From NCBI GenBank assembly GCA_043815185.1, contig JBDRJF010000026.1, forward strand, positions 773 to 64,772: a stretch of 64,000 nucleotides of DNA, read 5' to 3'. The position numbers and the translations under genes were made by a program. The DNA is from Candidatus Omnitrophota bacterium. Its GTDB lineage: Bacteria > Omnitrophota > Gorgyraeia > Duberdicusellales > 4484-171. The notes under the pieces are model-generated. The model saw nothing but the letters and a program-made list of their open reading frames with translations, was not told the DNA's origin and did not search any database. This document shows, one piece after another, positions 1 through 64,000 of this stretch; within the stretch, counting starts at the first letter, position 1; every line of letters begins with the position of its first letter.

Positions 1-771
1 CAGAATTGCCATATGCAGGGAAAGTCTGTAGAAGGTGATGTAGTCAAAGCTTTAGGTTTTTTCAATAATCTATCTTCAAAAAGATTAGATGTTATTGTTA
101 TTACCCGGGGCGGAGGCTCAACAGCAGACTTAGCTTATTTTGATAATAAAAAGATTGCTGAAAGCATTGCTGAATCAAATTTTCCGATTATTTCTGCCAT
201 AGGGCATCAGATAAATACTACTATTATTGACATGGTTTCTTATACCTTTTGCATAACTCCTACCAAAGCTGCCGGGTTTTTAGTCGAGAGAATAAGAGAG
301 GCAGCAGAAAATTTGGATTACCTAGAAGAGGAGATTGTCAGGAGGAGTGAAAATTTTATATCTGGCAAGAAAACTCAACTACAGAGTTTAGCGGCAAAGA
401 CAGAATTGCTATCATCGCGGTATTTTAGAGTTCATCAGGAGGAGCTTTCAAGTAAGAAACATAATATTCTAAGTGCTTTAAAAATTGCCTTAACAAAGAA
501 TAAAGAGTCTCTTAAAAGAAGCGTTGATACTCTAAGTTCGTCTTTGGATAAGATATTTAAGAGTTCTCGAGAGTATCTAAGGTATTTGGATGGGAAGGTA
601 AAGATTCTTTCACCTCAAAATACTTTAAAGCGAGGTTATTCGATAACTCTTAAAGGAAAAAAAGCATTAAAGCTTATTAGCGATGTTAGTGAGGGTGATT
701 TGATTAAAACAGTTCTTTATCAGGGGAACATAGTTTCAAAAGTGAAAAAAAAGGAGAGGAACGATGGGTAA
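1..771 (+). CDS. xseA: Exodeoxyribonuclease VII large subunit, C-terminal part (5' end outside window)
   Basis: Frame is open back to nt 1. ITRGGGSTADL...AIGHQINTT motif and a long helical tail are typical of XseA. It overlaps xseB by 8 nt. Confidence 0.85.
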   Translation, partial: QNCHMQGKSVEGDVVKALGFFNNLSSKRLDVIVITRGGGSTADLAYFDNKKIAESIAESNFPIISAIGHQINTTIIDMVSYTFCITPTKAAGFLVERIREAAENLDYLEEEIVRRSENFISGKKTQLQSLAAKTELLSSRYFRVHQEELSSKKHNILSALKIALTKNKESLKRSVDTLSSSLDKIFKSSREYLRYLDGKVKILSPQNTLKRGYSITLKGKKALKLISDVSEGDLIKTVLYQGNIVSKVKKKERNDG

Positions 772-979
772 AAAATCTATAAAGTATAGTGAAGCTGTAG
801 AGGAGTTAAATGAGATACTTTCAGGGCTTGAATCAGAGAGGGTTGATGTTGACGATGTGGCTGTTAAGGTAAAAAAGGCCATAGAACTCATTAAGCTTTG
901 CCGGGAAAGGATAGAAAAAACAGAGCTAGAAGTAATAAAAATCGTTAAAGAATTCGAGAAGGATTCAAAACATGAATGA
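764..979 (+). CDS. xseB: Exodeoxyribonuclease VII small subunit
   Basis: 71-aa helical protein directly after xseA. Pattern EAVEELNEILSGLESERVDVDD...I..C matches XseB. Confidence 0.8.
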   Translation: MGKKSIKYSEAVEELNEILSGLESERVDVDDVAVKVKKAIELIKLCRERIEKTELEVIKIVKEFEKDSKHE

Positions 980-1043
980 GTGGAATGAAAAAAGCATGTT
1001 TAATGATAGGAGTATAGGATGTTTATAAAAAGAGAAGATAGTA

Positions 1044-2414
1044 ATGGATAAAATCAAAAATATTCTTTTTCTGCAGCCTGCCGGAGGTGCCGAAAATTTT
1101 TCTCCCCCATTAGGTTTGGGGTATCTCGCTACATATGTTAAGAATAAATTACCGGCAGTGAAGGTTAAAATTGTAGATCTTGCGGTTGAAGAAATTAGAT
1201 TAAGCCGTCTAATTAATTCATTCAAGCCAAACATTATTGCCGTTACCGGTGTAACTCCAATGGCAAGAGTAATACGTTTATTGCTTGAAGAAATCCGTTC
1301 TTGCAATTCTGATATTCCTATTGTTATCGGAGGCCCGCATGCTTCGGCATTAAAAGCAAAAATATTCTGTTTGCCGGTTGATTTTGCAGTTATTGGAGAA
1401 GGCGAAGAAACATTCGCTGAGCTGATAGAAGCAATTAACAGCGGCCGTAATTTTTCGGAAGTAGACGGGATTATTTACCGCGAGCAAAACGGAAGCATAG
1501 TAGAAAATAGGCCGCGTGCTTTTATCGCCGATATCGATACTATACCCAAGATAGATTGGTCGCTTTTTAACATGAGTAGGTATACCATAAAAGGTACGAT
1601 CATATCGACAAGGGGATGCCCTTACAATTGCATTTTTTGCTCGCAGTCCTTCGGTAAAGGATGGAGAGCCCATTCTCCTGAATATATGTTCGATGTCATA
1701 AAGGAATTGGCCGATAAATACAGCGTGGAGACTATAAGATTAATGGATGATAATCCTTTGATTAAAAAATCCCGTTTTCAGAAAATCTGCGACATGATTT
1801 TAAACAGCGATTACCACAAAAAGATCAAGATTGAACTTAATCATGGGACTAGGATGGATATAGTAGACAAGGATCTTTTTTTACTTTTAAAGAAAGTCGG
1901 CGTTAAAAAGATATGGTTCGGGCTAGAATCTGCTAATCCGGAAGTTTTGGAAGGCATGAGAAAACAGTTATCGTTAGAAAATATAGGGAAGGCTATAGAA
2001 ATTACACGTTCGCTCGGATTTATGATCAATGCTTTTATTACTATCGGAATGCCAGGGGATAATTACAATCGGAGCATACAAACAATGAGGTACGTAAAAA
2101 AGAACAAGATTGATTTGGTTTCTCCTGCGGTAGCTACTCCGTTTCCAGGAACAGACTTATATGATTGGGTAGAGAAAAATGGACGGTGGATAAATAAGGA
2201 TTTTGAAACCTGGCATTCTACTCAATCCATATTGTTTGATACCCAAGATTTTTCTGCGAAACAAAGGGCTAAAACTTTAAGAAAATGGCTTATTTTTTGC
2301 GCTTTTAGAAGAATCCGATTAGCAATGCGGAACCCTGTTAACAGTATTAGATATGTATTAAGAAGCCCGGGATTAATAAAAGCTTCTATCGGTAATATGT
2401 TCGGAAGAACATAA
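1044..2414 (+). CDS. B12-binding-domain radical SAM protein
   Basis: N-terminal Rossmann-like B12-binding region (VTGVTP...VIGGPHAS), then the CPYNCIFCSQ CxxxCxxC cluster motif. Confidence 0.8.
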   Translation: MDKIKNILFLQPAGGAENFSPPLGLGYLATYVKNKLPAVKVKIVDLAVEEIRLSRLINSFKPNIIAVTGVTPMARVIRLLLEEIRSCNSDIPIVIGGPHASALKAKIFCLPVDFAVIGEGEETFAELIEAINSGRNFSEVDGIIYREQNGSIVENRPRAFIADIDTIPKIDWSLFNMSRYTIKGTIISTRGCPYNCIFCSQSFGKGWRAHSPEYMFDVIKELADKYSVETIRLMDDNPLIKKSRFQKICDMILNSDYHKKIKIELNHGTRMDIVDKDLFLLLKKVGVKKIWFGLESANPEVLEGMRKQLSLENIGKAIEITRSLGFMINAFITIGMPGDNYNRSIQTMRYVKKNKIDLVSPAVATPFPGTDLYDWVEKNGRWINKDFETWHSTQSILFDTQDFSAKQRAKTLRKWLIFCAFRRIRLAMRNPVNSIRYVLRSPGLIKASIGNMFGRT

Positions 2415-2415
2415 A

Positions 2416-3609
2416 GTGGTAGTATTACGCCCTTATCGGATAGGAGAAAAAGAGCAAGTGAGAAGATATAAAGTTTTACTGGTTTCTTGTATGGCCTGGT
2501 TTATTTTTCTCTGTTTTTTGCACTATTTTTCGGCAAGGCCTCTTTGGCTTGATGAGATTTCTGTTTTTAAAAATATCGAAACCTTTAAGCCAGCCCAGCT
2601 CCTCGGGCCTCTTGAACGTAGCCAAGCCTTTCCCAGAGTTTATCTTATTATAGTTAAGATTTTTTCTAGAATGTTTAACTATAGTATTCTTTCTTTAAGA
2701 TTCTTTTCGTTAATAAGTATGCTTGGTGCGTTTTTTATCTGGAAAAAATTATACAAGGATTCACTATCTAATCAATGGCAATTTCTGCTGGTTTTATTTT
2801 CTTTTGCCAGCAGTTACGCCTTCAGTTATTATGCTGCCGAGCTAAAGCCCTATTCGCTTGATGTTTTAGTTGTGGGAATCTTTTGTCTTTATTTTATTCA
2901 TCAGCGGCGGCTTGCCAATAGCCAGCCTTCGAAACTTTTTATCCTGGCAACCCTTCTATTGCCGTTTACTCTTCTCTTATCCTATGGCAGCTTTTTTGTC
3001 TTTTGGATTGTTGTTTATAATTTTTTATTTCGGGTTAGGAGAAATCGCAAAATCTTACCCTTAATTTTAGGCTATATAACTATTTCGTTAGTAGTTATGT
3101 TTTTTGCTTACCGGTTCGATTTAAAACACGGCCTGGACATCAGGGGTCTTTTCATCTATTGGGACGATTATTTTATATCGACTAAATCCCCTTATTATTT
3201 CTTTAAGTCATTGGGAGAAGGGCTGAGGAAATTAACAGTCTGGTGGTTTGGTAATAGCAATTTTTTCAGAAGAACCGCATCTATTTTTATCCCCTTCTTT
3301 ATAATCTCACTGTTTGGTTATGGTATTAGGTCTATTCGAAAGGATAAATTCAGGCTTATGAGTATCGATGCAATCGGTATGGTTATCTTCCTGGAACTAG
3401 TTGTTTTAGGGCTATTGAAGAAATACCCTTTTACCGGCGAGAGAATAACCCTGTTTTTTGCACCCTTTGTTTTCTATTTCATTGTAAAGGCTATTAGTTC
3501 TTTTAGGAAAATTAAGCCTTTATACCTGGGGTTTAGTGTTTTCTATATTGTTTTCCTTCTTATCTGCGGTATAAATACTTTTCTGGCTCATTTAAAATTT
3601 TACGGATAA
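2416..3609 (+). CDS. Polytopic membrane protein, GT-C / PMT_2 (ArnT-like) glycosyltransferase candidate
   Basis: About 10 predicted TM helices. RPLWLDE acidic motif after TM1 resembles GT-C enzymes. GTG start; an alternative GTG lies at 2458. Sits between the radical SAM and GT2 genes. Confidence 0.5.
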   Translation: MVVLRPYRIGEKEQVRRYKVLLVSCMAWFIFLCFLHYFSARPLWLDEISVFKNIETFKPAQLLGPLERSQAFPRVYLIIVKIFSRMFNYSILSLRFFSLISMLGAFFIWKKLYKDSLSNQWQFLLVLFSFASSYAFSYYAAELKPYSLDVLVVGIFCLYFIHQRRLANSQPSKLFILATLLLPFTLLLSYGSFFVFWIVVYNFLFRVRRNRKILPLILGYITISLVVMFFAYRFDLKHGLDIRGLFIYWDDYFISTKSPYYFFKSLGEGLRKLTVWWFGNSNFFRRTASIFIPFFIISLFGYGIRSIRKDKFRLMSIDAIGMVIFLELVVLGLLKKYPFTGERITLFFAPFVFYFIVKAISSFRKIKPLYLGFSVFYIVFLLICGINTFLAHLKFYG

Positions 3610-3641
3610 GTTGATAACTTAATTAATAGTAGGAGTAAAAA

Positions 3642-4340
3642 ATGGATAATTTTCTTTTATCAATAGTTATCCCTTGTTTTAACGAAAAAGAGTTTGTGAA
3701 GGAGTTGGTAGATAGAGTAAGAAACACCTCTATAGTCAATAAAGAGATAATTTTAATTGATGATGGTTCTACTGACGGGACAAAAGATATTATTAAAAAT
3801 GAAATAGAGCAAAAGGTAACCAAGGTAATTTATCACGACAGGAACCTGGGCAAGGGCGCAGCTTTACGGAGCGGATTCAAGGAAGTTCGAGGAGATATAA
3901 TTATTGTCCAGGATGCTGATTTAGAATATGACCCCCAGGAGTATCCCCGGCTGATTAAACCCATTTTAGATGGCAAGGCCGATGTGGTCTATGGTTCAAG
4001 ATTTGTGGGCTCCCAGGAGCATCGGGTTTTATATTTTTGGCATATGATGGGGAACAAATTTCTTACTCTTATTTCTAATATATTTACCAACCTTAATCTT
4101 ACTGACGTAGAGACTTGTTATAAAGTTTTCAAGAAAGATATTCTGGGTAAGGTTTCTTTGCAGGAGAGTGGATTCGAATTTGATCCGGAAATTACTGCAA
4201 AAGTGGCAAAATTAAAGTGTAGGATTTATGAAGTGGGAATTTCTTATAGCGGAAGGACTTATGCCCAGGGTAAAAAGATCGGCTGGCAAGACGGGCTAAA
4301 GGCTTTGGCGGCCATCATTAAATATAATTTTATTGGATAA
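3642..4340 (+). CDS. Family 2 glycosyltransferase (polyprenol-phosphate sugar synthase-like)
   Basis: SIVIPCFNE...IDDGSTDGT...[10 protein letters not shown]...YGSRF pattern of DPM1/ArnC-like GT2 enzymes. Confidence 0.85.
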
Positions 4341-4438
4341 GCCCTAGGTTAAATCAGTTTTGGCCCTAAAACCGGACATTTCTACTTTGCTAAAAAAAGG
4401 ACATTTCTAAGTGTGATTGGCAGCCCTAAAAACAGGGG

Positions 4439-4467
4439 TTGACCTTTTCCAATACTTCTGTTACAAT
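4439..4467 (+). promoter_or_regulatory. Sigma-70-like promoter (TTGACC-17-TACAAT)
   Basis: Near-consensus -35 and -10 hexamers with a 17-nt spacer, 114 nt upstream of rpsO. Confidence 0.4.
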
Positions 4468-4539
4468 GGTTTCGCTTAAAAGAAGCGGTTAGTAGTAAAT
4501 CCCGCCTTATTTTTGAGTAAAAGCTATTAGTCGATAGGG

Positions 4540-4568
4540 TTGACAGATTAATACTAAGAGGGTATTAT
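4540..4568 (+). promoter_or_regulatory. Sigma-70-like promoter (TTGACA-17-TATTAT)
   Basis: Consensus -35 with a 17-nt spacer. The -10 ends only 12 nt before the rpsO ATG, which implies a very short leader. Confidence 0.4.
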
Positions 4569-4580
4569 AGAGTTTATATT

Positions 4581-4841
4581 ATGATAAATAAGACTAAAAA
4601 GAAGCAAATAATCGATAAGTTTAAGGAGCATGTAGAGGATACCGGTTCAGCAGCAGTGCAGATTGCTTTGCTTAGTGAGAGAGTAAGCTATCTTACCGAG
4701 CACCTCAAGAAGCACAAGAAGGATTTTCATTCCCGCCGAGGCCTTTTAATCCTCATCGGAAGACGCCGTCGTTTGATTACTTACCTTAGAGATAAAGACC
4801 CTCAAAGTTACGGAGAGGTTGTAAAGGAGCTTAAGATTTAA
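4581..4841 (+). CDS. rpsO: 30S ribosomal protein S15
   Basis: 86 aa. GSAAVQIALLSERVSYLTEHLKKHKKDFHSRRGLL is a canonical S15 sequence. pnp follows. Confidence 0.95.
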   Translation: MINKTKKKQIIDKFKEHVEDTGSAAVQIALLSERVSYLTEHLKKHKKDFHSRRGLLILIGRRRRLITYLRDKDPQSYGEVVKELKI

Positions 4842-4845
4842 TAGA

Positions 4846-6927
4846 ATGGTTACTTCGTTGTCGATTCCCAATTTAGGAAAGAATGCTTTTGTTTTCTCAG
4901 CCGGCAAATGGGCTAAACAAGCAAATGGCAGTGTTAGTGTCTCTTATGGCGATACGGTTGTTTTGGCCACTGCTTGTATGTCCCAAGATGCATCTAGCGG
5001 TAGAGGGTTTTTCCCTTTAATGGTAGAGTATCAAGAGAGGACCTATGCTATGGGGAAAATCCCCGGTGGTTTTTTCAAAAAAGAAGGCAGGCCTAAAGAT
5101 AAAGAGATACTCACCGCTCGTCTTATTGACCGCCCTTTAAGACCCCTTTTCCCTCAAGGGATGGCTAATGAAGTTCAGATCATTGCCATGGTTTTATCCA
5201 GTGATGGTAAGAATGATCCTGATATTTTAGCCGTTAATGCTGCCAGTTGTGCTCTTCTCATCTCAGATATTCCTTTTGTTAATCCTGTGGGAGCAGTAAG
5301 GGTGGCGAAAACCGGAGATAAGTTTGTGGTTAACCCTATTTATGAGGAGCGAGAAGATTCCCCCATGGATTTAGTGGTGGTAGGGACGGAAAATAAGATA
5401 ATAATGCTTGAGGGTGGACTTAACCAGATTCCAGAGAAAGAAGTTCTGGAAGCAATAAAATTCGCTCATCCTTTTATAAAAGAAATAATTAAATTGCAGC
5501 ACGAATTTAGGAAGAAGGCAGGTAAAGATAAAAAAGAAGTTCCTTTACTTGAAGTAGATAAAGAGCTATTGAATAACCTGCGCAATAAAATTGGTGCGAA
5601 ATTAGAAAAGTCCTACGGTTTACCCAGTAAGGAAGAAAAAGGGGCATTTATAAGTCAGATAGCCTGTTCATTAAAAGAAGAATTAGTAAGTGAGAAGTCG
5701 GGAGTTACTGACCAGGATATAGAAAATGCATTAGATATTTTAGAGGAAGAAGTTTTACGCAGGAAAATATTAAAAGAGGAGAAGCGGCCTGACGGCAGGT
5801 CTCTCAAAGATATCAGGTCGATTGAATGTGTAGTTAAGGCTTTACCGCGTACCCATGGTTCAGCTACTTTTACTCGGGGGCAGACTCAATCTTTGGCAAT
5901 TACAACTTTAGGAACTAGCTCTGATGCACAGTTTATCGAGGCTTTAGAAGGAGAGAGTTCAAAGCATTTTATGTTGCACTACAGTTTCCCCCCTTTTAGC
6001 GTCGGTGAGGTAAAATTTATGCGTGGGCCTTCCCGGAGGGATATCGGCCACGGTGCTTTGGCTGAAAAATCACTTGCTCCAATCATCCCTTCCAAGGAGA
6101 AATTTCCTTATACTATTCGGATAGTCTCCGAGATTTTAGAATCAAATGGCTCTTCATCTATGGCTTCGGTATGTGCCGGCTCATTATCACTGATGGATGC
6201 CGGTGTCCCGATAGAAGAAGCAGTAGCTGGTATTGCCATAGGTTTAATTAGTAAAGATAAAGACTATAAGATTCTTACTGACATTGCTGGAGCCGAAGAC
6301 CACTATGGCGATATGGATTTTAAAGTTGCCGGAACTGTAAATGGCATTAACGCTATTCAATTAGATACAAAAATAGACGGATTAACATTTGAGATTATTG
6401 AAGAAACTTTAGAAAGAGCCCAAGAAGCGCGCTTATTCATTTTAGAAAAGATGAAGGACGCTATCGCTTCATCACGAAACGAGCTTTCAGAATATGCGCC
6501 GAAGATAAAGTCATTTGCCGTAAATCCTGACAAGATCGGGGCGATTATCGGCCCTGGCGGCAAGATAATAAAGCGAATTCAGCGGGAAAATAATGTTAAT
6601 GTGGATATTGATGATGAGACAAGTGTAGTTTCAGTGGCAGCCCAGACAGTTGAAGATTTAGAACGAGCTGTAAAACAGATCACTAATTTAGTTAAGGATA
6701 TAGAAGTTGGAGAAATTTACGAGGTTAAAGTTGAAAAAATAGTTAATTTTGGTGCATTTTGCGAAATTGCACCGGGAAAGAGCGGTTTAATCCATGTCTC
6801 CGAACTTTCTAATGAATTTGTTAAAGATGTAGAAAGTTTTCTAAAAGAAGGAGATATTCTGAAAGCAAAAGTCATCGGAATTGATCCTCAAGGAAAAATT
6901 AGACTTAGCTTGAAGCAAGCAAAATAA
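4846..6927 (+). CDS. pnp: Polyribonucleotide nucleotidyltransferase (PNPase)
   Basis: Two RNase PH domains, then KH (GPGGKIIKRI) and S1 (GEIYEVKVEKIVNFGAFCEI) domains. Confidence 0.97.
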   Translation: MVTSLSIPNLGKNAFVFSAGKWAKQANGSVSVSYGDTVVLATACMSQDASSGRGFFPLMVEYQERTYAMGKIPGGFFKKEGRPKDKEILTARLIDRPLRPLFPQGMANEVQIIAMVLSSDGKNDPDILAVNAASCALLISDIPFVNPVGAVRVAKTGDKFVVNPIYEEREDSPMDLVVVGTENKIIMLEGGLNQIPEKEVLEAIKFAHPFIKEIIKLQHEFRKKAGKDKKEVPLLEVDKELLNNLRNKIGAKLEKSYGLPSKEEKGAFISQIACSLKEELVSEKSGVTDQDIENALDILEEEVLRRKILKEEKRPDGRSLKDIRSIECVVKALPRTHGSATFTRGQTQSLAITTLGTSSDAQFIEALEGESSKHFMLHYSFPPFSVGEVKFMRGPSRRDIGHGALAEKSLAPIIPSKEKFPYTIRIVSEILESNGSSSMASVCAGSLSLMDAGVPIEEAVAGIAIGLISKDKDYKILTDIAGAEDHYGDMDFKVAGTVNGINAIQLDTKIDGLTFEIIEETLERAQEARLFILEKMKDAIASSRNELSEYAPKIKSFAVNPDKIGAIIGPGGKIIKRIQRENNVNVDIDDETSVVSVAAQTVEDLERAVKQITNLVKDIEVGEIYEVKVEKIVNFGAFCEIAPGKSGLIHVSELSNEFVKDVESFLKEGDILKAKVIGIDPQGKIRLSLKQAK

Positions 6928-9167
6928 TGAGGCACCTCTCTTCTTTCCTGAAGAGTACCATTCTGTTTCTTGTAGCTATATTGGTGGTTTTGAGTTTAGT
7001 TTCTTACAGCCCCAAAGATATCAAACTCCTTAATTCTCCTGCCCCGGAAACTATTTCTAATTTTATTGGTCTTGGCGGGGCTTATTTAGCCTTTTTTCTT
7101 CGTTTTATTCTTGGTTTTGCAGCTTACTTTATACCTTTCTCTCTCTTCTTCTTAAGTTTAGATAAGTTAGGCTTTTTACGTTTCTCGGGACTGGGGAAAA
7201 GCAAAGTTATTAATATCTTAGCTTTTCTATTCTTCATTATATTTCTTTCGGCGTTTATAGGATTATTTCCAAAAGTCGAATCTGAAGTATTTGCTGCTGC
7301 CGGAGTCATCGGATTCTTCCTGGCTTCATTCTTCAAAAAATACTTAGCCCTGGGGTCTTTTGTTACAATTTTTCTACTTTTAGCGGTAAATGCTATTTTA
7401 TTTTTCGGTTTTTTCTTTGTTGACATTGCAAAAGGAGTAAAAAATTTCATAGCTAAACTTATTGTTTTCTTAAATGATTTAAGGCAGACAAGCGAGAGCA
7501 GGGTCATCGCCAAGCGGAGAAAACTTCAAATAAATCCCAGAGATACCCTAGTGAAGACAGATTCAAAGCTAAAACCGGAGATAAAAGTTTACGCTCCTAA
7601 GGTTGATTCATACCCTGAGAAAGATTTGTCGGTTCCTTTGGGAGCAGATAGCTCTAATTCAGTAACAAAAAGTACTCTCAGGCCGATTAGCAGAGATAAA
7701 GTAAGGAAGAAAATTGAAGATTTAGAAAATTCCGGAGGCAAGACCTTTGACTCCGCCACCTATAAGCTGCCTTATCCGGGACTTTTAAAAGTTCCGCCTT
7801 TCCCTGACCAGCGGGAGGCAAAAGAGAACATCGAAGGCAATATTAAGAATTTGGAAACTACTCTTTCTGATTTTGGGGTAATGGCTAAGGTGGTTAGCGT
7901 ACAGAGAGGGCCGGTAATTACCATGTATGAGCTCCAGCCGCAGGCCGGAGTCAAAATAAATAGGATTTCTACTTTAGCTGATGATATTGCTTTAGCTATG
8001 AAGTCTTCACAGGTTAGGGTTGTTGCTCCTATTCCCGGCAGAGGTACAGTGGGGGTTGAGATTCCCAATATAAAAAAGCACCTTGTTTATTTGCGTGAAG
8101 TGTTAGAAGAGAAGGCATTTACTAAAGCAAGTTCTAAGCTTACTCTGGCAATCGGAAAAGATGTATCCGGTAATCCGGTTGTTGCCGATCTTAACGATAT
8201 GCCTCACCTTTTAATTGCCGGAGCTACTGGTGCCGGTAAGACTGTTTGTGTTAATTCTTTAATTTCTTCGATAATTTTTAAGGCTAAGCCCGATGAAGTT
8301 AAGTTCATTATGATTGATCCAAAAATGGTAGAGTTAGCATCTTTTGCCGGTATTCCCCATCTTATACATCCGATTATCTCCGATGCTAAGAAGGCCTTTG
8401 CTGCCCTGAATTGGGCCGTAGAGGAGATGGGGCGAAGATATCAATCCTTAGCCGGTGAAGGGTGCCGAAACATAGATAGTTATAATAATAGTCATAACGG
8501 TGAGGCTAAACTTCCTTATATTATAATTATTGTTGATGAGCTGGCTGATTTGATGATAGTAGCCAGAGAAAGCATTGAGGTTGCAATCCAGCGGTTGGCT
8601 CAACTTTCCCGGGCTGTAGGCATTCACCTTATCCTGGCTACTCAAAGGCCATCAGTAGATGTAATTACCGGTGTAATCAAAGCTAATTTTCCGGCCCGGA
8701 TATCATTCAAAGTCGCATCAAGAGTTGATTCCCGGACAGTCTTGGATATGATGGGAGCTGATAAGCTTATCGGTAAGGGTGATTTATTGTTCTTAAAGCC
8801 GGGAGCAGCAAAGTTAATTCGGGTTCAAGGCTCATTAATTGATGATGAGGATATTGATGCTGTTACTAATTTTATCCGGGAACAAGGTAAACCTATTTAC
8901 GAGAAAGCTATTGCTGAGAGCGAGAAAAAGAAGGCTATAGATATAGAAAAGGATGAGCTTTTTGATGAGGCCATAAAAGTTATTTTACAGGCTCGTCAGG
9001 CTTCCGCATCTCTGCTGCAGCGAAGAATGCGGGTAGGTTATACCCGGGCAGCCCGACTCCTGGATTTGATGGAGCAGGATGGTATTGTCGGTCCTTTTTG
9101 CGGTTCCAAAGCCCGGGAGATCCTGGTTGATTCCGAGAGCTACCTGGAGCAAAAGGAGCAGGTATGA
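6927..9167 (+). CDS. ftsK: DNA translocase FtsK
   Basis: N-terminal TM helices, a linker, Walker A GATGAGKT, and a C-terminal gamma domain (LLQRRMRVGYTRAARLLDLMEQDGIVGP). Confidence 0.95.
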   Translation: MRHLSSFLKSTILFLVAILVVLSLVSYSPKDIKLLNSPAPETISNFIGLGGAYLAFFLRFILGFAAYFIPFSLFFLSLDKLGFLRFSGLGKSKVINILAFLFFIIFLSAFIGLFPKVESEVFAAAGVIGFFLASFFKKYLALGSFVTIFLLLAVNAILFFGFFFVDIAKGVKNFIAKLIVFLNDLRQTSESRVIAKRRKLQINPRDTLVKTDSKLKPEIKVYAPKVDSYPEKDLSVPLGADSSNSVTKSTLRPISRDKVRKKIEDLENSGGKTFDSATYKLPYPGLLKVPPFPDQREAKENIEGNIKNLETTLSDFGVMAKVVSVQRGPVITMYELQPQAGVKINRISTLADDIALAMKSSQVRVVAPIPGRGTVGVEIPNIKKHLVYLREVLEEKAFTKASSKLTLAIGKDVSGNPVVADLNDMPHLLIAGATGAGKTVCVNSLISSIIFKAKPDEVKFIMIDPKMVELASFAGIPHLIHPIISDAKKAFAALNWAVEEMGRRYQSLAGEGCRNIDSYNNSHNGEAKLPYIIIIVDELADLMIVARESIEVAIQRLAQLSRAVGIHLILATQRPSVDVITGVIKANFPARISFKVASRVDSRTVLDMMGADKLIGKGDLLFLKPGAAKLIRVQGSLIDDEDIDAVTNFIREQGKPIYEKAIAESEKKKAIDIEKDELFDEAIKVILQARQASASLLQRRMRVGYTRAARLLDLMEQDGIVGPFCGSKAREILVDSESYLEQKEQV

Positions 9168-9907
9168 TCAAAGAGATATGTAATAAATTGAGGGACAAGC
9201 GAAAAGAGCTAGGTTATAGTATTGAATATGTTGTTGAGAAAACCAAATTATATCCTTCAATGATCAGGGATATTGAAGAGGGTAATTTAACCACCTTAAA
9301 CCCGACCTACCTTAAAGGCTTTGTAAAGATTTATGCTGCGTTTCTAAAGGTAGATGCCGGGGGCGCCCTGAATGATCTGGGCAGACTTGAACCTTTAGGT
9401 AAAGATAAGTTAAAATTAAAAAAGATAAGAGGAAATAATATTTTAGAAGGTATAGGGCGGATGATAAAACAGATACCTCCCGAAGTTAAGAGGAAAATTT
9501 TTCTTATATTGGCAGGGATAATCTTACTTTGGGGCTTTCTTGCTCTTGGCAGCTTTCTAATAAGAAAGGTTTCGCTTATTTTTACTGCGTCTCCAAAGGC
9601 TGCTGGGAAGCCAGAAGAGGAGTTAGCTCCGACAACCCCTTTGACTGAGGAGCTAGTAGCAACTCTTATCGTTAAGAAGAATTGTTTTCTCAAGGTTAGA
9701 GTTGATGGGGAAATCCTTTTTGAAGGAGTTCTCAAGAAAGGGGCCAGAGAGACCTGGCAAGGAGAGAAAGAGATAGCCTTGATGATTCGTGATGGTTCAG
9801 CCATAGCTTTGGAGGTAAATGGCAGAGCCATTCCCACCTTAAGTTCTTTGCGTAAACCGATAAAGAGCCTCAAAATAACACCTTCAGGAATAGTAGTCGA
9901 TAAATAA
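9164..9907 (+). CDS. RodZ-like cytoskeleton protein (XRE HTH + TM + DUF4115-like C-terminus)
   Basis: N-terminal HTH (LRDKRKELGYSIEYVVEKTKL), a single TM helix, and a C-terminal beta domain (VRVDGE...GEKEIALMIRDGSAIALEVNG). Confidence 0.7.
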   Translation: MIKEICNKLRDKRKELGYSIEYVVEKTKLYPSMIRDIEEGNLTTLNPTYLKGFVKIYAAFLKVDAGGALNDLGRLEPLGKDKLKLKKIRGNNILEGIGRMIKQIPPEVKRKIFLILAGIILLWGFLALGSFLIRKVSLIFTASPKAAGKPEEELAPTTPLTEELVATLIVKKNCFLKVRVDGEILFEGVLKKGARETWQGEKEIALMIRDGSAIALEVNGRAIPTLSSLRKPIKSLKITPSGIVVDK

Positions 9908-9911
9908 TAAT

Positions 9912-11186
9912 ATGCGAAGAACATTCTCGATTATTTCCTTAGGATGTTTTCGCAATACCTACGATTCAGAGATTCTTATTCCTCAATTCACCAATCAGGG
10001 CTATGTTTTTACTCCCCCGGCTTCTTTATTCATAAATAATAAGAAAAAAACTAATACTGTCGACTTGCTAATTGTAAATACCTGCGGTTTTATCGATAAT
10101 GCCAAAAAAGAGTCTTTAAAAGTAATAGCTGAAGCAGTAGATTTAAAGAAAAAAGCCAGGGTAAGGAAAATAATAGTTTTAGGGTGTTTAGTAAAAAGAT
10201 ACCAAAAGGAGCTGGAGAACTCATTTCCTTTGATCGATGAATGGCAGGGGTTGGTAGAGTTTGGCCGCGGGTTTACTAAAAGAGGCAAATTATCTTTTTC
10301 CTCTCAGAAGAGTTTTTTAAAGATATGCGAAGGGTGTTTGAATAGATGTAGTTTCTGTGCAATTCCCCTGATTAAGGGTTCCTTACGTAGTAAGTTTAGC
10401 CAGGAAATCATAAAAGAAGTAAGATATTTAGATAAACAAGGGGTAGCAGAATTAAATATCATTGGCCAAGATATTACCAGCTGGGGTAAGGACTTTAAAC
10501 CCAAGGGTGATTTAACTGAGCTTTTGAGGGAAGTTTTAAAGGTAACCAAAAACATAAGGTGGATAAGGTTAATTTATACTCACCCTAAGCATTTCACTAA
10601 TTCTTTGATTGAATTAATAGCCGGTGAAGAGCGGATTTGTAAATATATTGATTTGCCTATTCAGCATATAAATGATAGAATTTTAAAGTTGATGAACCGG
10701 GGAATTACCCGGAAGCAGACAATAGATTTAGTCCGCAGAATAAGAAAGGGCATTCCTGATTGTGTTATCAGAAGCTCAGTGATTGTCGGTTTTCCTACTG
10801 AGAGCGAGAAAGAGTTTAAAGAACTATTGGATTTCTTAAAGGATATTAAATTTGAGCGTTTAGGCGGATTCATCTATTCTCGGGAGGAAGGCACTCAGGC
10901 TTATAGGCTTTCGCCCCAGGTGCATCCGAATACAAAAAAGAGGCGCCTTAATCAGGTTATGGAGCAACAGCAAAAAATTGCCAATGAAGCGAATAAGAGA
11001 TTCCTTAATAAGAAGCTAAATGTTCTCATCGAAGCTAAAGATTCCGATGCAATCATAGCCAGGAGTCAATATGATGCTCCCGATGTTGACGGCGCGGTAT
11101 TCTTAAACAAAAAAGGCTTAAAGATCGGTGATTTCTATAGGGCAAAAATAATTGATTGTCTTGATTACGATCTTGTTGGTCAATAA
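9912..11186 (+). CDS. rimO: Ribosomal protein S12 methylthiotransferase RimO (MiaB family)
   Basis: UPF0004 N-domain (ISLGCFRNTYDSE), radical SAM CLNRCSFC motif, and a C-terminal TRAM-like domain. Confidence 0.85.
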   Translation: MRRTFSIISLGCFRNTYDSEILIPQFTNQGYVFTPPASLFINNKKKTNTVDLLIVNTCGFIDNAKKESLKVIAEAVDLKKKARVRKIIVLGCLVKRYQKELENSFPLIDEWQGLVEFGRGFTKRGKLSFSSQKSFLKICEGCLNRCSFCAIPLIKGSLRSKFSQEIIKEVRYLDKQGVAELNIIGQDITSWGKDFKPKGDLTELLREVLKVTKNIRWIRLIYTHPKHFTNSLIELIAGEERICKYIDLPIQHINDRILKLMNRGITRKQTIDLVRRIRKGIPDCVIRSSVIVGFPTESEKEFKELLDFLKDIKFERLGGFIYSREEGTQAYRLSPQVHPNTKKRRLNQVMEQQQKIANEANKRFLNKKLNVLIEAKDSDAIIARSQYDAPDVDGAVFLNKKGLKIGDFYRAKIIDCLDYDLVGQ

Positions 11187-11239
11187 AATAACGATATATC
11201 CAATCTCACCAGAGGTGAAGTGGCAACTGTAACTAAGAG

Positions 11240-11806
11240 ATGAATACGCCTAATAAACTTACCATTCTGCGCATAGTGCTTTCTTTTGTCTGCATCGGTT
11301 TCATACTCAAGAACAGCCTTTTTTCACTTATTGTTGCCTTTATCGTCTTTTGTCTGGCTTCGATAACCGATTTTTTGGACGGTTATTTAGCCCGGCGAAA
11401 AAATTTAATCTCGGATTTAGGCAAGATCTTAGATCCTATTGCCGATAAAATACTTATTATCGGAGTATTCTGCGCTTTTTTAGAATTAGGTATTATAAAT
11501 ACCTGGATGGTGAGTTTAATCATGTTTCGGGAATTTATTATTACCGGTTTAAGATTATACGGTTTAAATAAGGGGGTTACCCTGGAGGCAAGAAGGCTTG
11601 GCAAACATAAAACCCTATCGCAGGTTTTGGGAATATTTATTGTCCTTTTTACGCTTATTTTTAGGATGATTTTTCCGGCCAGTCCGGTTGCTACTTTTTT
11701 CTACGAAAAACTGATCCCGATTCTGATGTGGTACATTGTAGTCATTACCCTTTTTTCCGGTGCTTACTATTTCTGGGTAAACCGTCAAGCTATCAGAACA
11801 TTTTAA
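11240..11806 (+). CDS. pgsA: CDP-diacylglycerol--glycerol-3-phosphate 3-phosphatidyltransferase
   Basis: CDP-alcohol phosphatidyltransferase motif DFLDGYLARR...G..LDPIADK. Confidence 0.9.
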   Translation: MNTPNKLTILRIVLSFVCIGFILKNSLFSLIVAFIVFCLASITDFLDGYLARRKNLISDLGKILDPIADKILIIGVFCAFLELGIINTWMVSLIMFREFIITGLRLYGLNKGVTLEARRLGKHKTLSQVLGIFIVLFTLIFRMIFPASPVATFFYEKLIPILMWYIVVITLFSGAYYFWVNRQAIRTF

Positions 11807-11818
11807 ATTGTTGATAAA

Positions 11819-12286
11819 ATGATTAAGCCATTGTTTGATAAAATCAATTTAAGTATAGCGACGCTTTTTGGGGTGGGATTTACCCCCCTATGTCCGGGAA
11901 CAGCTTCCTGTATAGCGGCGGTTCTTGTTTTTCTTATCCTGGGAAATTCTATTTACTTTGTCATTTTCACCTTACTTTCTTTAATCCTTTCTTTTCCGGC
12001 TTCAGCCAGGGCTGAAGAAATATTCGGGGTGAAAGATTGTAAAAAAATAGTCATTGATGATTTTTCTGGTATGCTGATTACCTTACTTTTTATTCCCAAG
12101 CGAATAGAATTCATAATTTCTGCCTTTTTTCTTTTTCGAATGTTAGATATGCTTAAGATTCCCCCGGCTGACAGAATCGAACGCCTTAAGGGTGCAAAAG
12201 GAATCGTTGGTGATGATTTGGTGGCGGGAATTTATGCTAACCTAATCCTTCAGGTAGTCAGGTTACTGCTGAAGATTTCTTCATAA
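11819..12286 (+). CDS. pgpA: Phosphatidylglycerophosphatase A
   Basis: PgpA-like GVGFTPLCPGTASC and VIDDFSGM motifs. Adjacent to pgsA. Confidence 0.8.
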   Translation: MIKPLFDKINLSIATLFGVGFTPLCPGTASCIAAVLVFLILGNSIYFVIFTLLSLILSFPASARAEEIFGVKDCKKIVIDDFSGMLITLLFIPKRIEFIISAFFLFRMLDMLKIPPADRIERLKGAKGIVGDDLVAGIYANLILQVVRLLLKISS

Positions 12287-12798
12287 ATCGGACCTTCCCC
12301 GGTAAGGATGCTCTCATACAAGGTTATTCCTGCTACGGGAAAGGTTTCGCCTAATTTAATATGCTTAATTTTATTTTTTAGGCAATCAATATTCTTTAAA
12401 TCCTTTATCCGGGCTAAGGTTATATGAGATTTGAATCGGCCCTCCTTTTTAAAGCCCAAGATTTCCAGTTCTTCTTCTAGCTTTCTAGCTATATCCTCAA
12501 GAAGTCCTCTTTTACTTGCGTCAATAAAGAATATTCTTGGTTTTCTCTGGTTAGGAAAGAAGCCAAAGTTATCAAAACCAATGGTAAATGTTTTGAAACT
12601 GCCGGCTATCTTAGTAATCACTTGCTTGATTTCATCAATTTGACTCGTCTCTATATCTCCTAAAAACTTTAAGCTGAGATGAAGGTTTTTGGTTTTCACC
12701 CATCTAAAAGTTAGGCCACACTCTGCGAAGTCTTTCACTAATCTAGTTATTTTGTCTTTTAGGTATCCAGGCAGGTCAACAGCTATAAAAGCTCTCAT
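12250..12798 (-). CDS. thpR: RNA 2',3'-cyclic phosphodiesterase (2H family, ThpR/LigT)
   Basis: Two HxS/T motifs (HLSLKFLG and HITLAR) with typical spacing. Confidence 0.85.
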   Translation of the reverse strand: MRAFIAVDLPGYLKDKITRLVKDFAECGLTFRWVKTKNLHLSLKFLGDIETSQIDEIKQVITKIAGSFKTFTIGFDNFGFFPNQRKPRIFFIDASKRGLLEDIARKLEEELEILGFKKEGRFKSHITLARIKDLKNIDCLKNKIKHIKLGETFPVAGITLYESILTGEGPIYEEIFSSNLTT

Positions 12799-12819
12799 AA
12801 TTTAGTAGTTTAGCGGATA

Positions 12820-13296
12820 TTAAGCCTTGGGCAATATTGATTTATAAATTAGATTGATCAGGTGAGCGCTTGTTTTTTTTCTGATAGTATCGCGGCTTCC
12901 TTTAACCACTATTTTTTTGACTATTCGTCGATTCCTGCTGCTGAGAGCTATAAAAGTAGTACCGGCCTTTACCCCTTTTTTTGTTTGGGGGCCGGCAAAC
13001 CCTACTAAAGAGGCGCCAATATCAGTATTGAACTTTTTTCGTATTCCGGAAGCTAACTGTAAGGCTATTTTTTTTGATACTCCTTGGGTTTTTTCCCAGC
13101 CGGAGCCGGAAATTTTAAAAAACTTATTTTTACTCTCCAAAGAATAGGCGATGATTGCGCCTTTAAAGACCTTTGATGCGCCGGGAGTTTTAGTTAGCAG
13201 ATAGGAAGCATAGCCTCCGCTAGCCGATTCGGCTAAAGCAAGAGTTTTTTTGCTCTCAGCTAAAATAGTTATAATCTTTTTTAGTTTTTTAATCAT
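12820..13296 (-). CDS. pncC: Nicotinamide-nucleotide amidohydrolase (CinA C-terminal domain, PncC)
   Basis: LALAESASGGYASYLLTKTPGASKVFKGAIIAYS...GFAGP pattern of the CinA_C family. Confidence 0.8.
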   Translation of the reverse strand: MIKKLKKIITILAESKKTLALAESASGGYASYLLTKTPGASKVFKGAIIAYSLESKNKFFKISGSGWEKTQGVSKKIALQLASGIRKKFNTDIGASLVGFAGPQTKKGVKAGTTFIALSSRNRRIVKKIVVKGSRDTIRKKTSAHLINLIYKSILPKA

Positions 13297-15260
13297 AACA
13301 TGCCTGTTCCCGGGTCTTCTTCTACTATTATCTCCTGATATGTTTCGTTTGGCAACTCATAAAGGAACATTGAGGGGCGGGTAATAATTAGTCCATTTTT
13401 GAATGTATATTTTGTCTGGGGGTAAGTTATATGAAGGTTGGCTTTAGTCCGGGTTACAGCAACGTAAAATAATCTTCTTTCTTCTTCGAGGTTATTTTGG
13501 GAATCAAGGGCTTTGGGGTGCGGAAAACTATATTCACAGAAACCAATAATAAAAACTACCTCCCACTCCAATCCTTTAGCCTGATGGATGGTGGAGAGGA
13601 CCAGAGTATCTTCTTTTTCATAACCACTTAGTATGGTTTCACCTTTAAATTCTTCAAAGGAGCCTAGATCAAGGAGAAATTCCTTGGTAGTTGAGTAGCT
13701 AGAAGCCATCTTAGCCAGCTCTTCTAGATCAAGTATTCTTTCCTCGGAATTATCAAATGAAAGATGGCAATAATCTTGGTAAGTTTCGATTAGTCTTCTT
13801 AAACAGCTTTCAGGGTTCTTAAGCTTTTTCAAAGCCTCACAGATATCTGTAAATTCTTTGAATCCTTCACGTTGTCTCGACGGCAGGTTTTTCCTAACAT
13901 CAGCAACGCTTTTTTTCTGATTAATCAGTTTGTCCCAAATTCTATAAGCAAAGTTCCTCCCGATTCCTTTATGCAGACAAATTGCCCGTTTAAAAGATAG
14001 TTCATCCTGGGAGTTAACAATTATTTTTAGATAACTTAAGACATCTTTTATATGGGCCTGCTCAAAAAACCTTAAACCTCCCCGGACCAGATAAGGAATA
14101 TTCCTTTTCAATAGTTCCATTTCCAATTCTAAAGCCTGGAACCGTGAGCGGAAAAGAATTGCTATTTCCCTTAAAGGTATACCTTCCCGGTTTAGCTCTA
14201 ATATTCTTTGCCCGATAAACCGTGCTTGCTGATACACATCTTTGGTTTTTACAACAGAAGGGATCTCTCCGCCTTTCTTTATGGCTTCTAAGTCTTTAGG
14301 AAATTGATTTATGTTATGCCGTATAATTTCGTTAGCCAGTAAGAGTATTGGAGGGGGAGAGCGATAATTTATCTGGAGCTTAAATATTTTAGTTCCTTCA
14401 AAGGTTTTAGGGAAATCGAGAATATTATTTATATCGGCAGCTCGAAAAGAATATATTGATTGAGCATCATCACCAACTACAAGAATATTCTTATGATAAG
14501 AGGAGAGGATTTTTAGAATTTCAAACTGTAGCTTGTTTGTATCCTGGTATTCATCAACCAGTATGTAGCGAAAATTTTTGGCGTACTTCTCGCAAGTTTC
14601 TTTGTTTTTCAGGACCGATAACCAGTTAGTGAGAAGGTCAGTGAAATCCATAATATTGGCTTGATTCTTCTTTTTTTTGTATCTGGCGATAATTTGCCCT
14701 ATCTGTGGTGCATATTCTTGGATATGGGGATATCTGTCGGCTATAACTTCCTCAGGTGTTTCTTGGGAATTAGCCGCTAAGCAATAAATATTATAGATAA
14801 GTCCTTTTTTAGGGAACATTTTCTCACGTTTATAAAGGCCTAAATCTTCAAGGCAATCTTCAATTAAATCTTTGGCATCTTCTTTATCAGCTATGGTGAA
14901 ATTAGGAGTATAGTTTAAGATTTGTGCTTCTTTTCTTAGAGTGACATTACCCACATGGTGAAATGTTCCGGCCCAAAGATTCTTAAGTGATGACTTAAGA
15001 AGGATTTCTGACCGGTTAGTCATTTCATTAGCTGCCTTATTAGTAAAGGTTACCAGGAGAATATTCTGGGGCGGAATTCCTTTCTCAAGGAGATAAGCTA
15101 AACGATAGATTAAAACTCTGGTTTTGCCGCTTCCGGCTCCAGCTAAAACTAAAGAGGGCCCCTCAGCTTCTTTAACTACCCTTAACTGTTGATGATTTAA
15201 GTTTTTCTGGTAATCAACAGCCGTTCCTTCATAGTTAGTCTTTAATTTATAACTTTTCAC
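13293..15260 (-). CDS. pcrA: ATP-dependent DNA helicase, UvrD/PcrA family
   Basis: SF1 motifs GAGSGKT, VDEYQDTN, VGDDAQSIYSFR, TIHQAKGLEW and YVAVTR. Confidence 0.9.
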   Translation of the reverse strand: MKSYKLKTNYEGTAVDYQKNLNHQQLRVVKEAEGPSLVLAGAGSGKTRVLIYRLAYLLEKGIPPQNILLVTFTNKAANEMTNRSEILLKSSLKNLWAGTFHHVGNVTLRKEAQILNYTPNFTIADKEDAKDLIEDCLEDLGLYKREKMFPKKGLIYNIYCLAANSQETPEEVIADRYPHIQEYAPQIGQIIARYKKKKNQANIMDFTDLLTNWLSVLKNKETCEKYAKNFRYILVDEYQDTNKLQFEILKILSSYHKNILVVGDDAQSIYSFRAADINNILDFPKTFEGTKIFKLQINYRSPPPILLLANEIIRHNINQFPKDLEAIKKGGEIPSVVKTKDVYQQARFIGQRILELNREGIPLREIAILFRSRFQALELEMELLKRNIPYLVRGGLRFFEQAHIKDVLSYLKIIVNSQDELSFKRAICLHKGIGRNFAYRIWDKLINQKKSVADVRKNLPSRQREGFKEFTDICEALKKLKNPESCLRRLIETYQDYCHLSFDNSEERILDLEELAKMASSYSTTKEFLLDLGSFEEFKGETILSGYEKEDTLVLSTIHQAKGLEWEVVFIIGFCEYSFPHPKALDSQNNLEEERRLFYVAVTRTKANLHITYPQTKYTFKNGLIITRPSMFLYELPNETYQEIIVEEDPGTGML

Positions 15261-15327
15261 AGCAATTATCTTACCACAAAAGGTTAATTTTGGGTTAGAG
15301 AAATTATTTCTTAAGGGGAACAGAGCA

Positions 15328-15356
15328 TTGACAGGGGAAATCCAAAATGGTAGAAT
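15328..15356 (+). promoter_or_regulatory. Sigma-70-like promoter (TTGACA-17-TAGAAT)
   Basis: Consensus -35 with a 17-nt spacer, about 50 nt upstream of the ACT-domain gene, which has the RBS AAGGAGG. Confidence 0.45.
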
Positions 15357-15405
15357 TTTTCCACTTGTTAATTACCTATATTTTCGTTAAATAAGGAGGT
15401 GGCCG

Positions 15406-15801
15406 ATGAAGGCAGTAAAGGGAGGAGAGATTCTTTTCATTGGAGAAGACAAAGTAGGTTTGTTAGAAGATGTAACCAGTGCAATTAAGAATAGTGGGGT
15501 TAACATCAGATCAATAGCTGCCTGGGCCGATAGCGGTAAGGCATTTTTTAAATTAATAACTTCTGATAACGTAAAAGTAAAAGAAATACTCTTGAGTAAG
15601 GGAACTGTGGACGAGAAAGAAGTAATAATTGTTGAGATAACTGATAAGATAGGGCAACTTCATTCTCTTGCTTCTAAGCTAAAAGATAATAATATTAACC
15701 TTTGCGCCATACATGGGGCGACCTATGAACCAGGCAAGTCAGCGATTATTGTTTTTTCTTCCGACAACAACGACAAAGCTTTGAAGATAATTTCTGTTTA
15801 A
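15406..15801 (+). CDS. ACT domain-containing protein
   Basis: Two short ACT-like repeats (GLLEDVTSAIKNSGVNIRS and GQLHSLASKLKDNNINL). Confidence 0.6.
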   Translation: MKAVKGGEILFIGEDKVGLLEDVTSAIKNSGVNIRSIAAWADSGKAFFKLITSDNVKVKEILLSKGTVDEKEVIIVEITDKIGQLHSLASKLKDNNINLCAIHGATYEPGKSAIIVFSSDNNDKALKIISV

Positions 15802-15847
15802 AGGCCAATTCAGCCAAGTCTGTCTCAGGCAAAATAAGTTTCATTAA

Positions 15848-17059
15848 ATGCAGATACAATTTCCTTCTTCTTTTTTGTGGGGAGCCGCTCTTTCCAGTTA
15901 CCAGTGTGAAGGAGAGAACTTTAATTGTGACTGGTATCTTTGGGAGAAAGAAAAGGGCTTAAAAGCCGCGGGGTCTGCTTGTAACCACTATCGCCTTTTT
16001 GAGAAAGATTTTAAACTCGCCAGCAGCTTTAATCTAAATAGTTTAAGAATATCTCTGGAGTGGTCCAGAATCCACCTCGATGCTTCTTGTTTTTCACAGC
16101 AGGAGCTTGCACATTACAGAGAAGTAGTGGATACTTTGATTAAGCATAAGTTAAAGCCAATAGTTACTCTTCATCACTTCACCAATCCGCTTTGGTTTGT
16201 TAAGAAGGGTGGTTGGTCTGAAGCCAAAAATGTTGATTATTTCTTAAATTTTTTAATCAAGGCAGTAGAAACTTTAAAAGAAAAGGTAGAGTTTTGGGTT
16301 ATCTTTAACGAGCCTCTGGTTTATATATATAATAGCTTTATCCAGGGTATTTGGCCGCCAGGAGAGAAGTCGTTTAAGCAGGCTAAGCGAGTCTTGAATA
16401 ATATTATAGCCGCTTACCTCACTGGTTATCAGGAACTAAAGAGAATATATCAGGGAAGTGCGCTTTCAGCGCAAGTCTCCATAGCTAAAAGTTTAAGAGT
16501 ATTTTTTCCTTGCCCGGGCCTTAACTTATGGTTAAACTCTTTAAGTGCCAGTTTGCGCAGCCGTTACTTTAATTTTTGGCTTCTTGACTACTTGACTAAG
16601 AGAAATGCTTTAGACTTTCTCGGTATAAATTACTACTGTCGTGAGTTCTCTCAGTTTAAAGGTTTATTCGGCAGAGAATCAGATTATAAACCGAAGAAGG
16701 GAAGAAGAAACTATCTTGGCTGGAATATTTATCCTCAAGGGTTTTACCGGTTGCTTAAAAAAATAGCCAGGTATAATTTGCCGATAATAATTACCGAAAA
16801 CGGAACCGCTGAATATGAAAATTCCCTTTATGAAGATTTTCTGATTGGACACTTGAGGAATTTAGCGGCAGCAATAAATGAAGGGGTAGATATAAGAGGT
16901 TATCTTTGGTGGTCTCTAATCGATAATTTCGAGTGGGATAAGGGGTTTGGTCCCTGTTTCGGTTTAGCCGAAGTTGACCATAAGACTTTTAAGCGGAGCC
17001 CCAAGCCTTTTTCCGCCACTTACAGTAAGATAATTAAAGAAAATAGATTGGAAATTTAG
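15848..17059 (+). CDS. Glycoside hydrolase family 1 (beta-glucosidase-like)
   Basis: FLWGAALSSYQCEG, acid/base IFNEP and nucleophile ITENG motifs. At 403 aa it is short for GH1. Confidence 0.85.
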   Translation: MQIQFPSSFLWGAALSSYQCEGENFNCDWYLWEKEKGLKAAGSACNHYRLFEKDFKLASSFNLNSLRISLEWSRIHLDASCFSQQELAHYREVVDTLIKHKLKPIVTLHHFTNPLWFVKKGGWSEAKNVDYFLNFLIKAVETLKEKVEFWVIFNEPLVYIYNSFIQGIWPPGEKSFKQAKRVLNNIIAAYLTGYQELKRIYQGSALSAQVSIAKSLRVFFPCPGLNLWLNSLSASLRSRYFNFWLLDYLTKRNALDFLGINYYCREFSQFKGLFGRESDYKPKKGRRNYLGWNIYPQGFYRLLKKIARYNLPIIITENGTAEYENSLYEDFLIGHLRNLAAAINEGVDIRGYLWWSLIDNFEWDKGFGPCFGLAEVDHKTFKRSPKPFSATYSKIIKENRLEI

Positions 17060-17063
17060 TTTT

Positions 17064-18938
17064 ATGAGCGATAAGGAGATAAGATTAATTATTAGTAACA
17101 GCCCGCCATTTAATGCTTTAAGCAAGCATCAGATTGGTAAATTAATTAGCATTTCTGAGGTCAAAGAATACAGAAACGACCAGGTAATTTATAACGAAAA
17201 CGACCTTCCAGGCTATCTCTACTTTCTTATTAAGGGAAGAATTGCAGTTTTAACTCAATCCGGATCAAAAAGTTGTAAGATAGAGATCTTAAAGCGCGGC
17301 ACTTGTTTTGGAATAATTTCCTTGCTAACTGACGCCCCGCACTCCGTAACTACAAAATCAATCGAAACTTCTCTCATTTTGCAGATAAAGAATAAAGCCC
17401 TTAAAGAATTTTTAAAGATGAATCCCTATCTTTCCTTGGATTTCGCACGTATCCTTTCTCAAAGAGTTAAGTCCCGATTTAAGCCTAAGACGATATTTCA
17501 ATCCAAAAAAATAGGAATCATGGGTAGTCCTTTAGCTGGTAAGACTCGCTACATGTTTGATTTAGGGGTAAAATTAAAGGAACAGACTAAAAAAGATGTT
17601 ATCTGTATCCAGATTATTCCTCCCGGGGTTGAAATTGGTTATTCTGTTCCTGAGGTTTCGCTCCGGAATAAGCGGAATAATATTTTATCCTTAAGGAGTT
17701 TCAGCGAAAACTCTCTGGAGAAGTATATTATAAAAAACAAAGTCGATTATCTTTATATCAGGGCTGATATCGGAGATAATTTTCTTCCGCTTTTAAACTT
17801 TCTTTCCGAAAGTTATCACTTTATTCTTTATGAGATTCCGCATAAATTTCTGGAAAAACACTTTGACGACTTTATCATATCTGCCCATCAAATACACTTC
17901 ATTCTTTTTCCTCAAAAAGGGGAGTTGAGGAAGGGTGCATCCCTGCTAAAGGAACTAACAGCCCATAATCCTTTGAATCAGGAAAAGATCAAAGTTATTA
18001 TTACTGAAAGCTTTAATCAGGAAGGTTTACTACTTGAGAAGAAGCAAAAGTTGATCAATCACCCTATTTATGCTACTCTGCCTTCTGTTAATGATCAGCA
18101 ATATATTAAGACTTTGCGGAGAATATCCCGTGAAATTGGAGAAGTTACCTTAGGTATAGCCTTAGGTAGCGGAGCTGCCTATGGCTTTTCGCATATCGGC
18201 GTACTAAAAGTTTTAGTACAAAATAATATAGCTATAGATGTTATTTGTGGCTCCAGTATCGGAGCAATAATTGCTGCTTTTTGGGCGGCTGGTTTTAGTA
18301 TTGATGATATCGAAAAACTTTCCAATGAATTCGGGAAAAAGATTAGCAAATTCTCGTTGATTAGTTTTTCTTTCCCTTTTAGAGGCATCCTGAGAGCCAA
18401 GAGGCTTGAGAGTATATTTAGGAGTATTTTTAAGGACATGACATTCTATGATTTAAAACACAACCTTAAAATAGTTGCCTTTGACTTTCTTAAGCGAAAA
18501 TCGATAATTTTAGACAAAGGGCTTCTTTATAAAGCTGTAGCAGCTAGCTGTGCTTTTCCCGGTATTTTTGAACCGGTGAATTTCAAGAAGGATATTCTTT
18601 TAGATGGAGGAATCTTAAATCCCTTGCCGACAAAGGTGCTTTTAAATTATAATGCTCATAAGATAATTGCTTCTAATATATCTCTTTCTCCCGAGCAGGC
18701 CCTGAGAATAAATCGCACCCGTCGCCGTTTTAATATTTTTGATTTTATTTTCGGAAGTATTGAGACCATGCAGCAGCAATTTGTCGAACAGGCAGCAAAG
18801 ATTGCTGATATAGTTATTCATACCAACCTCGAAGGATTAGGGTGGATGGAATTTAAAAAGATATCTGAATTTATTAAAAGAGGAGAGCTCGCTGCTAGAG
18901 CGAAACTGGAAGAGATAAAAAAACTGGTTTCTTTTTAA
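17064..18938 (+). CDS. NTE-like protein: cyclic-nucleotide-binding domain + P-loop-like middle region + patatin phospholipase domain
   Basis: cNMP-binding fold (RGTCFGIISLL). GSPLAGKT Walker-A-like motif. Patatin motifs LGSGAAYG, GSSIG (GxSxG) and DGG. Confidence 0.85.
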   Translation: MSDKEIRLIISNSPPFNALSKHQIGKLISISEVKEYRNDQVIYNENDLPGYLYFLIKGRIAVLTQSGSKSCKIEILKRGTCFGIISLLTDAPHSVTTKSIETSLILQIKNKALKEFLKMNPYLSLDFARILSQRVKSRFKPKTIFQSKKIGIMGSPLAGKTRYMFDLGVKLKEQTKKDVICIQIIPPGVEIGYSVPEVSLRNKRNNILSLRSFSENSLEKYIIKNKVDYLYIRADIGDNFLPLLNFLSESYHFILYEIPHKFLEKHFDDFIISAHQIHFILFPQKGELRKGASLLKELTAHNPLNQEKIKVIITESFNQEGLLLEKKQKLINHPIYATLPSVNDQQYIKTLRRISREIGEVTLGIALGSGAAYGFSHIGVLKVLVQNNIAIDVICGSSIGAIIAAFWAAGFSIDDIEKLSNEFGKKISKFSLISFSFPFRGILRAKRLESIFRSIFKDMTFYDLKHNLKIVAFDFLKRKSIILDKGLLYKAVAASCAFPGIFEPVNFKKDILLDGGILNPLPTKVLLNYNAHKIIASNISLSPEQALRINRTRRRFNIFDFIFGSIETMQQQFVEQAAKIADIVIHTNLEGLGWMEFKKISEFIKRGELAARAKLEEIKKLVSF

Positions 18939-18956
18939 GATTAACTTAAGGCGAAG

Positions 18957-19682
18957 ATGAAGAGATTTAATTTTGCTTCTATTATTGGAGGGGTTATAGT
19001 TTTCACAATAACTGCAGTGAACGCGGGTTATGTTTCTGGAGAAAACATTGGCCCAAGGTTCAAAGATCAGGATAAACTCGTTTATGAGGTTAATTTTAAC
19101 GGAATTCCTTCTGGGCATATCGAATGGGAGTATTTAGGGCAAGAAGATATTAACGGGGTCACTGCTGATATTCTTTTACTGAATTCAGATACAAAAATCC
19201 TTAAGCTTCTAAGTTTAGCCGGGAAAGAAAAAGTTTTCCTTGATAGCAGAACCGGCCTTCCTCTAAGAGTAGAGAGGGATATCGTCTTCTTTGGACGAAA
19301 AGAGCGAATTTCCGAAACTTACAACCAGGATGTGGGGTATATTAGGATAAATAAAAGTAATTCCCAAAATAGAGAAAGGGTCATTTATCAAGACAAGCCA
19401 ATCCATAATATCTTAGAACTTCTCTATTTTTTTCCCCAAGACCTGGCGCTGACGCCAGGTAAATGGATGAGTTTTAATCTTCCCACTCAAAAGATAAAAA
19501 TAAAGATGGTAAGGGAGCGGGTTTTAAAGGCCGACGGTAAAAACCGGGATACTTACTTTCTGGTTGGAAAAGGCGCAAGAAGATTTAATCTCTGGTTAGA
19601 TAAAGCGAAAAAAATCCCTTTGCGTTTAGAATTCATTTCATTAGCCGGTAAAGTTACTATTTTAAGGAGCGGGGAGTTATAA
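18957..19682 (+). CDS. Hypothetical secreted protein (possibly DUF3108-like)
   Basis: N-terminal hydrophobic signal-like segment and a beta-rich body. No motif I can name with certainty. Confidence 0.4.
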   Translation: MKRFNFASIIGGVIVFTITAVNAGYVSGENIGPRFKDQDKLVYEVNFNGIPSGHIEWEYLGQEDINGVTADILLLNSDTKILKLLSLAGKEKVFLDSRTGLPLRVERDIVFFGRKERISETYNQDVGYIRINKSNSQNRERVIYQDKPIHNILELLYFFPQDLALTPGKWMSFNLPTQKIKIKMVRERVLKADGKNRDTYFLVGKGARRFNLWLDKAKKIPLRLEFISLAGKVTILRSGEL

Positions 19683-20560
19683 TGATTCATCCTAAGGCAA
19701 TTATCGAAAAAGATGTAATTTTAGGAGAAGAGGTAAGCATAGGCCCTTATGCTTATATCGAAAAGGGGGTTCATTTAGGCCGGGGAGTAAGGGTTTCTGC
19801 TTTTGTACACTTAAAGGCTAATACTTATATTGGCGATAATACTTTTATTGGCAGTGGCAGCGTTATTGGCGAAGCCCCCCAAGTTTTAGAGTCCAGAGTT
19901 CCCAGGGGTAAGGTTTATATTGGAAAAAATAATATTATCCGGGAGTATGTTACGATCAATTGCGCAAGCTCTCCCGATAAGGCCACTTCCTTAGGCGACA
20001 GTAATTTTCTTATGGCCTGTTCCCACATCGCCCACGACTGTAAGTTAGCCAATAATATTGTTATTTGCAATGGTACTCTGGTTGCCGGTCACGTTGAAAT
20101 TCAAGATAAGGTCTTTATTTCCGGAAATGTAGTTATTCATCAATTCGTAAGGATTGGCAGGTTAGCAATGGTGGGAGGCCTCTCGAGAGTTAACCAGGAT
20201 ATACTTCCCTTTATGCTGGTAGTCGGAGACTCCCGGGTTTGGGGGCTCAATTTAGTAGGTCTAAGGCGAGCAAGTTTTAAAGCTAACCAGATAAGTCCAA
20301 TTAGAAAAGCCCATAACTTCCTTTACCGCAAGGACTTGCCTCTTAAAATTGCTTTAGAAAATTTAAAGAAGATTGATTCAACTGAAGTGAAGGAGATGGT
20401 AGTTTTTATTCTTTCCTCTCAAAGAGGAATTTGCGGCCCTAAAAGAAGTACTTTATGGGAAAAGCTATTTTTAGATTACCCTTATTTTATCGGCAGGAAA
20501 ATTCCTACTTACGATTCTTTGCCTAAGCCTGATTTAAATAAGTTTGATACTAGAGAATAA
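19682..20560 (+). CDS. lpxA: Acyl-ACP--UDP-N-acetylglucosamine O-acyltransferase
   Basis: Left-handed beta-helix hexapeptide repeats starting MIHPKAII, the HIAHDC motif, and an LpxA-type helical C-domain. Confidence 0.85.
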   Translation: MIHPKAIIEKDVILGEEVSIGPYAYIEKGVHLGRGVRVSAFVHLKANTYIGDNTFIGSGSVIGEAPQVLESRVPRGKVYIGKNNIIREYVTINCASSPDKATSLGDSNFLMACSHIAHDCKLANNIVICNGTLVAGHVEIQDKVFISGNVVIHQFVRIGRLAMVGGLSRVNQDILPFMLVVGDSRVWGLNLVGLRRASFKANQISPIRKAHNFLYRKDLPLKIALENLKKIDSTEVKEMVVFILSSQRGICGPKRSTLWEKLFLDYPYFIGRKIPTYDSLPKPDLNKFDTRE

Positions 20561-21311
20561 TTTTTGTTGCGAAGACTAACCAGCCAGTATGGCAAGGCAT
20601 TAGTTGTTCCGGCCGGGTTTTTCCTCTTCTTACCAGAATTCTGCGCAGGAGAATTTCCATAGTTTCAATATTGACAAATCCTTTTTCTTCCAGGCTAAAT
20701 ACAGTTTTAGTAAGTTGTTCAAAAGTGGGGCATATTGTAGCAAGCCGGCAACCCCCTTTTAGTGATTTATAAGCAGCGTCAATCAATTCCCAGGGGCTTC
20801 CAATATCAATCATTACAAAGTCAGCTTCTTTTTCATCGAATTCAGTGGTAATTTCCTGGTGTTTGAATTCCACCCATTCATTTAAGCCGTTCTTTTCTAA
20901 GTTTTTCTTAGCATTTTCGAGAAATTCTTTATTTCTTTCGTAGCTATAGACTCGGCCGTTGGGTCTGACAAAATTAGCCAAAGCCGTAGTTAATGCCCCG
21001 CTGCCTATGCCGGACTCAATTACTTTGGCTCCCGGAAAGATATTTCCCCGAACCAGGATCATTCCAATATCTTTGGGGTAAAGGATTTGTGTTTTTCTTC
21101 TTACTTTCATTACCAGCTCATAGAGGTAAGGACGGAGAATATAGAAGGGGAACCCCAGGTTTGTTTCTGCTCTTTGGCCAAATTCTTTGCCGATAAGCGA
21201 ACCGATTTCCAGAAAACCTTTATCGGTATGGAGGGTTTTTACTTCGGCCTTGAGGAGGAAGTTTCTTTTTTCATCGTTATAGAGGAATATGAGATCTCCT
21301 TGTTTTACCAT
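20550..21311 (-). CDS. trmI: tRNA (adenine58-N1)-methyltransferase TrmI/Gcd14 family
   Basis: N-terminal beta domain followed by a SAM-binding VIESGIGSGALT motif. Family-typical length. Confidence 0.85.
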   Translation of the reverse strand: MVKQGDLIFLYNDEKRNFLLKAEVKTLHTDKGFLEIGSLIGKEFGQRAETNLGFPFYILRPYLYELVMKVRRKTQILYPKDIGMILVRGNIFPGAKVIESGIGSGALTTALANFVRPNGRVYSYERNKEFLENAKKNLEKNGLNEWVEFKHQEITTEFDEKEADFVMIDIGSPWELIDAAYKSLKGGCRLATICPTFEQLTKTVFSLEEKGFVNIETMEILLRRILVRRGKTRPEQLMPCHTGWLVFATKIIL

Positions 21312-21449
21312 AGTATAAAATATATCACTAGAAAAATATCTTGCAAGGAGATATTCTTTGTATTAAACTCTGATAAGACCTATAAAGGTCTGTCGTAAAC
21401 AGGTTGGTTTTCGTACAACTTAGGCCAGCAAAAAATAATAAGGTCGATA

Positions 21450-22643
21450 ATGAAGTATGTTGTAGTTGTTCCTGATGGTGCCAGCGATTATCCCATTGAT
21501 ATTTTAGGAGCAAAGACACCTTTTGAGGTGGCTGATATTCCTTTCATGGATTCCCTGGCCAAATCCGGGATATTGGGAAGAGTTAAAACCGTTCCCCGAG
21601 GATTTACCCCTTCTAGTGATATTGCTAATCTTTCTTTGCTCGGTTATGACCCGGAAATCTACTATACCGGCCGGGGCCCGCTTGAGGCGGTGAATTTGGG
21701 GGTAGAATTAGCTGAGAGAGATTTAGCTTTTCGTTGTAATCTTATCACCGAAGCCGAAGGTAAACTCCAGGATTATAGCGGAGGACATATAACCGATAAA
21801 GAAGCTAAGATTCTTATTGATTGTATCAATGATAATCTAAAGACCGATAAAATTCAGTTTTTTTTCGGAACTAGTTACCGTAACCTTATGGTTATTCGGG
21901 AAGGAGCGGATTTAGGGTTAAATAAACTGAAATATCTTGCTCCTCACGATATCATGGGTAAGGAAATATCTCGAAACCTGCCGCGAGGTAAGGGCAGCGA
22001 GGTTATTACCGGCCTGATAAATCGCTCTAAAGATTTTCTTGCTGATAATGAGATCAATAAAGTGAGAATAGATCTGGGAGAAAATCCGGCTAATATGATT
22101 TGGCTTTGGGGCTGTGGCGGCAAGCCGGCAATGCCGCTCTTTGAAACTGAATTTGGCATTAAGGGTGCAGTTATCTCAGCCGTAGATTTAATAAAGGGTA
22201 TTGGAAAAATAATTGGGTTGAAGGTATCAGAAGTCGAAGGTGCCAATGGCTACTACGATACTAATTATCTGGGTAAGGCCCAAGCCGCTCTTGCGGCCTT
22301 AGAAGATTGTGATTTTGTTTTTGTTCACATAGAAGCTACTGATGAGGCCGGTCATAACCAAGACTTGCGGATGAAAATAGCTTGCCTTGAGCGAATAGAT
22401 AAACTTGTTGTCGGTACCATAGTAGAGAGGCTAAAGGATAAAGATTTCCGAATTTTAATTACTCCAGACCATCCTACCCCCATCAGTATCAGGACGCATA
22501 CCGCTGAACCGGTACCTTTCTTAATCTCTGGTTCGGGAATAGGCAAAGATGATTTCTCTTCATATTCAGAGAGAGAAGCTCAGAATAGTTCACTCTATTT
22601 TGATAAAGGTACAGATTTACTAAAATACTTTCTTACTAAATGA
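21450..22643 (+). CDS. Cofactor-independent phosphoglycerate mutase family protein (archaeal ApgM type; possible non-canonical homoserine kinase)
   Basis: MKYVVVVPDGASDYP...TPDHPTP metalloenzyme-superfamily pattern. Located directly upstream of lysC. Confidence 0.8.
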   Translation: MKYVVVVPDGASDYPIDILGAKTPFEVADIPFMDSLAKSGILGRVKTVPRGFTPSSDIANLSLLGYDPEIYYTGRGPLEAVNLGVELAERDLAFRCNLITEAEGKLQDYSGGHITDKEAKILIDCINDNLKTDKIQFFFGTSYRNLMVIREGADLGLNKLKYLAPHDIMGKEISRNLPRGKGSEVITGLINRSKDFLADNEINKVRIDLGENPANMIWLWGCGGKPAMPLFETEFGIKGAVISAVDLIKGIGKIIGLKVSEVEGANGYYDTNYLGKAQAALAALEDCDFVFVHIEATDEAGHNQDLRMKIACLERIDKLVVGTIVERLKDKDFRILITPDHPTPISIRTHTAEPVPFLISGSGIGKDDFSSYSEREAQNSSLYFDKGTDLLKYFLTK

Positions 22644-22670
22644 GCGATACTAAAGGAAGAATGAGGTAAA

Positions 22671-23912
22671 ATGCCGAGCGAATTAAAAAATAAATTGGTC
22701 ATTCAGAAATACGGCGGTAGCTCAGTAGCTGATATCGCAAAGATAGAAAAAGCTGCCCAGAAAGTTGTTGCTTACGCTAAGCGGGGCAACAGGGTAGTAG
22801 TTGTTATTTCGGCAATGGGGGATACTACTAATGATTTAGTTAGTTTGGCCAAGAAGATTAATCCTTATCCTTCGGAACGCGAAATGGATATGTTAATGTC
22901 TACCGGAGAGCAGATTTCTTGTTCCTTGTTGGCTATGGCGATTCATAAGAGAGGTAAAGGAGCAATATCATTTACCGGGCCTCAGGTTGGAATCATCACC
23001 GACACCGATCATACCCAGGCTAAGATTTTAAAGATCAAGACCGATCGCATCAAGAGAGAATTGCGAAGCGGTAATATTGTTATTGTGGCCGGATTTCAAG
23101 GTTTAAGTACAGCCATGGAAATAACTACTTTGGGCCGTGGCGGCTCAGACCTAAGCGCTGTAGCTTTAGCTGTAGCTTTGAAGGCAGATTTATGTGAGAT
23201 TTATACCGATGTCGAAGGCATCTATACTGCTGATCCGCGAATTGTGCCGGCGGCAAAAAAATTAAAATATATTACCTTTGATGAAATGCTGGAGCTGGCA
23301 TCTCGTGGAGCCCAAGTTATGCATACCAGGGCAGTTGAGGTGGCTAAGAAGTTTAATATCCCGATACATGTGAAGGGCAGCTTTACTAAAAAGGAGGGAA
23401 CAATAATTATGGGAAAGAGACCATTAATAGAGGAACCTGTGGTAAGGGGAGTAACTCTTGCCAGTAATGAGGCCAAAATAACTTTGTGTAACGTTCCGGA
23501 TAAGCCGGGAATCGCCGCCCATATGTTTAAAGAGTTGAGCCGGCAGAACATTAATATAGATATGATTGTTCAGAATGTAAGCCATAGAAAAGCGACTGAT
23601 ATCTCTTTTACCGTCCCCAAAAATAATCTGATCAAGACGCTTAAAATTTCAAAGGAAATTTCCAAGCGCATTGGCGCCGGAGAAGTTATTTCTGATGAGA
23701 CTATAGCTAAGGTTTCCGTAGTGGGAGTGGGGATGAGGACTCATTCCGGAGTAGCAGCAAAGTGTTTCTCAATTTTAGCCAAGAATAAAATTAATATTGA
23801 TATGATTTCAACTTCAGAGATTAGTATCTCTTGCGTGGTAAAGAAAGGGGTAGGCAAGAGAGCTTTAAAGGTGCTTCATGAGGGATTTAAATTGGATAAA
23901 ATAAATTCATAA
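22671..23912 (+). CDS. lysC: Aspartate kinase
   Basis: VIQKYGGSSV, GRGGSD, and two C-terminal ACT domains. Confidence 0.95.
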   Translation: MPSELKNKLVIQKYGGSSVADIAKIEKAAQKVVAYAKRGNRVVVVISAMGDTTNDLVSLAKKINPYPSEREMDMLMSTGEQISCSLLAMAIHKRGKGAISFTGPQVGIITDTDHTQAKILKIKTDRIKRELRSGNIVIVAGFQGLSTAMEITTLGRGGSDLSAVALAVALKADLCEIYTDVEGIYTADPRIVPAAKKLKYITFDEMLELASRGAQVMHTRAVEVAKKFNIPIHVKGSFTKKEGTIIMGKRPLIEEPVVRGVTLASNEAKITLCNVPDKPGIAAHMFKELSRQNINIDMIVQNVSHRKATDISFTVPKNNLIKTLKISKEISKRIGAGEVISDETIAKVSVVGVGMRTHSGVAAKCFSILAKNKINIDMISTSEISISCVVKKGVGKRALKVLHEGFKLDKINS

Positions 23913-23933
23913 GAGCTAAAGGATAAAGGTTAG

Positions 23934-25505
23934 ATGAAAAAAGTATATATTTACGATACAACTCTAAGGGATGGAACTCAAACTCCGGGGATCTCTTTGA
24001 GTTGTCAGGATAAGATCAATATCGCCAAAAAGTTAGATGATTTTGGCATTGATTTTATCGAAGGGGGCTGGCCCTATTCTAATCCTAAAGATAAAGAACT
24101 TTTTGAATATTTTAAGAAACATCCTTTAAAAAAGAGCAAACTTACTCCTTTTGGCTCTACAGCTCATCCCTCAAAGCCGGCTAAGGAGGATAAAAATCTT
24201 ATCAGCTTACTTGATTCAGAGACTGAGTGCGTTACTATTTTCGGTAAAACCTGGGATTTGCATGTAAAAGAAGTTTTGAAGATAAAACCCGATGATAATC
24301 TTAGGATTATCTCTGACAGCATAAGTTTCTTAAAAAGTAAAGGAAGGCGTGTCTTCTATGATGCTGAACACTTCTTTGACGGATACAAGGCTAATCCCAG
24401 TTACGCCCTTAAGACTTTAAGAGTAGCCAGGGAGTCGGGAGCTGAGCTAATTGTTTTTTGTGATACCAATGGCGGAACCTTGCCTCGGCGAGTTAAGACA
24501 ATAATTCAAGAGGTAAAGAGTAAACTTTCTTTGGCCAGTTTTGGAGTGCATTGCCACAATGATTTGGGGTTGGCAGTGGCAAATTCGATAGTTTGTGTAG
24601 ATGAAGGTTGTAGGCACATCCAGGGAACTATTAATGGTTATGGGGAAAGGTGCGGAAATACTGACTTAGTGACGATAATCAGCATATTGCAGCTTAAGAT
24701 GGGAAAAAAGGTTATATCTTCCAAGAAGTTAGCTGAGTTAGCGCATCTTTCCTATTTTGTAAGTGAAGTCTGCAATATGGCCCATCGCGATAATCATCCT
24801 TTTGTAGGCCACAGCGCTTTTGCTCATAAGGGAGGAGTGCATATTGATGCAGTTATAAAAAATCCTCGGGCCTATGAGCATATTGATCCGGCTTTAGTGG
24901 GAAACAAACGGAAGCTTATTGTTTCAGAGCTAGCTGGTAAGTCTACTTTAGTAGTAAAGGCTAGAGAGTTAGAGTTTGATTTAGATAAAAAGTCAGATCA
25001 GGCTAAGAATTTACATAAACTTATCCAAAAGCTAGAAAAAGAAGGATATCAGTTTGAAGCTGCCGAAGGTTCTTTTAAACTGCTGCTTCAGAAAGAATTT
25101 AAGAAATATAAAAACTTTTTTGATCTGCTGGGATTTAAAGTTGTTGTTGAGAAAGGCGAAGATAACAAGTTGGTTTCAGAGGCAATAATAAGGCTGAAGA
25201 TTAACGGGAAATTAGAGCATACAGCTTCTCTTGGCGATGGTCCGGTTAACGCTTTGGACAACGCTTTGAGAAAGGCTTTATCTAAGTTTTATCCAACACT
25301 CTCTGAGATGCACCTTACTGATTTTAAGGTTAGAGTGCTTGATGAGAAAGGCGGGACTGCCACAAAGGTGAGAGTTTTGATTCAATCCCAGGACAAGGAA
25401 GATAACTGGTCAACTATTGGTGTTTCAGGAAATATTATTGAGGCATCTTGGCAGGCTTTATCCGATAGCGTTGAGTATAAACTGCTTAAAGACTCTCCTA
25501 AATAA
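23934..25505 (+). CDS. cimA: (R)-citramalate synthase (LeuA/CimA family, long form)
   Basis: IYDTTLRDGTQ and HCHND motifs, with the CimA-type N-terminus and a LeuA-dimer regulatory domain. The CimA versus LeuA assignment is by similarity pattern only. Confidence 0.8.
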   Translation: MKKVYIYDTTLRDGTQTPGISLSCQDKINIAKKLDDFGIDFIEGGWPYSNPKDKELFEYFKKHPLKKSKLTPFGSTAHPSKPAKEDKNLISLLDSETECVTIFGKTWDLHVKEVLKIKPDDNLRIISDSISFLKSKGRRVFYDAEHFFDGYKANPSYALKTLRVARESGAELIVFCDTNGGTLPRRVKTIIQEVKSKLSLASFGVHCHNDLGLAVANSIVCVDEGCRHIQGTINGYGERCGNTDLVTIISILQLKMGKKVISSKKLAELAHLSYFVSEVCNMAHRDNHPFVGHSAFAHKGGVHIDAVIKNPRAYEHIDPALVGNKRKLIVSELAGKSTLVVKARELEFDLDKKSDQAKNLHKLIQKLEKEGYQFEAAEGSFKLLLQKEFKKYKNFFDLLGFKVVVEKGEDNKLVSEAIIRLKINGKLEHTASLGDGPVNALDNALRKALSKFYPTLSEMHLTDFKVRVLDEKGGTATKVRVLIQSQDKEDNWSTIGVSGNIIEASWQALSDSVEYKLLKDSPK

Positions 25506-25603
25506 GGATAATTAAAGCTTATCCTTGCTTATTGTTTTTTTAATAAGCAATGATATAATTGGGGTTAGCTGTGGCCCAGTCTAAAGATAGGGAAAGGATA
25601 GAG

Positions 25604-27280
25604 ATGAAAGGTGCTAAAATTCTAATTGAGAGCTTGATTCAGGAAAGGGTAGAGGTGATTTTTGGCTATCCCGGCGGGACAGTCATCCCTCTTTTTGATT
25701 GCCTCTATGATTCTCCGATAAAATTTATTTTGACCCGTCATGAGCAGGCAGCCGCTCATGCTGCTGATGGTTATGCCCGTTCTACCGGCAAGGTAGGAGT
25801 TTGTGTAGCTACATCCGGGCCCGGGGCGACTAACTTAACTACCGGTATTGCAACTGCCCACATGGATTCTGTGCCGATTATAGCTATTACCGGACAGGTA
25901 AAAACATCTTTAATCGGTAATGATGCGTTTCAGGAAGCCGATATAACCGGGATAACTCGTTCGATAAGCAAGTATAATTATCTGATCAAGGATGCCAAGG
26001 ATATTGCTTATGTTGTAAAAGAAGCTTTTTATCTAGCTAGTACCGGAAGGCCCGGACCAATAGTTATTGATTTACCGGTTGATGTGCAGATGCAAGAGGC
26101 AGATTTTAACTACCCTAAGAAAATAAAGATGAGAAGTTATAATCCAACTCATTTTGGACATCCCGGCCAAATAAAAAAAGTACTTAAACTTATCTATAAT
26201 TCTCAGCAGCCGGTGATTATGGCCGGAGGAGGGGGTATTATAGCCGGAGCTAGTGAGGAGTTATTAAGATTTGCTGAAAAAACCAATATTCCGGTCACGA
26301 CTACCCTTATGGGATTGGGGGGATTTCCCTCTACCCATCGACTATCTTTAGGTATGCCGGGCATGCACGGAACTGTATATGCTAACTTGGCAGTCACCGA
26401 GAGCGACCTTTTAATTTCGGTTGGTTCCCGTTTCGATGACCGAGTTACCGGAAAAGTAGATGCTTTTGCCCCCGGGGCAAAGATAGTTCATATTGATATT
26501 GACCCTACATCTATAAGTAAAACTATAAATGTTGATGTTCCGATTGTCGGAGATGCTAAGAATATCGTTGGTCAGCTCACCGAAGAGGTAGACGCAACTA
26601 AACTAGCTGATCTGGAAAACTGGCATAAGAAAATAAAAGAATGGAAGAAGAAGCATCCGCTTAAGTATAAGCTTAAGAAGACCGGTAAGATTAAGCCGCA
26701 ATACGTTATTGAGGAAATTTACCGGCAAACAAAAGGTAAGGCTATCATTACTACTGAGGTGGGGCAAAATCAGATGTGGACATCACAGTTTTATAAGTTT
26801 GATTATCCCCGTCATTTTCTATCCAGTGGAGGTTTGGGAACAATGGGTTACGGTTTCCCGGCAGCAATCGGGGCAAAAATAGCTAACCCCAAGCAAGAAG
26901 TAATTGTTATCGCCGGTGATGGTTCGATACAGATGAATATTCAGGAATTAGCTACAGTGAGTACTTATAATTTAAAGATCAAGATAATCATTTTGAATAA
27001 CGGTTATTTGGGAATGGTCAGGCAATGGCAGGAACTTTTTTATGACCGGCGTTATTCAGGAACGACCTTGAAGAATCCTGATTTCGTGAAAATTGCCCAA
27101 GGTTATGGAATAAAAGGTATACAGGTAAAGAAAGTAAGCGAAGTAAAGCCAGCAATACAGGGAATCCTTAAATTTAAAGGTTCTGTTTTGGCTGATTTTT
27201 TGATTGAACCCGAAGAGAACGTATTTCCTATGGTGCCGGCCGGAGAGGCCATTAACCGAATGATTGGAGGTATGGCTTGA
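25604..27280 (+). CDS. ilvB: Acetolactate synthase large subunit
   Basis: ThDP enzyme motifs ([39 protein letters not shown]). The ATG at 25604 is preferred over the track's TTG at 25559. Confidence 0.95.
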
Positions 27281-27415
27281 AAAAAATTAAAAACCAAAAA
27301 TAAAAAACTAAATACAGGTATTAAAAACATTAAAATTTTTAAATTTTTTGTTTGTGTTTTTGGTATTTAAGATTTAATTTTTAATATTTGATTTTTATAA
27401 GAGTGGAGCGATGAA

Positions 27416-27889
27416 ATGAGGCACACCATACAAGCATTAGTTGAAAACAGGTTTGGAGTTTTAGCAAGGGTTTCTTCTTTGTTTAGCGCCCGCGGCTATA
27501 ACATTGAATCTTTAGCAGTCGGTGAAACTGAGGATTCTTCTGTTTCGTGTATGACTATTGTTGTAGACGCTCAGGACGAGAAGGTTCTGGAACAGATAAA
27601 AAAGCAACTCCATAAGTTAATCGATGTAATTACAGTCATCGATTTTACCCGTCGGGATTATATTGATCGAGACCTGATTTTAGCCAGAATACTTAAAGAT
27701 AAAAAAAGCGAAAAGATCATAGAAAAACTAGTCAAGAAGTTTCCAGTAAAGATCATTGGAGAAACTAAAGAGGATTATTTCTTGGAGATTTGTTCGGATC
27801 GCTACCAGGAAGAAGAAATTCTAAAAGGATTGAAGGGCTTAGGGATAAAAGAATTAGTAAGGACCGGGAGAATTGCAATCGGAAAGTAA
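27416..27889 (+). CDS. ilvN: Acetolactate synthase small (regulatory) subunit
   Basis: ALVENRFGVLARVSSLFSARGYNIESLAVG ACT domain, typical of IlvH/IlvN. Confidence 0.9.
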   Translation: MRHTIQALVENRFGVLARVSSLFSARGYNIESLAVGETEDSSVSCMTIVVDAQDEKVLEQIKKQLHKLIDVITVIDFTRRDYIDRDLILARILKDKKSEKIIEKLVKKFPVKIIGETKEDYFLEICSDRYQEEEILKGLKGLGIKELVRTGRIAIGK

Positions 27890-27991
27890 GCAGAAACAAT
27901 CGATAATTTATAATTGATAATTAAGATTCTAAGTATCCTTTATTATCATTTATCATTTATCATTTATTAATCATAAGAAGGGGGTATAGGA

Positions 27992-28981
27992 ATGGCTAAG
28001 ATGTATTACGACAAGGATGCTAATCTGGATGTAATTAAGAATCTTAAAATAGCTATTATCGGTTATGGCATACAGGGCCGGGGTCAGGCTTTAAATTTAA
28101 GAGATAGCGGAGTTGGAGTTTTAGTCAGTGAACTTAAAGGCACACCAAACTATGAACAAGCTAAACAAGACGGATTTGAGGTTGTGTCTGCTGAGGATGC
28201 TGCAGCAGCAGCCGATATCATCCAGATATTAACCCAGGATCATGTCCAGGGTAGGGTTTATGAAAATTCTATAGTAGCTAACCTTAAACAAGGCAATTCG
28301 CTGGTGTTTTCTCACGGATTTAACATTCATTTTAAGCAAATTGTGCCTCCAGAAAATGTTGATGTTTTTATGGTTGCGCCTAAGGGGCCGGGTGCTTTGG
28401 TAAGGGAGATGTATGAACAAGGCAAGGGAGTTCCTTGTTTAATCGCAGTATTTCAGGACTTTAGCGGCAAAGCTAAAGATAAAGCTTTAGCTTATGCTAA
28501 GGCTATCGGCGGGACCAGAGCCGGTGTTATTGAAACTACCTTTAAAGAAGAGACCGAGACTGATCTTTTTGGTGAACAGGCAGTTCTTTGTGGGGGTACT
28601 TCAGAGTTGATAAAAGCCGGTTTTGATACTTTAGTCGAAGCCGGGTATCAACCGGAAATCGCTTACTTTGAATGTTTACATGAACTTAAACTGATTACCG
28701 ATCTTATTTACAAGACCGGTATTTATGGTATGAGAAAAAGAGTTTCGGATACTGCTGAATATGGCGACATAACCAGAGGTAAACGGATAATCAATAAACA
28801 AACTCGCGAGGAGATGAAGAAGATTCTTGGCGAGGTTCAATCAGGTTCTTTTGCCCGGGAGTGGATAAAAGAAAATCAAGAAGGTAGGCCAAACTACAAT
28901 AAGATAACCGAGGAAGAAAAAAACCATCCGATTGAAAAAATTGGAAAGGAACTCCGCGGAATGATGCCCTGGATGGAATAA
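27992..28981 (+). CDS. ilvC: Ketol-acid reductoisomerase
   Basis: [19 protein letters not shown], a class I KARI of 329 aa. Confidence 0.97.
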
Positions 28982-28993
28982 CCGGTGCGATAA

Positions 28994-30499
28994 GTGGCAA
29001 AAGAAAAAATTGTTATTTTTGATACTACCTTAAGAGACGGGGAGCAGGCTCCGGGAGCAGCTTTGACTTCTGAGCAGAAGCTAGAGATTGCCTACCAACT
29101 GGCCAAATTAGGGGTGGACGTGATTGAGGCTGGTTTTCCGATTGCCAGCCCTGATGACTCCCGGGCCGTAGATCTTATTGCCCGGAATATTAAGGGAAGT
29201 ACTATCTGCGCTTTGGCAAGATGTTTGCCTAAGGATATTGCGGCAGCTCAAAATTCGTTAAAGAGGGCAACCAATCCCCGCATCCACATTTTTTTAGCTA
29301 CTTCAAAAATTCACCTCAAGTACAAATTTAAAAAAGCTGAGGATGAGATTCTAGTTTTGGCTAAAGAAGCTACTAAATTAGCTCGCAATTTATGTGGAGA
29401 TATTGAGTTTTCTCCCGAAGATGCTACTCGTTCAAGGAAAGAATTTCTTTTTCGGGTAATTGAGACAGCTATAGCTTACGGGGCAAGAACAATAAATATT
29501 CCCGATACAGTCGGCTACTCTTACCCTCAAGAAATCTACAGTTTGATTTCTGATATCCGCGATAATGTTCCTAATATCGAAAAGGCAGTTATTGCCATAC
29601 ACTGTCATGATGATTTGGGCATGGCTGTTGCAAATTCTCTCTCGGCAGTCTTAGCCGGAGTCCGCCAAGTTCATTGCACAATAAACGGCATTGGTGAGCG
29701 AGCCGGTAATGCATCATTGGAGGAGATAGTAATGGCTCTGAATACCCGTAAGGATGTTTTTACGAATCTGGTAACTGGCATAAAGACCAAAGAGATTATT
29801 CATACCTCCCGTCTGGTAAGCAATCTTACTGGATTCATTGTTCCGCCTAATAAAGCGATTGTGGGTAGAAACGCCTTTGCGCATGAGTCGGGGATTCACC
29901 AAGATGCCATACTTAAGAAGAGAAGTACTTACGAAATAATGAACCCTAAGGATGTAGGGGTGGATAAAACTCAGATAGTTTTGGGAAAACATTCCGGAAG
30001 ACATGCCCTTGCCAAGAGGCTGGGAAAACTGGGCTTTAATTTTACTAAAGATAAAATCGATGTATTTTTTAAACAGTTTAAACAACTGGCTGATAAGAAA
30101 AAAGAGGTTTTTGATGATGATTTAATTGCTTTAGCCGAAGAGCAGGTAAAGCCGAAAGTTAAGGTTTATGATTTGGTTTCAGTAAAAGTAGTTACCGAGA
30201 CCGGAGCTTTGCCTCAAGCCGAAATTAAAATTAGGTATAAGGGAAAGGTCCGCGAAGCTCAATCTACCGGCGATGGACCGGTAGACGCCTGTTATAAAGC
30301 AATTGATAAGATTACCGGGATAAAAACCAAACTGTTTGGGTATAAGCTTGATGCAATTACCAGCGGCAAAGATGCTCAAGGCCGGGTAAGAGTGGAAATT
30401 ACCGTTAAGGGCAAAACGGTTAACGGCCGGGGTTCGAGCACAGATATTTTAGAATCTTCGGTGAAAGCCTATCTGGATGCTCTCAATCGAATTGGATGA
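28994..30499 (+). CDS. leuA: 2-isopropylmalate synthase
   Basis: GTG start. IFDTTLRDGEQ, HCHDDLGMAVANS and a C-terminal LeuA dimerisation domain. Confidence 0.93.
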   Translation: MAKEKIVIFDTTLRDGEQAPGAALTSEQKLEIAYQLAKLGVDVIEAGFPIASPDDSRAVDLIARNIKGSTICALARCLPKDIAAAQNSLKRATNPRIHIFLATSKIHLKYKFKKAEDEILVLAKEATKLARNLCGDIEFSPEDATRSRKEFLFRVIETAIAYGARTINIPDTVGYSYPQEIYSLISDIRDNVPNIEKAVIAIHCHDDLGMAVANSLSAVLAGVRQVHCTINGIGERAGNASLEEIVMALNTRKDVFTNLVTGIKTKEIIHTSRLVSNLTGFIVPPNKAIVGRNAFAHESGIHQDAILKKRSTYEIMNPKDVGVDKTQIVLGKHSGRHALAKRLGKLGFNFTKDKIDVFFKQFKQLADKKKEVFDDDLIALAEEQVKPKVKVYDLVSVKVVTETGALPQAEIKIRYKGKVREAQSTGDGPVDACYKAIDKITGIKTKLFGYKLDAITSGKDAQGRVRVEITVKGKTVNGRGSSTDILESSVKAYLDALNRIG

Positions 30500-30954
30500 A
30501 GTATCTTAAGAATTTAATCGGAATAGCCACGGTTATTTTACTGGCCCTAGCTATAATTAACTTTCATAAAACAGAGAAGTTAAGTTTTGTAAGATCAAAG
30601 ATTGGTATCTTGCGGGAATTTATCAAAGGAAAGGTAGAATTTTTTAAACAAGACGTCTCTTTTTCCTTTAATCCCCAAAGGAAACGCCCTTTGAGCTTTA
30701 TCAACAGAGAAAGTGAACTTATCCATTTAGCTAAAGATGTATTTGGCCAATTCACCCCGCCTCAATGGGAAAAATTCTGGAATTTAATTTATGACCCTAT
30801 TGAAGAAAAACAAGGGTCTTCGAAAGTTAAGCGCTACCGCACCCAGGAAGAGATACAAGCCTATCTTAGATACAATTATTCCAACCCTTTTTCTTATTTT
30901 AAAAAGGAGCACTGGAATTATTTTTGGAGTATTGTCTTTAAGGAAAAAATATGA
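30496..30954 (+). CDS. Hypothetical membrane-anchored protein
   Basis: Single N-terminal TM helix. 4-nt overlaps with both leuA and aroE suggest it is translated. Confidence 0.5.
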   Translation: MKYLKNLIGIATVILLALAIINFHKTEKLSFVRSKIGILREFIKGKVEFFKQDVSFSFNPQRKRPLSFINRESELIHLAKDVFGQFTPPQWEKFWNLIYDPIEEKQGSSKVKRYRTQEEIQAYLRYNYSNPFSYFKKEHWNYFWSIVFKEKI

Positions 30955-31817
30955 GTTCTTCTAAAATATACGGTTTGCTTGGTTATCCTTTGGAACATTC
31001 TTTCTCCCCCCGGATGCATAATAATGTTTTCAGAAAATTAAATATGCCTGGCGAATACCAGCTATTTCAAAAGCAACCGGAGGAACTTAAGTCTTTTTTG
31101 GAGAGTTTAGAAGAGGAGAATATCTGGGGATTAAACGTTACTGTTCCTTATAAAGAAAAAGTTTTGGATTTAAATATCATCGAGATGGATAATACATCTC
31201 TTTACGCCAAGGAGATAAGAGTTGTGAATACCATCGTGAGAAAAGACGGAAGATTAAAAGGATATAATACCGATGTGGCCGGATTCTTGAGGCATTTAAA
31301 CAAAGTAGGTTTTACACCGCTTAAGAAGCGGATAGCCTTATTGGGTGCCGGAGGAGCTGGAAAGGCCGTAGCTTACTCTCTAGCCAAGAAAGGTGCAGGC
31401 GAGATAGCCATTTTTGACCTTGACCGGGATAAGTCAGAGAGTGTTTCTAAGCTGCTGGAAAAAATTTTCCCGAATCTTAGTGTATCAATAGTGGATACGG
31501 TCGAAGGATTAGATATCAGCCATAAAGACTTGCTGGTAAATGCAACTCCCGTAGGCTTAAAAGGTGATGATCCTTGCCTGGTAGATGAGAGTATGCTGCA
31601 CGAAGATTTATTTGTTTATGACCTTATCTATAATCCGGCTTCAACTAAGTTATTGTCACTGGCCAAAGCTAAAGGTTTGCAGCATTCTAATGGCTTGGGG
31701 ATGTTAGTTTATCAAGGAGCTTTTTCTTTTATTTATTTCACAGAAACTAAAGTACCTTATACTAAAATAGTAGCAACAATGTGGGAAGCAATCGAAGACA
31801 GGTTTACAAAGAGATGA
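30951..31817 (+). CDS. aroE: Shikimate dehydrogenase
   Basis: GYPLEHSFSP, NVTVPYK and GAGGAGKA motifs. Confidence 0.9.
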   Translation: MSSSKIYGLLGYPLEHSFSPRMHNNVFRKLNMPGEYQLFQKQPEELKSFLESLEEENIWGLNVTVPYKEKVLDLNIIEMDNTSLYAKEIRVVNTIVRKDGRLKGYNTDVAGFLRHLNKVGFTPLKKRIALLGAGGAGKAVAYSLAKKGAGEIAIFDLDRDKSESVSKLLEKIFPNLSVSIVDTVEGLDISHKDLLVNATPVGLKGDDPCLVDESMLHEDLFVYDLIYNPASTKLLSLAKAKGLQHSNGLGMLVYQGAFSFIYFTETKVPYTKIVATMWEAIEDRFTKR

Positions 31818-32635
31818 TTACGAAGATATCGATGTTTATTTTTGGTAGTTGCCTGGGTAGTTTTTTAAATGTCTGTATTCATCGCTTACCCCAAGAAAAA
31901 TCGATTATTACTCCCGGCTCTTTTTGTCCCCAGTGTAAAACTCCGGTTAAATGGCATGACAATATTCCTTTAATTAGCTATCTTCTTTTAGCCGGCCGCT
32001 GCCGCAGTTGTCAGAAAAAAATACCCTTGAGATACTTTTTAGTCGAGTTTATCAGCGGCGCATTCTTTTTGGCCCTTTATCTAAATTTAGGTTTTGGCCT
32101 GGAACTATTAAAATATATATTTCTTTTCGCTCTATTAGTAGTAGTTTCTTTTATTGATATTGATTACCATGCTATTCCTGTGCAGCTATGTTTTTTAGGA
32201 ATCGTCGCCGGCCTGCTGGTTAGCCTTTGGCCTACCTTGCAGCTGCTTAAAACAGGAGTCTTTGACTTAGAAGCATTGCCTCTTTATGCGGCGTTTAAAG
32301 GGCTGCTTTTTGGCTTTGGTTTTACTTATCTTTTTAAGTTTTTTGGTGATATCTTTATTGATTTGTATCTTAAGCTGCGGAGAAAAGAATCAATCGAAGG
32401 AGAGCGGGAATCTTTGGGTTTAGGTGATGTGGATTTTATGGGAATGATCGGTGTATTTTTAGGCATAAAAGCGGTAGTCCTGGTGTTTTTTATCGCGCCT
32501 TTTATAGCCTTATTCTACTCGATCTTTGCCCTGATCTTTAAAAGATCACACTTGATACCTTATTTACCCTATTTGTCCTTAGCTACTGTGGTTGTATTTT
32601 TCTGGGAAAACAGAATAGTGAGTTTTATATTTTGA
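31814..32635 (+). CDS. pilD: Prepilin peptidase (A24 family, PilD-like)
   Basis: CPQC...CRSC zinc motif, multiple TM helices, GLGDVDFMG catalytic motif. The ATG at 31814 forms an ATGA overlap with the aroE stop. Confidence 0.85.
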   Translation: MITKISMFIFGSCLGSFLNVCIHRLPQEKSIITPGSFCPQCKTPVKWHDNIPLISYLLLAGRCRSCQKKIPLRYFLVEFISGAFFLALYLNLGFGLELLKYIFLFALLVVVSFIDIDYHAIPVQLCFLGIVAGLLVSLWPTLQLLKTGVFDLEALPLYAAFKGLLFGFGFTYLFKFFGDIFIDLYLKLRRKESIEGERESLGLGDVDFMGMIGVFLGIKAVVLVFFIAPFIALFYSIFALIFKRSHLIPYLPYLSLATVVVFFWENRIVSFIF

Positions 32636-32742
32636 AAATATGTCCCGCCTCGCTATATAGTAGGTAAATTCTCTACGATAATTTACCTACACTCGGCGGG
32701 ATTCAATTCTCCGCCTAAGGCGGATCATTGAGGAGGTTAAAA

Positions 32743-33891
32743 ATGCGAATTTTAACTGCTGGTGAATCCCATGGGGAGTATATTGTAGCGATTCTGGAAG
32801 GATTTCCCAAAGGAGTAAAGGTTGACCTGAAATTCATCAATGAGGAATTAAAAAAACGGGCCTCTGGTGAAGGAAGAGGGAAACGGATGTCGATAGAGCA
32901 GGATACAGTTAATATTGTATCCGGTCTGCGCAATAAAATAACTTTAGGCAGCCCGATAGCTATGCTGGTCAAAAATAAAGATGCCAAGATATTTACTCAA
33001 GCCAAAGATCGCTTACCTTGTCTTTCTGTGCCGAGGCCTTCGCATGCTGATTTAGCCGGGGCCTTAAAGTATCAAGAAACAGATATCAGGAATATTCTCG
33101 AAAGAGCTTCAGCCCGGGAGACAGTAGCCAGAGTCGCTGCCGGCGCTATCTGTAAACAATTTCTTTTAAATTTTGGAGTAAAGATTGCCAGCTTCACTCT
33201 CAGCCTGGGAGGTATTTCTGCTCAGAAGGCCCCGAGAAGCATAGATGAGATTATTAATAAAGTTAAAGGGTCAAAATTAAATTGTCTCGATCAGAATAAA
33301 GAGCAGGCGATGATTAAGGAGATTGTTGAAGCAAAAGAGGCCGGGGACAGTTTAGGAGGGGTAGTTGAACTTTGGGTAGAAGGTACGCCTGCAGGACTAG
33401 GGAGTTTCATGCATTTTGACCGCCGCTTGGATGCCAAGCTTAGCGCTTATTTAATGGGTATTCCTGCGGTTAAAGGGGTTGAGATAGGTTTAGGTTTTGA
33501 CTACGCAAAAGAAAGGGGGTCTCTTACTCACGATGCGATATATTACACGGCCAATAAAGGTTTTACCAGAAAGACCAATAATTCCGGCGGCATCGAGGGG
33601 GGTATTTCGACAGGATTGCCAATTATCTTAAGACTGGCTATGAAACCGATTGCTACTTTGGCTAAACCCCTTGATTCAGTAAATATTGTTACCAAGAAAG
33701 CTCAAAAAGCGCCGGTTGTGCGTTCAGATGTTTGCGCGATAGTTGCTTGCGGCCTTATCGCTGAAAGTATGTCAGCAATTGCCATAACTGAGAGTTTTTT
33801 GGATAAATTTGGGTCTGATAGTTTAGGAGAGATAATTTCTAATTATCGTAATTACCGCAAGTCACTTAAATCTTTCACTAAAGCTAAATGA
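32743..33891 (+). CDS. aroC: Chorismate synthase
   Basis: MRILTAGESHG start preceded by AGGAGG. RPSHAD and SARET motifs. The track's TTG at 32728 overlaps the RBS. Confidence 0.95.
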   Translation: MRILTAGESHGEYIVAILEGFPKGVKVDLKFINEELKKRASGEGRGKRMSIEQDTVNIVSGLRNKITLGSPIAMLVKNKDAKIFTQAKDRLPCLSVPRPSHADLAGALKYQETDIRNILERASARETVARVAAGAICKQFLLNFGVKIASFTLSLGGISAQKAPRSIDEIINKVKGSKLNCLDQNKEQAMIKEIVEAKEAGDSLGGVVELWVEGTPAGLGSFMHFDRRLDAKLSAYLMGIPAVKGVEIGLGFDYAKERGSLTHDAIYYTANKGFTRKTNNSGGIEGGISTGLPIILRLAMKPIATLAKPLDSVNIVTKKAQKAPVVRSDVCAIVACGLIAESMSAIAITESFLDKFGSDSLGEIISNYRNYRKSLKSFTKAK

Positions 33892-33924
33892 AGTTTATCA
33901 GCTTTTGATCAGTCAATAAGGCCC

Positions 33925-33965
33925 GGTTTAGCCTGCCTGCCGGCAGGCAGGGATTCGCCTAAACC
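33925..33965. repeat. GC-rich composite palindrome / long stem-loop
   Basis: GGTTTAG-CCTGCCTGCC|GGCAGGCAGG-gattcgc-CTAAACC. The inner 20 nt form a perfect palindrome with outer 7-bp arms. No T-run follows. Confidence 0.6.
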
Positions 33966-33988
33966 GAATCAGCTCAAAAGGAGGATCT

Positions 33989-34144
33989 ATGTTTGACCTA
34001 GGCAAATTAGGGGATTTGTCAAAAATGGCTAGCCAGGCCAAACAGCTCCAGGAAAAGCAGGAGCGTTCCCAACGCGAGCAGATGGGTATTCTACTGAAGA
34101 TATCCCAACAACTCGAAGAAATATTAACTTTACTTAAAAAGTAA
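33989..34144 (+). CDS. Small ORF (51 aa) with a YbaB/EbfC-like N-terminus
   Basis: RBS AAAGGAGG lies 6 nt upstream. MFDLGKLGDLSKMASQAKQLQEKQ resembles the YbaB N-terminus, but the DNA-binding body is absent. Not in the supplied ORF track. Confidence 0.35.
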   Translation: MFDLGKLGDLSKMASQAKQLQEKQERSQREQMGILLKISQQLEEILTLLKK

Positions 34145-34218
34145 TCCGGTTTGAGATGAAACGATTAATAGGTTTGCTGTCTTCAATGAAACAAATTTAT
34201 CTAAAACGAAACTAGTAA

Positions 34219-34494
34219 ATGGCAGAAAAAGTAGCACTTATCGCAGCAATTATCCTACCTTTCTGGAATATACCGTTGATCCTGAGAATAATAAAACGGA
34301 AATCATCCCGGGATATTAGTATCTATTGGGCGGTAGGTGTCTGGCTATGTTTTGTCTTGATGGCCCCGGCTGGTTTTGTGTCTGAAGATTTAGTTTGGCG
34401 GACATTTAACATTATAAATTTTGTTCTTTTTACTTTGGTGTTTATCATTGTATTAGTTTACAGAAGAGAAAGAGTAAAGACTGAGGTAGAATGA
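34219..34494 (+). CDS. Small 3-TM membrane protein (PQ-loop / SemiSWEET-like candidate)
   Basis: 91 aa with three TM helices and a basic loop (RIIKRKSSRDIS) after TM1, as in PQ-loop proteins. Assignment is tentative. Confidence 0.45.
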   Translation: MAEKVALIAAIILPFWNIPLILRIIKRKSSRDISIYWAVGVWLCFVLMAPAGFVSEDLVWRTFNIINFVLFTLVFIIVLVYRRERVKTEVE

Positions 34495-34928
34495 AGAAAT
34501 TAATTTTTCTTTTTCTTTTTTTTTCTCTGGGTTGCTCGCCGCTGGAATTAAGCCGCCTCTTCGGTGCCGGAACCAAACCGTTTAAACAACAAGGTAAGGT
34601 GTACAGCAAAGTTTTTGATCAAGACCTTTCTGCCTGTTATGAACAAATTATCAGCCAACTGAAAGAAATGGAGACTAACTTTTACCGGGGTAGCCAGAAA
34701 GAAGGTTTTATCGTGGTTTATAATTTTAGTAGCGTTTTTGCACAATCTGCCGAAGCAACTGAGGTGGCAATATTTTTTAGTAAATTAGATCAGCTGAAAA
34801 CCCAGGTAGAAGTAGCATCGCTTAATTACTTACTTGCTGAGTTTGCGGCATCAGCGATTTTTGACCGCCTGGAAGGAAAAATATCCCCTAATCTTGAGCT
34901 GGAAGGAGAGCCAAGTCTTAAGCAATAA
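34491..34928 (+). CDS. Hypothetical lipoprotein
   Basis: Signal peptide with lipobox FFSLGC. 4-nt overlap with the upstream gene. Confidence 0.5.
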   Translation: MKKLIFLFLFFSLGCSPLELSRLFGAGTKPFKQQGKVYSKVFDQDLSACYEQIISQLKEMETNFYRGSQKEGFIVVYNFSSVFAQSAEATEVAIFFSKLDQLKTQVEVASLNYLLAEFAASAIFDRLEGKISPNLELEGEPSLKQ

Positions 34929-34945
34929 GCAAAATTATTGACATC

Positions 34946-36067
34946 ATGGAGAAAGTAGAGATTACTATCGTCGGTGCAGGAATCATTGGATTAGCCGTAG
35001 CCAGAGAGCTTTCAAAAGACTGTAAAGATATTTTAGTAGTTGAAAAAAATCCTTCCTTTGGCCAGGAGACAAGTTCACGCAATAGCGAAGTAATCCACGC
35101 TGGAATTTATTACCCCGAAAATTCTCTTAAAGCAAAGACCTGTCTTGAGGGTAAAGAATTGATCTATGCCTATTGTCAGAAAAATAATATCGGGTATAAA
35201 AAAACCGGAAAACTTATTGTCACAACTAGCAGCAGGAAACAAACTGAGTTAGAAAAACTTTTTCAGAATGGTTTAGCCAATGGCCTAAGGGACTTAAAAA
35301 TCCTTTCCCGAGCCCAGGTAAAGAAAATTGAGCCCCGGATAAAAGCAGAGTCAGCCATATTCTCGCCTTCTACCGGCATTATAGATTCCCACGCTTTACT
35401 CAAGCAGCTGCTTTCAGAGTTTAAAGAACGGAGCGGTGAAATAGTTTATAATACGGAATTAGTAGCTGTAGATAAAATTAGTGATGGCTTTGAGCTTTCG
35501 GTGGAGGATAAGCAAGAGGGATTATTTAGCTTATCGACCCGAATTTTTATTAATGCCGCTGGCTTAAATTCCCACAAAGTAGCCGCAATGGCGGGTATTA
35601 AACGAGAAGAATACAAAATAAAATACTCCAAAGGCGATTACTTCCGGGTTCATAATAATAAAGCAAAATTGATTAATAGATTAATCTATCCGCTTCCCAA
35701 GCAAGAGGGTTCAGGGCTGGGGATACATGCTACTTTAGACTTAGCTGGAGGCTTGCGTCTGGGGCCTGACGATGAGTATATCGATGAGATCAATTATGAT
35801 ATTGATCAATCGAAAAACAAGGCTTTTTATGAAGATGTTAAAGCGATGCTGCCCTTTATTAACTTGGAAGATTTAGGTCCGGACACATCAGGAATAAGAC
35901 CTAAACTCCAGGGGCCGGGAGAAAGTTTTAGAGATTTCTTAATCAAGGACGAAACCGATAATGGCTCCCCCGGCTTAATAAACCTTGTTGGGATTGAGTC
36001 ACCGGGCTTAACCAGCTCTCTGGCTATCGCTAAAATGGTGGGGGCTATAGTCAAAATAAGCTTGTAA
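34946..36067 (+). CDS. FAD-dependent oxidoreductase (DAO family, L-2-hydroxyglutarate oxidase-like)
   Basis: IVGAGIIGLAVAREL dinucleotide-binding motif and a DAO-like body of 373 aa. Confidence 0.8.
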   Translation: MEKVEITIVGAGIIGLAVARELSKDCKDILVVEKNPSFGQETSSRNSEVIHAGIYYPENSLKAKTCLEGKELIYAYCQKNNIGYKKTGKLIVTTSSRKQTELEKLFQNGLANGLRDLKILSRAQVKKIEPRIKAESAIFSPSTGIIDSHALLKQLLSEFKERSGEIVYNTELVAVDKISDGFELSVEDKQEGLFSLSTRIFINAAGLNSHKVAAMAGIKREEYKIKYSKGDYFRVHNNKAKLINRLIYPLPKQEGSGLGIHATLDLAGGLRLGPDDEYIDEINYDIDQSKNKAFYEDVKAMLPFINLEDLGPDTSGIRPKLQGPGESFRDFLIKDETDNGSPGLINLVGIESPGLTSSLAIAKMVGAIVKISL

Positions 36068-36167
36068 ATATTGGAAAATTCATCTTAAAAAAATATTGTC
36101 ATCTTTGGTTTCTATGCTATAATTTTCTTCTGTTTGCCAGTTGCTTTACGCTGGTAGATATTTAATT

Positions 36168-36243
36168 GCCGAGGTAGCTCAGGCGGTAGAGCGAGGGACT
36201 GAAAATCCCTGCGTCAGGGGTTCAACTCCCTTCCTCGGCACCA
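36168..36243 (+). tRNA. tRNA-Phe (GAA), CCA encoded
   Basis: Manual cloverleaf: acceptor GCCGAGG/CCTCGGC, D arm GCTC-AGGCGGTA-GAGC, anticodon arm AGGGA-CTGAAAA-TCCCT, T arm AGGGG-TTCAACT-CCCTT. Confidence 0.95.
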
Positions 36244-36372
36244 TCGTCTTTTTGATAAAAGTTTGTTCTATGAGCCGAGGTTCATCTAAATGTGTAAAGA
36301 AACGACGGTTGAGGCTAAGCCTCAACCGGCTCCACCTTCGGCGGAGATTGGATACAACTCCCTTCCTCGGCA
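36244..36372 (+). repeat. tRNA-Phe-linked element: diverged left part, 45-nt double-hairpin module, second copy of the tRNA-Phe 3' end
   Basis: 36306-36350 is 43/45 identical to 51011-51055. 36355-36372 is an exact 18-nt copy of tRNA-Phe 36223-36240. 36274-36281 (GCCGAGGT) repeats the tRNA 5' acceptor strand. Confidence 0.65.
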
Positions 36373-36442
36373 TATTATGAATACTGTGTGGTCATAAAAG
36401 AAGGCCTATTTGTTTTATAGACATATATATACTTTTCGAACA

Positions 36443-36499
36443 GCGAGGGAATGATTAAGAAGAAAGCTTTGCCTTCGGCAAAGAATCGTTACCTCGGCA
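36443..36499 (+). repeat. Degenerate third unit: single CCTTCGG hairpin followed by CCTCGGCA
   Basis: Hairpin CTTTGCCTTCGGCAAAG (36467-36483), then CCTCGGCA (36492-36499). GCGAGG at 36443 can pair with CCTCG. Confidence 0.35.
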
Positions 36500-36532
36500 C
36501 TTTTATTAATTGATAATTTGTGAGTTCTATAA

Positions 36533-37996
36533 GTGAAGAAAGTAATTACACTTCTTGCCTTTTTTCTGCTCATCCCTTTTTATAATAGCTTTCCTCTTTT
36601 CCAGCAAATCCCAGGATTAGAAAGTGGCTATATCAAAAGGGTAGTGGTGTCACCTTTTAACCCCGAGGTTATTGGTGTTGCTTCCAGGAATTCCTTATAT
36701 AAGAGTCAAGATGGGATTAGGATTTTTAAAAGAGTAGCTGTATTTAAGGATGAGGAAATCCAGCATATTTTCTTCGATTCAGTAGTAGCTGATACTCTCT
36801 ATATTGTTACCAGCCGGCATCTTTACAGATTCAAGGATAGGCTGGAAGAGTTGTTTTCTTCTTCCGATGATCAGACAGTCTTTACTGCTGCAAAACATAA
36901 GGGAGTACTTTATCTGGGAACAAGCAAGGGGCTTAGGTCTGCTGATGAGAGTAGTTTAATTTGGCAAAGGGTGAAAGCTTTAGATGATATTTCGATTTAT
37001 TTCCTGGATACATCTGAGGAAACTCTTTATCTTGCCACCGAAAGCGGCGCCTACCTTCTTAACGGTGATAGAGGCATTGAGAGGCTGTTTGTGATGCGAA
37101 AAGAGGAGGAAAGCGGCGAAGAGGGTTTAGCTGCACAGATTATTAAGGTTGATATTTTCAACGAAGATCACCTTTGGTTAGGGACAAATCAAGGTTTGTT
37201 TGTTTCTGAAGATAAGGGTATTAATTGGCGCAAGCTTTATATAGCGGGTATAGACAATCTTTCTATTAACTGTATCGCTCAGACTAAGTTACAGGCTGAG
37301 ACTATTTATTTAGGTACATCTAAAGGATTTTTTGTGGTTGATCTGAAGAGAAATAGCTCAAAACAGCTTTTCGAAGGGCTATATTCTTCTTACATTTATT
37401 GGGCCGAGTTTACTCCCCAAGGCAAAATTTACCTGGCAACTTCTAAAGGGTTGTTCGAAAATAAGTATTTTACCTCTAACCATTTTCAGGATAATCTGGA
37501 AATAGTTTTAGAAGGAGAACCCAGCGCCGAAGAGATTCAAGAGACAGCTTTGTACTATAATGAAGTTCATCCGGATAAGATAAGGCAGTGGAAGCAAGGT
37601 TTAAAGTATCGGGCATTATTTCCTGAAGTAAGTTTGGATTTTGATAAAACAGTTACTACAGCTTTAGGGGCTACTTATGATCGAGTGCAGATTGGCCCTC
37701 AGGATTGGGGAGTTAATCTTAAGTGGAATGTCGGCGATTTACTTTGGAACTCTTACCAAGACGATGTAGACACCAGAGCTCGTCTCAATACCCAGCTGCG
37801 GCTGGATATCCTTGATGAAATAAACCGGGTTTATTTCGAAAGGCTGCGTTTGAAAAGGGAGATTGATACCAGTAACTTATCCGTGGATGACCTGTTCAAG
37901 AAGAAGCTAAGGTTGGCAGAGTTAACAGCGATTATTGATGGTTATACCGGTGGATATCTCTCTCAACAGACGAGGAAACAGAGTGAAGCAAGATAG
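36533..37996 (+). CDS. Secreted repeat protein (beta-propeller-like N-half, unknown C-half)
   Basis: GTG start with a signal-like N-terminus. Recurrent LYLGTSKGL / LWLGTNQGLF / IYLGTSKGFF / IYLATSKGLF blades. Confidence 0.5.
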   Translation: MKKVITLLAFFLLIPFYNSFPLFQQIPGLESGYIKRVVVSPFNPEVIGVASRNSLYKSQDGIRIFKRVAVFKDEEIQHIFFDSVVADTLYIVTSRHLYRFKDRLEELFSSSDDQTVFTAAKHKGVLYLGTSKGLRSADESSLIWQRVKALDDISIYFLDTSEETLYLATESGAYLLNGDRGIERLFVMRKEEESGEEGLAAQIIKVDIFNEDHLWLGTNQGLFVSEDKGINWRKLYIAGIDNLSINCIAQTKLQAETIYLGTSKGFFVVDLKRNSSKQLFEGLYSSYIYWAEFTPQGKIYLATSKGLFENKYFTSNHFQDNLEIVLEGEPSAEEIQETALYYNEVHPDKIRQWKQGLKYRALFPEVSLDFDKTVTTALGATYDRVQIGPQDWGVNLKWNVGDLLWNSYQDDVDTRARLNTQLRLDILDEINRVYFERLRLKREIDTSNLSVDDLFKKKLRLAELTAIIDGYTGGYLSQQTRKQSEAR

Positions 37997-39008
37997 GCCT
38001 TTAGTTTTAATCCTTTGTGGCGGGAAATCCCTGCGTCTCTGGCCATTATCCGAGAAGATAAGTAAAAATTTTTTGGATATTTTTGGATTTTCTCCCTTAG
38101 AGTTGACTATAAAAAGATTTTTAAAGGTTACAACTGCTAACAATATATTTTTAGTTGCCAACAGGAACGAGAAAACAGCCCTATTGAAGCTTAAATCTAT
38201 ACCTAAGAAGAATATTTTCTTTGAACCGGCTAGCAGAAATACCGCAGCAGCAATCCTTTTGTCTCTTCTGAACCTTAATAAATATTCCCAGAGAAACTTG
38301 ATTATTTCACCGGTAGATACTCTGATCAAGAGGAAAGCAGAGTTTTACCGGACATTAACTAAATCCTTAGTAGCGGCTAATGAGGGCTTTATCTGCACTT
38401 TAGGCATAAAGCCTTGCTCAGCGACACCAAATCTGGGATATATTCAGGTCAAGAAGCCGGCTAAAGGAGGTATTTTTTCGGTTAAACGTTTTATCGAGAA
38501 GCCAGGGGTAGCTTATGCTAAGAAGCTTATCGCTTCAGGAAATTGTTTTTATAATAGCGGGATGTTTGTGGCTTCGATCTCTACGCTTATTAATCAGTAT
38601 AAGCGGTATTATCCTGACTATACCTATTTTGCCAGAAACTTCTCTGGAAAGAAAATATCCACACTCTACAGGAAAATACCCAATCTCCCCTTTGATAAAG
38701 CCATAATGGAGAAGACCAAAAAGGCGAAGCTGGTTAAAGGAAGTTTTTTCTGGACTGATTTTGGTTCCTGGCAGGCTATTTATGAAGTTTTAGCTAAAGA
38801 TAAAAAAGGTAATGTAACCAAAGGCAATTCCTTTATCCACGAGGGCAAGAATAATCTGATCTTTTTAGGAAACTTAAAGAAAAAAGCTTTAGTTTTAGGC
38901 CTAAAAGATACATTCTTCATCGATACAGAAAATTTTACCCTCCTGGCTACTCGTACCCAGCTTGACAATCTTAAGCGGGCCTTAGGAAAATTTAAACGAT
39001 GCCGATAA
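37983..39008 (+). CDS. Sugar-phosphate nucleotidyltransferase (mannose-1-phosphate guanylyltransferase-like)
   Basis: LILCGGKSLRLWPLS signature. The GTG at 37983 is preferred; the track start at 37935 is also possible. Confidence 0.75.
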   Translation: MKQDRPLVLILCGGKSLRLWPLSEKISKNFLDIFGFSPLELTIKRFLKVTTANNIFLVANRNEKTALLKLKSIPKKNIFFEPASRNTAAAILLSLLNLNKYSQRNLIISPVDTLIKRKAEFYRTLTKSLVAANEGFICTLGIKPCSATPNLGYIQVKKPAKGGIFSVKRFIEKPGVAYAKKLIASGNCFYNSGMFVASISTLINQYKRYYPDYTYFARNFSGKKISTLYRKIPNLPFDKAIMEKTKKAKLVKGSFFWTDFGSWQAIYEVLAKDKKGNVTKGNSFIHEGKNNLIFLGNLKKKALVLGLKDTFFIDTENFTLLATRTQLDNLKRALGKFKRCR

Positions 39009-39937
39009 GGAACTATTGTTACGGCCCGGTTCCCTCGAGAAGGTTGGGCTTTTCTCTGGGTGTAGATTTATTTCCCCGAAAGACCTGCTCCTTTAATTGT
39101 CTATATTGTCAGTTAGGCACAAGCAGTAAGAGGACTGCCAGAAGGTCTTCTTTCGTAAATAGGGGTAAGTTTAGAAGAGAATTAAGCGAAATTATCAAAA
39201 AAAAACCTAAAATTGATTATATAACTATTTCTGGTTCAGGAGAGCCGACCTTACATAAAGATTTAGATCAGATAATCGCCACCATAAGAAAAGTTACTAA
39301 GCATAAGTATCCAATCGCAGTAATCACCAACTCATCGCTTCTCTACAGAAGGAAGGTGAGACAAGAGTTAGCCAAGGCGGACTTAATCATCCCTTCTTTA
39401 GATGCTGCTACAGCCAAGACTTTCGCTAAGATTAATTACCCCTGTAAGGGGGTATCATTTAAAAGAATAGTGGCGGGCCTGATTCAATTAAGAAAAGAAT
39501 TTAAGGGTAAAATTTGGCTGGAGATAATGCTTGTAGCCGGAGTAAATGATTGTACCAAAGAGATAAAGAAATTTAAAAGCATAATCGATAAGATTAATCC
39601 CGATAAGCTTCAGCTTAATCTTCCGGTAAGGCCGGGGAGGACAAAGGTATCATCACCGAGTCAAGAAAAAGTGGCTAAGATAGGAAAAATTTTTGCCGGG
39701 AAAAAAGAAGCTGCGGTAAAGTTTTCCTATCGGAAACTAAAAAATAAGATTTGCAGCGATTTAGGCTTAAATATTTTAAATTTTTTAAGGGTAAGGCCGG
39801 GAAGCCTAAAAGATTTAGCAATATCCCAAGCTGTAAGCCCGAAGCAAATATCTAAGCAACTCTCTTTGCTTCTTAAGCAAAAATTAATAAGTGAGCATAG
39901 GGTTGGCAAGATTAAATATTTTATCATCAATGATTAA
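38999..39937 (+). CDS. Radical SAM protein with a C-terminal winged-helix-like tail
   Basis: CSFNCLYCQ cluster motif and a GSGEPTL SAM-binding motif. Confidence 0.75.
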   Translation: MPIRNYCYGPVPSRRLGFSLGVDLFPRKTCSFNCLYCQLGTSSKRTARRSSFVNRGKFRRELSEIIKKKPKIDYITISGSGEPTLHKDLDQIIATIRKVTKHKYPIAVITNSSLLYRRKVRQELAKADLIIPSLDAATAKTFAKINYPCKGVSFKRIVAGLIQLRKEFKGKIWLEIMLVAGVNDCTKEIKKFKSIIDKINPDKLQLNLPVRPGRTKVSSPSQEKVAKIGKIFAGKKEAAVKFSYRKLKNKICSDLGLNILNFLRVRPGSLKDLAISQAVSPKQISKQLSLLLKQKLISEHRVGKIKYFIIND

Positions 39938-40586
39938 AGAGAATACTCAAAATATTTTAAGGAGCTTACCTCCGGGAGTTGAGTTAGTTGCAGCCACCAA
40001 AGAGAGAAGTACTGCTCAGATTAAGGAAGCTATGGCGGGCGGGGTAAGAATAATTGGTGAAAATTACATAAAAGAAGCTCAAGAAAAATTTGCTATTCTG
40101 GGAAGTAGTATTAAATGGCATCTTATCGGTTATCTCCAGAAGAATAAAGCTGTGAAAGCAGTAAAAATGTTTGATATGATTGAAACTCTCGATTCCTTAT
40201 CTTTAGCGGCAATTATTGATAAGGAGTGTAAAAAGATAAATAAGGTTATGCCGGTTCTGATTGAAGTTAATTCTGCAGGCGAATCTCAGAAACAAGGTTT
40301 GCTAATTGAGAATGTTGAACCGTTCGTGCAGAAAATTTTACAACTTACCAATTTAAAGCCTATGGGGCTTATGACTATGGGGCCTTGGCTCGAACAGACT
40401 GAAGAAATACGTCCTTTTTTCAGGAAGACAAAAGATTTATTCATCAGGATTAAAGATAATTATCGGGAAAAATTAGAGTGGATTTACCTTTCTATGGGGA
40501 TGAGCACATCCTACCAAATAGCCATAGAAGAAGGAGCTAATTTGGTAAGGCTGGGCACGGCAATTTTTGGCCCCAGAAAATATTAA
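39930..40586 (+). CDS. yggS: YggS-family pyridoxal-phosphate homeostasis protein
   Basis: VAATKERS...GENYIKE...WHLIGYLQKNK pattern. The ATG at 39930 overlaps the upstream stop. Confidence 0.85.
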   Translation: MIKENTQNILRSLPPGVELVAATKERSTAQIKEAMAGGVRIIGENYIKEAQEKFAILGSSIKWHLIGYLQKNKAVKAVKMFDMIETLDSLSLAAIIDKECKKINKVMPVLIEVNSAGESQKQGLLIENVEPFVQKILQLTNLKPMGLMTMGPWLEQTEEIRPFFRKTKDLFIRIKDNYREKLEWIYLSMGMSTSYQIAIEEGANLVRLGTAIFGPRKY

Positions 40587-40603
40587 GGAGTAATTCAGAA
40601 AAG

Positions 40604-41311
40604 GTGAAGCTTAAAGTTATCTTCGATAAAGAGACCGCTGATGATAAATATTCTATCGGTTGGGGGCTGGCTTATCTAATCGGCGGAAAGACCCTATTTG
40701 ATACCGGAGAGAAGTCAGAGTATACCCTCGATAACTTAAAAGCCTTGGAAATAGATATACAGGGAATAGAAAGAGTAGTTATCTCCCATAACCATTGGAA
40801 CCATTTAGGGGGGCTTTGGGATTTATTAAAAATTAATAATAATCTGGAAATTTTTGCTTGTTCAGATTTCGCGGCTGAGTTTAAGGATAAGCTTACCCCC
40901 TATAATTTTAAATTAGTAGATAGTTTTTATCGAATATGCGACAATATTTATACTAGCGGGCCTTTTAAGATTCGTCACAAGGATAAAGAAATAAGCGAGC
41001 AAGTTTTATTGCTGAAGACCGACAAGGGCATTTCGATTATCTGTGGTTGTTCTCATCCAGGAATCCTTAAATTTATTGATAAAGCAAAGGAGGCTTTTCC
41101 TGAAAATAAGATCTACGCGGTCCTGGGAGGATTTCATCTTATCGATAAAGACAACCGAACAATAAGATATCTTGTGGAGGAGTTCAAAAAATACGGTATC
41201 GGGAATGTTGGCCCTTCGCATTGCACCGGGTTTGAAGCTATAAATATCTTTAGAGAAGCTTATCCTGATAATTTTTGGGACATAAAGGTTGGCAGTGAGA
41301 TTGAATTATAA
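40604..41311 (+). CDS. MBL-fold metallo-hydrolase family protein
   Basis: GTG start. MBL-like fold with motif 2 reading SHNHWNH (Asn where the HxHxDH Asp is expected), plus CGCSHPG and GGFHL. Confidence 0.7.
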   Translation: MKLKVIFDKETADDKYSIGWGLAYLIGGKTLFDTGEKSEYTLDNLKALEIDIQGIERVVISHNHWNHLGGLWDLLKINNNLEIFACSDFAAEFKDKLTPYNFKLVDSFYRICDNIYTSGPFKIRHKDKEISEQVLLLKTDKGISIICGCSHPGILKFIDKAKEAFPENKIYAVLGGFHLIDKDNRTIRYLVEEFKKYGIGNVGPSHCTGFEAINIFREAYPDNFWDIKVGSEIEL

Positions 41312-41350
41312 CCTTTCTTTCCAATAAAATATTACTGCAAGGAGGGAAGA

Positions 41351-41962
41351 ATGCTTAAGGGCATTTATGAAGAATTAAAACACCATGCCCCTTTTACAGC
41401 CTTCGGAGCAATTACCGGAATTGTTATTATAATAATTTTTCGTAATATTTCAGCCAAGGCCGCCTTTAATGCTTTTTACGTTTTTCACCCCTTGCATGTT
41501 TTGTTAAGCGCCTTAGCCACGGCTTCGATGTATGAATTACATAAATGTCCGGCTACAAGAAAAAAGTGTAATCTTTTTGTTTTGCTGGTAATCGGTTGCT
41601 TAGGCTCAATCGGCATAGCCACCTTGAGTGATTCAGTAATTCCTTATATTGGCGAAACTTTACTCGGTATGCCAGAGCGGGATGCTCATATCGGATTTAT
41701 TGAGAAGTGGTGGCTTATAAGTCCTTTAGCAATAATCGGAATCGTTATAGCTTATTTCAGGCCTTCAACTAAATTTTCCCACTATGGCCACGTTTTATTA
41801 AGCACCTGGGCATCACTTTTTCATATCATTATGGCTGGGGCATTAGTTTGGGATTGGTTTTCTTGTCTTACTGTATTTATATTTTTATTTTTGGCAGTAT
41901 GGATTCCTTGTTGTGTAAGTGATATTATATTTCCACTTTTATTTGTGGGGGATAAGAAATGA
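41351..41962 (+). CDS. Hypothetical polytopic membrane protein
   Basis: About 6 TM helices. No motif recognised. Confidence 0.5.
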   Translation: MLKGIYEELKHHAPFTAFGAITGIVIIIIFRNISAKAAFNAFYVFHPLHVLLSALATASMYELHKCPATRKKCNLFVLLVIGCLGSIGIATLSDSVIPYIGETLLGMPERDAHIGFIEKWWLISPLAIIGIVIAYFRPSTKFSHYGHVLLSTWASLFHIIMAGALVWDWFSCLTVFIFLFLAVWIPCCVSDIIFPLLFVGDKK

Positions 41963-42324
41963 TAACCAACTTTATTTATTCCAAATACCTAGTTATCTTT
42001 TTGATAATTTTTATGGTTAGCTGCGTGCAGATGCGAGATTACACCGGCATAAAAGATGGCGCTTTTGGGCTGGATGTAAAGAGCGGTTTTGATACCGGGG
42101 CTAGGGGTAAAGATTACCATTTGATCGGCGAGGATGCAGCTATAATTATTGGTGATACCGAAAGAGAAGTTATTTTTAAAATCGGCCTTCCGGCCAGGAT
42201 TGAAATGGGCTTAGACGGTGATGAATGCTGGCTATACGACGGAAGAAGAATAGAGCTGTTTCTTAGGGACGGGCGCCTGAGGGACTGGAGCTTTTCACGA
42301 TATGAAGGGGATAAGAGCAAGTAA
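41959..42324 (+). CDS. Hypothetical lipoprotein
   Basis: Signal peptide ending MVSC. 4-nt overlap with the upstream gene. Confidence 0.45.
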   Translation: MITNFIYSKYLVIFLIIFMVSCVQMRDYTGIKDGAFGLDVKSGFDTGARGKDYHLIGEDAAIIIGDTEREVIFKIGLPARIEMGLDGDECWLYDGRRIELFLRDGRLRDWSFSRYEGDKSK

Positions 42325-42904
42325 GAGAACTAAAAAATTTTTTCGCCACCAAGCCGGATACGTAGCAAAAAACATTCTCGGCGACTATTTAGTCTTTAAA
42401 AATAAAAAACATACTTTAATCGGAAGGATAGTTGAAACTGAAGCTTATTTTGGCGTAGATGACGATGCTGCTCACAGTTTTGGCGGAAAAATTACTCCGC
42501 GTAATGCGGTTATGTATAAAGACGGAGGCTTAATCTACACTTATTTTATTTATGGAAAATTTTGGTGTTTTAATATCGTGGTTTCCAGAGAAAATGACCC
42601 CCAGGCAGTACTTATCAGAGCGCTTGAGCCGGTTGCTGGCATTGAAATTATGAAAAAAACACGCGGCATATCTGATTTAAGGCGGTTAACCGGCGGTCCC
42701 TGCCGTTGGACCATGAGCTTTTCTATCAACAGGAATCTTTCCGGTGAGAGCATATTGAGTAATGAGACTTTTGTTTCCCGCGGTACCACTAAGAGGGCTA
42801 AGATAGTTCAAACTAAAAGAATAGGCGTTGATTATGCTGTAAACTGTAAGGATTTGCCCTTGCGATTTTACATTAAAGACAATCCTTTTGTTTCTAAAGC
42901 TTAA
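42302..42904 (+). CDS. mpg: DNA-3-methyladenine glycosylase (Mpg/AAG family)
   Basis: GRIVETEAYFG..DDAAHSFGGKITPRN..MY..GG.IYTYFIYG and VLIRALEP patterns. Confidence 0.85.
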   Translation: MKGIRASKRTKKFFRHQAGYVAKNILGDYLVFKNKKHTLIGRIVETEAYFGVDDDAAHSFGGKITPRNAVMYKDGGLIYTYFIYGKFWCFNIVVSRENDPQAVLIRALEPVAGIEIMKKTRGISDLRRLTGGPCRWTMSFSINRNLSGESILSNETFVSRGTTKRAKIVQTKRIGVDYAVNCKDLPLRFYIKDNPFVSKA

Positions 42905-43893
42905 TGATGTTAGAAGAAACCTTTAAAGAGTCATTGAAGAAGTATAGCTTGTTGAAGAAGAAAGACAAGGTAATTCTGGGAGTTTCAGGCGGCCCGGATT
43001 CAATGGGTATGCTTTATCAATTCTGGAAGATTTATAAGGACTATAAGCTAAAATTAGTATGTGCTCATTTTAACCATGGCCTAAGGGATGAAGCAGATAG
43101 GGAAGAGGAGTTTACTCGGGGAATTTGCGCAAAATTAGGAATAAAGTTTATAAGCGAGAAGAAAGATGTGCAGAGTTTTTTTAATGGAGATTCCTTGGAA
43201 CAGACTGCCAGGAATTTGCGTTTGGATTTTTTCTTAAAAGTATCGCGTCAGATTAAAATTAAGAAAATCGCCCTGGCTCACCATAAAGACGATCTCATTG
43301 AAACAGTCCTAATGCGTCTGGTACGTGGTTCAGGCTTAAAGGGTTTAAGGGGGTTTTTACCTAAAACTAAGTTTAAGAGCCTGACTATTATTAGGCCGCT
43401 GATCGAGCTTAGGAAGCAAGAGATCATTAAGTGGTTAGAGGATAAGAAGATACCTTACTGTATAGATAAGAGTAATTTTGAAGATAAGTTTTTTCGCAAT
43501 CGCCTAAGATTAAAATTGCTACCGGTATTGTCTGAGCTAAACCCCAATATAGTAAACAACATATATAATCTCGCCGTTAATATTTCCTGGGATTATGATT
43601 TCATCCGCTCTTTTTCCTATAGTAAATTTCGCACCTTGAAGAAGAAAGAAGCCAGAAATAGTCTTTATTTAGACTTAGGAGGCTTAAAGGAGCTAGCTCC
43701 GGCGATATTTAATAATGTAATTCGTATCGCCATTGAAGAGCTAAAGGGGAATACCCGGAGATTAGAGTCTAGACACTTAAATGAATTACAAGACTTAATC
43801 TTTCATCGTCCCAGCGGAAGCATTGTGGATTTGCCCAATCTTCTGGCAAAAAAGGAAGAAGAAACGCTTTTTATTCAATCCTTGATTTTATAA
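42904..43893 (+). CDS. tilS: tRNA(Ile)-lysidine synthase
   Basis: PP-loop GVSGGPDS. Classic tilS-ftsH neighbourhood. Confidence 0.85.
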   Translation: MMLEETFKESLKKYSLLKKKDKVILGVSGGPDSMGMLYQFWKIYKDYKLKLVCAHFNHGLRDEADREEEFTRGICAKLGIKFISEKKDVQSFFNGDSLEQTARNLRLDFFLKVSRQIKIKKIALAHHKDDLIETVLMRLVRGSGLKGLRGFLPKTKFKSLTIIRPLIELRKQEIIKWLEDKKIPYCIDKSNFEDKFFRNRLRLKLLPVLSELNPNIVNNIYNLAVNISWDYDFIRSFSYSKFRTLKKKEARNSLYLDLGGLKELAPAIFNNVIRIAIEELKGNTRRLESRHLNELQDLIFHRPSGSIVDLPNLLAKKEEETLFIQSLIL

Positions 43894-43917
43894 TCCGATA
43901 CAGTATAATATCTAACG

Positions 43918-45798
43918 ATGGCTAAGAAAAAAACTCCCCCCAATCCGGATCTTTTGAGGAAAGCCTTCTTCCTGGTCCTTATTTTTCTCGGTCTAATTTG
44001 GTTTATGAGTCTTTTTAGCGGTGAAATGGGTGGGCTGGTAAAGAAATTAACCTATAATGAGTTTTACTATTTTCTGGAGCATAATTTAGAAGAGCCTGCT
44101 ATTGAATGGGTTAAGTTAAGTGAAGATTTCATCCAAGGGGGTTTTACCCCTAGTAAAGGGGGAGGCCGTTTTTATCTTTATATTCCTTCCGAAGATAAAG
44201 ACATTATTCAACTTTTGAGGAAGAACATTAGCAAATTCGAAGTAGTGTCGGCTAAGAATGTTTGGTCTAACCTTTTCTATTTTTTTGGCCCGATGCTTCT
44301 CTTCGTTCTCTTCCTCTGGTATTTTTCCCGCCGGGGCAACCAGATGGGTTCAAAGGTCTGGTCTTTTGGGAAGGCAAGAACAGCATCTTTAGATAAAGAA
44401 AATGCGCCCCGGGTTACCTTTAAGGATGTGGCCGGCATAGACGAAGCTAAAGAGGAGTTGCAGGAGGTAATCGAGTTTTTAAGAGACCCTAAGAAATTTC
44501 AGCGTTTAGGGGGAAGGTTTCCCAAAGGGGTTTTACTGGTAGGCCCTCCCGGTTGCGGCAAAACTCTTTTAGCCAAAGCAGTTGCTGGTGAAGCCAAAGT
44601 CCCCTTTTTTAGTATCAGCGGCTCTGATTTTGTGGAGATGTTTGTGGGCGTAGGGGCTTCCCGGGTGAGAGATCTTTTTGGTCAGGCCAAAAAGGCGGCG
44701 CGGATAGAGAATAAAGGATGTATTATTTTTATCGACGAGATAGATGCTGTAGGCCGGCAGCGTTTTGCCGGATTAGGAGGGGGGCATGATGAGCGAGAGC
44801 AGACTTTGAATCAACTTCTTACTGAGATGGATGGTTTTCAGACCGAAGCGGGGATAATCGTTATGGCTGCAACCAACCGGCCCGATGTTTTAGATCCGGC
44901 GCTGCTTAGGCCGGGTAGATTCGATCGCCACATTGTAATCTACTTCCCGGATATTAAAGGAAGGGAAGAGGTTTTAAAAGTTCATACCAAGAAGATAAAA
45001 CTAGCTAAAGATGTGGATTTAAGCGCAGTGGCCAAAAAAACTCCCGGTTTCTCGGGAGCCGATTTGGAGAATCTTTGTAATGAAGCCGCTCTTTTAGCGG
45101 CTCGTCACGATAAGGTAGCTGTAGAACAGTCCGAGCTGGAAGAGTCCGTAGAAAGGGTCATGATGGGGCCGGAGAAAAAAAGTCGGATAATTTCTAAACA
45201 CGAGAAAGAACTGACCGCATTTCACGAGGCTGGCCATGCCTTATTGTCTTTATTAATTCCTGAGGTTGATTCTCTGACTAAGGTTTCAATTATACCCCGG
45301 GGGATGGCTGGTGGATATACATTTACTCCTCCTAAGGAGGATCGTTGGTATAAGTCTAAAAAAGAACTTTTAGGTTTAATAACCGTTGCTTTGGGAGGTA
45401 GAGCATCTGAGGAAATTAATTTAGCTGATATTACTACCGGAGCCATGAATGATTTAATTGAGGTTACCCGTATAGCTAGAAAAATGGTTTGTGATTACGG
45501 GATGAGCGAACGTTTAGGTAACTATGCCTTAGGCCACAGCCACGGTCCGATATTTTTAGGCCGGGATTTCGTTCAGGAGAAAGATTACAGCGAAGAAACT
45601 GCTAATATTGTTGATCAGGAAGTAAAACGTATTGTTGCTGAGTGTTACGAACGGGCTAAGAACCTGATTGAAGACAACAAGAAGAAATTGAAATTATTAG
45701 CTAATGCTTTGCTGGAAAAGGAAGTTTTAGATGTTGAAGAGGTCAAAAACATAGTCGCCTTTAAAGATGAGAATATCCCCCCTAAGAGTAAAAAATGA
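43918..45798 (+). CDS. ftsH: ATP-dependent zinc metalloprotease FtsH
   Basis: Two TM helices, AAA+ GPPGCGKT, the SRH, and zinc motif HEAGHA. Confidence 0.97.
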
Positions 45799-46993
45799 AA
45801 CCGAGTCTCGAAAGTTAATATCTTCCTTAGGGGTAAGCCCCGAAGGTGTAAGAATTTTATCTCCCAAAACTATACAAACAGCTTTTAAAATTGAAGGGAT
45901 CAAATCTTGGGAAGCAAATATAATAAAGCAGCACCTTCTTTCTTTAGGGAGCGATGCAGCGATAGAGCGAAGAGCTTTGGTAAAAGATATAAAGACTTCG
46001 GTTTTAATCTTTGGCAATTTAAGCCAGTTAAGAAAGCTCTCTGAAAAATTAAAAACCCAGCCTTTTAGTTTAAGAGAAATATCCGAAAATATTACAGCTT
46101 TCTTAGATAATTTGAATAAGGAGAGCTTTATTTTTCGGGCTAGAAACAAAGTATTGAAGATCAGTAAACCAATCATCTGCGGGATAATAAATACAACTAC
46201 TGATTCTTTTTCCGGAGACGGACTGTTAAGAAAAGGGTTTACTAAAGCTAAGATTTTAACCTCTATAGCAAGTTTAGCCTTAGGCAAGGCCGAAGCGATG
46301 ATAAAAGCCGGTGCAAAAATAATTGATATCGGCGGAGAGTCAACCCGGCCTTTCTCAAAGCCGCTTAGGCCGCAAGATGAAATAAGGAGAGTTATACCCA
46401 TCTTAAGAGTTCTGCGAAAGGAGTTTAAAAAAACTCCTCTTTCTGTCGATACCTATAAGTATTCAGTAGCAAAAGCAGCAGTGGCTGAGGGAGCTGATAT
46501 AATTAATGATATTACAGCTTTGAGGAGCAGCCCTCGGATAGCAACCCTGATTAAGAAATATAAATTGGGCTGTATATTAATGCATATGCAAGGTAGGCCT
46601 CGGACTATGCAGATAAATCCCGGTTATAAGGATGTGACCGCTGAGATAATGGATTTCTTTAAAGAAAGGCTGGAATTTTGCAGTTCAAAAGGCATCAAAA
46701 AAACACAGATCCTGATTGATCCCGGGATTGGTTTTGGTAAGCGCCCAGAAGACAATAATAAGATTATCAGCGAACTCTATAAATTTAAGGTTTTAGGCCG
46801 GCCGATTTTTTTAGGGTTGTCGCGTAAATCTTTTATTGGTAAGATACTCAAGGCAGAGGTTGGTGAGCGTTTAATCGGGACAATTGCAGCTAGCACAGTA
46901 TCTTTAGTTAATGGCGCTAACATTTTAAGAGTGCATGACGTAAGAGAGACCGCTCAGGCCATAAAGGTGGTCTCAAAAATTACTAATAATTGA
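45767..46993 (+). CDS. folP: Dihydropteroate synthase with an N-terminal ~130-aa extension
   Basis: Pterin-binding domain (GIINTTTDSFSGDG, DIGGESTRP, DPGIGFGK, RVHDV). The start overlaps ftsH by 32 nt and is uncertain. Confidence 0.88.
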   Translation: MRISPLRVKNETESRKLISSLGVSPEGVRILSPKTIQTAFKIEGIKSWEANIIKQHLLSLGSDAAIERRALVKDIKTSVLIFGNLSQLRKLSEKLKTQPFSLREISENITAFLDNLNKESFIFRARNKVLKISKPIICGIINTTTDSFSGDGLLRKGFTKAKILTSIASLALGKAEAMIKAGAKIIDIGGESTRPFSKPLRPQDEIRRVIPILRVLRKEFKKTPLSVDTYKYSVAKAAVAEGADIINDITALRSSPRIATLIKKYKLGCILMHMQGRPRTMQINPGYKDVTAEIMDFFKERLEFCSSKGIKKTQILIDPGIGFGKRPEDNNKIISELYKFKVLGRPIFLGLSRKSFIGKILKAEVGERLIGTIAASTVSLVNGANILRVHDVRETAQAIKVVSKITNN

Positions 46994-47751
46994 TGGAATT
47001 CATGAAGTTTATAATGTGGAAAGCTGTCATTGAGATATTAATTCTTTGGTTTGTTGTCTATAGGATATTTCTTTTCTTAAAGGGCACAAAAGCGGTTTAT
47101 CTGTTAAGAGGGATAATTATTCTGGTAATTTCTCTATTTGCTTTTCAAATGTTAGGTTTACCTGTTCTAACTCGGCTGCTTACTTACCTTTTTGCTTTCT
47201 TTTTAATTTTTGTGGTTATAATTTTCCAGCCGGAGTTAAGGGACGGGCTCATACACTTAGGTAAGCGGCATATTTTTTCTATTGAACCGAAGCGGGAAGA
47301 AATTGAGAAAACTCTAAGGGAAATTGTTTCTGCCGTAGGGGCTCTCTCACGGAGAAAGACCGGTGCTCTTATTGCCGTAAAGCGAGAAATAGGACTTAAA
47401 CGCTATATTGAGAGCGGAGTAGTTTTGAACGCAGAAATTACCTCCGAGTTATTGCAGAATATTTTTTATCCTTCAGCCCCCCTGCATGATGGAGGGGTAA
47501 TAGTTGATGAGACAACAGTATTGGCTGCTTCTTGCCTCTTTCCGCTTAGCGACAATCCTGGTTTAGAGAGAGCTGTAGGGATGCGCCATCGGGCAGCAGT
47601 AGGTCTTTCTGAGAATTCAGATGCACTGGTCATCGTGGTCTCGGAAGAGGATGGGGCGATATCCTTAGCTATAAATGGACAGTTGACACGGAACTTGACA
47701 CCTAATGATTTATTAACTATCCTTAAAGGACAATTAACAAAACCCCACTAA
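46990..47751 (+). CDS. cdaA: Diadenylate cyclase CdaA (DisA_N domain, membrane-anchored)
   Basis: Three N-terminal TM helices. TGALIAV, PLHDGGVIV, RHRAAVGLSE and VVSEEDGAIS motifs. Confidence 0.9.
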   Translation: MMEFMKFIMWKAVIEILILWFVVYRIFLFLKGTKAVYLLRGIIILVISLFAFQMLGLPVLTRLLTYLFAFFLIFVVIIFQPELRDGLIHLGKRHIFSIEPKREEIEKTLREIVSAVGALSRRKTGALIAVKREIGLKRYIESGVVLNAEITSELLQNIFYPSAPLHDGGVIVDETTVLAASCLFPLSDNPGLERAVGMRHRAAVGLSENSDALVIVVSEEDGAISLAINGQLTRNLTPNDLLTILKGQLTKPH

Positions 47752-47824
47752 AGATCATTAAAAGTCGAAAATAGAGAGCGGAAAATTGGCACCAGGCTTT
47801 AGTTTATCGATGGAGGGCAAAAAT

Positions 47825-47962
47825 ATGGAATTTTTAAAGAAAATAAGCCTTAAGCGGGCGATTACTTATAATTTCTGGCTTAAATTCATTGCTTTGATTA
47901 TTGCTATTTTTGTCTGGTTTTATGTGAGCGGCACAATTACTGGCGGCGGCAGGAGCATATGA
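47825..47962 (+). CDS. 45-aa TM peptide resembling the N-terminus of YbbR/CdaR
   Basis: MEFLKKISLKRAITYNFWLKFIALIIAIFVWFYVSG resembles the YbbR-family N-terminal anchor. It ends in ATATGA overlapping the pdxJ start. Not in the ORF track. Confidence 0.4.
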   Translation: MEFLKKISLKRAITYNFWLKFIALIIAIFVWFYVSGTITGGGRSI

Positions 47963-48678
47963 AGTTAGGGGTCAATGTTGACCACGTAGCAACTTTAAGA
48001 GAGGCCCGCGGTACGCTTTACCCGGATCCAGTGGTGGCAGCTTTACTGGCCGAGTATGCCGGGTGTAATTCAATAGTTGTCCATTTAAGGGAGGATCGGC
48101 GGCACATAAAGGAACGGGATGTAATTTTTATTAAGGAGGCCGTAAAGGTGCCTTTGAATTTAGAGATGTCTACCTATAAAGATATTGTTAGTTTTGCTTG
48201 TAAAGTAATTCCCGATCAGGCAACTTTGGTTCCTGAAAAAAGACAGGAACTGACTACTGAAGGGGGGCTTAATCTTATAAAAAATCATAAGAAAGTGGGC
48301 GCGGTTATAAAGAGACTGAAAAAAGCCGGGATAAGAGTAAGCTTGTTCATTGACCCTTTTAAGCGGCAGATTAAAGCGGCGAAAGATTTAGGTGCTGACA
48401 CCATCGAGATTAATACCAGCGCTTTTTCGGAAGCAAAAACTAAAGTAGCTTTAGATCGCGAGATTAAAAAAATAAAAGCGGCAGCAAAGTTTGGAGAAGA
48501 ACAGGGATTTTTTGTTGCTGCCGGGCATGGCCTTGACTATGAAAATTTAAAGCAAATAATAAGGATAAAAGAGATAAAAGAGTTTAATATCGGTCATTCG
48601 ATAATTTGCCGTTCTGTTTTTCTGGGAATTGTTGCGGCAGTAGAGGAGATGCTTTCGCTACTTAAGGGGAAGAGCTAA
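47959..48678 (+). CDS. pdxJ: Pyridoxine 5'-phosphate synthase
   Basis: LGVNVDHVATLREARG, HLREDRRHI and EINT motifs. Confidence 0.93.
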   Translation: MKLGVNVDHVATLREARGTLYPDPVVAALLAEYAGCNSIVVHLREDRRHIKERDVIFIKEAVKVPLNLEMSTYKDIVSFACKVIPDQATLVPEKRQELTTEGGLNLIKNHKKVGAVIKRLKKAGIRVSLFIDPFKRQIKAAKDLGADTIEINTSAFSEAKTKVALDREIKKIKAAAKFGEEQGFFVAAGHGLDYENLKQIIRIKEIKEFNIGHSIICRSVFLGIVAAVEEMLSLLKGKS

Positions 48679-48681
48679 AAG

Positions 48682-49035
48682 ATGGTTGTGGGCGTAGGTA
48701 TAGACATAATACAAATAGCCAAGATTAAAAACTCAATCGAGAAGTGGAAGAGTGGTTTTTTAGACCGGGTATTTAATGCCGAAGAGTTAACCAATATCAC
48801 CAGAGGCAAAATGTATTACCAGCGTCTGGCTGCCCGTTTTGCAGCCAAAGAAGCAGTAATAAAGTCAATTTCTAAGGAACATCCTTTAGCTTTAACCGAC
48901 ATTTTGATTCTTAACCGGGAAAATGGCGCTCCTTACTGTAAATTCAAAAAAAATATTGATATTGATATATTTCTTTCAATAACCCATATCGAAGATTATG
49001 CAGTTGCCTGTGCAGTTGCTCAAAAGAAAGCCTGA
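48682..49035 (+). CDS. acpS: Holo-[acyl-carrier-protein] synthase
   Basis: GVGIDIIQI...RFAAKEAVIK...SITH pattern of 117 aa. Confidence 0.88.
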   Translation: MVVGVGIDIIQIAKIKNSIEKWKSGFLDRVFNAEELTNITRGKMYYQRLAARFAAKEAVIKSISKEHPLALTDILILNRENGAPYCKFKKNIDIDIFLSITHIEDYAVACAVAQKKA

Positions 49036-49846
49036 CACCCATAAGGGAGACTATGGACACCTCTTAGTTTTAGGAGGTTCCCGGGGTCTTAGCGGAGCAG
49101 TTTGTCTTGCTGCCCGTGCAGCCTTAAAGATTGGAACAGGGTTAGTAACCGTAGGGGTTCCCAGGAGCTTAAATAATATCTTCGAGCTTAAACTTACCGA
49201 GGTAATGAGTTTACCTTTAGCTGATAAAGGAGGCGCTCTTAGTCAGGAAGCCTTTGGAGCGATAAAGAAATTTCTAAAGAAGGTTGATCTTATTGTAGTT
49301 GGTCCCGGGGCAGGCCTTAGAGTTTCAACCAAAAAATTAATTATTAGGGTTATCAGCGAGATAGATAAACCGCTAATAGTAGATGCTGACGCTTTAACTG
49401 CTTTAGCAACGAACTTAGAAGTTTTATCTAAAAGGAAGACAAAAACACTTATTTTAACCCCACATTTGGGTGAATTTTCTCGCTTGTTGAGGTTAGATAT
49501 AGGTAAAATCAAGAAGAATAGAAAAGAACTTGTCAAAGAGTTTGCGCTTAGACATAATTTAACCCTTGTCCTCAAAGGCCACCATACTTTAGTGAGTAAC
49601 GGTAAAGAAACCTATGAAAATAAAACCGGAAATCCCGGCATGGCAACTGCCGGCAGCGGAGATGTTCTTTCGGGAATAGTAGCCGGATTAGCTTCCCAGG
49701 GAATAGACCAATTTGAGGCAGCAAAATTCGCTGTCTATTTACACGGCCTGGCCGGAGATTACGCGGCGGAAGACAAAACCGAAAATTGCTTAATTGCTTC
49801 GGATATAATTGAGTATTTACCACGAGCAATTAAGGGTTTATTATAA
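48998..49846 (+). CDS. nnrD: ADP-dependent NAD(P)H-hydrate dehydratase
   Basis: HKGDYGHLLVLGGS, TPHLGEF and GNPGMATAGSGDVLSG motifs. Confidence 0.85.
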   Translation: MQLPVQLLKRKPDTHKGDYGHLLVLGGSRGLSGAVCLAARAALKIGTGLVTVGVPRSLNNIFELKLTEVMSLPLADKGGALSQEAFGAIKKFLKKVDLIVVGPGAGLRVSTKKLIIRVISEIDKPLIVDADALTALATNLEVLSKRKTKTLILTPHLGEFSRLLRLDIGKIKKNRKELVKEFALRHNLTLVLKGHHTLVSNGKETYENKTGNPGMATAGSGDVLSGIVAGLASQGIDQFEAAKFAVYLHGLAGDYAAEDKTENCLIASDIIEYLPRAIKGLL

Positions 49847-49870
49847 AAGACTGAATATATAAGTGGTGAT

Positions 49871-49947
49871 GCCGGCGTAGCTCAATCCGGTAGAGCGCCT
49901 CATTTGTAATGAGGATGTTGGGGGTTCGATTCCTCTCGCCGGCTCCA
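49871..49947 (+). tRNA. tRNA-Thr (UGU), CCA encoded
   Basis: Acceptor GCCGGCG/CGCCGGC, anticodon arm CCTCA-TTTGTAA-TGAGG, T loop TTCGATT. Confidence 0.93.
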
Positions 49948-49982
49948 GTTATTAATTAGATTAGTGTAAAATTAAAACAAAA

Positions 49983-50816
49983 ATGAAAGTTTTTTTAGAC
50001 CTTGACAAAATTAAAGATTTATATTGGAATAAAAAATATAATCTAAAAGAAGTTTCTGAGAGCTTAGGCGTTTCATTTTGGTCATTATATAAGTTTATGA
50101 GCAAAAACAATATTCCCCGGCGAAGACGTTCGGAAGCAAACTATGTAGGAAATAAACATAAGTTACACTTTGAGGTAAAAAATGAATTGACAAAGAAAGA
50201 CAGAGAGCTGAAGATTGCCGGAATTATGTTATACTGGGCAGAAGGCTCTAAGAATCTAAAGTCTAATATGTTAGATTTCATTAATAGCGATCCCGACATG
50301 ATAAAGCTTTTCCTAAAATTTCTACGTCAGATATGTGGAGTGAAAGAAGATAGGCTTAGGCTGTATTTATACTCTTATTCTTATCAAGAGATAGATAAAT
50401 TAAAAGATTATTGGAGTAGACTAACAGGCATCTCTCAAAGCCAGTTTTTTAAACCCTATGTTAGGGAAGGTAGTCCTAATTTAAGCGAAAGAAAATTACC
50501 TTATGGATTGGTGCATATTAGGTATTGCGATAAGCGTTTATTGGAATTAGTTCTTAATTGGATTAAAGAGTTCAAGAATGATATATTAATAAAATGGGCA
50601 GGTACCCTAGTGGTCAAAGGGGACAGACTGTGTAAAACGCAGCGTCTTGCTGAAAGGCAGGATGGAAAAGTGGGTGAATTCAGGGAAACCCTTAACATTT
50701 TTAATGGTAAGGGTAATCCTGAGCCGAGTTCTAAATCGTATGGTTTAGAAAGGGTGCAGAGACTATCCCGTAAGGGAGTAGCCCGGCGATTGTCGGTCGA
50801 AGCGCCTACCACCTAA
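49983..50816 (+). CDS. LAGLIDADG-family homing endonuclease-like protein with an N-terminal HTH; 3' end uncertain
   Basis: Single LAGLIDADG-type motif (KIAGIMLYWAEGSK), then FINSDPDMIKLFLKFLRQ and YGLVHIRYCDKRLLELVLNWI blocks. Codons from about 205 onward are tRNA-Tyr exon 1 plus intron sequence. The first in-frame stop is inside the intron. Confidence 0.72.
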   Translation: MKVFLDLDKIKDLYWNKKYNLKEVSESLGVSFWSLYKFMSKNNIPRRRRSEANYVGNKHKLHFEVKNELTKKDRELKIAGIMLYWAEGSKNLKSNMLDFINSDPDMIKLFLKFLRQICGVKEDRLRLYLYSYSYQEIDKLKDYWSRLTGISQSQFFKPYVREGSPNLSERKLPYGLVHIRYCDKRLLELVLNWIKEFKNDILIKWAGTLVVKGDRLCKTQRLAERQDGKVGEFRETLNIFNGKGNPEPSSKSYGLERVQRLSRKGVARRLSVEAPTT

Positions 50817-50928
50817 ATCCTGCTTTTAGCGGGATATGGTGATGAGATAGTCCAAGCCCTAAGGTAACTTAGGAGTACTTGAAATCTGTTGTGCTTGCAC
50901 TTCGAAGGTTCAAATCCTTCCCTGCCCA
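50596..50928 (+). tRNA. tRNA-Tyr (GUA), class II, interrupted by an intron (exons 50596-50631 and 50882-50928); CCA not encoded
   Basis: Joined exons give acceptor GGGCAGG/CCTGCCC, D arm CCCT-AGTGGTCAA-AGGG, anticodon arm ACAGA-CUGUAAA-UCUGU, long variable arm, T arm GAAGG-TTCAAAT-CCTTC. As I recall it, this is closely collinear with E. coli tRNA-Tyr. Confidence 0.88.
50632..50881 (+). ncRNA. Group I intron (IC3-like) in the tRNA-Tyr anticodon loop, between nt 35 and 36
   Basis: The 5' exon ends in U. P1 is CUGU/GCAG (50628-31 with 50639-42), closing with a U-G wobble. The terminal nt is G. Core strings AATTCAGGGAAACCC, GGGTGCAGAGACTA and CCACCTAAATCC resemble tRNA group I intron cores such as Azoarcus (from memory). 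Confidence 0.8.
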
Positions 50929-51080
50929 TAGTTTTCTTTGAGGCCTAAGGTTGTTTGATGAAAACAGGGTGATTGGTTTGACAAGGTGACATTCATTTGG
51001 ATGCAATATGCGGTTGAGGCTAAGCCTCAACCGGCTCCGCCTTCAGCGGAGATTGCCTACAAATCCTTTCCTGCTCACCA
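50929..51080 (+). repeat. tRNA-Tyr-linked element: diverged left part, 45-nt double-hairpin module, second copy of the tRNA-Tyr 3' end with CCA
   Basis: 51011-51055 is 43/45 identical to 36306-36350. 51060-51077 matches tRNA-Tyr 50911-50928 at 16/18, and both changes are C-to-T. Confidence 0.65.
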
Positions 51081-51090
51081 TTATTTTTTC

Positions 51091-51161
51091 GCGGGTGTAG
51101 TTCAATGGTAGAACACAGGCCTTCCAAGCCTGTTATGTCGGTTCGATCCCGATCGCCCGCT
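51091..51161 (+). tRNA. tRNA-Gly (UCC)
   Basis: Acceptor GCGGGTG/CGCCCGC, anticodon arm CAGGC-CTTCCAA-GCCTG, T loop TTCGATC. Confidence 0.93.
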
Positions 51162-51244
51162 TAATGAAACTTAGACTTTTTAAGCTCCCGAAGGGAGCGG
51201 ATAAAAGTCATTAGTTGAATTAATTCTTTATAGATTATAAGCAG

Positions 51245-52249
51245 ATGAAAGAAAAGGTTTCGATAATCGGTGCTGGAAATTGGGGGACGACTTTAGGGGT
51301 CATACTCTCTAAAAAAGGTGTGGCTGTAGAGCTGCACAGTGTGTTTAGAGAACATAATCTCCAGATGCAGCGCTTAAGAGAAAATAAACTGTTTCTCAAA
51401 GGCGTAAAATTCCCTCAGCAGTTGCAAATAAACCCTTCGCTTAAAGAAACCCTTGATAATAAAGTAATAATAATCGCAATCCCAGTTAAGTTTACCTTAA
51501 AGGTGTTAAAGAAAATCAAAAGACAAAAGATTTTGTTTAAAAATAAGATTTTTGTCAGCGTTAGCAAGGGCATAGAGGCGAAATCCTTAAAGCGGGTATC
51601 CCAGTTGCTCAAAGAGGAGTTGGCAGTTTCAAGAATCGCTGTTCTTTCCGGCCCCAATATTGCCTGGGAGGTATTAAACGAAGTTCCTTCGACATCTATT
51701 CTTGCCTGTAAGAATAAAAGCATAGGAAGAAAGCTGCAGTCATTGTTTAATACTCCCAGTTTTAGAGTCTATTTACATCAAGATGTCGTGGGGGTAGAGT
51801 TAGGAGGCGCTTTGAAGAATGTAATTGCTCTTGCTTGCGGAATCTCCGACGGGCTTAAATTTGGAACTAATACCAAAGCTGCTTTAGTTACCAGGGGCCT
51901 GGCGGAAATTACCCGGTTAGGAGAAAAAATAGGAGCAAAGGCTTCAACTTTTTGGGGCATAAGCGGATTGGGGGATTTAGTAACTACTTGTTTTTCCCCT
52001 TACTCTCGTAACCGGGTAGTAGGAGAGGCAATAGGCAGGGGGGAGAAAATAAAGGATGTTACCCTAAAGATGAAGATGGTTGCCGAAGGTGTTGAAACAG
52101 TAAAGTCTGCTTTCAGTCTAAGCAAAAAATTAAATATCGATATGCCGATAACTCGGGAAGTGTATTTAGTTCTTTACCGCGGCAAATCACCTAAGAAAGC
52201 AGTGGTTGATTTGATGCAGCGGCCTTTAAAAGCCGAGAAAACAAGCTAA
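51245..52249 (+). CDS. gpsA: NAD(P)H-dependent glycerol-3-phosphate dehydrogenase
   Basis: IIGAGNWGTTL, SKGIE, GALKNVIA and EGV motifs. Confidence 0.93.
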   Translation: MKEKVSIIGAGNWGTTLGVILSKKGVAVELHSVFREHNLQMQRLRENKLFLKGVKFPQQLQINPSLKETLDNKVIIIAIPVKFTLKVLKKIKRQKILFKNKIFVSVSKGIEAKSLKRVSQLLKEELAVSRIAVLSGPNIAWEVLNEVPSTSILACKNKSIGRKLQSLFNTPSFRVYLHQDVVGVELGGALKNVIALACGISDGLKFGTNTKAALVTRGLAEITRLGEKIGAKASTFWGISGLGDLVTTCFSPYSRNRVVGEAIGRGEKIKDVTLKMKMVAEGVETVKSAFSLSKKLNIDMPITREVYLVLYRGKSPKKAVVDLMQRPLKAEKTS

Positions 52250-52300
52250 AAAATTAAACAGATAAAGAGTTAATTGAGGAAAAGGGCCGGAAAATAAAGG

Positions 52301-52319
52301 AGGGGGCTCCTCGCCCCCT
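52301..52319 (+). terminator. GC-rich hairpin after gpsA (possible terminator)
   Basis: AGGGGGC-tcctc-GCCCCCT. The following T tract (TTGGTTTGGTT) is weak. Confidence 0.35.
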
Positions 52320-52485
52320 TGGTTTGGTTGAACCTTCAAACCCTCTTGTAAGTCAAATATACCATAGTTTAATTCGTTCTTTCAAGCCAGGATTTGAAAG
52401 TTTATAAAAGCGTTTTCAATTGTTGCAGCTTCCAGTTATTTTGTCTTGATGCTGCCTTTAAATCGTGATAAAATTTAATAAACTG

Positions 52486-53322
52486 ATGATTAAACAAGAT
52501 AAAAATAATCAGCCTTTTTTAAGTAATACCTTTAAGCTATGGATTGTGGCGATTATCTTTCTTATTGTTGTTTTATACCTCTATGCTATAACCGCATATC
52601 CTGATACCACTATAATATCCAGCGAAATTATCCTAAGCGTAGTATTGGTTCTTATTGCTTACCTTTGGTTTCAAGAACTTAGAGACCGCTATAGGCTGCA
52701 AACATTAAATAATGCTCTTATCGCTGCCCAGAAGCAATTACAGCAGGCCGAGGTTGATACTATTACTGTTTTGATTTTAACTGAGGAAGCAAAAGATCCT
52801 TATGTGCGCGGCCATTCCCGGAGAGTAGCTCAATATTCTTTAGCTTTGGCAGCGGCGATGAATCTTTCCAGGGAGCAACAACGGATTATCGAACGGGCTG
52901 GTATGTTACATGATTTAGGAAAGCTAGGTATAGTCGATAGCATTTTAAACAAACCCGGCAAACTTAACGACGAAGAGTGGCAGGTCATGAGGGAGCATCC
53001 CCAAAGAGCACTGGATATACTAGAACCTCTAAAATTTTTACCTATTGAGAAAGAAATAATTCTTCATCACCATGAAAGATATGATGGAGGGGGGTACCCT
53101 GATGGAATCAAGGGAGAACAGATACATATAGGAGCACGAATTATGGCAGTTGCCGATACTTTTGATGCTATGAATTCAGCGCGGTCATATAGAAAGCCTC
53201 TGTCTCAAGCGGCTATTTTATCGGAACTTAAAAGAATCTCTGGAGGTCAGCTCGACCACTCCGCGGTAAGTGTATTTTTAGATTTGCTTCAAAAAAACCC
53301 CCGTCTCTGGGAACGAGATTAA
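52486..53322 (+). CDS. HD-GYP domain protein with N-terminal TM helices
   Basis: HSRRV, HDLGK, HHERYDGGGYP (the GYP motif) and DTFDAM. The ATG at 52486 is preferred over the GTG at 52465, which lies in a promoter-like TGATAAAAT. Confidence 0.85.
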   Translation: MIKQDKNNQPFLSNTFKLWIVAIIFLIVVLYLYAITAYPDTTIISSEIILSVVLVLIAYLWFQELRDRYRLQTLNNALIAAQKQLQQAEVDTITVLILTEEAKDPYVRGHSRRVAQYSLALAAAMNLSREQQRIIERAGMLHDLGKLGIVDSILNKPGKLNDEEWQVMREHPQRALDILEPLKFLPIEKEIILHHHERYDGGGYPDGIKGEQIHIGARIMAVADTFDAMNSARSYRKPLSQAAILSELKRISGGQLDHSAVSVFLDLLQKNPRLWERD

Positions 53323-53504
53323 ACAATAAATAGTAAAGATATTCCCGGAAGATATAATCCGCGAGTATCCTATTTTCGATAAGGATAAACTTATGGGCGT
53401 GGCGGGAAGGCACGACATTCTAAACCCAACCTTTCACTATTATTAAGAATTGCTAGCTCAGAAAGATAGGGCCTTGAATCAACTCATTTTTCACTAGCTG
53501 CAGG

Positions 53505-53888
53505 TTAACTAGAACTAATTTCTACTACAAGGTTTTTAATTGCATCCAGATCTTCTTTTTTTATCTGGGAGAATTCTATGCCGGTATCATAAAGAAAGCG
53601 GCTTTGAATACAGGGGTCCTTTTTGGTAAATACCCATCTTACCCGGCCCTTACAGATTATTGGATTTTGGTCTATTCCATAGAGGTTAAGTTCGACCGTT
53701 GAGGAGAGCTTTATCTTTTCCTCAATTATAAACCTTATGCCGCCGGCGCTAATATTTTCGATATAGGTAGGTAGTATATGTTTTTTAGGCCCTGGGATAA
53801 CTATCTCACAAGGACATTTTATCCTTACGAATTTTCTTCTTTCTTTACTATCCCAGTTCACAAAACACCTCCGATTAAAATGTAGCAT
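53505..53888 (-). CDS. PilZ domain protein
   Basis: RRKFVR (RxxxR) and NISAGG (D/NxSxxG) c-di-GMP-binding motifs. Confidence 0.8.
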   Translation of the reverse strand: MLHFNRRCFVNWDSKERRKFVRIKCPCEIVIPGPKKHILPTYIENISAGGIRFIIEEKIKLSSTVELNLYGIDQNPIICKGRVRWVFTKKDPCIQSRFLYDTGIEFSQIKKEDLDAIKNLVVEISSS

Positions 53889-53951
53889 ATTAAGCGTTAG
53901 ATTTCAAATCAAAGACTTATCTAAACCTCAAAACACCTCAAAAAACCTTAC

Positions 53952-53980
53952 TTTACAGCCGTAAAAAAAGCGAGTATAAT
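53952..53980 (+). promoter_or_regulatory. Sigma-70-like promoter (TTTACA-17-TATAAT) upstream of tRNA-Pro
   Basis: Near-consensus hexamers with a 17-nt spacer, about 100 nt upstream of tRNA-Pro. Confidence 0.4.
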
Positions 53981-54083
53981 TGGGTTTAGATTCCGGGGTT
54001 TAAGATGTTTTTAAAGGCATCTCGGATATCTATCCTTGATGCCGAAAAAAACAAGGAATAACCCTGAATAATTGCTTTTTGTT

Positions 54084-54159
54084 CGGGAGGTGGCGCAGCT
54101 CGGATTAGCGCACTTGAATGGGGTTCAAGGGGTCGCGGGTTCAAATCCCGCTCTCCCGA
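54084..54159 (+). tRNA. tRNA-Pro (GGG)
   Basis: Acceptor CGGGAGG/TCTCCCG, anticodon arm CTTGA-ATGGGGT-TCAAG, T arm GCGGG-TTCAAAT-CCCGC. Confidence 0.9.
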
Positions 54160-54230
54160 TATAGTGGTTATTTGAGGGGTTTGAGATATCCGGAGAGTGG
54201 TAGAGATAGCACAGAGAAAAGGGGTAGAGA

Positions 54231-55018
54231 AAAGGGGTCACCTCCCTTTTTCTTCCTTCTTTTTGGGTCTTCCTGGATTCAAACATTTCAATGACCGGTT
54301 TAATATTTTTTCCGCGTTTTTAATAAATATCTCTGATCCTACTACTAAACCCCTTTTTGTTTTTAAGCGCATCTCATTCACCATCACATTATCTTCTTCA
54401 CAAAGATACGTTTTCCATTCTCTCGCATTCATATCCAATGAATCCTTTAATGCGATAAATTCTTTAACCGGTATTTCTGTATGAATAGGTGCGCTCGACC
54501 AGTCATAATTCCAGGCATTATCCACTACCTTTGCCCGTACAGGGTTTCTTTCTACATAGCGTATGGCACGGTATAAATGTGTTTCGTCTAACAGGCATGA
54601 AAAATAACGCCCCTGCCACACATGACCATGTTGTTTTCGCTTTCGATTTACATATTGGGAATATCTCATGGTAAGGGTATTTAAAACCATTCCCAATGAT
54701 TTCTTATCGTGAGGAATTACTATAATATGCGTATGATTATTCATCAAACAGTAAGCAAGTATATCTATATGATATTTCTTTGAATATTCCTCGAGCCAAA
54801 AAAGGTACTGTCTAAAATCTTTAGGTTCTTTAAATATCTTTTGTTGGTAATTTCCTCGCTGAGTTATATGGTGGGCTTCATCGGGTATGACTATTCTGAC
54901 TTGTCGCGGCATGTGTTACCTCCTTTACATAATAGACGTTTTAAGCGGCAGAATTCTTTCATTTTTTAAAATTTTTTGAAACGATAGAGGAGTTAAAAAA
55001 AAGGGAGTTGACCCCTTT
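54231..55018 (-). mobile_element. RAYT / IS200-like unit: Y1 transposase gene bracketed by 21-nt inverted repeats
   Basis: The reverse complement of 54231-54251 (AAAGGGGTCACCTCCCTTTTT) matches 54998-55018 (AAAAAGGGAGTTGACCCCTTT) at 20/21. The left repeat covers the last codons of the gene. The unit starts 72 nt after tRNA-Pro. Confidence 0.7.
54238..54912 (-). CDS. REP-associated tyrosine transposase-like protein (Y1_Tnp / IS200 superfamily, COG1943 type)
   Basis: HHITQRGN, AYCLMNNHTHIIV (HUH motif), GHVWQGRYFS and RYVERNPVRAKVV...YDWSS (catalytic Tyr region). Confidence 0.85.
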   Translation of the reverse strand: MPRQVRIVIPDEAHHITQRGNYQQKIFKEPKDFRQYLFWLEEYSKKYHIDILAYCLMNNHTHIIVIPHDKKSLGMVLNTLTMRYSQYVNRKRKQHGHVWQGRYFSCLLDETHLYRAIRYVERNPVRAKVVDNAWNYDWSSAPIHTEIPVKEFIALKDSLDMNAREWKTYLCEEDNVMVNEMRLKTKRGLVVGSEIFIKNAEKILNRSLKCLNPGRPKKKEEKGR

Positions 55019-55031
55019 AACATAAATTTCC

Positions 55032-55056
55032 TATCTAATATTATCTAATATTATCT
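55032..55056 (+). repeat. Tandem direct repeat TATCTAATAT x2.5 abutting a TTGACA -35 box
   Basis: TATCTAATAT TATCTAATAT TATCT, followed by cTTGACA (55058-55063)-17-GACAAT. Confidence 0.5.
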
Positions 55057-55164
55057 CTTGACAAAAAGTGATTCCTGGAGGACAATAAAAATAATTTGTC
55101 CTGCATTTGCTGTATTTATTCTGAATAATATAAGGGTTTGAGGCCGATTAAAGGAGGAAAAGCA

Positions 55165-55740
55165 ATGGAGCATGCAAAAATGCTTAAAGTAAATCAAGTG
55201 GCTAAGTTTCTCCAGATGAATAGAATGACTATTTATAAGCTGGTTAAATCTGGAAAGCTTCCCGGTGTAAAAATCGGAAGTGAATGGAGATTTGATAAAG
55301 ACAAACTTCAAGACTGGCTAAATGGGCATACAGGAATCAAGAGACCGCAAGGCAGAATATCTAAAAAGACCCAGAAAGAGAAGGTGTTAATAGTAGATGA
55401 TGATCCGGGCATAAGAGATTTATTTATAAAGCTTTTAAAAGATGATGGCCAAAAGGTATATATTGCATCTTCGGGCAAAGAGTGTATGGAGTTAATAAAA
55501 GAATATAATCCTAACGTTGTTTTACTTGATTTAAAAATGGCTGATATTGACGGAATAGATACTTTGCGTTTAATCAAAAGTTACAATAAAAAAATAGCGG
55601 TTATAGTAATTACCGCCTATGCTACTATGAATACTGCAATTGAGGCAATGAAATTAGGGGCTTATGACTACATCGCTAAACCTTTTGATAATGATAAAAT
55701 AATAGCCTTAGTAAGAAAGGCGGTCAAAACGACAAAATAG
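55165..55740 (+). CDS. Response regulator with an N-terminal excisionase-type (HTH_17/MerR-like) domain and a C-terminal receiver
   Basis: LKVNQVAKFLQMNRMTIYKLVKSGKLPGVKIGSEWRFDKDKLQDWL, then receiver VLIVDDDP...LLDLKM...TAY...KPF. The ATG at 55165 follows the RBS AAAGGAGG. Confidence 0.85.
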   Translation: MEHAKMLKVNQVAKFLQMNRMTIYKLVKSGKLPGVKIGSEWRFDKDKLQDWLNGHTGIKRPQGRISKKTQKEKVLIVDDDPGIRDLFIKLLKDDGQKVYIASSGKECMELIKEYNPNVVLLDLKMADIDGIDTLRLIKSYNKKIAVIVITAYATMNTAIEAMKLGAYDYIAKPFDNDKIIALVRKAVKTTK

Positions 55741-55768
55741 AGTTACAAATTATTTTAGAAGGGAATCA

Positions 55769-57913
55769 ATGAAAGAAAAGATTAAAGACATCAGCGAGCG
55801 CAAGCAGACAATGGAGTTGCTGAAAGAAAACGAAGAATATTATAGAATATTTGCATCGTATCAACAGGCGATTTCTGAGCTGCGTAAGTTTTATCTAGCA
55901 GATGCTACTTTTGAACAGATGATTCAGAAAACACTTAATTTAATTATTGAAGAATTTGGTTATTATATGGCTTGGTTTGCCGAATTGATAGAGAAAGAAG
56001 GAGTAATCCTTCCCAAGTTGTGGGCTGGAAAATACGAAAAATACCTCGATGGATTGCGGCTTGAATATGAGAGCGATAAAAAAGATGCTAAATGTGCTAT
56101 GAGTATTGCAATTTTGACGAAAGAACCCTTTGGCTATGCCGATCTTGAACACGATAAAGATTTTGAAAAATGGCGTGCTTTTGCCTTGCAATACGGGTAT
56201 CGTTCAAATCAAGCAATTCCGTTTATTATGGATGGTAAATGCAAGAGTGCATTTTTGATTTACAGCAGTAGGCCTTTTGCCTTTAGCGAAAGACTGGTTG
56301 AATACCTCAAAGGCATAGTGGATGATGTGGCTATGGTTATTGAAAATACCAACCGGCGCAAGCAGGCTCAAAATGCGCTGCAGCAGGCCCACGACGAGTT
56401 GGAAATACGGGTTGCAGAACGTACGAAAGGGCTACGCAAGAGCGAGGAGTTTAATACGCAGATAATCGAGAGAAGCTTTGACGTAATATTCATGCTTGAT
56501 GTTAGAGGATTTGTTGAATATGCCTCCCCGGCGACAAATAAGATCTTAGGATATACTGTTGAGGAGGTAAAGGGTAAACACTTCACTAACTACGTTCAAT
56601 TAGTAGATCACCAAAAGGCATTAAGAATATTTACTAAAGTAGCAGGTGGAGAGGTAGCTGAAAACTTTGAGTTGCGTTTAGGAAAGAAAAACGGCTCCAT
56701 GATATACGTTAGGGTAAATGCCGCCCCGTTAATAGAGGGAAAGAAAGTAATTTCAATCATGGGATATTTTAATGATATCACCGCACGTAGAAAGAGAGAA
56801 GAGGAAAACAGGAGTCTAAAAGAATATAATGAAAATATAATGACAAGTATCCCCACAGTTATTATAACCTGCGATAAAAAATTAATAATAAAATCAATCA
56901 ATAAAGCCCGATGTACCATTTGTGGCCGAAAGAAAAGCGGTCATGTCGGAAAACACCTATCTGAAATATTAGGTCCCAAAGTGATTAAAAATGAAGAATT
57001 GGATAAGAAGATTTGGGAAGTTTTCAAGACAAAAGAGCCATCCCAAGAAATGCAAATCAGACATAATTTTCCCAAAACAGGAGCGAAAGTATTAAACCTT
57101 AAAATAGTTGGCATATCTCATGCAGGAAAAGAAGAAGTTTTACTGCTCCTGAACGATATTACCGAAAAAAAAGAATTGCAAGAGAGGATAATCCAAGCAG
57201 ATAAGTTGGCTTCAGTGGGAGAAATGGCCGCAGGATTAGCCCACGAGATCAATAATCCCATAGCTATTATTAAAGGCAATGCTCAATATATGCAGAAAAA
57301 GTTGCAGCTATTATTATCATCAAAAAAGTTTGGAAAAGATGAGATTAAGGAGTGTGCTGGAATTTTAGGAAGGATTGCTGAGGAAGCAGAAAGATGCGGC
57401 AAGATAACTTCCGGGCTTCTGCAATTTACCAGAAGGGGCGAAGATAAATTATCACTGTTAGATATTAACCAGGAATTAGCTACTGTCTTAGCGGTTACTG
57501 AACATAATTTATCATTGGCCAAGGTTGAGGTAAATCAAAAGTTATTCACCAGATTGCCAAAGGTATTGGGCCATTCAGGTCAGCTAAGACAAGTTTTCAT
57601 GAACATAATTCTCAATGCTCAAGATGCCATGGCTCAGGGCGGGGTTTTGACTGTCGAAACTTCTTATGACAAAAATAAGAAAAAGGTAGAAATTGATTTT
57701 ACTGATACCGGCCACGGTATTTACAAAGAGAATCTCGATAGGCTATTCGATCCTTTCTTTACTACTAAAAAGCCAGGTAAAGGGGTAGGGTTAGGTTTAA
57801 GTATATCTCATGGCATTATTACAGCCTATAAAGGCAGTATCAAGGTTGCAAGTAAACTGGGCCAAGGGGCTATGTTTAGGATTAGGTTGCCGCTTGGACC
57901 AAAAAAAAAGTAG
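55769..57913 (+). CDS. Sensor histidine kinase (GAF-like + PAS domains + HisKA/HATPase)
   Basis: H-box AAGLAHEINNP, N-box NIILNAQDAM, G-boxes DTGHGI and GKGVGLGLS. PAS region IIERSFDVIFMLD... Confidence 0.9.
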   Translation: MKEKIKDISERKQTMELLKENEEYYRIFASYQQAISELRKFYLADATFEQMIQKTLNLIIEEFGYYMAWFAELIEKEGVILPKLWAGKYEKYLDGLRLEYESDKKDAKCAMSIAILTKEPFGYADLEHDKDFEKWRAFALQYGYRSNQAIPFIMDGKCKSAFLIYSSRPFAFSERLVEYLKGIVDDVAMVIENTNRRKQAQNALQQAHDELEIRVAERTKGLRKSEEFNTQIIERSFDVIFMLDVRGFVEYASPATNKILGYTVEEVKGKHFTNYVQLVDHQKALRIFTKVAGGEVAENFELRLGKKNGSMIYVRVNAAPLIEGKKVISIMGYFNDITARRKREEENRSLKEYNENIMTSIPTVIITCDKKLIIKSINKARCTICGRKKSGHVGKHLSEILGPKVIKNEELDKKIWEVFKTKEPSQEMQIRHNFPKTGAKVLNLKIVGISHAGKEEVLLLLNDITEKKELQERIIQADKLASVGEMAAGLAHEINNPIAIIKGNAQYMQKKLQLLLSSKKFGKDEIKECAGILGRIAEEAERCGKITSGLLQFTRRGEDKLSLLDINQELATVLAVTEHNLSLAKVEVNQKLFTRLPKVLGHSGQLRQVFMNIILNAQDAMAQGGVLTVETSYDKNKKKVEIDFTDTGHGIYKENLDRLFDPFFTTKKPGKGVGLGLSISHGIITAYKGSIKVASKLGQGAMFRIRLPLGPKKK

Positions 57914-58005
57914 CAAAAAGCTCAGATAAGTGTTAAGCTAAAGTTAGCTTTTAGAGTTAAAAAAAATGCCCAGTTTTGACCTTGAGGCAGTAAAAGAATG
58001 AAAAA

Positions 58006-58560
58006 ATGAAAATAGGAAATAAGATAAGAAATATCCGCCTCAATAAAAGAATGACCTTGAAAGAACTATCCCAAAAGGTAAGTTTGACTAAAAGTTTTCT
58101 TTCCCAGTTAGAAAGGGGGCGTACATCTCCTTCAGTAAATTCCTTAGAGAAAATAGCCCAGGCTTTAGATACAAAAGTAGCTTGTTTTTTTGAGGATAAA
58201 GAAGATAAACCATTAATCTTTATTAAAAAAAGAAATGATCGGGAAGTTTTTGACCAGAAGAAAAAGATATTATGCCAGACCTTGGCTTCCGGCCTTTTAA
58301 ATATCGGAATGCAGCCGCAGATTTTTCATATAGCTGGAGGTGCTAAGTTAACAAAAGAATTGGGCCCTTTAAGAGGAGAAAAACTGGGCATGGTGCTTAA
58401 AGGAACATTAGAATTTTTTTTCCAAGAGAAACAATTAAAGCTTGAAAAGGGCGACAGTATCTATTGCAGTAATACAACTTTGCCCTACAAGATAATTAAT
58501 CAGAGTAAAAACAAATCTCAGCTTCTTTGGGTAATCCTTAGGAGGGTTTCATCAGCTTAA
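58006..58560 (+). CDS. XRE-family HTH + cupin-domain transcriptional regulator
   Basis: IRNIRLNKRMTLKELSQKVSLTKSFLSQLERG HTH_3 motif, followed by a C-terminal cupin barrel. Confidence 0.85.
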   Translation: MKIGNKIRNIRLNKRMTLKELSQKVSLTKSFLSQLERGRTSPSVNSLEKIAQALDTKVACFFEDKEDKPLIFIKKRNDREVFDQKKKILCQTLASGLLNIGMQPQIFHIAGGAKLTKELGPLRGEKLGMVLKGTLEFFFQEKQLKLEKGDSIYCSNTTLPYKIINQSKNKSQLLWVILRRVSSA

Positions 58561-58586
58561 CCTTTTAAAAGCGAGGAAGGTGATTT

Positions 58587-58988
58587 ATGAAAACTAATAT
58601 TGATAAGGGTAAATTTATCGAAAGAAGGCGGTTCCCGCGCTTAAAGGATAATTTATTTATTTTTTACCGCTTTTTGGCCTCTGTCGCAAAAGATTGCAAG
58701 GCCATCACTCAAGACGTAAGTGCCAGTGGTTTCTGCTTTGAATCAGAAACAAGGTTGTTACCGTTCAGTGAGATGGAAGTTGAGATATATCAACCGCTGA
58801 CCCATTCAAAAGAGATAATTTTTTCTATGCCAATTATAGCTAGGGTAGTTTGGGTAAATAAAATAGACAGCGGGCAATTTGAGCAGGGTAATAACAAGTA
58901 CAGAATAGGAGTATATTTTTCAAGAATTCATAAAATAGATCAGGAGAAAATTATAAATTATGTTCAAACCCGCCGATCAAAAACATAG
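58587..58988 (+). CDS. PilZ domain protein
   Basis: RRRFPR (RxxxR) and DVSASG (DxSxxG) motifs. Confidence 0.8.
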   Translation: MKTNIDKGKFIERRRFPRLKDNLFIFYRFLASVAKDCKAITQDVSASGFCFESETRLLPFSEMEVEIYQPLTHSKEIIFSMPIIARVVWVNKIDSGQFEQGNNKYRIGVYFSRIHKIDQEKIINYVQTRRSKT

Positions 58989-59010
58989 GCCGGCTATTTT
59001 TTTGCCGATA

Positions 59011-59036
59011 AAGTTAAGTATTACTTAACTTTTTTC
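59011..59036 (+). terminator. AT-rich hairpin plus T tract after the PilZ gene
   Basis: AAGTTAAGTA/TACTTAACTT arms followed by TTTTTCTTT. Confidence 0.45.
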
Positions 59037-59251
59037 TTTCCTGCCTCCGCCGATTTTCCCCCATAAACCTTAATAAATACTCTGGTCAGACGATGGTGAA
59101 AACATTTTCCTTGACATAAAGATAAACTTAGATATTATTATATTAAAAATAGGTAAAATTCAGGAAGGACGATGTCTATAACTATCTTATACTATCAGTA
59201 AATTTCTTTAGTTTAGACCCAATAATTAAAATTTAAAGCCGCAAAAATAAA

Positions 59252-59830
59252 ATGTTGGATGTTCAAGCTGTAGCTAAGTATTTGCAAATGCATCGAATGA
59301 CTATTTATAAGTTAGCTCGCAGGGGAGAGTTGCCGGGAATAAAAATAAGCGGCAAATGGAGGTTTGATAAGGAACTTCTCGAGGATTGGACGTCAAAGGG
59401 TGTCAGAATAGGTAAGAAGAGGAGCCGGTTTGTAATATATAAAGTGAAGAAAAGAAATAATAAAGTTTTAGTGGTGGATGATGACCCGGGAATTATTGCG
59501 CTATTTAAGACAGTCCTTAAAGATTTAGACTGTAAGATTTTTTCTGCTAACTCAGGAGAGGAGGGTTTAAGGATTATAAAAAAAGAGAAGCCGGCCGTGG
59601 TTCTTCTAGACTTAAAATTGCCCGGGATAAGCGGCATTGAAACCTTGCGTTTAATTAAAAGATTTGATAAAGATGTAGCAGTTATTATGGTTACCGCCTA
59701 TGGCACGCTGAATACTGTGATTAAGGCGATGAAATTGGGCGCTCAGGATTATATAGCAAAACCTTTTGATCTGGATAGGATAATTTCATTAATAGCTGAG
59801 ACACTTAAGATCACTGTATTGATTAAGTAA
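59252..59830 (+). CDS. Response regulator, paralog of 55165..55740 (excisionase-type HTH + receiver)
   Basis: Same architecture with long identical runs (MTIYKL, WRFDK, DDDPGI, VVLLDLK, TLRLIK, AMKLGA.DYIAKPFD). Confidence 0.85.
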   Translation: MLDVQAVAKYLQMHRMTIYKLARRGELPGIKISGKWRFDKELLEDWTSKGVRIGKKRSRFVIYKVKKRNNKVLVVDDDPGIIALFKTVLKDLDCKIFSANSGEEGLRIIKKEKPAVVLLDLKLPGISGIETLRLIKRFDKDVAVIMVTAYGTLNTVIKAMKLGAQDYIAKPFDLDRIISLIAETLKITVLIK

Positions 59831-59903
59831 TAACTTTATATTTATGCTAAATAAAAGACTCGCTTAATGTTATATTTAATAAATAATTTGTATGAAATCA
59901 GGC

Positions 59904-59931
59904 CCGCCATTAATTCCAATGGCGGTTTTTT
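59904..59931 (+). terminator. Rho-independent terminator
   Basis: CCGCCATT-aattcc-AATGGCGG followed by TTTTTT. Confidence 0.6.
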
Positions 59932-59953
59932 ATTGGCTCAATTATGAAAGGTA

Positions 59954-60334
59954 ATGCCAGCTAAGGAAAGTATTATTAAAGAATTATCAGAAGCCTGTTT
60001 TAACCCTAATTATTTAGTAAAAAGGTTAAATAGAGTTCTTTTTAGAGATGCCCAACGTACTTCAGGCCGTATACATTTCCATTTCCAAAACAAATCAGAC
60101 CATATTATTCTTATCTGGTTTAAAGGAAGGCTAAAAGACATAGTGGTTAAATCGCCCGATTGTAAACAAAGTGAATCGGTGAAATGGAATGATTCTCAGT
60201 TTTTCAATTATCAACCGGAAAATGTTCTTGAACAACTATATCAACAAATTGTGCAGATAGAAATAGATGAGCATAATTTTAGAAAGAGATGGCTAGCCTA
60301 TGATGAATTTATTAAATGGCTGATCAAGAGTTAA
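59954..60334 (+). CDS. Hypothetical protein
   Basis: 126-aa ORF with no recognisable motif. Confidence 0.4.
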   Translation: MPAKESIIKELSEACFNPNYLVKRLNRVLFRDAQRTSGRIHFHFQNKSDHIILIWFKGRLKDIVVKSPDCKQSESVKWNDSQFFNYQPENVLEQLYQQIVQIEIDEHNFRKRWLAYDEFIKWLIKS

Positions 60335-60565
60335 ATTTAAAGAAGATAATTGCCTTAAGAGGTTATCAGGCAATGGCCAGGCATTATAAGACTCTTGAAG
60401 CGGAGGAAAGAAGCGGGAAATTTTGGCATTGGACATTTTGAGCGGGATTTATTATTTTCATCAGCATTTCGATTGGCTATTTACTGAGATACTTTTCGAT
60501 AAATAGCTTAGTTTTATAAAGGAAATCTTGCGCAGACAAAAAATAATTGTGGAAGGAGGTGAGAG

Positions 60566-60814
60566 ATGGGAGTGAAGATTAAGAAACTTGATGTCCAGAA
60601 GTTAGTTCAAGATACGAAATTGATGGATGAGATTATCAAGAGAGTTTTGGATAGCCCTAAGGCGATGGATGAATTAGCCAAAGAAGTTGCTGATAAACTT
60701 GTTGATATTTTAGAAGATGACCCGAAGTTTAAGAAAAAGATACTTGATGCAGCCTTAACCAGTCCAGATTTTAAGAAAGGTATTATTAAAAGGGTAGCGA
60801 AAGAATCTGATTAA
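60566..60814 (+). CDS. Hypothetical small helical protein
   Basis: RBS GGAAGGAGG upstream. 82 aa, Lys/Asp-rich and helical. Precedes the STAS gene. Confidence 0.45.
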   Translation: MGVKIKKLDVQKLVQDTKLMDEIIKRVLDSPKAMDELAKEVADKLVDILEDDPKFKKKILDAALTSPDFKKGIIKRVAKESD

Positions 60815-60839
60815 CCATTTATAACGAAAGGAGAAAATC

Positions 60840-61184
60840 ATGGATTTAAAAGTTAGGGTTGAAGAACTTCAACAAGGATATATTCTTATTGAGTTGGTAG
60901 GAGATATGGATGCTTATACTTCCAAGGGGTTTAAAAAAGAGGTAGAGGCTTTAATCAAAAGAAGAAAGTATAAGTTAATCGTTGATGTTGAAAAAGTTAG
61001 TTGTATTGACAGCGTGGGAGTAGGAATCCTCTTAGGCGCACTTAAGAAGACCCGAGAAAAAAAGGGAGACCTTTGGCTTATTTACAATAAATCAAAAGTA
61101 AAGAGGTTTCTTGAGCTTACAGGATTGAATAAGAATTTTAAAGTATTTAAAAATAGACAGCAAACTTATAAGAAACTTAAGTAA
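60840..61184 (+). CDS. STAS-domain protein (anti-sigma-factor antagonist-like)
   Basis: SpoIIAA-like pattern: GDMDAYTSKGFKKEV...VSCIDSVGVGILLG...LTGL. Confidence 0.8.
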   Translation: MDLKVRVEELQQGYILIELVGDMDAYTSKGFKKEVEALIKRRKYKLIVDVEKVSCIDSVGVGILLGALKKTREKKGDLWLIYNKSKVKRFLELTGLNKNFKVFKNRQQTYKKLK

Positions 61185-61311
61185 GCTAATTTGTTCTTAT
61201 AAATAAGACCCCTTTTTTTGAGAATAAAGAAAAAGACATTTTATCACCTAGTAAAGGACTGGCAAAGATTTTTGCTTTTACCTTTGCCGGCGTATTTTTA
61301 ATTTTATCTCT

Positions 61312-61878
61312 ATGTTTAAAAAAGAGAAAGATAGAAAAAAGAATGTTTCCCAAGATAAGATAATTGATGTAGACGTCTCTATGCGGGGAGACCTTAAATT
61401 CAGCGAGCCGGTTAATTTAAGGATAAATGGTTCCTTTGAGGGGGAATTAGATATTAAAGGGAGTTTAACTATCGGTAGGAATGCCAAAGTTAAGGCTAAA
61501 ATAAACGGTGATGCGGTTATTATTGAAGGGATGGTTAAGGGTGATATTAACGCCAGAAAATCTATTGAGCTTATCCCGTCAGCAAAAGTAATTGGGTCTA
61601 TTATTACTCCTTCTTTAACAATAAAGGAAGGAGCTCTATTCAAAGGAACTTGCGATATGGGAGTTGAAAATGACTTTTTTGAGGAGATCGGAGTAGGTGA
61701 AGGATTTTTAAATACCAGGGAAGTAACAGAATACTTAGAAGTTGATATATCGAGGGTGAGAAAATGGGCCCAGGAAGGGAAAATCCCAGCTGAGAAACAA
61801 GGAAATAATTGGGTATTTAATAGGCAAGAGATTGAAAAATGGTTATCGGAAAGCAAAATGCCCAAAGAGGATAGCTGA
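61312..61878 (+). CDS. Bactofilin-domain protein fused to a C-terminal excisionase-type HTH
   Basis: Bactofilin beta-helix repeats (INGSFEGELDIKGSLTIGRNAKVKAKINGDAVIIEGMVKGDINA...LTIKEGALFKGTCDM), then LNTREVTEYLEVDISRVRKWAQEGKIPAEKQGNNWVFNRQEIEKWL. Confidence 0.8.
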   Translation: MFKKEKDRKKNVSQDKIIDVDVSMRGDLKFSEPVNLRINGSFEGELDIKGSLTIGRNAKVKAKINGDAVIIEGMVKGDINARKSIELIPSAKVIGSIITPSLTIKEGALFKGTCDMGVENDFFEEIGVGEGFLNTREVTEYLEVDISRVRKWAQEGKIPAEKQGNNWVFNRQEIEKWLSESKMPKEDS

Positions 61879-61984
61879 TTTTTTATCGATAAAGGCAGTT
61901 TAATGTTTAAAAAAAGCATAAAAAGGGTATAAAAATAAAGGAAATAGAAGCCTAACTGAGAAGGATTGTAGGATAATTGCCGAA

Positions 61985-62737
61985 ATGAGGGAGTTTGAAC
62001 AGATGCCGCCTGATTTATTAGCTCTACATAAAAAGAAGTTTAATAAACTAAAGAGGGTTCGGGCTATTCTCTTGGTTGTGAGCCTAGCGGGTATTACGCT
62101 GGCAAGCGTTTTTTTTATCCAGAAACAAATAGAGAGACAAAAGAGAATCATAACCGAAGGAAAGCTCGAAACGACAATCGAGGCTAAGAAGGTTGTTGAG
62201 AATAACTTGACCGCGAGGACTAAACAGTGGGAAGGAGAAAGAGCAAAAGCGCAAGTTTTGACAGAAAAATTAGATAATGAAATTCGCAGGAGGCAACAGA
62301 TTGCCGCAAAACTGGATAAAATAGCACAACAACTAGCCCAAGAGCAGCGGCACAGAGGCGGCTTAGAGCAAGAAGTAAAGGAGACAGAGGAGAAATTAAC
62401 TTTGGCTATAAAAGCCAAAGCTGAAATCGAAGCCAAATATAAAGAATTGCAAACCAACTCTATTGGAGTGATAGAGCTTGAAAAGATTGTGGTAACAGCC
62501 AGGCCGCCCTTAGAAGGCAGAGTAGTACTGATAAATCGGGAGCAAGAATTTATATTGGTGGATTTAGGCAGTAAAGATAAGTTAGAGATTGGAGAGGTGT
62601 TGGCTGTTTATCGTAATAATGATCTTATTGGAAGAGCCAGGATTGTGGAAGTCCGGGAAACTTTATCAGCAGCAACCATACTCCATGAATTAAGGTGGAA
62701 TGAAATTAGCGAGGATGATATTGTTAAGCTATTCTAA
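61985..62737 (+). CDS. Membrane-anchored coiled-coil protein with a small C-terminal beta domain
   Basis: One TM helix (AILLVVSLAGITLASVFFI), a long heptad-rich region, and a C-terminal GRVVLINREQEFILVDLG...IGRARIVEV segment. Confidence 0.5.
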   Translation: MREFEQMPPDLLALHKKKFNKLKRVRAILLVVSLAGITLASVFFIQKQIERQKRIITEGKLETTIEAKKVVENNLTARTKQWEGERAKAQVLTEKLDNEIRRRQQIAAKLDKIAQQLAQEQRHRGGLEQEVKETEEKLTLAIKAKAEIEAKYKELQTNSIGVIELEKIVVTARPPLEGRVVLINREQEFILVDLGSKDKLEIGEVLAVYRNNDLIGRARIVEVRETLSAATILHELRWNEISEDDIVKLF

Positions 62738-64000
62738 GTGCTTATTTTGTTTTCTTTTGGGGATAGGGATTTTTATAACACCTATTGTTGCCCAAGAACA
62801 GAAGGCTATCTTTGCGCAAGAGAGTAAAGGAAGACCTGATATAACAAGAATTGTGATTTCCGTTTCTGGTCCGGCTAAGTATAAACACTACCAAAAAGAA
62901 AAACCGCCTGGTTTAGTGATAGAATTCAAAACTCGCAATGTAATCAGTCAGATAGAGAAAGAGGCGATAGTCAAACAAGGAGTAGTAAAAAGTATCCAGG
63001 CTCAATATTATCGAAGAGCCGGAAGCATAAAGGGAAAGAGAGTATATCCCTTGAAGTCTTTGACTTTTGAATTGCTGCAGTCTTCTGTCTATAGGATTGT
63101 TCAAACCGATAATTCAATTATTGTGGAGATAGAAAATCCAGTTGACTTAAAGGTTGAAGAAGTGTCTGGAGGTGAAGTGGAAATAACTGATACAGTACGA
63201 ACCGGGGAGGAATTAAATGAGAAGAAAAAGGCACTTCAGGAAGCTATATTAGAAGCCGAAATCAAGCTAGAAGAAGAAAAGAAGAAAATTAGAGGAGAAC
63301 TTAAAAGTGAAGCATTAGTTCCTGCTGAAGTTTTAGCCAGCCCGGAGAAGGCAAAAGAAATAATTCCGGCCTTAGATAAAAAAAAAATAAAAAGACCCTC
63401 GATTCCTTCTAAAATACACCCCGGTTCCTTTAAAGAAGTAATTTTTTTAATATTTTTTACCGGCATTGGTGCTTTAATTGGTGCTCTAGGTGCCTTGCTG
63501 TGGAAGTTTCAAAGGCAAAAAAATAAGAAAAAGACAAATTTGACCTCTAAAGGAATAGTGAAAGAAGTTCAAGACTATGTAAGCCAATTGAGACAAAAAG
63601 ATGCCTGTTTAAGAGAGGAACTTAATAAGTATAAAAACTTAGAACAGCGTTTAGCCGAGAAAAATCAAATCATCCAAGAGCAGCAGAGTCAAAGCCAGCA
63701 ACTCCAAGAACAACTTAACAAGACCAATAAGGAAGCAGAAGAAACCTTTACTTTAGCCGCTCATTTAGAACAAAAACTGGTTCAAAAGGAACAGCAATTT
63801 CAAGAAAAAGAAGCAGTCTTAGAAGAATTATCGCAAAAAAGCAGGGTTATAGAGGGGGTTAATAAGGAATTCCAAGAATTAAAAGCCAGCTATCAGACTC
63901 TTGAGCAATCTTTAAAGGAAAAAGAAGGGTCACTCATCGGCCTTAAGGAACATAAGGAGAATTTAAAGGAGGAATTATCATCTAAAAGAGAGTTGATCGG
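62715..64000 (+). CDS. AMIN-domain protein with a TM helix and long cytoplasmic coiled coil (3' end outside window)
   Basis: My own translation; the ORF is absent from the track because it has no stop in the window. Signal peptide MILLSYSKCLFCFLLGIGIFITPIVAQ. AMIN-like block ITRIVISVSGPAKY...PPGLVIEFK...YRIVQTDNSIIVEIENP. TM helix VIFLIFFTGIGALIGALGALLW. Gln/Glu/Lys-rich coiled coil to nt 64000. Confidence 0.6.
   Translation, partial: MILLSYSKCLFCFLLGIGIFITPIVAQEQKAIFAQESKGRPDITRIVISVSGPAKYKHYQKEKPPGLVIEFKTRNVISQIEKEAIVKQGVVKSIQAQYYRRAGSIKGKRVYPLKSLTFELLQSSVYRIVQTDNSIIVEIENPVDLKVEEVSGGEVEITDTVRTGEELNEKKKALQEAILEAEIKLEEEKKKIRGELKSEALVPAEVLASPEKAKEIIPALDKKKIKRPSIPSKIHPGSFKEVIFLIFFTGIGALIGALGALLWKFQRQKNKKKTNLTSKGIVKEVQDYVSQLRQKDACLREELNKYKNLEQRLAEKNQIIQEQQSQSQQLQEQLNKTNKEAEETFTLAAHLEQKLVQKEQQFQEKEAVLEELSQKSRVIEGVNKEFQELKASYQTLEQSLKEKEGSLIGLKEHKENLKEELSSKRELI

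Follow-up and report, generated by a model that had tools for sequence, protein, structure and literature searches.

The 45-nt module that stands behind two tRNA genes of a Candidatus Omnitrophota contig is part of a family of protein-less elements of approximately 105 to 190 bp, which are very probably mobile insertion elements of a clade of this phylum. Among related Omnitrophota genomes and metagenomes, we found copies at 15 insertion sites: six in tRNA genes (Phe twice, Tyr, Pro-GGG, Pro-CGG, and Thr), eight exactly at start codons in operon junctions, and one in neutral intergenic DNA. On balance, we favor reading the 45-mer as the paired subterminal hairpins at the conserved right end of small HUH-type elements that carry gene ends with them. 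The evidence is all comparative, and the loci used were mostly metagenome-assembled genomes (MAGs) and metagenome contigs.

The module at two tRNA loci

The original prediction, made on the window (the whole 64-kb stretch analyzed here, with a G+C content of 38.8%), described a 45-mer at positions 36306-36350 that recurs at 51011-51055 with 43 of 45 identical positions, folds into two hairpins, and is followed at both places by a copy of the 3' end of the tRNA just upstream. Our analysis bears out all of these points. Shuffled sequences gave 0 matches in 100, both hairpins fold as described, and one of the two differences between the copies (A to G) converts an A.C mismatch into a G:C pair in hairpin 2 (CTCCACC versus CTCCGCC), the other one breaking the loop-closing pair. 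Four bases past the 45-mer, the Phe locus has CAACTCCCTTCCTCGGCA, identical to the tRNA-Phe end at 18 of 18 positions, and the Tyr locus has CAAATCCTTTCCTGCTCA, identical to the tRNA-Tyr end at 16 of 18. The copied segment corresponds in both cases to positions 56-73 (T-loop to discriminator) of the tRNA immediately upstream. The similarity also claimed for the sequences left of the module is real but modest, approximately 57% over 42 nt.

The conserved module extends beyond the 45 nt, with an outer helix (P1) wrapping both hairpins, although in the first Phe element (E1) the 5' strand of this helix has been lost. Behind the second copy of the tRNA-Phe end lies another, diverged element (E2) with a single hairpin, followed by a third copy of only 8 nt (Table 1). 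E2 was found with a structure descriptor for which approximately 0.1 match is expected per shuffled window, and its hairpin is hairpin 2 with two compensatory pairs. The sequence just 3' of the intact tRNA-Phe resembles the native trailer of a relative (L014; fetched loci are designated by L numbers) at 17 of 21 positions.

The tRNA-Tyr of the window is missed by ARAGORN because a group I intron (Rfam RF00028, 84.7 bits) splits its anticodon loop; with the intron removed, it is called as tRNA-Tyr(GTA). Its displaced end leads into CCA and then the native spacer before tRNA-Gly. This displaced end tracks a difference in the T stem that separates the window from L006, a pattern that could reflect independent insertion, gene conversion, or chance C-to-T decay. 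A third copy, after tRNA-Pro(GGG), is partial, with the module and the displaced tRNA end missing.

Table 1. Elements, tRNA genes, and transposase gene in the window (B, segment completing the gene; B' and B'', displaced tRNA ends)
Feature	Position	Strand	Remarks
tRNA-Phe(GAA), intact	36168-36243	+	ARAGORN, Rfam; last 18 nt before CCA (B, 36223-36240) complete the gene
Element E1 (M-type)	36241-36354	+	Inserted at tRNA-Phe position 55|56
E1 parts	36306-36328; 36330-36346; 36347-36354	+	Hairpin 1; hairpin 2; P1 3' strand
B' of Phe locus	36355-36372	+	Displaced copy of tRNA-Phe positions 56-73, 18/18
Element E2 (diverged, single hairpin)	36373-36491	+	tRNA-Phe position 65|66; structure descriptor, then folded
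E2 parts, 5' side	36444-36448; 36449; 36450-36456	+	Guide CGAGG; junction G; P1 5' strand
E2 parts, 3' side	36467-36483; 36484-36491	+	Hairpin CTTTGCC-TTC-GGCAAAG; P1 3' strand AATCGTTA
B''	36492-36499	+	CCTCGGCA, tRNA-Phe positions 66-73, original 3' end; native downstream flank next
tRNA-Tyr(GTA)	50596-50928	+	Exon 1 50596-50631; group I intron 50632-50881; exon 2 50882-50928
B of tRNA-Tyr	50911-50928	+	Segment completing the gene
M-type element at Tyr	50929-51059	+	tRNA-Tyr position 55|56; orthologous copy in L006
Tyr element parts, 5' side	50995-50999; 51000-51007	+	Guide ATTTG; P1 5' strand GATGCAAT
Tyr element parts, 3' side	51011-51033; 51035-51051; 51052-51059	+	Hairpin 1; hairpin 2; P1 3' strand ATTGCCTA
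B' of Tyr locus	51060-51077	+	Displaced original tRNA-Tyr 3' end, 16/18, both differences C to T
Partial M-type element after tRNA-Pro(GGG) (54083-54159)	54160-54216	+	Left part; aligns with complete L006 element (1143-1005)
RAYT-like Y1 HUH transposase gene (224 aa)	54238-54912	-	Pfam PF01797, 4.9e-13

Distribution of the family

The exact 21-mer of the module was found at six loci in two MAGs, labeled Planctomycetia in their records, and on three metagenome contigs; diverged copies were recovered with an HMM of the module and with the structure descriptor. The layout of the window tRNA loci is repeated at tRNA-Pro(CGG) in L003 and at tRNA-Pro(GGG) in L006, which also carries the orthologue of the window Tyr copy. 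The other seven loci with the 21-mer have no tRNA, and the element sits in an operon junction instead. The order there is the upstream stop codon, the native ribosome-binding site and ATG, the module, approximately 110 nt, a second ribosome-binding site and ATG, and the downstream gene, with genes, ribosome-binding sites, and ATGs all on the strand opposite the module (for example, infA-rpmJ in L005 and a hisC-aroF-like junction in L009). With the HMM, diverged copies also emerged at a further start codon (L003, 2797-2990) and at infA-rpmJ in a second lineage (L032-L038).

L048 contains two further relatives of the single-hairpin type. One lies behind tRNA-Thr, with its insertion point at 60|61 and a 16-nt copy that reaches the CCA, after which comes native flank; the other occupies the gpsA-HD spacer and represents the intergenic site. 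Several short-read contigs (L016-L020) break off inside the element. A scan of viral contigs found no copy with the module 21-mer, and GGCRGAGATTGYATACA gave only nine chance matches there, within coding sequence.

The link to tRNA genes that had been proposed for the module is thus not general. Six of the 15 insertion sites are in tRNA genes and nine elsewhere; start codons of protein-coding genes account for most copies of the 45-mer, and one relative was found in plain intergenic DNA. Where the target is a tRNA gene, module and tRNA share a strand, but at start codons the module runs antisense to the neighboring gene, so that no single relation to the direction of replication can be inferred. 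This distribution also bears on the idea that the repeats are local tandem duplications of tRNA 3' ends by unequal recombination, with the hairpins as ordinary terminators. Repeated tRNA 3' ends do occur behind the tyrT gene of Escherichia coli, but the module is present at 12 unrelated sites in several genomes, starts of protein genes included, and on the module strand the hairpins are not followed by a run of T, which makes this origin scarcely credible. A terminator or promoter role for the module was likewise rejected, given the missing T-run and the lack of a called consensus promoter in L005. By inspection only, the sequence TAATAT in the start-codon copies looks like a -10-like box.

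Empty sites and replacement of gene ends

Syntenic loci of relatives were fetched via the neighboring proteins, and empty sites were found for tRNA-Phe, tRNA-Tyr, tRNA-Pro, infA-rpmJ, and the intergenic site. The tRNA-Phe site is empty in L010 (4222-4295) and L014 (4159-4234), and the tRNA-Tyr site in L048, L054, and L056, with the native flank directly after the tRNA (CCATTATC... in the tRNA-Tyr of L056). The tRNA-Pro(GGG) site is empty in L054. The infA-rpmJ junction is filled in L015, L021, and L032-38 and empty in L023, L028, L031, and L034, where a 12-nt spacer, TAA-AGGTAGATTAAA-ATG, is found. The gpsA-HD spacer is filled in L048 only and empty in L054, L056, L006, and the window; the element itself and a repeated CAAC are all that this locus gained. 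These empty sites in relatives indicate that the family is inserted DNA. In L013, the closest relative as judged by the DAO gene, the neighboring genes are different and tRNA-Phe is absent. Exact look-ups of two proteins of the window returned no recorded match.

The same comparisons tell which of the two flanking copies is the original one. In every case, the module-side copy (B') is contiguous with native flank, and therefore the gene-completing copy (B) came with the insertion. The flank behind B' is that of L056 for Tyr and Thr and that of L054 for Pro: in the window, the Tyr B' is followed by CCATTATT..., as is the tRNA in L056, and in L006, the Pro B' is followed by CCAGATTA..AAAGGGGGCAGAATG, as in L054. 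B'' and its flank in the window are collinear with the native tRNA-Phe end and flank of L010. At rpmJ, B' resembles the ribosome-binding site of the empty site. The start-codon B is nearly one sequence at unrelated genes, GTAGGTAAGAG-ATG in gene sense; in L002, L008, and L009, B' resembles B. The displaced copies decay, B' being mutated in the window Tyr copy and deleted in the L048 Pro copy.

Anatomy of the conserved end

The right end of the elements consists of P1 around one hairpin (consensus CTNNGCC-TTC-GGCNNAG) or around two hairpins, this one and GGTTGAGGCTWAGCCTCAACC. Within the element, P1 comprises 7 pairs. Its sequence in M-type copies is GATRCAAT/ATTGYATA, with covariation of R and Y, and the three single-hairpin copies have three unrelated P1 sequences, each still complementary. 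A non-Watson-Crick pair is located exactly at the element boundary (G.A in 13 of 13 M-type copies), and beyond it P1 runs 4 to 5 nt, and up to 9, into the flanking target DNA. Most copies form a three-way junction at this end. E1, without the 5' strand of P1, has the sequence GCCGAGG, complementary to B'.

Hairpin 2 occurs in the variants CTCCGCC, CTCTGCC, and CTTTGCC, each with a matching partner strand, and accepts apical insertions of 7 to 9 nt. Hairpin 1, missing from the single-hairpin type, has the covarying forms GGTTGAGG/CCTCAACC, TGTTTAGG/CCTAAACA, and GGTTGAGATC/GATCTCAACC, and it forms a perfect palindrome of 21 bp that varies at the central base alone. The junction of the start-codon copies, GAGAT-TGTATAC-ATCTC, is a dyad. 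Left ends are unrelated to right ends, and most copies have no hairpin there; the L048 intergenic copy has a left-end palindrome of unrelated sequence. A search for a decayed tRNA 5' half within the element gave local alignments no better than shuffles.

The fold of the module with its flanks is strongly stable (z = -6.2), and its stems show compensatory changes, as would be expected of a structured RNA transcribed together with the tRNAs or operons, be it a small RNA or an element for cis regulation or processing, with the adjoining copy as a tRNA-like or antisense end. A tRNA-linked RNA family of this kind was one of the readings offered in the original prediction, and E1 does contain 7 nt copied from the 5' acceptor strand that pair with B', a result reached by 5 of 1000 shuffles. 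However, this long-range, acceptor-like stem between the element interior and B' was significant in E1 only and not in the other four tRNA copies, and it was discarded. Neither strand matches any Rfam family up to E = 10, only tRNAs and the group I intron passing the gathering threshold. Moreover, the sites are filled or empty among close relatives, the orientation differs between tRNA and start-codon sites (at the latter, the module is antisense to the neighboring gene), B' is subject to the decay noted above, and a small reading frame through the module is not kept. A leader peptide on the opposite strand (MYTISAEGGAG) was rejected, since neither its length nor its sequence is conserved and tRNA sites lack it. 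Considering all this, an RNA function is very unlikely to account for the family.

Pairing between an internal guide and the target flank

On the module strand, the insertion site reads TT|C and then the complement of an internal guide. Of the 15 sites, 12 have TT directly before the insertion point, and two start-codon sites have CT or AT; for L008, the left junction lies beyond the contig. Guide and flank pair as TTTG:CAAA at tRNA-Tyr and tRNA-Pro(GGG), as CTTG:CAAG at tRNA-Pro(CGG), and as GATG:CATC or AATG:CATT at start codons. The single-hairpin copies have CGAGG:CCTCG (E2), GAGG:CCTC (Thr, where the pairing extends to 9 of 10 with one bulge), and GTTG:CAAC (intergenic). All four positions pair in 11 of 14 independent elements, with seven different sequences (P < 5e-6, flanks permuted among elements). 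Since up to 3 of the 14 cases came from a search that required pairing (IG was found in this way and E2 confirmed), we give more weight to the 11 copies found by sequence alone, in which 39 of 44 guide-flank pairs hold (P = 3e-4).

The length of the duplicated segment varies with the site: 4 nt at the intergenic site, 8 at Phe 65|66, 16 at Thr 60|61, and 18 to 19 at position 55|56. For tRNA targets, this length is what remains of the gene beyond the insertion point. At start codons, the identity between flanking copies is 3 to 16 nt; L004, L005, L007, and L003b share CAT or CATCT only, and the intergenic site shares CAAC only. A target-site duplication of fixed length was rejected, because these lengths rule out a fixed staggered cut and because, at infA-rpmJ, it is the module-side copy that matches the empty site, while the gene-proximal one differs from it.

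The duplicated tRNA ends had been read in the original prediction as a possible footprint of a tyrosine recombinase, with CIME-like scars. Part of this reading stands, as the elements are gene-less, are flanked by copies of the target, and share one conserved end, but the footprint itself finds no support. Mini integrative elements moved in trans by a tyrosine or serine recombinase, with the flanks as attL and attR and the module as binding sites of the recombinase, would account for the duplicated and restored gene end and for the tandem pile-up of E1 and E2 at tRNA-Phe, both typical of integrase-borne islands at tRNA genes. The hairpin 1 palindrome, with the central base alone varying, resembles a dimer binding site, and the junction dyad of the start-codon copies also fits a recombinase. 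On the other hand, an identical attL/attR core of 6 to 8 bp is present at the tRNA sites but absent at several start codons and at the intergenic site; the 3 to 5 nt of identity at these start codons are too short for an overlap region of 6 to 8 bp, and the intergenic site has only 4. There would have to be three crossover points within the tRNA (55|56, 60|61, and 65|66). The stems change sequence with pairing kept and take apical insertions of 7 to 9 nt, and the flank pairs with an internal guide, all of which speak for a folded single strand. The 64-kb window codes for no integrase, as had been noted before. We therefore regard a site-specific recombinase as an unlikely agent.

The variable copy length also weighs against a guide RNA composed of the module as 5' scaffold and the 18-nt copy as 3' guide, similar to the omega RNA of TnpB, that would steer a nuclease or recombinase to a tRNA gene or gene start. 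The order of a scaffold and then 16 to 19 nt identical to a nearby site, itself preceded by TT (CT or AT at two start codons), agrees with such an RNA, as does the match of the tRNA copies (16/18 to 19/19). But the module-side copy at start codons is often unlike the nearby site, it can be 4 or 8 nt long or deleted, the restored tRNA would be a perfect self-target, and the window has no TnpB, IscB, or Cas gene, so that this alternative is highly improbable.

A RAYT-like transposase gene in the window

Once the HUH reading had been reached, all ORFs of the window were scanned. Although the 64-kb window has no integrase, it does code for a Y1 HUH transposase (Table 1). The best NCBIfam model of this protein is NF047646, REP-associated tyrosine transposase, with 66.9 bits (below the cutoff of 80), compared with 19.3 bits for the IS200 model, and it contains the motifs HTHIIV and YRAIRYVERNP. 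The gene sits where the window tRNA-Pro(GGG) copy ends and where synteny with L006, L048, and L054 stops. It is flanked by 24-nt inverted repeats (54231-54254 and 54995-55018), which are unlike the module and recur neither elsewhere in the window nor in the 56 loci compared. No homologue was found in the other fetched loci and no relative in the viral contigs. None of the copies examined adjoins a TnpA gene, and there is no Y2 HUH transposase among the ORFs of the 64-kb window. The RAYT-like gene is thus a circumstantial candidate for the class of enzyme that would serve the family.

Comparison with known systems

In IS608, the tetranucleotide target is recognized through pairing with a guide inside the element (PMC3201880, PMC5934647). 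Like this element and other members of IS200/IS605 (ISDra2, PATEs), the family has no terminal inverted repeats and no target duplication but has a subterminal hairpin, and a tetra- or pentanucleotide beside the insertion is read by a guide at the hairpin foot, a guide that can be reprogrammed in IS200/IS605 (PMC3201880, PMC5934647). In contrast to IS200/IS605, the guide pairing of the family prolongs a regular 7-bp helix over the element boundary, and most copies have a three-way junction and one clearly structured end, whereas IS200/IS605 elements have similar hairpins at both. Furthermore, the cleavage-site sequence is found on both sides, and the left part holds host gene ends.

Elements of the IS91 family do not duplicate their target and insert at a tetranucleotide beside an end with one or two subterminal palindromes; approximately 170 bp of the ends suffice for transposition, and failed termination, or one-ended transposition, co-mobilizes adjacent DNA (PMC13181058). 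The family resembles IS91/ISCR (targets CTTG and GTTC) in its functionally different ends, the absence of duplication, and a target that abuts the palindrome end. Co-mobilization of adjacent DNA by failed termination would explain the captured gene ends, and the variable left parts of the family, which are host-like gene ends, are consistent with such a capture. Unlike in IS91/ISCR, the tetranucleotide varies by copy and matches an internal guide, and the elements have 105 to 190 bp with no autonomous copy known.

The family shares with REP/REPIN-RAYT systems the presence of short structured repeats in a genome encoding a RAYT-like Y1 enzyme. However, REPs are palindromes of 20 to 40 nt, extragenic, numerous, and normally flanking the RAYT gene, while the units described here are 105 to 190 bp long and located in tRNA genes and start codons, and the RAYT-like gene is flanked by a different palindrome. 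Like the family, tRNA-integrating islands and CIMEs duplicate the 3' part of the tRNA gene, complete the gene with the copy that they bring, and accumulate in tandem. They differ in that the length duplicated by the family depends on how far away the gene end lies (8, 16, or 18 nt) and drops to 3 to 5 nt elsewhere, one element end is used at many unrelated targets, and the stems behave as a nucleic acid structure. Finally, integron attC sites are also folded single-strand sites, with the recombination point inside a helix, an outer helix formed by neighboring DNA, and variable cargo on the opposite side; yet the family has neither GTTRRRY/RYYYAAC boxes nor the usual extrahelical bases, integron integrase, or attI, and its targets are tRNA loops and start codons.

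Rfam and the papers searched contained no description of such an element in Omnitrophota. The class of mechanism is probably already known; new is the combination of a three-way-junction end, a guide pairing that extends the helix over the boundary, and carried replacements of gene ends, by which tRNA T-loops, acceptor stems, and start codons become open to insertion.

A model for insertion and its implications

Given the folded end, the base-paired target, and the absence of both terminal inverted repeats and a real duplication, we propose that these are HUH-type elements mobilized in trans. The mechanism, which we put forward tentatively, would proceed through a single-strand intermediate. 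The right end would fold as a single strand whose internal guide pairs with the flank, and a trans-acting HUH-type enzyme, such as the TnpA of IS200/IS605, a RAYT, or an IS91 transposase, would cut and join at the boundary, the class of the enzyme being deduced from these likenesses. The basal event would add only a second copy of the guide-matched tetranucleotide. In every within-gene copy, the variable left part carries the replacement for the severed gene end, which in tRNA genes extends from the insertion point to the discriminator base and at start codons comprises the -10-like box, a ribosome-binding site, and the ATG. The displaced original end remains behind the module and decays. The replacements may have been captured from neighboring host DNA via an alternative guide-matching cleavage site, as in one-ended transposition.

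A guide of 4 to 5 nt cannot by itself explain that 14 of the 15 sites are in tRNA genes or exactly at start codons. Either the homology of the carried end to the target helps insertion, or selection removes the other insertions. The family could also be a distinct class of programmable element, in which a guide of 4 to 9 nt plus the homology of the carried gene end home to tRNA T-loops, acceptor stems, and start codons, with the host left alive, by means of an undescribed enzyme or mechanism; in that case, targeting in addition to survival would lie behind the near-exclusive placement at gene ends. We consider this improbable and prefer the trans-mobilized HUH-type elements described above.

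Through the pairing of guide and flank, the target can be predicted from sequence, as for IS608, an element already re-engineered for site-directed insertion, and a natural family with several guides, of up to 9 nt, would be a useful system for its study. The elements also have practical consequences, since they cause breaks in metagenome assemblies, and extra tRNA 3' ends should not be annotated as scars of prophages or islands. In the host, they rewire expression by splitting operons and providing the downstream gene with a new ribosome-binding site and probably a new promoter. If the interpretation given here is correct, the family shows how a very small parasite can survive in a compact genome with almost no spare DNA, entering the most conserved sequences, tRNA loops and start codons, and supplying the piece of the gene that it severs.

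Possible assembly breaks and the interior of the tRNA-Phe element

At infA-rpmJ, five short-read contigs (L016-L020) terminate within a copy of the M-type element, a small protein-less mobile element, which suggests that this repeat breaks assemblies. Inside E1, the M-type element at tRNA-Phe, the heptamer GCCGAGG is an exact copy of the 5' acceptor strand of tRNA-Phe and pairs with B', the displaced copy of the tRNA 3' end; a search of the other tRNA copies for a counterpart returned none that was significant.

Inserts and a transposase gene around tRNA-Pro(GGG)

The L048 locus carries a decayed, shortened M-type copy in which hairpin 1 has the variant sequence GGTTGAGATCTGATCTCAACC; the displaced tRNA copy is absent, and the native flank (the sequence directly following the tRNA at empty sites in relatives) has likewise lost about 10 nt. 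An AT-rich palindromic insert of a different kind, ~125 nt long, separates tRNA-Pro(GGG) from its native flank in L056. In the window, the synteny break adjoining this tRNA gene coincides with the gene of a RAYT-like (REP-associated tyrosine transposase-like) Y1 HUH transposase, bounded by 24-nt inverted repeats that are each an imperfect palindrome, and beside it lies a 13-nt tandem repeat (AGAGAAAAGGGGT). Several tRNA genes (Pro, Gly) share an upstream motif, AAGGAATAACCCTRAATAA, which may be a promoter-associated sequence. A TrmI/GCD14-type tRNA m1A58 methyltransferase gene is relevant here solely because insertion takes place in the T-loop.

Features of the window and of related loci
Feature	Locus	Position	Strand	Context
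TrmI/GCD14-type gene	window	20550-21311
Second-family insert	window	32636-32743		operon junction
Second-family insert	L023	2233-2351		operon junction
Second-family insert	L034	2232-2299		operon junction
GCCGAGG	window	36273-36279		within E1
204-codon ORF	window	49983-50594		between tRNA-Thr and tRNA-Tyr
Group I intron	window	50632-50881		tRNA-Tyr anticodon loop, between positions 35 and 36
AAGGAATAACCCTRAATAA motif	window	54050-54075
AAGGAATAACCCTRAATAA motif	L006	about 4110-4140 and 1225-1250 (minus strand)
Tandem repeat	window	54213-54238
RAYT-like gene	window	54238-54912	minus	within 54231-55018 (bounded by inverted repeats)
Decayed M-type copy	L048	6298-6370		after tRNA-Pro(GGG)
Palindromic insert	L056	6517-6640

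A second family of structured inserts

Operon junctions hold a second family of structured inserts, distinct from the M-type. An outer stem, ATCCCGCC...GGCGGGAT, encloses a co-varying hairpin and is followed by another hairpin, whose sequence in the window copy is CTCCGCC-TAA-GGCGGA, and then by CATTGAGGAG..ATG. Inserts of this family, too, bring a ribosome-binding site. The gene pair flanking the window copy (pilD-like, aroC) occurs in L010 without it.

The tRNA-Tyr intron and its neighboring ORF

The group I intron of tRNA-Tyr is present in the window and L056 and absent from L006, L048, and L054. The 204-codon ORF occurs only in the window, relatives having a 9- to 12-nt spacer at that place, and its frame continues open into tRNA-Tyr and the intron. 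Searches of Pfam and PDB gave no matches, and the sole hint is a weak helix-turn-helix signal. The ORF may be a free-standing mobile gene tied to the tRNA-Tyr intron.

Follow-up and report, generated by a model that had tools for sequence, protein, structure and literature searches.

Positions 36274-36372 of the 64,000-nt stretch of Omnitrophota DNA analysed here (the window) lie downstream of a tRNA-Phe gene, begin like this tRNA and end like it, which raises the question of whether the segment is a tRNA-like RNA or the product of an insertion. Omnitrophota is a phylum known almost solely through metagenomes. The original prediction favoured an RNA: the 99-nt stretch would be co-transcribed with tRNA-Phe, closed by a mimic of the acceptor stem, and cut by RNase P and RNase Z or given a CCA, thus yielding a stable small RNA. 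Our analysis leads to a different answer, namely that 36244-36500 probably holds two stacked insertion elements, both non-coding and of one family, within the 3' region of tRNA-Phe (Table 1; related loci are given by L numbers).

Table 1. Features of the tRNA-Phe locus and of the related copies in the window
Feature	Position	Strand	Basis
Promoter-like site TTGTCA-16-TATAAT before tRNA-Phe	36096-36123		Promoter scan
tRNA-Phe(GAA) gene, CCA encoded	36168..36243	+	ARAGORN; Rfam tRNA, 67 bits
Proximal 18-nt direct-repeat copy CAACTCCCTTCCTCGGCA, T-loop C56 to discriminator, within the working tRNA-Phe	36223..36240	+	
CCA and T-rich trailer, homologous to the relatives' native tRNA-Phe trailer CCATTGTTTTTTTAA.AAAAGTT...	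36241..36273	+	Alignment A4
GCCGAGGT, the "5' acceptor strand" of the original prediction, at the position of the trailer-hairpin 5' arm	36274..36281	+	
Remaining locus-specific arm, ~14 nt (GTTGGATCCAATAT) fewer than in ortholog L001	36282..36305	+	
Hairpin hp1, CGGTTGAGGC-TAA-GCCTCAACCG	36306..36328	+	10/10 pairs kept across 17 copies, 2 with double changes
Hairpin hp2, CTCCACCTTCGGCGGAG, single A.C mismatch on this strand	36330..36346	+	
P1 3' strand ATTGGATA, orphan in the window copy (partner deleted)	36347..36354	+	
Distal 18-nt repeat copy ("tail"); final 8 nt (36365-36372) are CCTCGGCA	36355..36372	+	Empty sites in L134, L144, L146
"Mini" element, smaller, same architecture as the main Phe element	36373..36491	+	Model R1, 33.2 bits, E = 7e-8 (match 36442-36498)
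Mini: N4-G-P1 strand GAGG-G-AATGATT	36445-36456		
Mini: hairpin CTTTGCCTTCGGCAAAG	36467-36483		
Mini: P1 3' strand AATCGTTA	36484-36491		
Third copy of CCTCGGCAC, direct repeat flanking the mini, then ancestral flank TTTTATTAATTG	36492..36500	+	Comparison with L001, L134
Tyr-linked copy	50911..51077	+	Model R1, 89.5 bits
Tyr: proximal repeat in tRNA-Tyr	50911-50928		
Tyr: arm	50929-50994		
Tyr: module	50995-51059		
Tyr: N5-G-P1 strand	50995-51007		
Tyr: hp1	51011-51033		
Tyr: hp2	51035-51051		
Tyr: P1 3' strand	51052-51059		
Tyr: distal repeat, 2 mismatches, then CCA	51060-51077		
Arm downstream of tRNA-Pro(GGG), lacking module and tail	54161..54204	+	
Internally deleted remnant of a gene-start copy, pgsA-like gene	11192..11242	-	Weak R1 match

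The two ends of the segment are indeed as predicted: it holds GCCGAGGT, identical to tRNA-Phe nt 1-8, and ends in CCTCGGCA, the tail being an exact 18-nt copy of the tRNA. The 99-nt RNA folds in silico with a 7-bp acceptor-type stem closing it (-41.4 kcal/mol, z = -4.75). An 8-nt word common to the ~62-nt arm and tRNA nt 1-9 has p = 2e-4 in dinucleotide shuffles (computed on L001, an ortholog with an identical 8-mer), and the arm-versus-tail duplex energy has p ~0.007. The same shared-word test gives p = 0.57 for the copy linked to tRNA-Tyr, 0.14 for Pro-CGG and 1.0 for Pro-GGG (combined 0.54), and their arm-tail duplexes have p = 0.11-0.84; at Tyr, AAACAGGGT (50962-50970) pairs only partly with the 3' end, as had been foreseen, closure being by the five pairs CAGGG/UCCUG alone. 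The Phe 8-mer is not a random coincidence, yet only the Phe locus shows it. The original prediction had named missing 5' matches in further copies as a result that would speak against it, and none of these three copies has a match beyond chance. Its claim that an att scar alone is insufficient for the 5' strand is borne out, the Phe word being non-random. The closing helix is formable in every Phe ortholog with a known tail, its 5' word being GCCGAGG in the window and L001 and GUUGAGG (two G.U pairs) in L139; L145 keeps ACCGAGG, in a contig that stops before the tail.

The origin of the 5' strand was sought in an alignment (A4) of eight tRNA-Phe trailers, including relatives that lack the main element. 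From 36241 on, the arm is collinear with the native trailer, and the L145 arm resembles the empty trailer of L146 with p = 0.0055. In the columns of the 8-mer, L139 and L153 have GTTGAGGT, L142 has GTTGAGAT and L145 has ACCGAGGT. Relatives without the main element have a complete trailer hairpin in these columns (GTTGAGGTCAGACCTCAAC in L153, GTTGAGATCAGATCTCCAC in L142 and GGTTTAGATCAGATCTAAACC in L154, there followed by ATTTTG), of the type GTTGAGG...CCTCAAC; what stands in the 8-mer column is thus a hairpin arm (GTTGAG...), not the tRNA-like GCCGAGGTAGCT... word. A GC-containing hairpin with a T-run, the mark of an intrinsic terminator, lies ~25-30 nt past the tRNA in these relatives, and the window keeps its 5' arm only. 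Because the sequences align column for column with the relatives' complete hairpins, GCCGAGGT is the surviving 5' arm of a native, terminator-like trailer hairpin. On this alignment, the 5' strand is not a tRNA-derived acceptor strand; the trailer arm would have resembled one beforehand (G..GAGGT), and two T>C changes on the branch of window, L001 and L145 would have turned resemblance into identity.

The 3' "acceptor strand" has another source. Considering that a direct repeat accompanies every tRNA-linked copy and that the sites in relatives are empty, this strand is a duplicate of the target. Indeed, past the distal copy in L001, and past the mini in the window, the flank CTTTT(T)ATTA.TT is the sequence found immediately after the tRNA where L134 has its empty site. 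The probable order of events is that the 3' arm of the trailer hairpin was lost first and that GTT then became GCC, so that, opposite the orphan CCTCGGC, the two T>C changes put G-C pairs where there had been two G.U pairs. In this small sample it is suggestive that the two changes were selected for pairing, for example by restoring a stem before the T-run or by neutralising the orphan acceptor strand. Two T>C changes that perfect a 7-bp stem, together with the G.U-compatible state in L139, have the appearance expected of a selected RNA helix, and this counts against our preferred explanation. A weaker form of the speculation on guided insertion given below takes the Phe stem for just such a selected helix, which two compensatory changes would have created and which would neutralise the orphan acceptor strand.

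The two interior hairpins, predicted to be conserved, recur after tRNA-Tyr (51011-51051), and they belong to a wider family. Its constant part, the module, has ~70 nt and forms a three-way junction, in which a stem, P1, surrounds one or two hairpins (hp1, hp2); the consensus is 5'-N4-G-GATACAAT-(3-5 nt)-hp1-GG-hp2-ATTGTAT-A-N4'-3', and P1 gains a further 4-5 bp by pairing with the bases that open the neighbouring target copy (tail). Across 17 distinct copies, 94.7% of the cells are paired and 9 pairs have double changes, so that the covariation check that had been suggested supports P1, hp1 and hp2; none of 500 shuffles reaches the observed values, and slid controls are ~36% paired. In P1, three compensatory double changes separate the Phe orthologs L139 (AAACAAC/GTTGTTT, one hairpin only) and L001 (ATCCAAT/ATTGGAT). 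The junction pair occurs as GC, AU, UA, CG and GU and follows the target: GATG/CATC and AATG/CATT at gene starts, GTTG/CAAC at tRNA-Phe, CTTG/CAAG at Pro-CGG, ATTTG/CAAAT at Tyr and Pro-GGG, and GAGG/CCTC in the mini. Six different core sequences are joined to one and the same right arm.

With the covariance model R1, four module-type sequences are found in the window: the Tyr-linked, Phe and mini copies (89.5, 53.6 and 33.2 bits) and a weak minus-strand remnant at 11190-11266. A scan with the hp1 core in one genome per species gave 14 further copies in 4 related MAGs, eight of them in one MAG, and further copies occur in metagenome and orthologous contigs. An LhgO-like protein encoded in the window is 100% identical to one from a Candidatus Omnitrophota MAG at NCBI. 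No Rfam family was matched, at gathering or E-value thresholds, by the window, the element or three loci, and plasmids, phages and viral contigs held no copies of the family; three viral matches to a degenerate pattern were chance matches in coding sequence. The family is best read as undescribed, MITE-like or integrative micro-elements of Omnitrophota.

Against this family background the Phe copy of the window is an incomplete one. The ~14 nt that it lacks relative to L001 hold N4 and the 5' strand of P1, therefore the family's best-supported helix cannot form there. According to the folds, the acceptor-like stem would then be what the folding program has left once P1 is lost. The loss of P1, and a score of 53.6 bits where intact copies reach ~90, look like decay.

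These results allow the tRNA-like RNA to be judged. Its closing stem can be formed in silico, is pairable in L001 and L139 as well, with the ACCGAGG word kept in L145, and pairs better for the GTT to GCC change; a strong promoter by the scan lies upstream, and the plus strand is free of terminators between tRNA-Phe and the element. On the other hand, Rfam tRNA has no match in 36244-36530 at E <= 10, ARAGORN calls the real tRNAs and nothing in the element, CCA is absent directly 3' of the tail, and there is no T-arm, the 3' strand of the T-stem being left without a partner in the folds of the element. Bacterial RNase P and RNase Z recognise an acceptor stem stacked on the T-stem-loop; the missing T-arm thus counts against release by either enzyme. 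The P1 strand lost from the window copy, a 5' strand that comes from a terminator-type hairpin arm, and Tyr and Pro copies with no 5' strand beyond chance weigh in the same direction, and we regard a stable tRNA-shell RNA as very unlikely. What stands of the prediction is that the stem can form and that an att scar does not suffice; comparison gives no support to a tRNA-like RNA, and the segment is a weak candidate for a tRNA mimic. Minihelix substrates and mascRNA-type RNAs do share with it a 7-bp stem identical to the acceptor, a discriminator and a place downstream of a tRNA promoter, but the element lacks a stacked T-arm, CCA and conservation of the 5' strand in sister copies, and this strand is a terminator-type arm.

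The insertion elements that we prefer as the explanation are linked to tRNA genes in four lineages (Phe, Tyr, Pro-CGG and Pro-GGG), always on the strand of the tRNA. Each tail is an 18-19-nt tRNA copy that runs from the CA of the T-loop to the discriminator or one base past it, and the repeats end short of CCA. The tRNA-Tyr gene was missed by ARAGORN because a group I intron splits it; the ORF at 49983-50816, considered as a LAGLIDADG endonuclease, had no Pfam match. Downstream of tRNA-Pro(GGG), the window has the bare arm, which in L013 continues into the module and a tRNA-Pro repeat of 19 nt. A duplication from the T-loop to the start of the next gene is not significant in the window and L001 (p = 0.06 and 0.40) and is clear in L139 alone, with ~45 nt.

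An exact 8-mer and an exact 18-mer of one tRNA, in the right order, would also be left if a tandem second tRNA-Phe had stood ~30 nt downstream and the module had replaced nt 9-55, leaving nt 1-8 and 56-73. In the relatives L142/L143, L153 and L154, the 5' end of tRNA-Phe is indeed partly copied in tandem. Such a gutted pseudo-tRNA is nonetheless highly improbable: the arms resemble tRNA interiors no more than chance would allow, cognate tRNAs scoring no higher than non-cognate ones; the 8-mer column is a hairpin arm in relatives; both flanks are collinear with the native trailer; and the other tRNA-linked copies have no 5' piece. The arms were also tried as decayed tRNA 5' halves, and several matches that were persuasive by eye (for example Tyr GGCAAGGTAAC and Pro-CGG GGGGGT...TTTGCTAG) were no better than shuffles or non-cognate tRNAs. 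A 12/13 match of AGCGAGGGAATGA to a tRNA anticodon stem was rejected as a coincidence, since this is the N4-G-P1 strand of the mini and matches 9/13 in L137.

Insertion by the same family is seen at protein genes. All 12 gene-start copies examined stand exactly at start codons within operons, in antisense orientation relative to the genes on either side, and in each the stop codon of the upstream ORF is 3-40 nt before the native ATG. By an automated check, 10 of them have an insert of 140-147 nt (169 in L003, with an extra hairpin) followed by CTATTGTA.GTAAGAG-ATG and the remainder of the gene; for L008 and L012 this check recovered no downstream ORF start. The copies thus carry their own Shine-Dalgarno sequence and ATG, and the P1 extension pairs with the old ATG. 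The remnant at the pgsA-like gene retains CATCTCTTAGTTACAG as its left end, together with the hp2-like hairpin CTTCACCTCTGGTGAG and with ATTGGATATATCG; L003 and L011 have the complete copy there. We also considered a conserved leader peptide (MYTISA..) that would start from the leftover ATG, but it is incidental, its length and stop position being variable.

Filled and empty sites in close relatives give the most direct view of the insertion. L134 and L138 are 91-92% identical in ilvB/ilvN, and a precise 143-nt insert lies at the ilvN start codon of L138 only: L134 reads ..GCG TGA TATT ATG AGA CAT, and L138 reads ..GCA TAA AA ATG, then the 143-nt element ending in AGGTAAGAG ATG, then AGG CAT. 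Only the ATG is repeated here, and the Shine-Dalgarno sequence is therefore element-borne. At tRNA-Phe, the main element is present in the window, L001, L139 and L145 and absent from L134, L144 and L146/L147, and the mini is present in L137/L138, where it lies directly in tRNA-Phe flanked by CCTCGGCAC, and absent from L134 and L001. Because sites are empty in close relatives, the family by sequence comparison is, or recently was, mobile. In L142/L143, L153 and L154, mirror-image events at the D-loop have moved tRNA-Phe nt 1-12 upstream by a hairpin-bearing insert. With insertions at the T-loop and mirror events at the D-loop, the tRNA-Phe gene is a hot spot in the clade, and it is left intact in every case because the insert carries, at one end, a repeat of the piece cut off. 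Copies in the window are decayed or deleted at 36282-36305, 11192-11242 and 54205.

Integration at the T-loop sublocation classically leaves as its footprint a repeat of 18-19 nt that spans T-loop to 3' end, and tandem repeats are found at the same tRNA. It is thus possible to think of an island scar, in which a P4-type tyrosine integrase put a kilobase element into the tRNA-Phe T-loop, nearly all of it was deleted, and the module is a leftover attP arm. Integrase att duplications (islands, P4-like prophages, cis-mobilizable elements) share with the Phe locus a repeat from the T-loop to the 3' end, a tRNA completed by the copy, a second, distal copy, repeated insertions at one tRNA and empty sites in relatives. 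What would tell such a scar is an integrase gene, kilobase cargo or full-length relatives, and none of these was found among the sequences searched; 114 nt lie between the Phe repeats. The differences go further: the insert is only ~130 nt; the repeat stops before CCA (at Phe, one base past the discriminator); the one right arm is joined to six different target cores and to start codons; the module is at no fewer than 12 start codons in inserts that are uniformly 140-147 nt; and the ilvN insert is precise against an empty site in a 92%-identical genome. No integrase or transposase Pfam family is present in the called genes at the orthologous Phe loci (L134-L148). We consider the island scar quite unlikely. 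A moving enzyme, an excised form or an autonomous relative was likewise not found in public scans, among the metagenome matches listed.

For the mobile micro-element, the arrangement of the copies suggests how insertion may proceed. The sites lie after TT, at TT|CA (in the tRNA T-loop, or read antisense as ATG|AA at a start codon) or at TT|CCTC. At its end remote from the module, the element rebuilds the part that was cut off, which is T-loop to discriminator for tRNAs and Shine-Dalgarno sequence plus ATG for protein genes, and the original piece of the target stays as a direct repeat beside the module. The targets survive since the missing tRNA end, or else a new ribosome-binding site with its start codon, comes with each copy. 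Repeat length varies, with CAT (3 nt) at ilvN, 8-9 nt in the case of the mini, 18-19 nt for tRNAs and ~45 nt in L139; some of this sequence may be element-borne. Such unequal lengths and the absence of clear terminal inverted repeats speak against our explanation, as does the fact that a simple staggered cut does not account for repeats of 18-19 nt which, in four tRNAs, stop at the discriminator or one base past it. Movement would be due to a trans-acting recombinase or transposase that reads the folded end, in analogy to the pairing of guide and cleavage site in IS200/IS605 and to integron attC, and classic integrase capture of a tRNA 3' segment could have given rise to the tRNA-specific "patches".

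We propose, as a speculation that is unlikely to hold, that the three-way junction is the working end of the insertion system, the 4-5 nt beside P1 being a resettable guide, and that each lineage has a co-evolved "repair patch". The guide would have been re-set among lineages to at least six targets: two start-codon contexts, the T-loops of four tRNAs (tRNA-Phe, tRNA-Tyr and two tRNA-Pro), and in tRNA-Phe the acceptor strand as well. If this is true, the family would amount to a programmable micro-element that heals its own insertions into essential genes, and if pairing between module and junction directs insertion, it would be a compact example of nucleic-acid-guided site choice.

The module may instead be kept for the cell. 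Between L003 and L011 it is ~92% identical and the flanks ~75%, and arms with flanking genes stand at ~70-75%; such conservation far above its surroundings fits better with an in-situ function (RNA or protein binding) than with inert debris. The compensatory changes in P1, hp1 and hp2 agree with this, as does the pairing of the P1 extension with the old ATG at gene starts. One could thus picture a host-functional motif whose mobility is its origin only, acting in transcript processing or stability, as a mask for the leftover start codon, as a terminator or insulator, or as a protein-binding site. The orientation, however, is opposite by class, sense after tRNAs and antisense in operons, the window has the decayed and deleted copies listed above, and the element holds no promoter and only weak terminator-like sites. 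A cellular role as the main explanation is accordingly improbable to our judgement.

Other known systems share features with the mobile family. MITEs and small repeats (Correia/NEMIS, ERIC, RUP, BOX, REP/REPIN) are likewise short, non-coding, multi-copy and strongly folding, lie harmlessly between operon genes and vary in presence among close genomes. In contrast to them, the present family has no clear terminal inverted repeats, its ends (left CATCTCTTA.CTACAATAGTT, right GGAGATTGTATA) sharing only TACAAT with an offset of 2 nt, and P1, its inverted repeat, lies internally towards one end; insertion takes place precisely at ATG|AA or in the tRNA T-loop, the Shine-Dalgarno sequence with ATG or the tRNA 3' end is element-borne, and the junction stem covaries with the target. 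IS200/IS605 elements and PATEs have a subterminal hairpin ~10-11 nt from the right end and insert 3' of a fixed word, as here at TT|CA: hp2 ends 8 nt before the junction, or 11 nt if CAT is counted in the element, and the targets are TT|CA(T/A) or TT|CCTC. As in the guide and cleavage-site pairing of IS608, a few bases 5' of the folded end pair with bases of the junction. The gene-start copies differ in having no conserved left-end hairpin, no Y1 transposase or TnpB was identified, and long tRNA repeats are foreign to IS200/IS605. Integron attC sites, finally, fold as imperfect palindromes in which a base is left unpaired (here G.A), tolerate a branched interior, and their outermost stem bases come from the partner site, as they do here. 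The attC motifs R''/R' (RYYYAAC/GTTRRRY) are absent, the P1 strands being (N4)GGATACAAT and ATTGTATA(N4'), there are neither cassette arrays nor IntI, and the stem has only 12-13 bp.

These very small elements insert into essential targets: tRNA genes, and operon genes at their first codon. The family accounts for the odd partial tRNA duplications (5' and 3') around tRNA-Phe in the clade, and also for contig breaks at insertion sites and spurious short ORFs. In a metagenome scan with the hp1 pattern, 4 of the at least 120 loci listed belong to the family; the other matches come from an unrelated GC-rich MITE of ~230 nt in peat metagenomes, which shares GGTTGAGGCNNNGCCTCAACC.

The first hairpin of the module (hp1), which lies beside hp2 within the three-way junction closed by stem P1, may be a captured solo hairpin of the kind found at tRNA-Phe loci. 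Solo hp1-like hairpins lie near the tRNA-Phe genes of relatives (contigs L139, L137 and L153), with the sequences GGTTGAGATC.GATCTCAACC, GTTGAGGCCAGGCCTCAAC and GTTGAGGTCAGACCTCAAC, and part of them occupy a terminator position. The exact hairpin GGTTGAGGCNNNGCCTCAACC, followed by GGCGAGGCGCAGCCTCGCC, is common, through either relatedness or convergence, to hp1 and a GC-rich, MITE-like repeat of about 230 nt in peat metagenome contigs (L014-L133; for example, L018 7635-8055). The two ends of this element are long inverted repeats, GCGGCTCTGCCGCC..TTGCGGAAAGGC...GCCTTTCCG, and more than 100 copies are present among the matches listed.

The tRNA-Phe loci of three relatives carry a further rearrangement: the intact gene is preceded upstream by a partial duplication of its 5' part, in which tRNA-Phe nt 1-12 are followed by a hairpin-bearing insert beginning TCC, and then by ..CATTGAG, nt 13-21 and TCCGCCTTCG. 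In L153, a strong promoter precedes the pseudo-copy; therefore, the real tRNA-Phe would carry a long structured leader when made.

Features at tRNA genes in the window and in contigs of relatives
Feature	Contig	Position	Strand	Remark
Solo hp1-like hairpins	L139	11212-11263, 11481-11503		near tRNA-Phe locus
Solo hp1-like hairpin	L137	4651-4708		near tRNA-Phe locus
Solo hp1-like hairpin	L153	1610-1700		near tRNA-Phe locus
Partial 5' tRNA-Phe duplication	L142	7028-7240		
Partial 5' tRNA-Phe duplication	L153	1346-1520		
Partial 5' tRNA-Phe duplication	L154	1482-1625		
ORF, 277 aa	window	49983-50816	+	between tRNA-Thr and tRNA-Tyr
tRNA-Tyr(GTA), intron-split	window	50596-50928		intron 50621-50874

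At tRNA-Pro(GGG), the window (54161-54204) and L013 (1103-1145), a relative about 90% identical, have the arm downstream of the gene in common; the window arm lacks both the module and the distal tRNA-derived tail, and synteny with L013 stops exactly at the left edge of the module. The ilvB-ilvN junction of the window holds an extremely AT-rich spacer of 135 nt (27281-27415), which differs from both the 4-nt empty site of L134 and the element of L138. Several metagenome contigs end at or inside the module (L145 at 4425, also L109 and L044), a pattern that assembly breaks at the repeat would produce; thus, its copy numbers in metagenome-assembled genomes are probably underestimates.

A group I intron, matching Rfam RF00028 at 84.7 bits, splits the window tRNA-Tyr(GTA) in its anticodon loop; ARAGORN made no call for the split gene. 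The ORF upstream spans the 5' exon of this tRNA and runs on into the intron; it has no Pfam match, so the endonuclease-like look of KIAGIMLYWAEGSKN in it is unconfirmed. In bacteria, tRNA-Tyr is not known as one of the tRNAs that commonly host group I introns. In L013, the ORF is absent, tRNA-Thr adjoins tRNA-Tyr, and tRNA-Tyr is intron-less, which makes the intron polymorphic.

Follow-up and report, generated by a model that had tools for sequence, protein, structure and literature searches.

A bactofilin carrying a MerR/Xis-type winged helix-turn-helix domain forms a phylum-wide family in the Omnitrophota

The gene at the centre of this analysis encodes, in a single polypeptide, a bactofilin that carries a winged helix-turn-helix (HTH) domain of the MerR/Xis type at its C-terminus. 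It lies in a 64,000-nucleotide stretch of DNA from a Candidatus Omnitrophota bacterium (referred to here as the window), and it belongs to a fusion family which is distributed across the phylum Omnitrophota with conserved gene partners, a fact that had been overlooked when the window was earlier interpreted from its letters and open reading frames (the sequence-only reading). The protein is an uncharacterised variant of a known scaffold: that reading knew of no characterised example, and none was found in the searchable literature, which contains no characterised bactofilin-HTH_17 fusion, no paper that combines a bactofilin with an excisionase, and just a passing mention of bactofilins in Omnitrophota. 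Bactofilin scaffolds are known to recruit their clients by way of short tails or adaptor proteins, and a folded domain of nucleic-acid-binding type within the polymer subunit would be a new way in which a bacterial cytoskeleton could be coupled to a membrane adaptor or to DNA. The phylum has, to our knowledge, no genetically tractable member; the fusion is conserved in hundreds of its species, provides a compact 188-residue construct for direct testing, and allows basic (K151) and acidic (E/D151) recognition helices to be compared as they occur naturally within one family. The gene and its parts are listed below.

61312..61878, + strand: bactofilin-HTH_17 fusion gene, ATG start, 188 aa; the product is 100% identical to NCBI MFH1519941.1 (Candidatus Omnitrophota MAG)
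61312..61359, + strand: N-terminal tail, aa 1-16, MFKKEKDRKKNVSQDK, which resembles a bactofilin membrane-targeting sequence
61360..61659, + strand: bactofilin beta-helix, aa 17-116, which includes F110 (Pfam, AlphaFold2, Foldseek, residue alignment)
61660..61704, + strand: flexible acidic linker, aa 117-131, net charge -5, which contains the short helix NDFFEEI
61705..61851, + strand: HTH_17 / excisionase-type winged helix, aa 132-180, with recognition helix ISRVRKWAQEG and wing GNNWVF

The direct fusion proposed by the sequence-only reading is borne out by the presence of both Pfam domains, each above its threshold, within the one open reading frame. The bactofilin domain (PF04519) is matched over aa 17-114 (E=8.8e-25; 87.3 bits against a gathering cut-off of 27.9), and HTH_17 (PF12728) over aa 132-180 (E=1.8e-11; 44.6 bits against a cut-off of 27); the nucleotide range that had been assigned to the HTH, approximately 61711-61851, is correct and corresponds to aa 134-180. 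The NCBIfam model TIGR01764 ("excisionase family DNA-binding") also scores above its cut-off (36.4 bits versus 28.8). An AlphaFold2 model computed from a 25-sequence alignment has a mean pLDDT of 82.7, and it contains beta-strands over aa 17-115 (pLDDT >90 over aa 20-110) preceded by a low-pLDDT segment at aa 1-14, a short helix at aa 120-125, a low-confidence hinge at aa 125-128, and, over aa 135-179, the helix-helix-strand-strand-helix arrangement of the winged-helix topology a1-a2-b1-b2-a3 (helices 135-142, 146-155 and 171-179; strands 161-163 and 166-170). The linker helix NDFFEEI is kept among the closest relatives, which are referred to below as the window's clade, in the forms DFLESM, DFLEDL and NFLEEI.

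The bactofilin half has features expected of a polymer-forming subunit. The modelled beta-helix matches the solved structures of BacA (2n3d; TM 0.81, rmsd 2.0) and TtBac (6rib; TM 0.77) in a Foldseek search of the PDB, and a residue alignment to solved bactofilins places F110 at the position of TtBac F105 and BacA F130, in the C-C polymerisation interface, where arginine substitutions impair polymerisation (bioRxiv 10.1101/617639; PMC12448750). This position is hydrophobic (F, L, I, M or V) in 209/209 non-redundant relatives. In the non-polar filaments that bactofilins form, subunits contact each other tail-to-tail and the repeat measures approximately 5.7-6 nm (bioRxiv 10.1101/617639), and the global consensus for bactofilin membrane targeting is MFSKKKK (PMC12448750), which the N-terminus of the fusion protein, MFKKEKDRKK, resembles; most relatives begin instead with MA[LF]R or MRRR. 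The closest relative, at locus L006, retains (T)FKKEK in frame behind a Shine-Dalgarno-like AAGGAGA, with ACG in place of ATG. The annotated start of that gene is a downstream GTG (L006:2721-2769), and the ACG at the start-codon position may reflect either non-canonical initiation or a sequencing error.

The possibility that two separate genes had been joined by a sequencing or assembly frameshift, which the sequence-only reading had itself raised, is excluded for practical purposes, because in each of the best 120 of the 438 homologues found in a search of 5.8 billion proteins (drawn from NCBI, JGI, ENA and Logan assemblies) both Pfam domains lie in one open reading frame of 165-193 aa (120/120). 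Relatives of the fusion are encoded, in independent assemblies, at 495 loci in a scan of one genome per GTDB species, and both domains as well as the region between them align across the homologues. The wider survey of this architecture that had been suggested thus places it in hundreds of genomes: the 80 of the 495 loci that were listed lie one to a genome, and nearly all are labelled Omnitrophota, a few being third-party bins labelled Planctomycetia. In the databases the homologues go by no name other than "polymer-forming cytoskeletal protein" or "excisionase family DNA binding protein". When 1.84 billion representative sequences were searched with a profile, the full-length fusions fell into approximately 20 clusters at 50% identity and no bactofilin-HTH family unrelated to this one was found, and a metagenome scan for further close relatives returned only two distant fragments.

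The main clade of the family is well sampled, and its fusion proteins are 45-54% identical to the window protein. Its gene order is GatB, a CtpB-like S41 peptidase, TsaD, a small MgtC-family protein, the fusion gene, which often overlaps the gene upstream, and a gene of approximately 100 codons; the GatCAB-CtpB-TsaD-MgtC block lies upstream in roughly 50-60 of the 80 listed loci, and TilS-FtsH lies downstream in a few. The product of the downstream gene is predicted to be a tail-anchored membrane protein because it consists of an N-terminal HTH_17 domain, a basic linker and a C-terminal hydrophobic helix. An equivalent gene is present in approximately 80 loci, of which three examples are as follows.

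L001:6538-6831: tail-anchored HTH_17 partner
L004:6509-6805: tail-anchored HTH_17 partner
L089:5548-5841: tail-anchored HTH_17 partner

A hydrophobic stretch (Kyte-Doolittle >= 1.6) is found in 77/80 distinct partner proteins and is preceded by a DFFYFNDFY-type motif in 58/80, and the recognition helix of the partner is acidic, like that of most fusion proteins. The pairing of the fusion with this small HTH_17-TM protein occurs in 83/86 loci, with gaps whose median is approximately 20 bp and which are mostly <60 bp, and it is kept even where the upstream genes are different, in members with 33% and 41% identity to the window protein.

The window belongs to a smaller clade with a different neighbourhood. 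Among the matches listed, close relatives form only three clusters (P0002, 72% identity; P0003, 63%; P0004/P0281, 66%), and the window, L006 and L092-L094 share the same gene order: an 82-aa helical protein, a STAS protein, the fusion, a TM/coiled-coil protein of approximately 240 aa and a large envelope protein. This cluster, which is conserved in three lineages, is represented in the window by the following genes, together with a further upstream gene that has a homologue in a related locus.

59954..60334, + strand: 126-aa protein, with a homologue in the related L096 cluster
60566..60814, + strand: 82-aa helical protein, the conserved upstream partner (identity 78% in L006, 67% in L092)
60840..61184, + strand: STAS-domain protein immediately upstream of the fusion gene (identity 73-76% in L006 and L092)
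61985..62737, + strand: 250-aa protein, the downstream neighbour, conserved in L092 and L006 at 47-54% identity; its TM helix is N-terminal and its beta domain C-terminal, and it also has a coiled coil
62715..64000, running past the window end, + strand: large envelope protein comprising a signal peptide, a region with a sub-threshold AMIN-like match, a second TM helix and a coiled coil

The 250-aa protein is a candidate bitopic client or anchor of the filament. The gene for the large envelope protein overlaps that of the 250-aa protein by 23 nt, and its orthologues are 598-789 aa long, with a C-terminal PilZ domain in L092 and L096; the orthologue at L006:4159-6528 contains an inserted Mrr_cat restriction-endonuclease domain at aa 305-413. 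The cluster contains no Rfam families or tRNAs, and the 64-kb window contains no tail-anchored HTH_17 gene, no second bactofilin and no GatB, CtpB, TsaD, MgtC block; of the wider main-clade neighbourhood it has just TilS and FtsH, which lie 17 kb upstream. A neighbour-joining tree nests the window's clade inside the family, but it is indicative only, because it has no bootstrap support.

Homologues of the approximately 240-aa, the large (C-terminal PilZ) and the 126-aa proteins are also grouped, at L096:1-8309, directly after a gas-vesicle (gvp) gene cluster, with a 134-aa bactofilin (L096:7905-8309) of the same subfamily which is 56% identical, begins with MFKKEDK and lacks the HTH. The occurrence of this HTH-less protein in a homologous cluster indicates that the HTH is not needed for the core role of the cluster and is an optional appendage of the scaffold. 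Many other "HTH-less" representatives resemble frameshifted reads and were left out as evidence, so that L096 is the only such case used. The C-terminal appendage of the bactofilin subfamily is modular (none, PilZ or HTH). Homologues of the 250-aa and large AMIN-like/PilZ proteins also lie immediately after a gvp cluster at L097:437-4265, and P0154 is a 253-aa bactofilin-PilZ fusion with a related bactofilin domain.

Whether the HTH half is likely to bind DNA must be judged from features that point in opposite directions. In a Foldseek search against the PDB its model matches the RdfS excisionase, BldC, RacA, the Pukovnik Xis and a MerR regulator, and its best sequence match among solved structures is RacA (E 0.23), followed by BldC (E 1.7), both of which are weak. 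Alignment on the pattern V-D-x-x-x-V-x-K-W sets K151 at the position of BldC R30 and RacA R19, a residue which contacts bases and whose alanine mutants lose DNA binding (PMC5859096; bioRxiv 10.64898/2026.03.06.710092), and the recognition helix also has R148 and R150, which add charge beside K151. Wing residues K157, K162 and R171 are conserved family-wide in the 209 relatives, as is K/R168. At this last position, which is Lys/Arg in 80% of relatives and corresponds to Arg48 of BldC, the window protein has Val. Position 151 itself is Glu/Asp in 165/209 family members (79%) and Lys/Arg in 9/209. The net charge of the HTH is -1 in the window protein, with a mean of -2.7 across the 209 relatives, whereas the HTH_17 domains of the two adjacent response regulators have net charges of +6 and +4. 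Within the window's clade, the HTH, at 59-74% identity, shows as much conservation as the bactofilin domain, at 67-75%. The proposal of the sequence-only reading that the fusion tethers DNA to a scaffold is thus strengthened in part, by the BldC/RacA/Xis fold and by a lysine at the essential arginine position, and weakened in part, by the acidic charge, V168 in the wing and the Glu/Asp at position 151 in most relatives. Because the residues and fold speak for DNA binding while the acidic charge speaks against it, binding appears plausible for the window's clade and doubtful for the family as a whole.

The DNA around the gene yields no candidate binding site by either a repeat search, which detects only short, weak repeats near the fusion gene, or a count of RacA ram-like hexamers. 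A copy of the ram-like palindrome GCCGGC does lie 20 bp upstream of the gene, but the hexamer is not specific to the fusion locus, because 26 copies occur across the whole window (7.2 expected from dinucleotide shuffles); this window-wide enrichment is likely codon-driven. Promoter and terminator scans around the fusion gene gave results at the level of chance.

A related proposal was that the fusion reads a DNA motif in common with two response regulators encoded upstream, both of which, as had been recognised, contain HTH_17 domains.

55138-55740: response regulator with N-terminal HTH_17 and C-terminal receiver (inverted architecture)
59252-59830: response regulator with N-terminal HTH_17 and C-terminal receiver (inverted architecture)

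The first of these is followed by a GAF-PAS histidine kinase (55769-57913). A motif common to all three proteins is not supported, since the fused HTH shares no more than 27-29% identity with the HTH_17 domains of the two regulators, and their recognition helices, which are identical to each other (RMTIYKL), are unlike the ISRVRKW of the fusion. On these comparisons the two regulators may share a DNA site, and the bactofilin fusion probably does not share it.

The reading which we prefer, and to which we would assign a probability of about 0.4, is that a membrane-associated bactofilin filament bearing an array of HTH domains holds a chromosomal region and scaffolds neighbouring envelope proteins. 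The fusion protein would form non-polar, membrane-associated filaments in which, given the tail-to-tail contact between bactofilin subunits, the C-terminal HTH domains would be displayed as two-fold-related pairs spaced about 6 nm apart. In the window's clade, where the recognition helix is basic (R148, R150, K151), the array would on that account bind DNA by avidity, and a chromosomal region would be held at the membrane scaffold, making the protein a one-polypeptide analogue of RacA-DivIVA or RocS/RicO, while the filament would also scaffold the neighbouring bitopic envelope proteins. The conservation of the HTH within the clade, of the cluster in three lineages and of the fusion in hundreds of genomes also speaks for this reading. 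Against it stand, besides the acidic features of the HTH given above, the weakness of its sequence matches to RacA and BldC, the HTH-less bactofilin of the L096 cluster and the absence of a candidate binding site near the gene. A broader proposal, which is rather unlikely, is that the Omnitrophota possess a two-part system in which the HTH-bearing bactofilin polymer and the tail-anchored HTH membrane protein tie the chromosome, or other nucleic-acid or protein cargo, to the inner membrane, and that the window's clade is a derived version rewired to a STAS/coiled-coil envelope module. If true, this system would provide the first case of a DNA-binding domain built into a cytoskeletal filament.

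A serious rival, though somewhat unlikely as matters stand, is that the HTH_17 domain does not bind DNA but is a protein-protein adaptor that docks partners: in the main family it would dock the tail-anchored HTH_17 protein encoded downstream and so fasten the filament to the membrane, and in the window's clade it would dock one of the coiled-coil or STAS proteins of the cluster. Such a role is favoured by the acidity of the HTH across the 209 relatives, 79% of which have Glu/Asp in place of the essential Arg, by the similarly acidic recognition helix of the partner and by the near-invariance of the pairing, which extends to members sharing no more than 33-41% identity with the window protein. 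Equivalents of the invariant L142, V144 and W152, moreover, take part in the head-to-tail protein interface of BldC (PMC5859096), and the modularity of the C-terminal appendage in the subfamily is also in keeping with an adaptor. The window's clade, however, has no adjacent tail-anchored partner and a more basic recognition helix, and the family-wide conservation of the wing residues K157, K162, K/R168 and R171 is what would be expected for contacts with the DNA backbone.

The protein could alternatively be a transcription regulator gated by polymerisation, which binds promoters only when off membrane filaments, or the reverse, and so acts as a version in cis of the BacR-BacEF switch; this we consider improbable. 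Its precedent is BacR (YhbD), an HTH protein encoded beside bactofilin genes which binds bactofilins and then loses DNA binding (PMC13649987), and it draws further on the fusion gene's own 127-bp upstream region, which contains a short direct repeat (D3), and on the STAS partner-switching proteins and two-component genes nearby. It is difficult to reconcile with the position of the main-clade gene inside a housekeeping operon (TsaD-MgtC-BacHTH), often overlapping its neighbour, which is atypical for an autoregulator, and with the lack of a DUF4004 match in Pfam at E<=1, the acidic recognition helix of most members and the chance-level promoter scan. Very improbable is a mobile-element excisionase or recombination directionality factor, or a MADS MAD1 defence HTH, fused to a beta-helix. 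The domain-level matches to TIGR01764, to PHROG excisionase families and to PADLOC mad1 would suggest such an origin, as would an integrase approximately 3.2 kb upstream of the cluster at L092 and an IS200 transposase 6.4 kb upstream in the window, but the PADLOC and PHROGs matches are to generic HTH only, and MAD1 (NF047737), the best NCBIfam name, scores 40.7 bits against an equivalog cut-off of 80. The window cluster contains no integrase, MADS or other defence genes, and the fusion family is single-copy in each of the 80 listed genomes, with core chromosomal synteny in most. An excisionase role and membership of MAD1 are rejected on these grounds.

Comparison with known systems assigns the fusion protein to the bactofilin and HTH_17 families and to none of RacA-DivIVA, RocS/RicO, BacNOP-PadC-ParB or BacR-BacEF. 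It shares with the canonical bactofilins (C. crescentus BacA, T. thermophilus TtBac) PF04519, the beta-helix and the C-C interface Phe, its N-terminus resembles their MF-K-K type, and it is like BacA-PbpC in that its gene neighbourhood also contains predicted bitopic membrane proteins, but its C-terminus is a folded winged HTH where theirs is a short disordered tail. The chromosome anchors of the Firmicutes, RacA, RocS and RicO, likewise combine a small MerR-type winged HTH, a self-associating module and a membrane or pole anchor (putative in the fusion), and RacA provides both the best solved-structure match of the fused HTH and a basic residue, R19, at the position of K151. The self-association module of the fusion, however, is a bactofilin beta-helix rather than a coiled coil, the domain order is reversed, with the membrane peptide N-terminal and the HTH C-terminal, the similarity to RacA is not significant (E 0.23), and the fused HTH is acidic overall; membership of this group was accordingly rejected, and the fusion is regarded as an analogue.

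The Myxococcus BacNOP-PadC-ParB/ParA system offers the likeness of a bactofilin polymer linked to chromosome organisation, a link which is putative in the fusion. As the sequence-only reading correctly stated, the connection to DNA is made there by adaptors, the separate proteins PadC and ParB (PMC5703909), whereas the putative DNA-binding domain of the fusion lies within the bactofilin itself, which has no ParB-like domain. In B. subtilis, BacR shuttles between membrane and nucleoid and is sequestered at the membrane by the bactofilins BacE/BacF (PMC13649987), so that an HTH is again coupled to bactofilins, but BacR is a separate DUF4004 protein, while in the Omnitrophota protein the HTH is covalently fused; membership of the BacR/DUF4004 family was rejected on the Pfam result given above. 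BldC and Xis/RdfS share the fold (TM 0.65-0.81) and the V-D...W core of the recognition helix, and they act on DNA as cooperative multimers, which display on a filament would mimic. The fused HTH differs from BldC in having no basic wing equivalent to H46-R47-R48 and in the replacement of the base-reading Arg by Lys, and it has no link to integrases or developmental promoters.

Several further observations concern the surroundings of the gene and of its relatives. A tRNA-Pro gene (54083-54160) in the window is directly followed by an IS200-type Y1 transposase (54238-54912, - strand), and the GC content is slightly lower from approximately 52 kb to the window end (0.36-0.37 versus 0.39-0.41). 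Genes for cyclic-dinucleotide signalling are frequent around the locus, since stand-alone PilZ proteins (53505-53888, - strand; 58587-58988, + strand) and a CdaA-type diadenylate cyclase (46990-47751, + strand) occur in the same 15 kb. Two further proteins, P0183 and P0226 (417 and 479 aa), are built from HTH_17 units repeated 7-8 times in tandem. Upstream of the gene for the most divergent fusion (P0279, approximately 28% identity; L095:290-5567) are those for a Volactin-type actin-like protein (E 2e-91) and for a ParA/MinD-like ATPase with a CBM48/AMPK1_CBM domain, and this neighbourhood looks cytoskeletal or partition-like.
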